Source: Mycoplasma mycoides subsp. capri (lineage in GTDB: Bacteria > Bacillota_I > Bacilli_A > Mycoplasmatales > Mycoplasmataceae). Taken from it: a stretch of 32,000 nt of DNA. Position 1 is the first letter of the stretch; each line of letters begins with the position of its first letter. The notes beneath the pieces are model-generated. The model saw only the letters and a list, made by a program, of their open reading frames with translations, searched no databases and was not told the origin of the DNA. Where the stretch lies: the NCBI RefSeq assembly GCF_018389705.1, contig NZ_CP065581.1:180001-212000 (forward strand), in the 5' to 3' direction. The position numbers were made by a program, and so were the translations under genes. Below are positions 1 through 32,000 of the stretch, in pieces.

Positions 1-1
1 T

Positions 2-286
2 GTTCCAGCATATCAAATTAATTTTGATAATATGGGATATTATGCAATGGGCGCTTATGAATTAGGACCAGATCCAATTATTAATATTGTAGCAGCAGCT
101 CAACAGCATGTTGATCAAGCAATTTCACTAACTTTATTTATGACTGATAAGGCAACAACTAGAGATTTAAACAAAGCATATGTTAATGCTTTTAAACAAG
201 GTTGTTCTTCAATTTATTATGTAAGAATCCGTCAAGATGTTTTAGAAAATAGTGAAAACTATGAATGTGATGCATGTAAAATTTAA
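2..286 (+). CDS. nrdE: Ribonucleoside-diphosphate reductase class Ib alpha subunit, C-terminal end (5'-partial; gene begins upstream of window)
   Basis: Frame is open from the window edge. The tail ...CSSIYYVRIRQDVLENSENYECDACKI* has the YY-x-R-x-R segment and terminal C-x2-C pair typical of NrdE C-termini. A hairpin terminator follows. Confidence 0.8.
   Translation, partial: VPAYQINFDNMGYYAMGAYELGPDPIINIVAAAQQHVDQAISLTLFMTDKATTRDLNKAYVNAFKQGCSSIYYVRIRQDVLENSENYECDACKI
191..286 (+). repeat. Direct repeat copy 1 (96 bp): last 31 codons plus stop of nrdE
   Basis: tttaaacaaggttgTtcttcaatttattatgtaagaatccgtcaagatgttttagaaaatagtgaaaactatgaatgtgatgcatgtaaaatttaa recurs at 2704-2799 with one difference (T205 vs C2718, synonymous Cys TGT/TGC). 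Offset is 2513 bp. Confidence 0.95.
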
Positions 287-307
287 AAGCTTAAATTCAA
301 CAATTTA

Positions 308-340
308 CCTTGCTTTTTTTAAAAAATGCAAGGTTTTTTT
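308..340 (+). terminator. Rho-independent terminator after nrdE copy 1
   Basis: ccttgc (308-313) pairs with gcaagg (328-333), followed by a T7 run (334-340). Confidence 0.6.
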
Positions 341-393
341 GAAAAAAATGTAATATTTTTAATTATTTTTCTAATACTAATATGAGGTGAATT

Positions 394-1239
394 ATGTATA
401 AGAAAAATAAGAAACCAAAATATAATAAAGAGAAAACTATTTGTAAAGAAATAGGTTATTTCTTAAACAAAAATAATGAATATCAAATACATCCTTTTCC
501 ATCAACTGTTAATAAAGTTCCTAAGAAACTACCTGAATTCATTACTAATTTAACATTAGCTTTTTGGAATAATGAAAATGAAATAATTTGTAATCTTGAT
601 AAATGAAATCTTAAGAATGTTACATCATTAAATAGAATGTTTAAAGGTGCTAAAAGTTTTGATCAAGATATATCTAACTGAAACACTAGTAATGTTGTTG
701 ATATGCAACTTTTATTTGATGGAGCTGAAAATTTCAATCAAAATCTAAATAAGTGAGATACATCAAATGTTTTAAATATGGAAGCTATGTTTAGATCTGC
801 TTATCTTTTTAACATAGACTTAAATAAGTGAAATACATCTAAAGTACAAAATATGAGATCTATGTTTTATGAAGCACGCTCGTTTAATGGCGATATTTCA
901 ACATGAGATGTAAGCAGTGTTAAGTATATGGAATATATGTTTTACGGTGTCTTAAAATTTAATCAAGATATTTCATCTTGAAATATCAAAAACGTAATTA
1001 ATACAAGATCTATGTTTAAGAATGCAATAGGATTTAATCAGAACATTTCATATTGAAACACTTCTAATATTAAGGAAATGAGTTGAATGTTTCATAATGC
1101 TAGAAATTTTAATCAAGATATTTCATCTTGAAATGTATCAAAAGTTAATTTATTTAATAGTTTTTCGAATAATTCGAAAATAGATAAAAATAAGAAATAT
1201 TTACCAAAAAAATTTATTTCTAAAATTTCTAAAACATAA
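394..1239 (+). CDS. DUF285 / BspA-like leucine-rich-repeat family protein (Mollicutes repeat family), 281 aa, no signal peptide
   Basis: GAGGTG RBS at 383-388. ORF joins across 9 in-frame TGA codons. About 7.5 tandem 25-aa units of the form (K/S)W(N/D)TSNVxxMxxMFxxAxxFNQDIS. The N-terminus MYKKNKKPKYNKEK is hydrophilic, with no lipobox or TM. Confidence 0.85.
601..1155 (+). repeat. Tandem 75-bp (25-codon) coding repeats inside the DUF285 gene
   Basis: The conserved Trp codon TGA sits at 604, 679, 754, 829, 904, 979, 1054 and 1129, an exact 75-bp register. The string aatcaagatatttcatcttgaaat occurs at both 961 and 1111. Confidence 0.9.
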
Positions 1240-1299
1240 TTACTTAAATAAAATATACTATAGTTGTATAATATGTTTTTTAAAAATGGGGGTGTAAAA

Positions 1300-2019
1300 A
1301 TGAAAGTATCACCATCTGTGTTTAGTAACAAAAGGACTAAAATCTCAGAATTAGGAAAAGATATTTTTAAAAATGAGCGTATGGAATTTAACCATAAATA
1401 TGGCTTAGATGGTCTTGTTATGTTAAACAATATAAAAGACAATGCCATTCCTGTTGTTTTTTTTGACCCTCAGTATAGAGGTGTTCTAGATAAATTATCA
1501 TATGGCAATGAAGGCAAACGACAAATAAAAAGATCAGAATTACAACAAATGACTGAAGAAAAAATAGTTCATTTTATAAGGGAAATGGATAGGGTTCTTA
1601 TCCCAACAGGTCATTTATTTTTATGAGTCGATAAATTTCATTTATGTCAAGGAATTTCGGATTGAATAAAAGATACATCATTATCTATTGTTGATATGAT
1701 TGTGTGAGATAAAGAAAAAATGGGTATGGGCTATCGTACAAGACGCCAATGCGAATATTTAATTGTTTTACAAAAAAAACCAATTAGAGCTAAAAATGTC
1801 TGAAGATTAAGAAATATAAGAGATGTTTGAAAAGAAAAAATAGTAGACAAAGTTCATCCTCATCAAAAACCTATAGAGCTACAAAAAATATTAATTCAAG
1901 CAGTCTCAAATCCTGGTGATGTTATTATGGATGTTGCTGCTGGTAGTTTTTCAGTTTTAACAAGCTGTATTGAAACAGGTAGATTATTTATAGGAACCGA
2001 TATAAAGGAAAAGCAATAA
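1300..2019 (+). CDS. Beta-class N6A/N4C DNA methyltransferase (type II R-M modification subunit), 239 aa
   Basis: TATAAT box at 1267-1272 and GGGGGTG RBS before ATG 1300. Motif IV variant FFDPQY comes first, then HPHQKP and the C-terminal AdoMet motif IMDVAAGSFS; this is the order of the N4/N6 MTase (beta) family. Five in-frame TGA codons. Confidence 0.85.
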
Positions 2020-2696
2020 TGGCATTAATAGAAAAAAGAAAAAAGGAAAGAATAACAAGTGGTTCTTATGAACGTGTTTTTGGAAATAAGGAATTAGGTT
2101 CCTTAATAAGTATGGTGCATTCTACATCTATCTCAAACGGTAACGAATTAGAGAAAATCATCTTAAATAAATGCAAAAAAGTGGTGAAGGATGCAAAGGA
2201 GCTAAATTCCATTTTACAAAAGGAATTTGATGATAGTTGAGATGTTATTATAGTTCCTAAAAAAGTTATTAAAAATTCATCAATTAAAAATTCAATGGAA
2301 CCAGACTTTTTAATAATCCAAAAATCCAGTGAGACATTAAATATAATAGAACTTAAAGATGGATGAGTTTTTGATACAAAAAAGGTCGCAGGAGAGTATC
2401 AGCAGTTAATAAATTTTCAAAATGAAATATCTAAATCAATAAGTTTTATAACAAAAATTTGGATATGCAGTTTCAATAATGATAGTAAAGAAGAAATTTT
2501 TTTAGGTTTAAAAAGTAAAGTTCCTATCAAACATATTATGACAGGTGAAGAGTTTTGTGATCTATTGAATATAAGTAAGCAAGAAATTCAAAAAGAGAGA
2601 CAAAGAGATAGTGAGAAGAATTTAAACTTTTTTATCGCTGAACTTTTAAAAATAGATGATGTAAGAAATAGAATAATTGAAGAATTATCGAAATAA
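2019..2696 (+). CDS. Putative type II restriction endonuclease (PD-(D/E)xK-like), 225 aa
   Basis: ATG overlaps the MTase stop (TAATG at 2017-2021). A candidate catalytic core is EPDFLII...x14...IELKDG (PD...ExK spacing). The size and its position directly after the MTase fit a cognate REase. No family assignment is possible by eye. Confidence 0.55.
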
Positions 2697-2703
2697 TCAC
2701 AAG

Positions 2704-2799
2704 TTTAAACAAGGTTGCTCTTCAATTTATTATGTAAGAATCCGTCAAGATGTTTTAGAAAATAGTGAAAACTATGAATGTGATGCATGTAAAATTTAA
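2704..2799 (+). pseudogene. Direct repeat copy 2: orphan duplicate of the nrdE 3' end (31 codons plus stop, no start)
   Basis: 95/96 identity to 191-286. The upstream sequence (tcacaag) diverges from nrdE, so this is a detached fragment. A separate hairpin terminator follows. Confidence 0.9.
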
Positions 2800-2808
2800 T
2801 AAATTTTT

Positions 2809-2843
2809 AACCAAGTATTAAAATTTTAGTATTTGGTTTTTTT
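2809..2843 (+). terminator. Rho-independent terminator after nrdE fragment copy 2 (probably the ancestral nrdE terminator)
   Basis: aaccaagta (2809-2817) pairs with tatttggtt (2830-2838; one G-U), then a T run to 2843. Confidence 0.6.
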
Positions 2844-2930
2844 ATTTTTTTAATAATAAAAAAACAATTTTTAAAAAGTAGTTTTTAATTCTTATCTTAA
2901 TTTTTTATTTTTAAATTTTTACTAATTTTA

Positions 2931-2959
2931 TTGGAATAGAAGTTAAATAATATTATAAT
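2931..2959 (+). promoter_or_regulatory. Candidate sigma-70-type promoter of purA-purB
   Basis: TTGGAA (2931-2936), 17-nt spacer, TATAAT (2954-2959), about 60 nt upstream of the purA ATG. Confidence 0.5.
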
Positions 2960-3017
2960 GAATTTTTCGATATCTTTTTTAGAAGATATTTTTAAAACAC
3001 GTTCTTAAGGAGAATTT

Positions 3018-4316
3018 ATGAAAAACAACTATAAGTCATTAGTTATTGTAGGTAGCCAATGAGGGGATGAAGGTAAAGGAAAAATAACAGATTATTTTAG
3101 CCAAAAAGCTGATGTTGTTGTAAGATTTGCTGGTGGAGATAATGCTGGGCATATGATTGAATTTAATAATAAACGTCATAAAGTAACAATTATTCCATCA
3201 GGAGTATTTAACCCTAAAGTAAAAAATATTATTGGTAATGGAACAGTAATTAATTTAAAAAGTTTAGTTAATGAAATTAAAAGATTAAATGAATCAAATA
3301 TTAGTACTGATAATGTTTTTATTTCAGATAGAGCACATCTAATTTTTGATTGACATACTTTAATAGATCAATTACAAGAAGAAAATAGAAAAGAAAATAA
3401 AATAGGTACAACAAAAAGAGGAATTGGTCCTACTTATGCTGATAAAGCAGCTAGATATGGAATTAGAATTTGTGATTTTCAAAACCCTAATTTTAAAGAG
3501 ATATTAAAAGAAAACTTAGATTATCATAATCAAATCATTACTAAAGTTTATAATCATGAACCTTTAGATTTTGATGTTATTTATAATGAATTAATAACAA
3601 ATTATCAGTTTATTAAAAATAATATTATTGATAGTGGGTATGAAGTTTCTAATTTAATTAATGAAAATAAATTTGTTCTATTTGAAGGAGCTCAAGGAGT
3701 TTTATTAGATATAGATCATGGGACTTATCCATTTGTAACTTCTTCAAATTGTTCAGCTAATAATGCTTCAATTGGAACTGGAATTCATAATAAACAAATT
3801 AATAAAGTTTTAGGAATTGTTAAAGCTTATAATACTAGAGTTGGGTCTGGAGCTATGGTTAGTGAAATTAAAACAGAACTAGCTCATAAATTAAGAGAAC
3901 GTGGAAGAGAATATGGATCAAACACTGGAAAACCAAGAAGAATTGGATGATTAGATTTAGTTGCTTTAAAATATGCAATTAGAGTTGGTGGAATTGATCA
4001 ATTATTTTTAACTTTATTTGATGTTTTAGATACAGAAACAAAAATTAAAATTTGTACACATTATAAACTAGATGGAAAAATTATTGATTGATTTCCAGCA
4101 AGTGATTATGAATTAAAAAGATGTGAACCAGTTTATGAAGAATTAGATGGTTGAAATCAAGATATTACTAAAGTAACTTCTTTTGAAGAACTACCAATTA
4201 ATGCTCAAAAATACATTAAAAGAATTGAAGAAATTGTAAAAGTTCCATTTCTAGGATTTTCAGTAGGACCAGATCGTAAGCAAACAATCTTAATTAAAGG
4301 TGAATTTGATGATTAG
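3018..4316 (+). CDS. purA: Adenylosuccinate synthetase, 432 aa
   Basis: AAGGAG RBS. N-terminus [17 protein letters not shown] and GGDNAGH are hallmark PurA P-loop/GTP motifs. ORF is continuous across several TGA(Trp) codons. Confidence 0.95.
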
Positions 4317-5607
4317 TAGATATCAAGTTAAAGAAATCACAGATATTTGAAGTGATCAAAATAAATACAACACTTGGTTAAAAATTGAACAATTAGTAAC
4401 TAATGGCTGAGCTGAAATTATAAAAATCAATAAGGATGATCTTTTTAAAATTAATAATGATTTAAAAGTTGATTTAAATAGAATGTTAGAAATTGAACAA
4501 GAGACAAAACATGATGTTGTTGCTTTTACTAGAATGTTATCAGAACAATTAGATAATGAAAGTAAATGAATTCATTTAGGAATTACTTCAACTGATATTG
4601 TTGACACTGCTCAAAATTATTTAATTAAACAATCTAATCAAATTGTTTTTAATGAATTAGAAAATATTTTAAAGACCTTAAAAACACTAGCTTTAGAACA
4701 TAAAAATACATTAATTATGGGAAGAACTCATGGAATGTATGGTGAACCTACTAGTTTAGGGTTAAAGTTTTGTTTATGATATGATGAATTTTTAAGACAT
4801 ATTAAACGTTTTGAATTAGCTAGAAATGATATAGAAGTTGTTAAAATATCAGGATCAATGGGAAATTATGCTAACTTAGATCCACAAATTGAATTATATG
4901 TAGCTAATAAATTAAATATGAATATTGATAGTTTATCAACTCAAGTAAGTCAAAGAGATAGACACATTTTTTTAGTTGAAGTTTTAGCAAATATTGCTTC
5001 AACTTTAGAAAAAATTTCAACTGAAATTAGATTATTTCAAAGAAGTGATGTTAATGAACTTGCTGAAGGTTTTTTAAAAAACCAAAAAGGTAGTTCTTCA
5101 ATGCCACATAAAAAAAATCCAATTTCTAGTGAAAATATAGCTGGATTAAGTAGATATATTAAATCAATTGTTCATATTGTTTTAGAAAATAATAATTTAT
5201 GACATGAAAGAGATATTTCTCATTCTTCAAATGAAAGAATTTATTTACCAGATATTTTTAATTTGACTGTTTATATATTAAAAAGAATGAATGAAACATT
5301 AACTAATTTAGTTATTAATAAAACTCAAATGTTAGAACACATTAAACAAGCTAAAAATATTTACTTTTCTCAAAGAGTTTTAACATTTATTTTATTAGAA
5401 CAAACAAATGTTACTAGAGATCAAGTTTATGATTTAATTCAACAAATCACTTTTAAATGCTCTAAAAATAATTTAGATTTTAAAACTGAAGTTTTAAATA
5501 GTAAATTAACTGAATTTGTTTCAGTAAAAAAAATAGAACAACTTTTTGATGATCAATTCTTTTTAAGACATGTTGATTATATTTTTAATAGAGTGTTTAA
5601 TAAATAA
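4309..5607 (+). CDS. purB: Adenylosuccinate lyase, 432 aa
   Basis: ATG 4309 overlaps the purA stop by 8 nt. The fumarase/lyase family signature [11 protein letters not shown] is present, and length and order (purA-purB) fit. Confidence 0.93.
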
Positions 5608-5642
5608 GTTTTTATATTGGTATTAATTAAAATGGAGTTAAA

Positions 5643-6194
5643 ATGTACGATTTAAAAAACATAAAAAAAGTTTTATTTACTAAAGAACAAATCAATGAAC
5701 GTATTAAACAAGTAGCTAATCAAGTTAAACAATATTATTTAGAGCATCCACCAGTTAATGGTCCTTTAATAACAGTTGGATTATTAAAAGGTTGTGTTAT
5801 TTTTAATACAGAATTTGTTTTAAATTTTGATTATCCTATTCAAATGGATTTTATGGCTGTTTCTTCATATAATGGAATGCAATCAACTGGAGCAATTAAA
5901 ATTAAATTAGATACTAGTTTAGATTTAACTAATAGAGATGTTTTAATTGTTGAAGATATGGTTGATACTGGATTAACTTTAAGTAAAGTTAAAGAGCATA
6001 TTATATATAAAGGAGCTAATAGTGTTAAAGTAGTAACTTTAGTTGATAAAAAAGATTTTCATACTGTTGATTTTACTCCTGATTGAAATTGTTTTAATAT
6101 TGATGATTATTATATTGTTGGTTATGGTTTTGATTGTAATGAAGATTATAGAAACCTACCATACATAGCTTTATATCAACCAGATAATAATTAA
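5643..6194 (+). CDS. hpt: Hypoxanthine-guanine phosphoribosyltransferase, 183 aa
   Basis: PRPP-binding motif [13 protein letters not shown] and the downstream YIVGYGFD motif. GGAG RBS. Confidence 0.9.
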
Positions 6195-6197
6195 TAA

Positions 6198-6225
6198 GGT
6201 TCTTAAATATTTAAGAACCTTTTTT
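6198..6225 (+). terminator. Rho-independent terminator after hpt
   Basis: ggttcttaa (6198-6206) pairs with ttaagaacc (6211-6219), then a T6 run. Confidence 0.75.
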
Positions 6226-6260
6226 ATTATCTTATTACAAGTTTGTATTAAATTGCTTGT

Positions 6261-6279
6261 AAAAAAAAAAAAAAAAAAA
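6261..6279 (+). repeat. Homopolymeric A19 tract in the promoter region of the lipoprotein gene
   Basis: 19 consecutive A, counted directly, 78 nt upstream of the GTG start at 6357. It lies about 20 nt upstream of a candidate promoter: TTGGAT 6299-6304, then TG-n-TAATAA 6318-6326. Confidence 0.95.
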
Positions 6280-6356
6280 GTATTGCGAGTTGATAATATT
6301 GGATTAACCAAGCATATTGGTAATAAATAAAAAAATAAAGAAAGGTTGTGCTTTAA

Positions 6357-7133
6357 GTGAAAAAAGTCTTAACTACATTAAGTGTTTTAAGTATGATAAC
6401 TATACCTATAACAATAACAGTTTCTTGTTCATCATGAAGAACAGCACCAATGACAGTTAAACAAATTTCAGATGTTTTAGATATTTATAAAAATGAATCT
6501 TTAAAGCAAATAAATTCTGATAATGTTGTAGTAATTAAGGCCAGTGGTCTTTCTAATATAGACATAAACTCTTTACAAAAAATCAAAGAAAACAGAGAAA
6601 ATAAATTAAATAAAAAAATTGAAGAAAATTCAAAACTTATTATAGATAAACTAACAGAAAAAATATCATCTGTTGTTTCAAATAAAATAATCAATTTTGA
6701 AACTATTAGTTCTGATAAAACCAATCTAAAAGACGATATTTTTTCAAAACAAATAACAAAAGATTTTATTAAAGAAAAATGAAAACCATATTATCTTACT
6801 ATTAGTTTAGCTGATATTAATTTCAATTCTTTAGTTTCTCAAAATAAAGATCAGTGATTATCTAAATTAAATGGTTTACAAACTGTTACTTTTAGAAATA
6901 AAGATAAATCTATTTCTATTGATAAAACAAATAAGCCTAAATGATTTGATACTAGTATAAACAAAGTATCTATTATAGATTCACTAAAATTAGACTCTAT
7001 GTTATCTTCAAAAACTGATACAAATTTAAAAATAAATAAAATTGTTTATTTAGTATCATTTAATGCTAATGTTTTAAATTTTAAAGATGCAAAAAACGTA
7101 GCTTTTTATATTGAACACGATTTAAATAACTAG
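6357..7133 (+). CDS. Putative lipoprotein, 258 aa, unknown function
   Basis: GTG start with a GAAAGG RBS. Signal peptide VKKVLTTLSVLSMITIPITITVS-C ends in a lipobox-like VSC. ORF joins across 4 TGA codons. The mature part is hydrophilic. Confidence 0.7.
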
Positions 7134-7147
7134 AAAGGAGAATTAGT

Positions 7148-8989
7148 ATGTCAAACGATAATAAAACAATTGTTTCTAGTAACAAAGATCAATTAGAAGG
7201 ATTAAAAAATATAGTTGCTATTACTGCTTGTGCTGCTGGTGTTGCTCATACTTATATGGCAGCTGATAGTATTAGTAAAGCTGCAAAAGCACTTAATATT
7301 AATGTTCATGTTGAAACACAAGGAACAATTGGTGCTGAAAATGTTATATCAGATAAACAACTACAACAAGCTGATCTTGTTATAATTGCAGCTGATGTTA
7401 AGATTGATACTTCTAGATTTAATGGTAAAAAAATTTATATAACAGGTGTTAATGATGCAATTAAAAATCCTGAATTATTAATTAGAACAGCTTGACAACA
7501 AGCAGTAGAACAAGGTAAAAAAGGAACCAAAGTTGGTGTTTTTACAATTGGAGCTACTAAGAAAAAAGGTATATTAAACCATTTAATGACAGGTATTTCA
7601 TGAGTATTACCATTAATTATTGCAGCAGGAATATTAATGGCTATAGCTAATTTATCTGCATTTCAAACTATTTATTCAGATCAGGTTGGAGATTATACTC
7701 AAGCTTGAGTATTATATGAAAGACCTTTTCCACAATTTTTAATGAATGTAGGTTCTTTAGGATTTAAACTAGTAATACCATTATTTTCTGCATTTATTGC
7801 ATATTCAATTGCTGATAAACCAGGTATAGCTCCTGCTTTAATTGGTGGTTGAATTATTAATGATAATAAAATGCTAGGAATAAATGTTCCGGTTTCAGAA
7901 AATTCTTCTATTGAGCCAGGTGCTGGTTTTTTAGGAGCAATTATTGTTGGATTATTAGCTGGATATCTTGTTAAATTATTAAAGTCTTTACGTTGATGAA
8001 AAATTTTAAAACCTGTTGTTCCATTAATGATTATTCCTATTATTTCAGTATTTATAATTAGTACTTTTGTTAAATTTGTTATTGGAGCACCTATTGCTAA
8101 TTTAGTTTTAGGATTATTTGATGGTTTATCTGCTTTACAAGATAAATTTGCTGGAACTTCATTTGTGATTGCTTTAGTTGTTTCAATGATGATTGCTTTT
8201 GACTTAGGAGGGCCATTTAATAAAACTGCATTAGTATTTGGTACTGTTGTGTTTTATCAATCACTAGCTCAAGTGTTATCAAATGGACAAACTTTTTGAG
8301 ATGCAAACTTTGTTCCTGGAACAGCAGCTCAAGCAGCTATTTCAGTTCCACCTTTAGGAATGTTTTTAGCAACTTTATTATTTAAAAAGAAATTCACACA
8401 AAATGAACGCGTTATGGGAAAAGCTGCTTTTGCTCAAGGTATTGTTGGTATTACAGAAGGAGCAATACCATTTGCTGCAACAGATCCAATTAGAGTAATT
8501 TTTGCAAATGTAATTGGTGCTGCTGTTGCTGGAGTTGGTGTAACTTTAACTAATGCTAAATTTGCAGCAGGTTTAGGTTCACCTATAGGTGTATTTTTAG
8601 GATATATTCAATTAGATGGAATATTAGGTTGACCAATGGGATGAATTATTCCTATTTTACTAGGTATTTTAACAACTGCTTTAATCATAGGATTTACAAA
8701 ACCAAAAATTAAAGGAGAAGAATTAGAACAATTAGAAAAAGAATTAAAAGATAAAAAACTAAAACGTATTCAAGCACATAAAAACTTTAAACAAGCAATT
8801 AAAAGTCCTAAAATGATGTTTACTTTAATTAAAAAAGTGATTAAAAAATGATGAACTAACTATATAAGTGAAGTTAAAGAATTTTATTTAAATGCTTGAA
8901 AAGAAATTAAAAAATACTTTATTTTAAAATGAATGAATACTAAAAATTTCTTTAATAGATTAAAACAAATGTTTAGTAAGAAAAAATAG
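7148..8989 (+). CDS. PTS fructose-family EIIB-EIIC permease, 613 aa, with a long basic C-terminal tail
   Basis: AAAGGAG RBS. The IIB phospho-Cys motif is [15 protein letters not shown]. Multi-TM IIC core has [11 protein letters not shown] and ITEGAIPFA motifs. All ORF-track pieces (7148, 8027, 8360) share one frame and join through TGA. Confidence 0.9.
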
Positions 8990-9000
8990 GAAACTTTATT

Positions 9001-11667
9001 ATGTCATGAAACATATATGTTGTTTGTCACACACATTGAGATAAAGAATGATATTTTACAAAACAAGATAGTGATGTATTATTATGTTCAAATTTAAATC
9101 AAATAACTAAAATATTAAGTTCAAATGATGAATATAAATCATTTACTTATGATGGTCAAGTTTCAATTATTGATGATTATTTAACATATTATCCAGAAAA
9201 TGAAGCACAAATTAAAAAACTGTGTGAACAAAAAAAGCTTATAGTTGGACCATGATATACACAACCAGATTTTTTTAACACAACTTCTGAATCAATAATT
9301 AGAAATTTATTAATTGGTATTAATTTATCTAAAAAATACAATGCAGATTATTTAAAAACAGCTTATGTACCTGATTCTTTTGGGCATAATAACCAAATGC
9401 CTCAAATTTATAAAAGCTTTAATTTAAATAATTTTATTTATTGAAGAGGTATAAAAAATAGTCAATTAAAAAAAGCTGGTACTTTACATTATTGACAAGG
9501 AATAGATAAAACTAAAATCACCTCTTATAACTTTTATTATGGTTATTGAGTACTTGGTTCAAAATTTGCTTATACTAAATTAACAAAAGATAATTTAAAA
9601 AAAGAAGCTATAGAGTTTTTAAAAAATATTACTCCAATCTTAAATCAATTAAAAAAAGTAACCAAAAATTCAAATAATAATTTATTATTACCACTTGGTG
9701 GAGACCAAGCTCCAATTGTAGAACTAACTCCAGAATTTTTTAAACAAGTTAACAAATTATCTAATGATAATTGAATATTAACTGATTATGACGCTTATTT
9801 TAAAAATATAGATAATAGCAATTTAAAAACTATAAAAGGCGAATTAAAATCACCATCTAAAGCAAGAATTCATAAAACAATAGCTTCACAAAGATATGAT
9901 ATTAAACAATTATTAAAAACAGTTGAACATAATTTATATAACGTTTTAGAACCACTAGCTATATATTACAAATATTTAACTAATAAATACGAAAAACAAA
10001 TCATTAATAATGCATTAAAACTAATTTTAACTAGTCAAGCTCATGATTCAATAGGGTGTTGTAATTCAGATGAAACTAATTTAAATATTTATAATAGATT
10101 ATTACAAGCTAATTATTTAATTGAATCTCAAATTACTAAACTTATTAAAAATTTATCTTTAAATATTAATTTAAAAGAAAATCAAGTTTTAGTATTTAAC
10201 TCTAATTCATTTTATAAAAACAATATTTTTAAAGAACTAAATATTTTTACTTCATTTAATAATTTTAAAATTTATCATAATAAAAAAGCTGTTGATTTTA
10301 TTTTATTAGATCAACAATATCATGATGATGGAATGATTGTTAATTTAGAAAAACAAGGAGAAATAAGTAGTAAAACTAAAGGCTTTTATAGTTCAAAAAT
10401 TATCATTAATAATTTAAAAATAGACCCTTTCAAATTTGAAATTTTAGATATAGTTCAATCTGATAAAAAACCAACAAATTCTAGTTTCAATAATATAAAA
10501 ACTAATAGATTTGATATATGAATTAATGATGATAATACTATTACTTATTTAGATAAAATCACTAATAAAAAATACCATAATCAATTTATGATTTATGCTC
10601 AACATGATTTTGGTGATTCTTATGATTATTCACCATTAACTGAAACAAATCAAATAATTTCAAAACTAATAGATATAAAAATTGATAAAGTAGAATACAG
10701 TTCTAATAACAATGTTTTAATTCAATTAAAAAATACTTATCAAATACCATATGATACAACAAAAACAAAATATATAAGTCAAGAATTTGATATTAGTTTA
10801 TTATTTACAAATGATCCAATTATTAAAATAAAAATTAATACTTTAAATAAGGCAACACAAATAAGATGAAGAATAATTTCAAATTGTGATCAAATAAATA
10901 ATTATTCTTATGCTGATCAATGCTATTGTGAAATAAAAAGACCAGTAGAACTAACTAAAGACTTATTAGTTTGAAAAAAAGAAAATTGAGTAGAAAAACC
11001 TGTTGGAATTGAAACTAATGAAAGTTATGTTTATTTAAAATCTAATAGATCAAAAACAGGATTTGTTACACTTGGTACTAATGAGTATGAAATTATTAAT
11101 AAAAAAGAAATTCATTTAACTTTATTTAGAAGTATTGATGTATTAGGAAGAAATAATTTATTATGAAGACCAAATAGAGCTAGTGGTACTAGTGAGTTTA
11201 GTATAAAAACTGATGATGCTAGATTATTGTATAAAAATCTTGAATTTAATTTATATTGATTTGATATAAATAGTTCTACTAATATAGCTCAATTAGCAAA
11301 TAATTTAATAACTCCAGTTTGTTATTATCAAAATCAAAGATTTAATAATTTAAAAAAACGTTTTGACAGATTTTTATTTATAAATGACAAAATAGATACT
11401 AATAAAATACCAATTTATTCACTTATTAAAAACTTAAATAAAAATATCATTATTAAAACAATAAAACTTGCTGAAAATGATGATTTTGTTATCATTAGAT
11501 GTTTTAACAATTCAAAAACAAACCAACAATTTAGTTTATTAATAAATAATCAATTAGTAAGTTTTAATAAGTTAAATATGTTAGAAGAAATAAAAAATAA
11601 AGATCTTAAAACTGATTGATTAAGACCATATGAAATAGGTACTTATTCATTAAAATTATTTAAATAA
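9001..11667 (+). CDS. Glycoside hydrolase family 38 alpha-mannosidase (MngB-like), 888 aa
   Basis: N-terminal VVCHTHWDKEWYF, then GPWYTQPD, VPDSFGH, GGDQAP and SQAHDSIGCC, which are canonical GH38 blocks. I translated 9001-10350 by hand and found no TAA/TAG. Confidence 0.9.
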
Positions 11668-11675
11668 AGGAAGAT

Positions 11676-12134
11676 ATGAATAAAGAAATATTTAATATAA
11701 ATCATGTTTTTATAGATGTTATAGCTAATTCTAAAAAACAAGCTTTTGAAATTATTGCTTTAAAATTTCATCTACTAGGTTTTACAACAGATAAAAACAA
11801 AGCTCTTAAAGGTTTAAAAAAAAGAGAAAAAGAAGGTTCAACAGGATTTAATGATGGAATTGCTATTCCTCATGCAAAAATTAAAGAAATCACAAAACCT
11901 GGAGTATTTGTTTTTAAATTTAAAAATGGTGTTGAATGAGATTCTATTGATAATAGTTTAGTTACAATCGCTATTGCTTTAGCTATTCCAGAAAATGATA
12001 GTGCAAATGATCATTTAAAAATTTTAAGTAGTATTGCTAGAAAATTAGTTGATGATGATTTTAGAAAAGACTTAAATAAAGCTAATAATGTTGATCAGTT
12101 ATATCAATTAATTAGTAAAGTTGAGATTATTTAG
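11676..12134 (+). CDS. PTS EIIA component (fructose/mannitol type 2), 152 aa
   Basis: Active-site His motif GFNDGIAIPHAKI. Resembles the IIA domain of fruA in this window (AIGDGIAIPHTL). Confidence 0.9.
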
Positions 12135-12135
12135 T

Positions 12136-13014
12136 ATGGTATTAGTTTTTGATGTTGGTGGAATGTCTACTAAAATTGCTTTAATTGATAGTAAAACAGA
12201 TCAAATTATAATAAAAGATCAAATAATTTATTCTAATTTTATAAATGGTCAATCTTTATTATTTGAAATTAAAAAAAAGATTAATCAATTTAAAAATAAT
12301 GATCTAAAAGCAATTTGTATTTCTAGTTGTGGAATTATTAATTCAATTAGTGGAGAAATTTCAGGTTCTTCAGCTATTAAAGATTATTATTTAATAAACT
12401 ATAAAAAAGATTTAAAAGAATTTAATATACCAATTTTTATTGAAAATGATGCTAATTGTGCTGCTATTTGTGAATCTGAAATAGGAGTTGTTAAAAATAA
12501 TAAAAACGCTGTTTTTTTAGTAATTGGAACTGGAATTGGTGGAGCAATTATTATAAATAAAATGCTATATAAAGGAAGTAATTTATTTGCTGGAGAATTT
12601 GGATGTAGTTTAGCTAAGATTCAAAATAATCAATATATTAATGCTTCAGAAAGTTATTCAGCAAAAGCTATTGAAACTAACTATTTTACTTTAACAAATA
12701 AAAAAATAACAGCTAAAGAAATTTTTAATAAATATAAAGAAGATAAAGTTGCTAGAAAAGTTATAAATAAAACAATTAATGGTCTTTGTAAACTAATGAT
12801 TAACATCACAACTATTATTGATCCAGAAGTGTTTGTAATTGGTGGAGCTATTAGTCAAAATCAATTATTTATCAACTTATTAAATAAAAAGTTTAAAAAA
12901 TATTTGATTATGTCTAATATTAATTTAAATATAAAGATTAAACCAGCAATGTTTTTTAATGATGCTAATATTTATGGAGCTTATCTTTTATATAAAAAGG
13001 ATTTATATGTTTAA
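12136..13014 (+). CDS. ROK-family sugar kinase, 292 aa
   Basis: N-terminal LVFDVGGMSTKIALID (DxGGT-type ATP site) and ROK block GTGIGGAIIINKMLYKGSNLFAGEFG. ATG 12136 lies 1 nt after the IIA stop. Confidence 0.8.
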   Translation: MVLVFDVGGMSTKIALIDSKTDQIIIKDQIIYSNFINGQSLLFEIKKKINQFKNNDLKAICISSCGIINSISGEISGSSAIKDYYLINYKKDLKEFNIPIFIENDANCAAICESEIGVVKNNKNAVFLVIGTGIGGAIIINKMLYKGSNLFAGEFGCSLAKIQNNQYINASESYSAKAIETNYFTLTNKKITAKEIFNKYKEDKVARKVINKTINGLCKLMINITTIIDPEVFVIGGAISQNQLFINLLNKKFKKYLIMSNINLNIKIKPAMFFNDANIYGAYLLYKKDLYV

Positions 13015-14395
13015 ATTTAAAAAAGATTTTTGGTGAGGTGCTGCTAGTTCTGGGTGTCAGACTGAATCAGATAAAGATAAACCAAATTTAAATATTATGG
13101 ATTATTGATACAAACAAACACCAACAGATTTTTATGATAATAAAGGACCTAATATTACTTGTGATACTTATTCTAACTATAAAACTGATGTTAAATTAAT
13201 GAGTGAAATTGGATTAAATAGTTTTAGAACTTCTATTCAATGAACAAGATTAATAAAAAATTTATATACAGGTGAAGTTGATTTAAAACAAGTAGAGTTT
13301 TATAGAAATTATTTTTTAGAAATTAAAAGAAATAATATTAAATTAATTGTTAATTTATTTCATTTTGATACACCTATTGAATTAGAAAATATTGGTGGTT
13401 GAACTAATAAAAAAACAGTAGAATTATATTTTTTATATGCTAAACAATGTTTTAAATATTTTAGTGATTTAGTTGATTATTGAACAACATTTAATGAACC
13501 TGTAGTTTTAGTAGATGGATGTTATTTAAATAAGTGATATTATCCAAAAATTAGTAACTTAAAATTAGCAGTTCAAGCAGCATACAACACAATACTTGCT
13601 CATTGTAAAGTAGCTAATTATTTTCACTCTTATTTTAAAAATGATCAAAATAAAAAAATATCAATAATATTAAACCTTACTCCAACAATACCAAAAAACA
13701 GTGAATTAAAACATTTAAAAGCAGCAAAAATTAGAGATGAATTACTTAATAAATCTTTTTTAAATGCAGTTATAAAAGGACAATTTAGTACTTTTTTAAT
13801 CAAATTTTTAAATGAAAATAATCTAATGCCTGAATATGATCAATCAGAATTAAATGAAATTAAAAAAACAAGAATTGATTTTTTAGCTGTGAATTATTAT
13901 CAACCAGCAAGAGTACAAGCACCAAACAATAATTTAAATAACTCAAATGATTTAAAACTAGAAAATTGATTTGAAGTATATGTTGATAAAAAAAGTAGAA
14001 TTAATCCTTATAGAGGTTGAGAAATTCACCCACAAACACTATATGATATAGCTATAGATATTAAAAATAATTATGATAATATACCTTGAATAGTTTCAGA
14101 AAATGGAATTGGTGTGAGTGATGAAAATAGGTTTTTAAACAAACAAGGTTATATTGATGATCAATATCGTATAGATTTTATAAAAGAACATTTAATTTAT
14201 TTATATAAAGCAATAGAACAAGGTTCAAATTGTTTTGGTTATCATATGTGAACATTAATTGATAATTGAAGCTGAGCTAATGGTTTTAAAAATAGGTATG
14301 GATTTATAAGTTTAGATACAAAAACATTAAAAAGAAGAATTAAAAAATCAGGTTATTGAATTAAACAAGTAATTAAAGATCAAGGATTTGAATAA
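13007..14395 (+). CDS. Glycoside hydrolase family 1 (likely 6-phospho-beta-glycosidase), 462 aa
   Basis: FWWGAASSGCQTE N-terminal block, acid/base TFNEP, nucleophile VSENGIG, and C-terminal DNWSWANGFKNRYG resembling the phosphate-binding S..K.Y region of phospho-beta-glycosidases. Overlaps the ROK stop by 8 nt. Confidence 0.88.
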
Positions 14396-14396
14396 T

Positions 14397-15482
14397 ATGG
14401 AAAAAAAGAAATTAGGAATTAGTGTTTATTGTAAAAAAGCAAATTTTGAACAAATTATTGAGTATTTAAAACTAGCTAGAAGCTATAATTTTGAAATATT
14501 ATTTATAAGTTTTGTACATTTATTAAAAACAGATTATTTTAAAAATATTGATGTTATTAAAAAAGCAAAAGAGTTAAATTATTATGTTATAGCAGATTTT
14601 GATCAAACTAGTTTAAATAATTTAACTAAATCTAATGATCTAAAAACCATAAAAGAAATTGGAATAGATTGCATTAGATTTGATCAACAAATTGATGCTC
14701 AAAGTTTAGCTAATTTAACTTATAATCCGTATGAAATTGATGTTCAATTAAATATTAGTAATAGCTTTAATTTTTTAGATAATGTTTTAGATTTTAAACC
14801 TATTTTAACTAGATTAAGTGGCAGTCATAATTTTTATTTACTAAAAGATTCAGCACTAGATATAGACTTTTTTAATAAAACAACTGATAAATTTATAAGA
14901 AAAAATTTAAATACTTCAGCTTTTATATCAAGTCAAATAGCAAATATTACTTTAGCAGATAATTACACTAAAGCAGTAAGTTTAGAGTTTTTTAGAAACA
15001 TAGATACAATCAGTCAAGCTAAATACTTATTTTATTCAAATAAAATTAATAATGTTATTATTGCAAATATGTTTGCTAGTAAAAAAGAACTAGAACAATT
15101 ATCACTACTTAATAAAGATCATTTAACTTTAAGAATAAATAATTTACAAAAAATATCAAAAACAGAAAAAGAAATTTTATTGTGAAACAATCACTTTAGA
15201 AGAAGTGATATTAATACTAGTTATATAAGATCAACATTTTCAAGAACTATTTGAAATTCATTTGATATAAAACCAAATAATATTAAACAAGTATTTAATA
15301 AAGGTGATATTGTAATTTTAAATAATAATGCTAATAGGTATAAAGGTGAATTACATATTATATTAAAAGATAATTATATTGATAATAACAATTTATATAA
15401 CTACATAGCATCAGTTTATCCTGATGAATTATATTTATTAGATTTTATTGATTCTAATAGTCATTTTAAAATATCATTGTAG
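14397..15482 (+). CDS. DUF871 / MupG-like 6-phospho-glycosidase family protein, 361 aa
   Basis: N-terminal KLGISVY...FEILFISFVH...IADFD...GIDCIRFD pattern resembles the MupG TIM-barrel half. The C-terminal KGDIVILNNNANRYKGELHIILKD matches the family's small beta-barrel half. ATG lies 1 nt after the GH1 stop. Confidence 0.7.
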
Positions 15483-15505
15483 TTTAAATAAAGATAATGT
15501 AATTA

Positions 15506-15534
15506 AAAAGAGAGATTTTAAATCTCTCTTTTAT
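15506..15534. terminator. Hairpin terminator closing the sugar operon (A-run/T-run flanked, potentially bidirectional)
   Basis: aagagagatt (15508-15517) pairs with aatctctctt (15521-15530), with aaaa upstream and tttt downstream. Confidence 0.75.
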
Positions 15535-15768
15535 TTATTAAAAATTTGATTTATTATTTTTTATTATTTTTGCTTAGTTTCCAATGTATATATTTTTATT
15601 TTTGTTTGACTATTAAACAATAAACAAGAAATAAAAAACATTAATAAAAAAAGAATTTTAGATTTTTAATGGCAAACCTATTATTCCTAACAATACTTAT
15701 AAATAATAACTAGTATTAATCAACTTTAAGTATTTTAAAAGTATCTAGGAACTTTAAAAATTCATAGT

Positions 15769-16341
15769 TTATTTAATATCTATTTTAAAACCTTCATACT
15801 CATAAGATTTAATAATACTTTTAATATATACAGTTCTATCATTAATTTTATTTGTTAAGTTGTTTTTAATTAGTAATTTAAGATTAGTTGAATCAATTAA
15901 AGAATTAATCATTGCTAATAAGTAATCATCTTTATTTATATTAGTTCAATTAACAACTACATTTAGTTGTTTTTTTAATATTAAATCTAATCAAATTCTC
16001 ATAGATCTGCCATTACCTTCTCTAAATGGATGACAAATATTCATTTCAACATATTTATCTATTATTTGATCAAATGTATCTTGTTTCATATTATCAACAA
16101 GTTCTAAGTTTTGTTTTAAATATCTTGCTAAACAGAACATAGCATTATTTTTAGATATATTTACATTTCTAATTTGTCCATTAAAGTCAAATACATCTTT
16201 AAAAACATAAGAATGTATTTGGCTTAAACCTTTAAAAGTACCTATTTCAAATGTATTTAATAAATTCTTATCTCATAACTCTAATAAGTGTTTAACAGAT
16301 AAATTAATCTCAAATTCTTCTTCTATAAAATTAGCTTTCAT
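15769..16341 (-). CDS. fic: Class III Fic-domain AMP-transferase (NmFic-like), 190 aa
   Basis: Reverse-strand translation gives the Fic motif [12 protein letters not shown] within [29 protein letters not shown]. The C-terminus has SYEYEG, matching the autoinhibitory (S/T)xxxE(G/N) helix. At about 190 aa with C-terminal placement, this fits class III. Confidence 0.9.
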
Positions 16342-16710
16342 ATATTTACTATTATTATTAACGTATTTATTTATGAATTAATTATATATTTTATTAAGTT
16401 TATAAAAAGTTAAATATTAATAAAAAATCTTATTAAATTAAGTCTAAAAACCATTTTTATTTTAAATTATAAAAAAACACAAAAAGTGTAGTAAATACAG
16501 GGTTTATTTAAAAAACCAGGTATTTTTAGCTTATTTAGAGAATTTTTTTTAAATTTCGTCAAAAATAGTATATACAAAAGAGAATAATTGCTTTATAATA
16601 TATTGTTTTTTTTAAAAATAGTGCCAAAACCCCTTTTCTAATTTATAAATAAAATAAAATTAAATAGAATACAAATTATTTGAAAGTAAAACATGAAAAA
16701 GGATGGTTAT

Positions 16711-19700
16711 ATGAAAAAACTATTGGCCTTACTTGCAGTTACAAGTATTCTAACATCATCTGGATTGACTTATGTAATACATGAAAACGTTACTAGAAAA
16801 TCTAACAGAGTTGATGAAAGAAAGACTTTTGAACAAGAATTAAAAGATCTTTCTATAAAATTAGATAATTACAAAAAAAACTTATATTCAACTGATAAGA
16901 AATTTAAAAACTTAACAGCTGAAGATATTTTAAATAACGGAACTATTAGATCATTAGAAAAGGATTTAGCTTATATTAATAAACAAATTGAAGCTAATAA
17001 TAATGAAATTACAGCCAAAAATGATCAAATTAAAAAATTAACTGAAGATATTAAAACAGCACAAGACACAATCAAAAAATTAGAAAAAGAAAATCCAACT
17101 AATAAAACTAAGATTGAAGAATTAAAAAATTCTAAAAAAGAATGAGAAACAAAAGCATTTAATAGTAAAAAAGAACTAGAAAAAAAACAAAAAGAAGTTA
17201 GTGAATTAAAATCTCAACTAGAAAATGTTCAAGCTCAAAAACTTTCAATTGAAAAAACAATTAAGAATATTTCAAAAAACCTTAATTCATTAGATAAAAA
17301 ATCAAAAGAAGAACAAGATCAAATTCAAAAACTTCAAAAAGATATTGATAGTTTATCTAAAATAATTAAGAAAAAAGAAGAAGAACTTGAACCTGTTATA
17401 AAAGTAAAAGATGAATTTAAAAGAGAAATTTTAAGACTATCTAGTGAAAAAAGTGCTATTGATTCACAATTAAATAAATTAAATGCAAATCAACAAAAAT
17501 CTACTGAACTTAAAAATAAAGTTGAAGCTTTAAAAAAACAAAACAAAGAGTTGGAAAGCCAAATTAATAAACTTTCAGAAAGTAAAAAAAATTTAGAAGA
17601 AAGACGTCAAATATTAGAACTTGATGCCCAACGTGCTGTTAAACATTTAGTTGATAAAATTAAAGAATTATATGATCTAATTGATAAAACAAATAAAGAA
17701 ATTAATAAATTAAACAAAGAATCAGATGATTTAAAACAAGAACTTATCCAATTGAATACTAATAAAAAGTATTTAGAAATGCAAAAAAATAAAATAACCG
17801 GACCTTTAGAAGAAAAAATTAAAAAAGAAAAAGAATTACAAGAAAAATTAAAAGATATTAAAGATACACTTTCTAAATTAGACCTTAAAAAAGAAAAACT
17901 TAAAAATCTAGAAAAAGAATTAAAAGAAAAAGAAACTGATATTGATAATTTAAACAAAGAAGATAAAAAAATACAAGAAGAAATTAAAAAAATAACTGAA
18001 GAAGTATCTAAAGAACAAAAGACTTTACTTTCTAAAAAATCTAAAGTAGATGAACTAAAAAAACAAATTGATAAAAAAGATGCAGAACTTGAACAAATTA
18101 AAAAGGATATTTCTTCAAAAGCTAATGAAATAGAAGGATTAAATTCTCAAATCAAAAATCTTGAAAAAAATAAAACAGAAAAAGAATCAAGATTAGCTGA
18201 GCTTGAAAGAGAACACAAAGAAAGTGATAAACAATTAGAAGCTGAAGTAACCAATTTAAATAAAGCTATAGTTTCAGCTAATAATGAAAAACAAGATAAA
18301 GAAAACCAAAAAACTGTTTTTGAATCTAAATTAGAAAAAATTAAAAAAGAAGTTGCGGTTGAAAAAGAAAAGAAAAATAAATTAGAAATTGAAATCGAAA
18401 AAGAAAATAGCAATATTAAAGAAAAAGAAAAATTAATATTAGAGCAAGATTCTAAACTAAAAGAAAACAAAAAGCAAAATGAAACTCTTAAGAATGAAAT
18501 TTCTAAAACCAAAGAAGATATTAAAGAAGCTGAAAGAATAGTATCTGAAGCCCCAAGAAGAAAAGATGAGCTTCAAGAAGCAGATGTTACAATACATAAA
18601 GTTTTAGAAGAGCAAAATAGAGAAAAAGAAACTTTAAAAAATAAAATAATTGAAAAAAATAAGCAGATAGATGAGGTAAAAGAAAATATTAGAAAAGTTG
18701 AAAGAGACAAAGAATCTATAGAGAAAAAGAAAATTGCTAGAAATAGAAGAGTACGTTCATTAGAAAAAGAAATTCAATCTGGTAAAAACGAATACAAAAA
18801 AATTTGAGAAGATTTCTACAACAAAAATAGAAATACAATTTTAAATTACGACAAAGAAGAATATGAAATTGGTAATGAATATTTTGAATTACTAAGAAAA
18901 TATAACGAAAATAATGATTTAGTATCTGAAATAACTCAACGAACTGGTGATATTGGATTAGAAATTGCAGTTTATACAAAAGAAAAAACTAAATTAGAAG
19001 AAAAGATAGCTTCTATTTCTAAAAAAATTAGTGAAGTTAAAATTTTAAAAAATACTTTAGATCAAGAAGCTTTAAGTATAGATAAAGAAAATAAAGATCA
19101 ATTAGAACTTAAAAATGTATTAGAAAAACAAAAAGAAGAGTTAATTGCCAAGATAAATAAAGATCAAGTTGAACGTTCAGAAAAAAGTAAATTATTAGAA
19201 AGAAAAAGACGTGCATTAATAGAAGTTGATAAATCTGCAGAATCTATGCTAAGACAAATTGCTAGTGTTGAACAAGAAGTAGCAAGAGCTAACGATGAAG
19301 TAGAAAAAGCTAAACGTGCATCTCTTAACTCTGATGAACAACTAAAAAAAGCAGAACAAATAAATACTGAGCTTGAAAGTAAATTAAAACTAGAAAAAGA
19401 TAAAAAAGCTTCAAATCAAAAAATAAAAGAAGAATATGAAAGAGAAAAACTTCAACTAGAAAAAGAATTAGATGAAAAAACCCAACAAAAAAATGCAATT
19501 AAATCTAAATTAGAAGAAGCGCAGGCTGAAAACAAAAAGATTTTAGAATCTATTACTAAACAAAATGAAGTTTTTGAAGCTCTTCAAAAACAATATAACG
19601 AACTAAAAGAAGAATTTACTGGATTTAATATATTTAAAGAAGAAGATATCAAAGAATTTATTACTAAAATAAATAGTTTTAAAACCAATTTAGATAACGA

Positions 19701-19797
19701 ATACATTAATAAAGCCAAAGATTTTGCAGATCAACTAGCTAAATATAGAGATAAGTTATATGAAATCAAAAAAGAAATAGAAAAATTAAATGCTTAA
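16711..19797 (+). CDS. Membrane-anchored K/E-rich coiled-coil protein A, 1028 aa
   Basis: AAGGAT RBS before ATG 16711. N-terminus MKKLLALLAVTSILTSSGLTYV is a signal-anchor with no Cys lipobox. The remainder is heptad-like and K/E/L/N/I-rich. I translated the gaps 17143-17551 and 18805-19246 by hand: only two TGA (Trp) codons and no TAA/TAG. Confidence 0.85.
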
Positions 19798-19827
19798 TTT
19801 AATAAACAATAATAAGGAGAAAATATT

Positions 19828-32000: not shown

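What the first reader, a model, noticed from the sequence alone, without database searches (positions are those of the whole stretch)
191..2799. 2.5-kb R-M/DUF285 cassette bracketed by a 96-bp direct duplication of the nrdE 3' end
Positions 191-286 (the true end of nrdE, including its stop) and 2704-2799 are 95/96 identical. The one difference is a synonymous TGT/TGC at 205 vs 2718. Homology starts abruptly at tttaaacaagg in both copies. Three co-oriented genes lie between the copies: DUF285, an MTase and a putative REase. Each copy has its own, different hairpin terminator (308-340 and 2809-2843). This is the scar expected when an element integrates into the 3' end of a gene while carrying a replacement end. 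Either Campbell-type single crossover or site-specific integration that reconstitutes the target would produce it. No integrase or transposase is present in the cassette, so the mobilisation mechanism is unexplained.
Basis: seen in the sequence. Interest (0 to 1): 0.7.

Follow-up and report, generated by a model that had tools for sequence, protein, structure and literature searches.

The report
Restriction-modification islet inserted at nrdE end
A 2.4-kb block carrying a known restriction-modification system and a repeat-protein gene was inserted at the end of the essential nrdE gene of Mycoplasma mycoides, duplicating the last 96 bases of that gene; some strains of the species lack it, and this way of inserting has been described before in other bacteria.

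Summary
Positions 191-286 and 2704-2799 match at 95 of 96 bases. The single difference is a synonymous TGT/TGC. Between the copies lie a DUF285/PARCEL gene, a beta-class N6/N4 DNA methyltransferase and a Type II restriction endonuclease. The endonuclease is 98% identical to the one GenBank names MmyCIV (GANTC) in strain GM12.

The predicted empty site exists. Three M. mycoides genomes and M. feriruminatoris read nrdE, one repeat copy, then purA. In the three M. mycoides genomes the same 218-nt spacer and terminator follow the single copy. So this is a true insertion/deletion polymorphism.

It is not recent and shows no sign of current mobility:
- Every carrier has the same junction at the same locus.
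- Cassette diversity (about 1%) is close to that of the flanking genes.
- In all other carriers the downstream copy is a decayed relic (92/96, Cys-to-Phe or a frameshift) next to a different spacer allele.

This strain's near-perfect repeat arises because its relic and spacer are the allele found in empty-site strains.

All criteria for the [quoted passage not shown] class (Furuta et al. 2010) are met. I rate it a new member of a known kind. How the duplication arose remains inferred.

The parts
1..286 (+). 3' end of nrdE (class Ib ribonucleotide reductase alpha subunit), ending in the C-terminal ...YECDACKI tail
   Evidence: TIGR04170 NrdE 2e-24 and PF02867 2e-16. It is contiguous with the full 720-aa nrdE in GM12 and the other loci.
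191..286 (+). Repeat copy 1: the working last 31 codons plus stop of nrdE. This copy is nearly invariant among cassette carriers.
   Evidence: Identical in GM12, L099 and 95010, with 1 difference in L098. Identical to the single copy of empty-site strain CP065574.
287..393 (+). Cassette-specific leader. It holds a hairpin at 307-333 followed by U7 (to 340), which now terminates nrdE.
   Evidence: Fold of -12.6 kcal/mol. Not significantly similar to either native nrdE-purA spacer allele.
394..1239 (+). Short DUF285/PARCEL (BspA-like) repeat protein of 281 aa. It has no hydrophobic N-terminus or lipobox and contains 25-aa (75-nt) repeats. An alternative start lies at 382.
   Evidence: PF03382 3e-96 and TIGR02167 1e-32. 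It matches only profile positions 209-379 of the Mbov_0838 lipoprotein family. 75-nt periodicity at 845-1145. It has 9 TGA-Trp codons. No homologue above about 51% identity among the hits listed.
1300..2019 (+). Beta-class N6/N4 DNA methyltransferase, the M subunit (239 aa; alternative start at 1273)
   Evidence: PF01555 1.7e-20. PADLOC MTase_II 7e-79. It has 5 TGA-Trp codons.
2019..2696 (+). Type II restriction endonuclease, the R subunit (225 aa). Its start codon overlaps the M gene's stop codon by one base (position 2019). A PD...ELK motif is visible.
   Evidence: PADLOC REase_II 3.8e-44 over the full length. It is 98% identical to cluster P0001 and identical to member P0122. Members of that cluster are named 'GANTC-recognizing Type II R-M system (MmyCIV) endonuclease subunit' and 'PDDEXK family nuclease'.
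2697..2703 (+). Junction heptamer TCACAAG between the R stop codon and repeat copy 2. It is the same in every carrier.
   Evidence: window, GM12, L098, L099, 95010 and the Logan contigs.
2704..2799 (+). Repeat copy 2: a displaced relic of the nrdE 3' end with no gene body upstream. Here it is the 'A' allele, 96/96 identical to the single copy of empty-site strain CP068010.
   Evidence: In the other carriers this copy is the 'B' allele with 4 differences, including Cys-to-Phe or a 1-nt deletion.
2800..3017 (+). Native nrdE-purA spacer, allele A. It holds the original nrdE terminator hairpin at 2809-2838 followed by U7, which now ends the M-R operon. A purA promoter-like site lies at 2931-2959.
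   Evidence: It differs at only about 2 positions from the 218-nt spacer of empty-site strain CP068010. Fold of -12.0 kcal/mol, z -3.3. Promoter-like match of 10/12.
3018..4316 (+). purA (adenylosuccinate synthase), the right-hand neighbour of the insertion site
   Evidence: Identical to P0194, with PF00709 on its homologues.

Best explanation
**What it is.** This is a strain-variable genomic islet of Mycoplasma mycoides. A 2,417-bp block (287-2703) was inserted once, by illegitimate (non-homologous) recombination, at the very end of the essential gene nrdE. The insertion duplicated the last 96 bp of nrdE. This is the "insertion with long target duplication" seen for restriction-modification units in other bacteria.

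**What the block carries.**
- Its own terminator.
- A short DUF285/PARCEL gene.
- The M-R operon of the MmyCIV-type (GANTC) Type II restriction-modification system.

**What the two repeat copies do.**
- The upstream copy is the working end of nrdE, including the C-terminal Cys pair.
- The downstream copy is a functionless relic.
- The old nrdE terminator now ends the M-R operon.

**What follows from that.**
- The islet encodes no recombinase.
- I infer that since its origin it has been inherited, exchanged between strains and probably lost by ordinary homologous recombination in nrdE, purA and the 96-bp repeats.
- In this strain the relic and spacer were replaced by, or the islet was recombined into, the 'A' allele typical of empty-site strains. 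That is why the two copies look almost identical here.

**Shown versus inferred.**
- Shown: the duplication, the empty sites, a single shared junction, decay of the relic in other strains, the R-M identity by profile, and the absence of mobility genes.
- Inferred: how the 96-bp duplication was physically made, the direction of the flank exchange, and GANTC activity. The last rests on the GenBank annotation only.
For: **The repeat is real.** 95/96 identity and non-random.

**Empty sites exist.** CP068010 (L089), CP065574 (L103) and CP065579 (L104) read nrdE, one copy, the 218-219-nt A spacer, then purA. In L089 the spacer matches window 2800-3017 apart from about 2 positions; L103 and L104 carry close A-type variants. 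M. feriruminatoris is also empty.

**One junction everywhere.** All carriers share ...GAAATAATCACAAG|TTTAAACAAGG and the same locus. These are GM12, CP065577 plus 3 similar places, JAUYYQ plus 6, 95010 and JFAE01.

**The cargo is a Type II R-M pair.**, with source names.

**The published criteria are met.** Furuta 2010 requires R and M in the insert, an insert under 20 kb, a duplication over 30 bp and no other mobile element. All four hold.

**The polymorphism is old.** Cassette differences are 19-28 per 2,420 nt. nrdE shows 16-38 per 2,067 nt and purA-hpt 32-57 per 3,150 nt. Carriers and empty strains are intermixed.

**The downstream copy is a relic.** In the other carriers it has TGT changed to TTT, or a 1-nt deletion in the Cys codon. 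It also keeps states shared with M. feriruminatoris (G58, T69, A18) that the working copy has lost.

**The window's relic is the empty-site allele.** It equals the L089 single copy at 96/96, including C at repeat position 15, and carries the A spacer.

**The cassette comes from, or has long lived in, a code-4 organism.** It has 16 TGA-Trp codons against 2 TGG. The nearest endonuclease relatives, at 53-61% identity, are in Mesoplasma and Spiroplasma.
Against: - No step of the insertion mechanism was observed.
- In most carriers the two copies are different alleles at 3-4 sites. A simple target duplication makes identical copies. This therefore needs later recombination that ran right up to a homology boundary, and it needs that at least twice.
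- The same junction joined to two resident haplotypes (A and B) is also what a fixed-point site-specific crossover or repeated Campbell integration would give.
- The origin of the 107-nt leader and of the DUF285 gene is unknown.
- No donor genome was found.
- Only about 12 distinct M. mycoides loci were examined. The species' own record appeared masked or absent in the genome scan.
Confidence: 0.6

Rival explanations
1. Site-specific integration by a recombinase supplied in trans. The block would be an integrase-less, att-flanked element, like the cis-mobilisable elements left by decayed integrative elements. Its attP would carry a copy of the nrdE 3' end, and the crossover would fall at the left edge of the 96-bp identity block.
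For: The upstream copy is constant with the cassette. The downstream copy is entirely of the resident type in both backgrounds: B in GM12, L098, L099 and 95010; A in the window. The switch lies left of repeat position 15-18 in both, and the junction is identical. The target is the 3' end of a gene, with the reading frame restored.
Against: There is no integrase or recombinase in the cassette or next to it. A 96-bp identity block with no tRNA is unusual for att sites. The cassette has diverged about as much as the flanks, so there is no sign of recent independent entries. To my knowledge (not tested here), mollicute integrative conjugative elements use DDE transposases with short duplications. 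No phage or plasmid carries the block.
Confidence: 0.12
2. Campbell-type spread. Recombination between the two repeats loops out a circle carrying one 96-bp copy plus the cassette. After transfer, the circle re-integrates into an empty-site strain by a single homologous crossover within the 96 bp. This would explain the window's A-type arrangement.
For: The direct repeats are long enough for RecA. The empty A-type site is 96/96 identical to the window's downstream copy. Kobayashi's group proposed an "amplify and release" life cycle for repeat-flanked R-M units.
Against: It explains spread, not origin. The crossover would have to fall in the first 14 nt of the 96 to give T at 205 and C at 2718. 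The three Logan contigs that looked like loops (L086, L087, L100) end exactly where 31-mers become shared between the two copies: repeat positions 19 or 28 on the left where a left end lies in the repeat, and 48 on the right. They are assembly artefacts. A non-replicating circle has no known transfer route.
Confidence: 0.13
3. Homology-facilitated illegitimate recombination from a related donor in which the leader-DUF285-M-R block natively follows nrdE. The left end would be anchored by nrdE homology. The right end would be joined illegitimately 96 bp before the recipient's stop codon.
For: It directly yields an upstream copy of donor type and a downstream copy of resident type. That fits the two different alleles seen in most carriers. 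The leader has its own terminator placed as a native nrdE terminator would be.
Against: No donor-type tract is visible in nrdE of carriers. GM12 versus the empty strain L089 shows 32 evenly spread differences. The upstream copy is identical to the ordinary M. mycoides subsp. capri allele of empty strains. No genome with that native arrangement was found. The endonuclease has no relative above 61% outside M. mycoides. M. capricolum and M. yeatsii do not even have nrdE next to purA.
Confidence: 0.1

Closest known systems
Insertion of restriction-modification gene units with long target duplication (Nobusato et al. 2000, as cited in Furuta, Abe & Kobayashi, Nucleic Acids Res 2010, PMC2853133)
   Same: R and M genes lie in a small insert of 2.4 kb. 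The insert is flanked by direct repeats far longer than transposon duplications (96 bp). A related genome of the same species holds one uninterrupted copy. There is no transposase or integrase. In the published H. influenzae examples the repeat also overlaps the 3' end of a gene.
   Different: The host is a mollicute, a group not among the taxa listed in that survey. The duplication covers 32 codons of an essential gene, so one copy must stay functional. A third gene (DUF285) and a terminator ride along. In most carriers the two copies are different alleles.
MmyCIV (GANTC) Type II restriction-modification system of M. mycoides subsp. capri GM12 / JCVI-syn1.0 parent (GenBank CP001621 annotation)
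   Same: It is the same system at the same locus. The endonuclease is 98% identical to the GM12-type representative P0001. DNA identity is 97.4% over 6 kb.
   Different: In GM12 the downstream nrdE relic and spacer are the B allele, and the relic has a frameshift. Here they are the A allele and the relic is intact. Specificity and activity were not tested here.
Integrase-borne islands, prophages and their integrase-less remnants (cis-mobilisable elements) inserted in the 3' end of a gene with att duplication
   Same: There are direct repeats made of the 3' end of the target gene. The gene is reconstituted by the element-side copy. The displaced native end lies downstream.
   Different: No integrase, no tRNA and no conjugation or phage genes are present. 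No excised form has been seen. The insertion site is single and the cassette's diversity is old.
Homologous M-R pair in Mesoplasma-like genomes and on Campylobacter conjugative plasmids
   Same: The same MTase and REase families occur in the same M-then-R order.
   Different: In the Mesoplasma-like contigs the pair sits just after a 5S rRNA gene, with no DUF285 gene and no flanking long repeat. In Campylobacter it is plasmid-borne. Endonuclease identity to the Mesoplasma homologue is 53% at the protein level. DNA identity to the Campylobacter plasmids is about 70% over a quarter of the cassette.

Membership tests
R-M insertion with long target duplication (criteria of Furuta et al. 2010) | Both an R gene and an M gene lie inside the inserted segment | tested here: met
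   PF01555 and PADLOC MTase_II 7e-79 for 1300-2019. PADLOC REase_II 3.8e-44 for 2019-2696.
R-M insertion with long target duplication (criteria of Furuta et al. 2010) | Insert shorter than 20 kb | tested here: met
   2,417 bp between the copies, with a spacing of 2,513 bp.
R-M insertion with long target duplication (criteria of Furuta et al. 2010) | Target duplication longer than 30 bp, with both copies aligning to a single copy in a related genome that lacks the insert | tested here: met
   96 bp. Single copies in L089, L103 and L104 (same species) and in L094-L097 (M. feriruminatoris).
R-M insertion with long target duplication (criteria of Furuta et al. 2010) | No other mobile element or mobility gene accounts for the insertion, and the repeat is not a tRNA-type att site | tested here: met
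   Only three ORFs, none a recombinase. No tRNA or Rfam hit. The flanks are nrdE and purA. A recombinase acting in trans cannot be excluded.
Type II restriction-modification system, GANTC (HinfI/MmyCIV type) | Adjacent, co-oriented MTase and REase genes of Type II families | tested here: met
   The R start codon overlaps the M stop codon by one base at position 2019.
Type II restriction-modification system, GANTC (HinfI/MmyCIV type) | Methylation and cleavage at GANTC | not testable with these tools
   This rests only on the source name of cluster member P0123. GANTC is not depleted in the window, with 56 sites observed against 61 expected.
Integrase-mediated genomic island or prophage | Tyrosine or serine recombinase gene at one end of the element | tested here: not met
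   None in 287-2703 or in the neighbouring genes.
Integrase-mediated genomic island or prophage | Excised circular form with attP and a restored attB | not testable with these tools
   The Logan contigs that begin and end in the repeat are explained by k=31 graph breaks. Read-level data are needed.
Insertion sequence or composite transposon | Transposase, terminal inverted repeats and a short (2-14 bp) target duplication | tested here: not met
   No transposase. Only low-complexity A/T inverted matches at 74%. The duplication is 96 bp.

The most novel reading that the evidence does not exclude
The cassette may be a still-active, recombinase-free or trans-mobilised integrative unit that targets the last 96 bp of nrdE with a fixed crossover at the left edge of the repeat. 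On this reading it entered M. mycoides at least twice, once into the B haplotype and once into the A haplotype. That would be either the "virus-like life cycle" proposed but never demonstrated for restriction-modification units, or a kind of site-specific element not described in mollicutes.
Probability: 0.12. Interest if true: 0.7.

Novelty: new member of a known kind. Interest (0 to 1): 0.35.

Why it matters
**For restriction-modification mobility.** This is a clean example, in a mollicute, of a restriction-modification unit inserted with a long target duplication. Carriers, empty sites, an outgroup and decayed relics are all available within one species.

**For testing the proposed life cycle.** That range of states makes the proposed invade, amplify and release cycle of such units testable in an organism whose genome can be rebuilt at will (GM12 and the JCVI-syn lineage).

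**Practical points.**
- The 96-bp repeats are a potential site of spontaneous deletion or amplification next to an essential gene.
- Presence or absence of the GANTC system is a barrier to take into account in genome transplantation and strain crosses.
- The short ORF over the downstream copy, annotated in some genomes as a 40-50-aa protein, is a gene relic and not a gene.

Tried and rejected
- **Table-11 ORF calls.** They split every gene at TGA. All genes were re-called with code 4 in Python.
- **purA genome scan.** It returned only three mollicute loci. The query species itself did not appear. In M. yeatsii, Mycoplasma sp. HU2014 and Mesoplasma seiffertii, purA is not next to nrdE, so these were of no use as empty sites.
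- **Is the leader after copy 1 a diverged allele of the native spacer?** I tested 287-393 against the A and B spacers. If homologous, the duplication would be longer. It is not significant: 19-88 of 500 shuffles scored as well. The apparent 105-nt repeat in B-type strains comes from about 6 extra chance matches.
- **Logan contigs as evidence for a circle.** L086, L087 and L100 break inside the repeat, and L086 and L087 both start and end there. Rejected: the ends fall exactly where 31-mers become shared between the two copies.
- **Same PurA protein, isogenic deletion?** CP065574 has the same PurA protein as the window but lacks the cassette. It is not an isogenic deletion derivative, because it differs by 1.3% in DNA.
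- **Composition and site avoidance.** There is no GC anomaly and no GANTC avoidance.
- **Phage and plasmid collections.** No phage match. The only plasmid matches are distant Campylobacter M-R pairs and DUF285 genes.
- **DUF285 homologue search.** It did not list the gene's own orthologues and gave nothing above about 51% identity among the hits listed, so the origin of that gene stays open.
- **Solved structures.** No solved structure resembles the endonuclease by sequence.
- **Literature.** A search for this locus in M. mycoides found only the MmyCI Type III paper.
Full report
**What the window is.** The sequence has 23% G+C and uses TGA as Trp. With genetic code 4 the first 6 kb read: nrdE 3' end, DUF285, DNA methyltransferase, a 225-aa ORF, purA, purB, hpt. 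The window is 99.97% identical over 9.3 kb to the draft assembly GCA_000590435.1 (JFAE01000005.1, locus L102). It is 97.4% identical to M. mycoides subsp. capri GM12 (CP001621, L079). Its endonuclease and PurA proteins are identical to database members P0122 and P0194, both from M. mycoides.

Positions 191-286 and 2704-2799 form a 96-nt direct repeat with one mismatch. No further copy exists in the 32 kb and none is expected by chance. The mismatch (T205/C2718) is a synonymous Cys codon change. Homology begins abruptly at TTTAAACAAGG and ends at the TAA stop. The repeat encodes the last 31 residues of NrdE, including the C-terminal C-D-A-C pair.

Each copy is followed by a different hairpin plus a run of seven U. 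These lie at 307-333 and 2809-2838. The simple terminator scan missed both only because it requires three G-C pairs.

**The cargo.**
- ORF 394-1239 is a short DUF285/PARCEL protein (PF03382, 3e-96) with no signal peptide or lipobox.
- ORF 1300-2019 is a beta-class N6/N4 methyltransferase (PF01555; PADLOC MTase_II, 7e-79).
- ORF 2019-2696 matches a Type II endonuclease profile over its full length (PADLOC REase_II, 3.8e-44).

The endonuclease belongs to a 90%-identity cluster confined to M. mycoides. Members of that cluster are named [quoted passage not shown] and "PDDEXK family nuclease". I did not test specificity.

The three genes hold 16 TGA-Trp codons against 2 TGG. The nearest endonuclease relatives (53-61% identity) are in Mesoplasma and Spiroplasma. 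The cassette therefore comes from, or has long lived in, a code-4 mollicute.

In Mesoplasma-like contigs the homologous M-R pair sits just after a 5S rRNA gene. There it has no DUF285 neighbour and no flanking repeat. Campylobacter conjugative plasmids carry a pair with about 70% DNA identity over a quarter of the cassette. No phage record matches. The M-R pair is thus the conserved unit. DUF285 is a passenger specific to this islet, with no homologue above about 51% identity among the hits listed.

- M. mycoides genomes CP068010 (L089), CP065574 (L103) and CP065579 (L104, plus one similar place) read nrdE, one repeat copy, a 218-219-nt spacer, then purA. In L089 the spacer differs from window 2800-3017 at only about 2 positions; L103 and L104 carry close variants of the same allele.
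- Four M. feriruminatoris genomes are also empty.
- M. mycoides subsp. mycoides genomes and CP068548 have an IS3-family insertion sequence in the same spacer instead.
- In M. capricolum, M. yeatsii, Mycoplasma sp. HU2014 and Mesoplasma seiffertii, purA is not next to nrdE at all.

**Carriers.** These are GM12 and its derivatives, CP065577 (plus 3 similar places), JAUYYQ01 (plus 6), strain 95010 and JFAE01. All have the cassette at this one locus. All share the same right-hand junction...GAAATAATCACAAG|TTTAAACAAGG. In 95010 the R gene is split by an insertion sequence while M is intact.

**The insertion is old, and this strain is the odd one out.** Among M. mycoides subsp. capri strains:
- the cassette differs at 19-28 of 2,420 positions;
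- nrdE differs at 16-38 of 2,067 positions;
- purA-hpt differs at 32-57 of 3,150 positions.

Carriers and empty strains are intermixed in these distances.

In every carrier other than the window and L102, the downstream copy differs from the upstream one at 4 of 96 positions. The differences are A18, G58, T69 and a hit in the second Cys codon: TGT to TTT, or a 1-nt deletion in GM12. That copy is followed by a different, roughly 250-nt "B" spacer allele.

Three of the four differences, and the B spacer itself, match M. feriruminatoris. The B-type relic therefore preserves an older state of the nrdE end, and it has begun to decay.

The window instead carries the "A" allele. Its downstream copy is 96/96 identical to the single copy of empty strain CP068010, including the C at repeat position 15. 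Its spacer is the A spacer of the empty strains and of subsp. mycoides. The A/B difference is confined to about 2704-2930. Beyond that the window is equally distant from all strains.

The 95/96 identity here therefore does not mark a recent insertion. It reflects allele exchange at the right flank, or entry of the cassette into an A-type chromosome.

**Mechanism.** The structure meets every published criterion for "insertion of an R-M unit with long target duplication": R and M in the insert, insert under 20 kb, duplication over 30 bp, a single copy in a related genome, and no other mobile element (PMC2853133). That paper lists cases in Helicobacter, Haemophilus, Neisseria, Campylobacter and others, not mollicutes. 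It attributes them to a property common to R-M systems, such as double-strand breakage, without a demonstrated mechanism.

I take this as the best explanation for the origin of the islet. Homologous recombination in nrdE, purA and the repeats would then account for later spread, flank exchange and loss (confidence about 0.6).

Because the left boundary lies 96 bp inside an essential gene, only events that rebuild the nrdE end could survive. That explains why the duplication is retained.

The main weakness is that the two copies are different alleles in most carriers. This requires recombination tracts that ran right up to a homology boundary. The same pattern would also arise from three rivals:
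- a fixed-point site-specific crossover (0.12);
- Campbell re-integration of a looped-out circle (0.13);
- capture from a donor by one-sided homology (0.10).

None of these is excluded. None has positive support beyond the allele pattern.

Apparent "loop" contigs in Logan assemblies (L086, L087, L100) end exactly where 31-mers become shared between the two copies. They are assembly artefacts.

**Verdict.** The insertion interpretation is confirmed by true empty sites. The "mobile element" reading is only partly supported. The restriction-modification system is already annotated in GM12, and this mode of insertion is a described class. This is a new member of a known kind, of moderate interest.

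Noticed in passing
window 6393-13000 (about) versus L089 13178-14501: The PTS EIIBC / GH38 alpha-mannosidase / EIIA / ROK block that follows hpt in the window and in GM12 is missing in strain CP068010. There hpt is followed by a GH1 fragment and MupG. This is a second large insertion/deletion polymorphism a few kb from the R-M islet.
   Followed up: no
L090-L093 and L108, nrdE-purA spacer (corresponds to window about 2870): All M. mycoides subsp. mycoides genomes examined, and CP068548, carry an IS3-family insertion sequence (HTH_28 plus rve ORFs) at the same point of the A spacer. The same 218-nt spacer has therefore been hit by two different insertions in the species.
   Followed up: partly
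L101 6352-8153 (strain 95010), corresponds to window about 2294-2299: In strain 95010 the restriction gene of this cassette is split by an insertion sequence while the methyltransferase is intact. This is a typical decay of an R-M pair to an orphan methylase. The truncated product is misannotated as an ABC-transporter pseudogene.
   Followed up: partly
window 225-229 and 2738-2742: Each repeat copy contains one GANTC site (GAATC), the annotated target of the cassette's own enzyme. The site exists only because of a T-to-C change at repeat position 39 that is specific to subsp. capri. It is absent from subsp. mycoides and M. feriruminatoris (GAATT). About one 96-nt stretch in six would hold a site by chance (my estimate from base composition), so this may mean nothing.
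   Followed up: partly
window 2677-2799: A 40-codon ORF (TTG start) runs over the end of the R gene into repeat copy 2. It is annotated as a 40-50-aa protein in some genomes (L079, L098, L099). It is the relic of the NrdE tail, not an independent gene.
   Followed up: yes
window 23928-24392: A solitary IS3-type OrfA (HTH_28, 7e-16; HTH_Tnp_1) with no integrase-core ORF after it. It is probably the remnant of an insertion sequence.
   Followed up: partly
window 15769-16341 (minus strand): A 190-aa Fic/DOC-domain protein (PF02661, 3e-11). In strain CP068010 the same gene lies next to a RelB-like gene. This may be a toxin-antitoxin-like pair.
   Followed up: no
window 16693-19797 and 19828-22890: Two tandem genes encode proteins of 1034 and 1020 aa that are very rich in Lys and Glu and look like coiled coils. 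Both have lipoprotein-like N-termini (MKKLLA...). They appear to be paralogues.
   Followed up: no
Campylobacter coli/jejuni plasmids NZ_CP011016, NZ_CP027635, NZ_AP028389 and others: Conjugative plasmids of about 30 kb carry an M-R pair with about 70% DNA identity to window 1167-2376. Other Campylobacter plasmids carry DUF285/BspA genes that match 314-833. Both gene families therefore travel on plasmids in a distant phylum.
   Followed up: no
L098, L099, L101 just after repeat copy 2: The B spacer of three carriers has a 7-nt tandem duplication (AAAACTT) directly after the relic's stop codon. It is absent from GM12 and M. feriruminatoris. It makes the repeat look 105 nt long in BLAST.
   Followed up: yes
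(database behaviour): The homologue search with the DUF285 protein did not list the gene's own orthologues from GM12 and other strains, although that gene is called in those genomes. The hit table shown (best 120 of 132) is dominated by long multi-repeat proteins.
   Followed up: no
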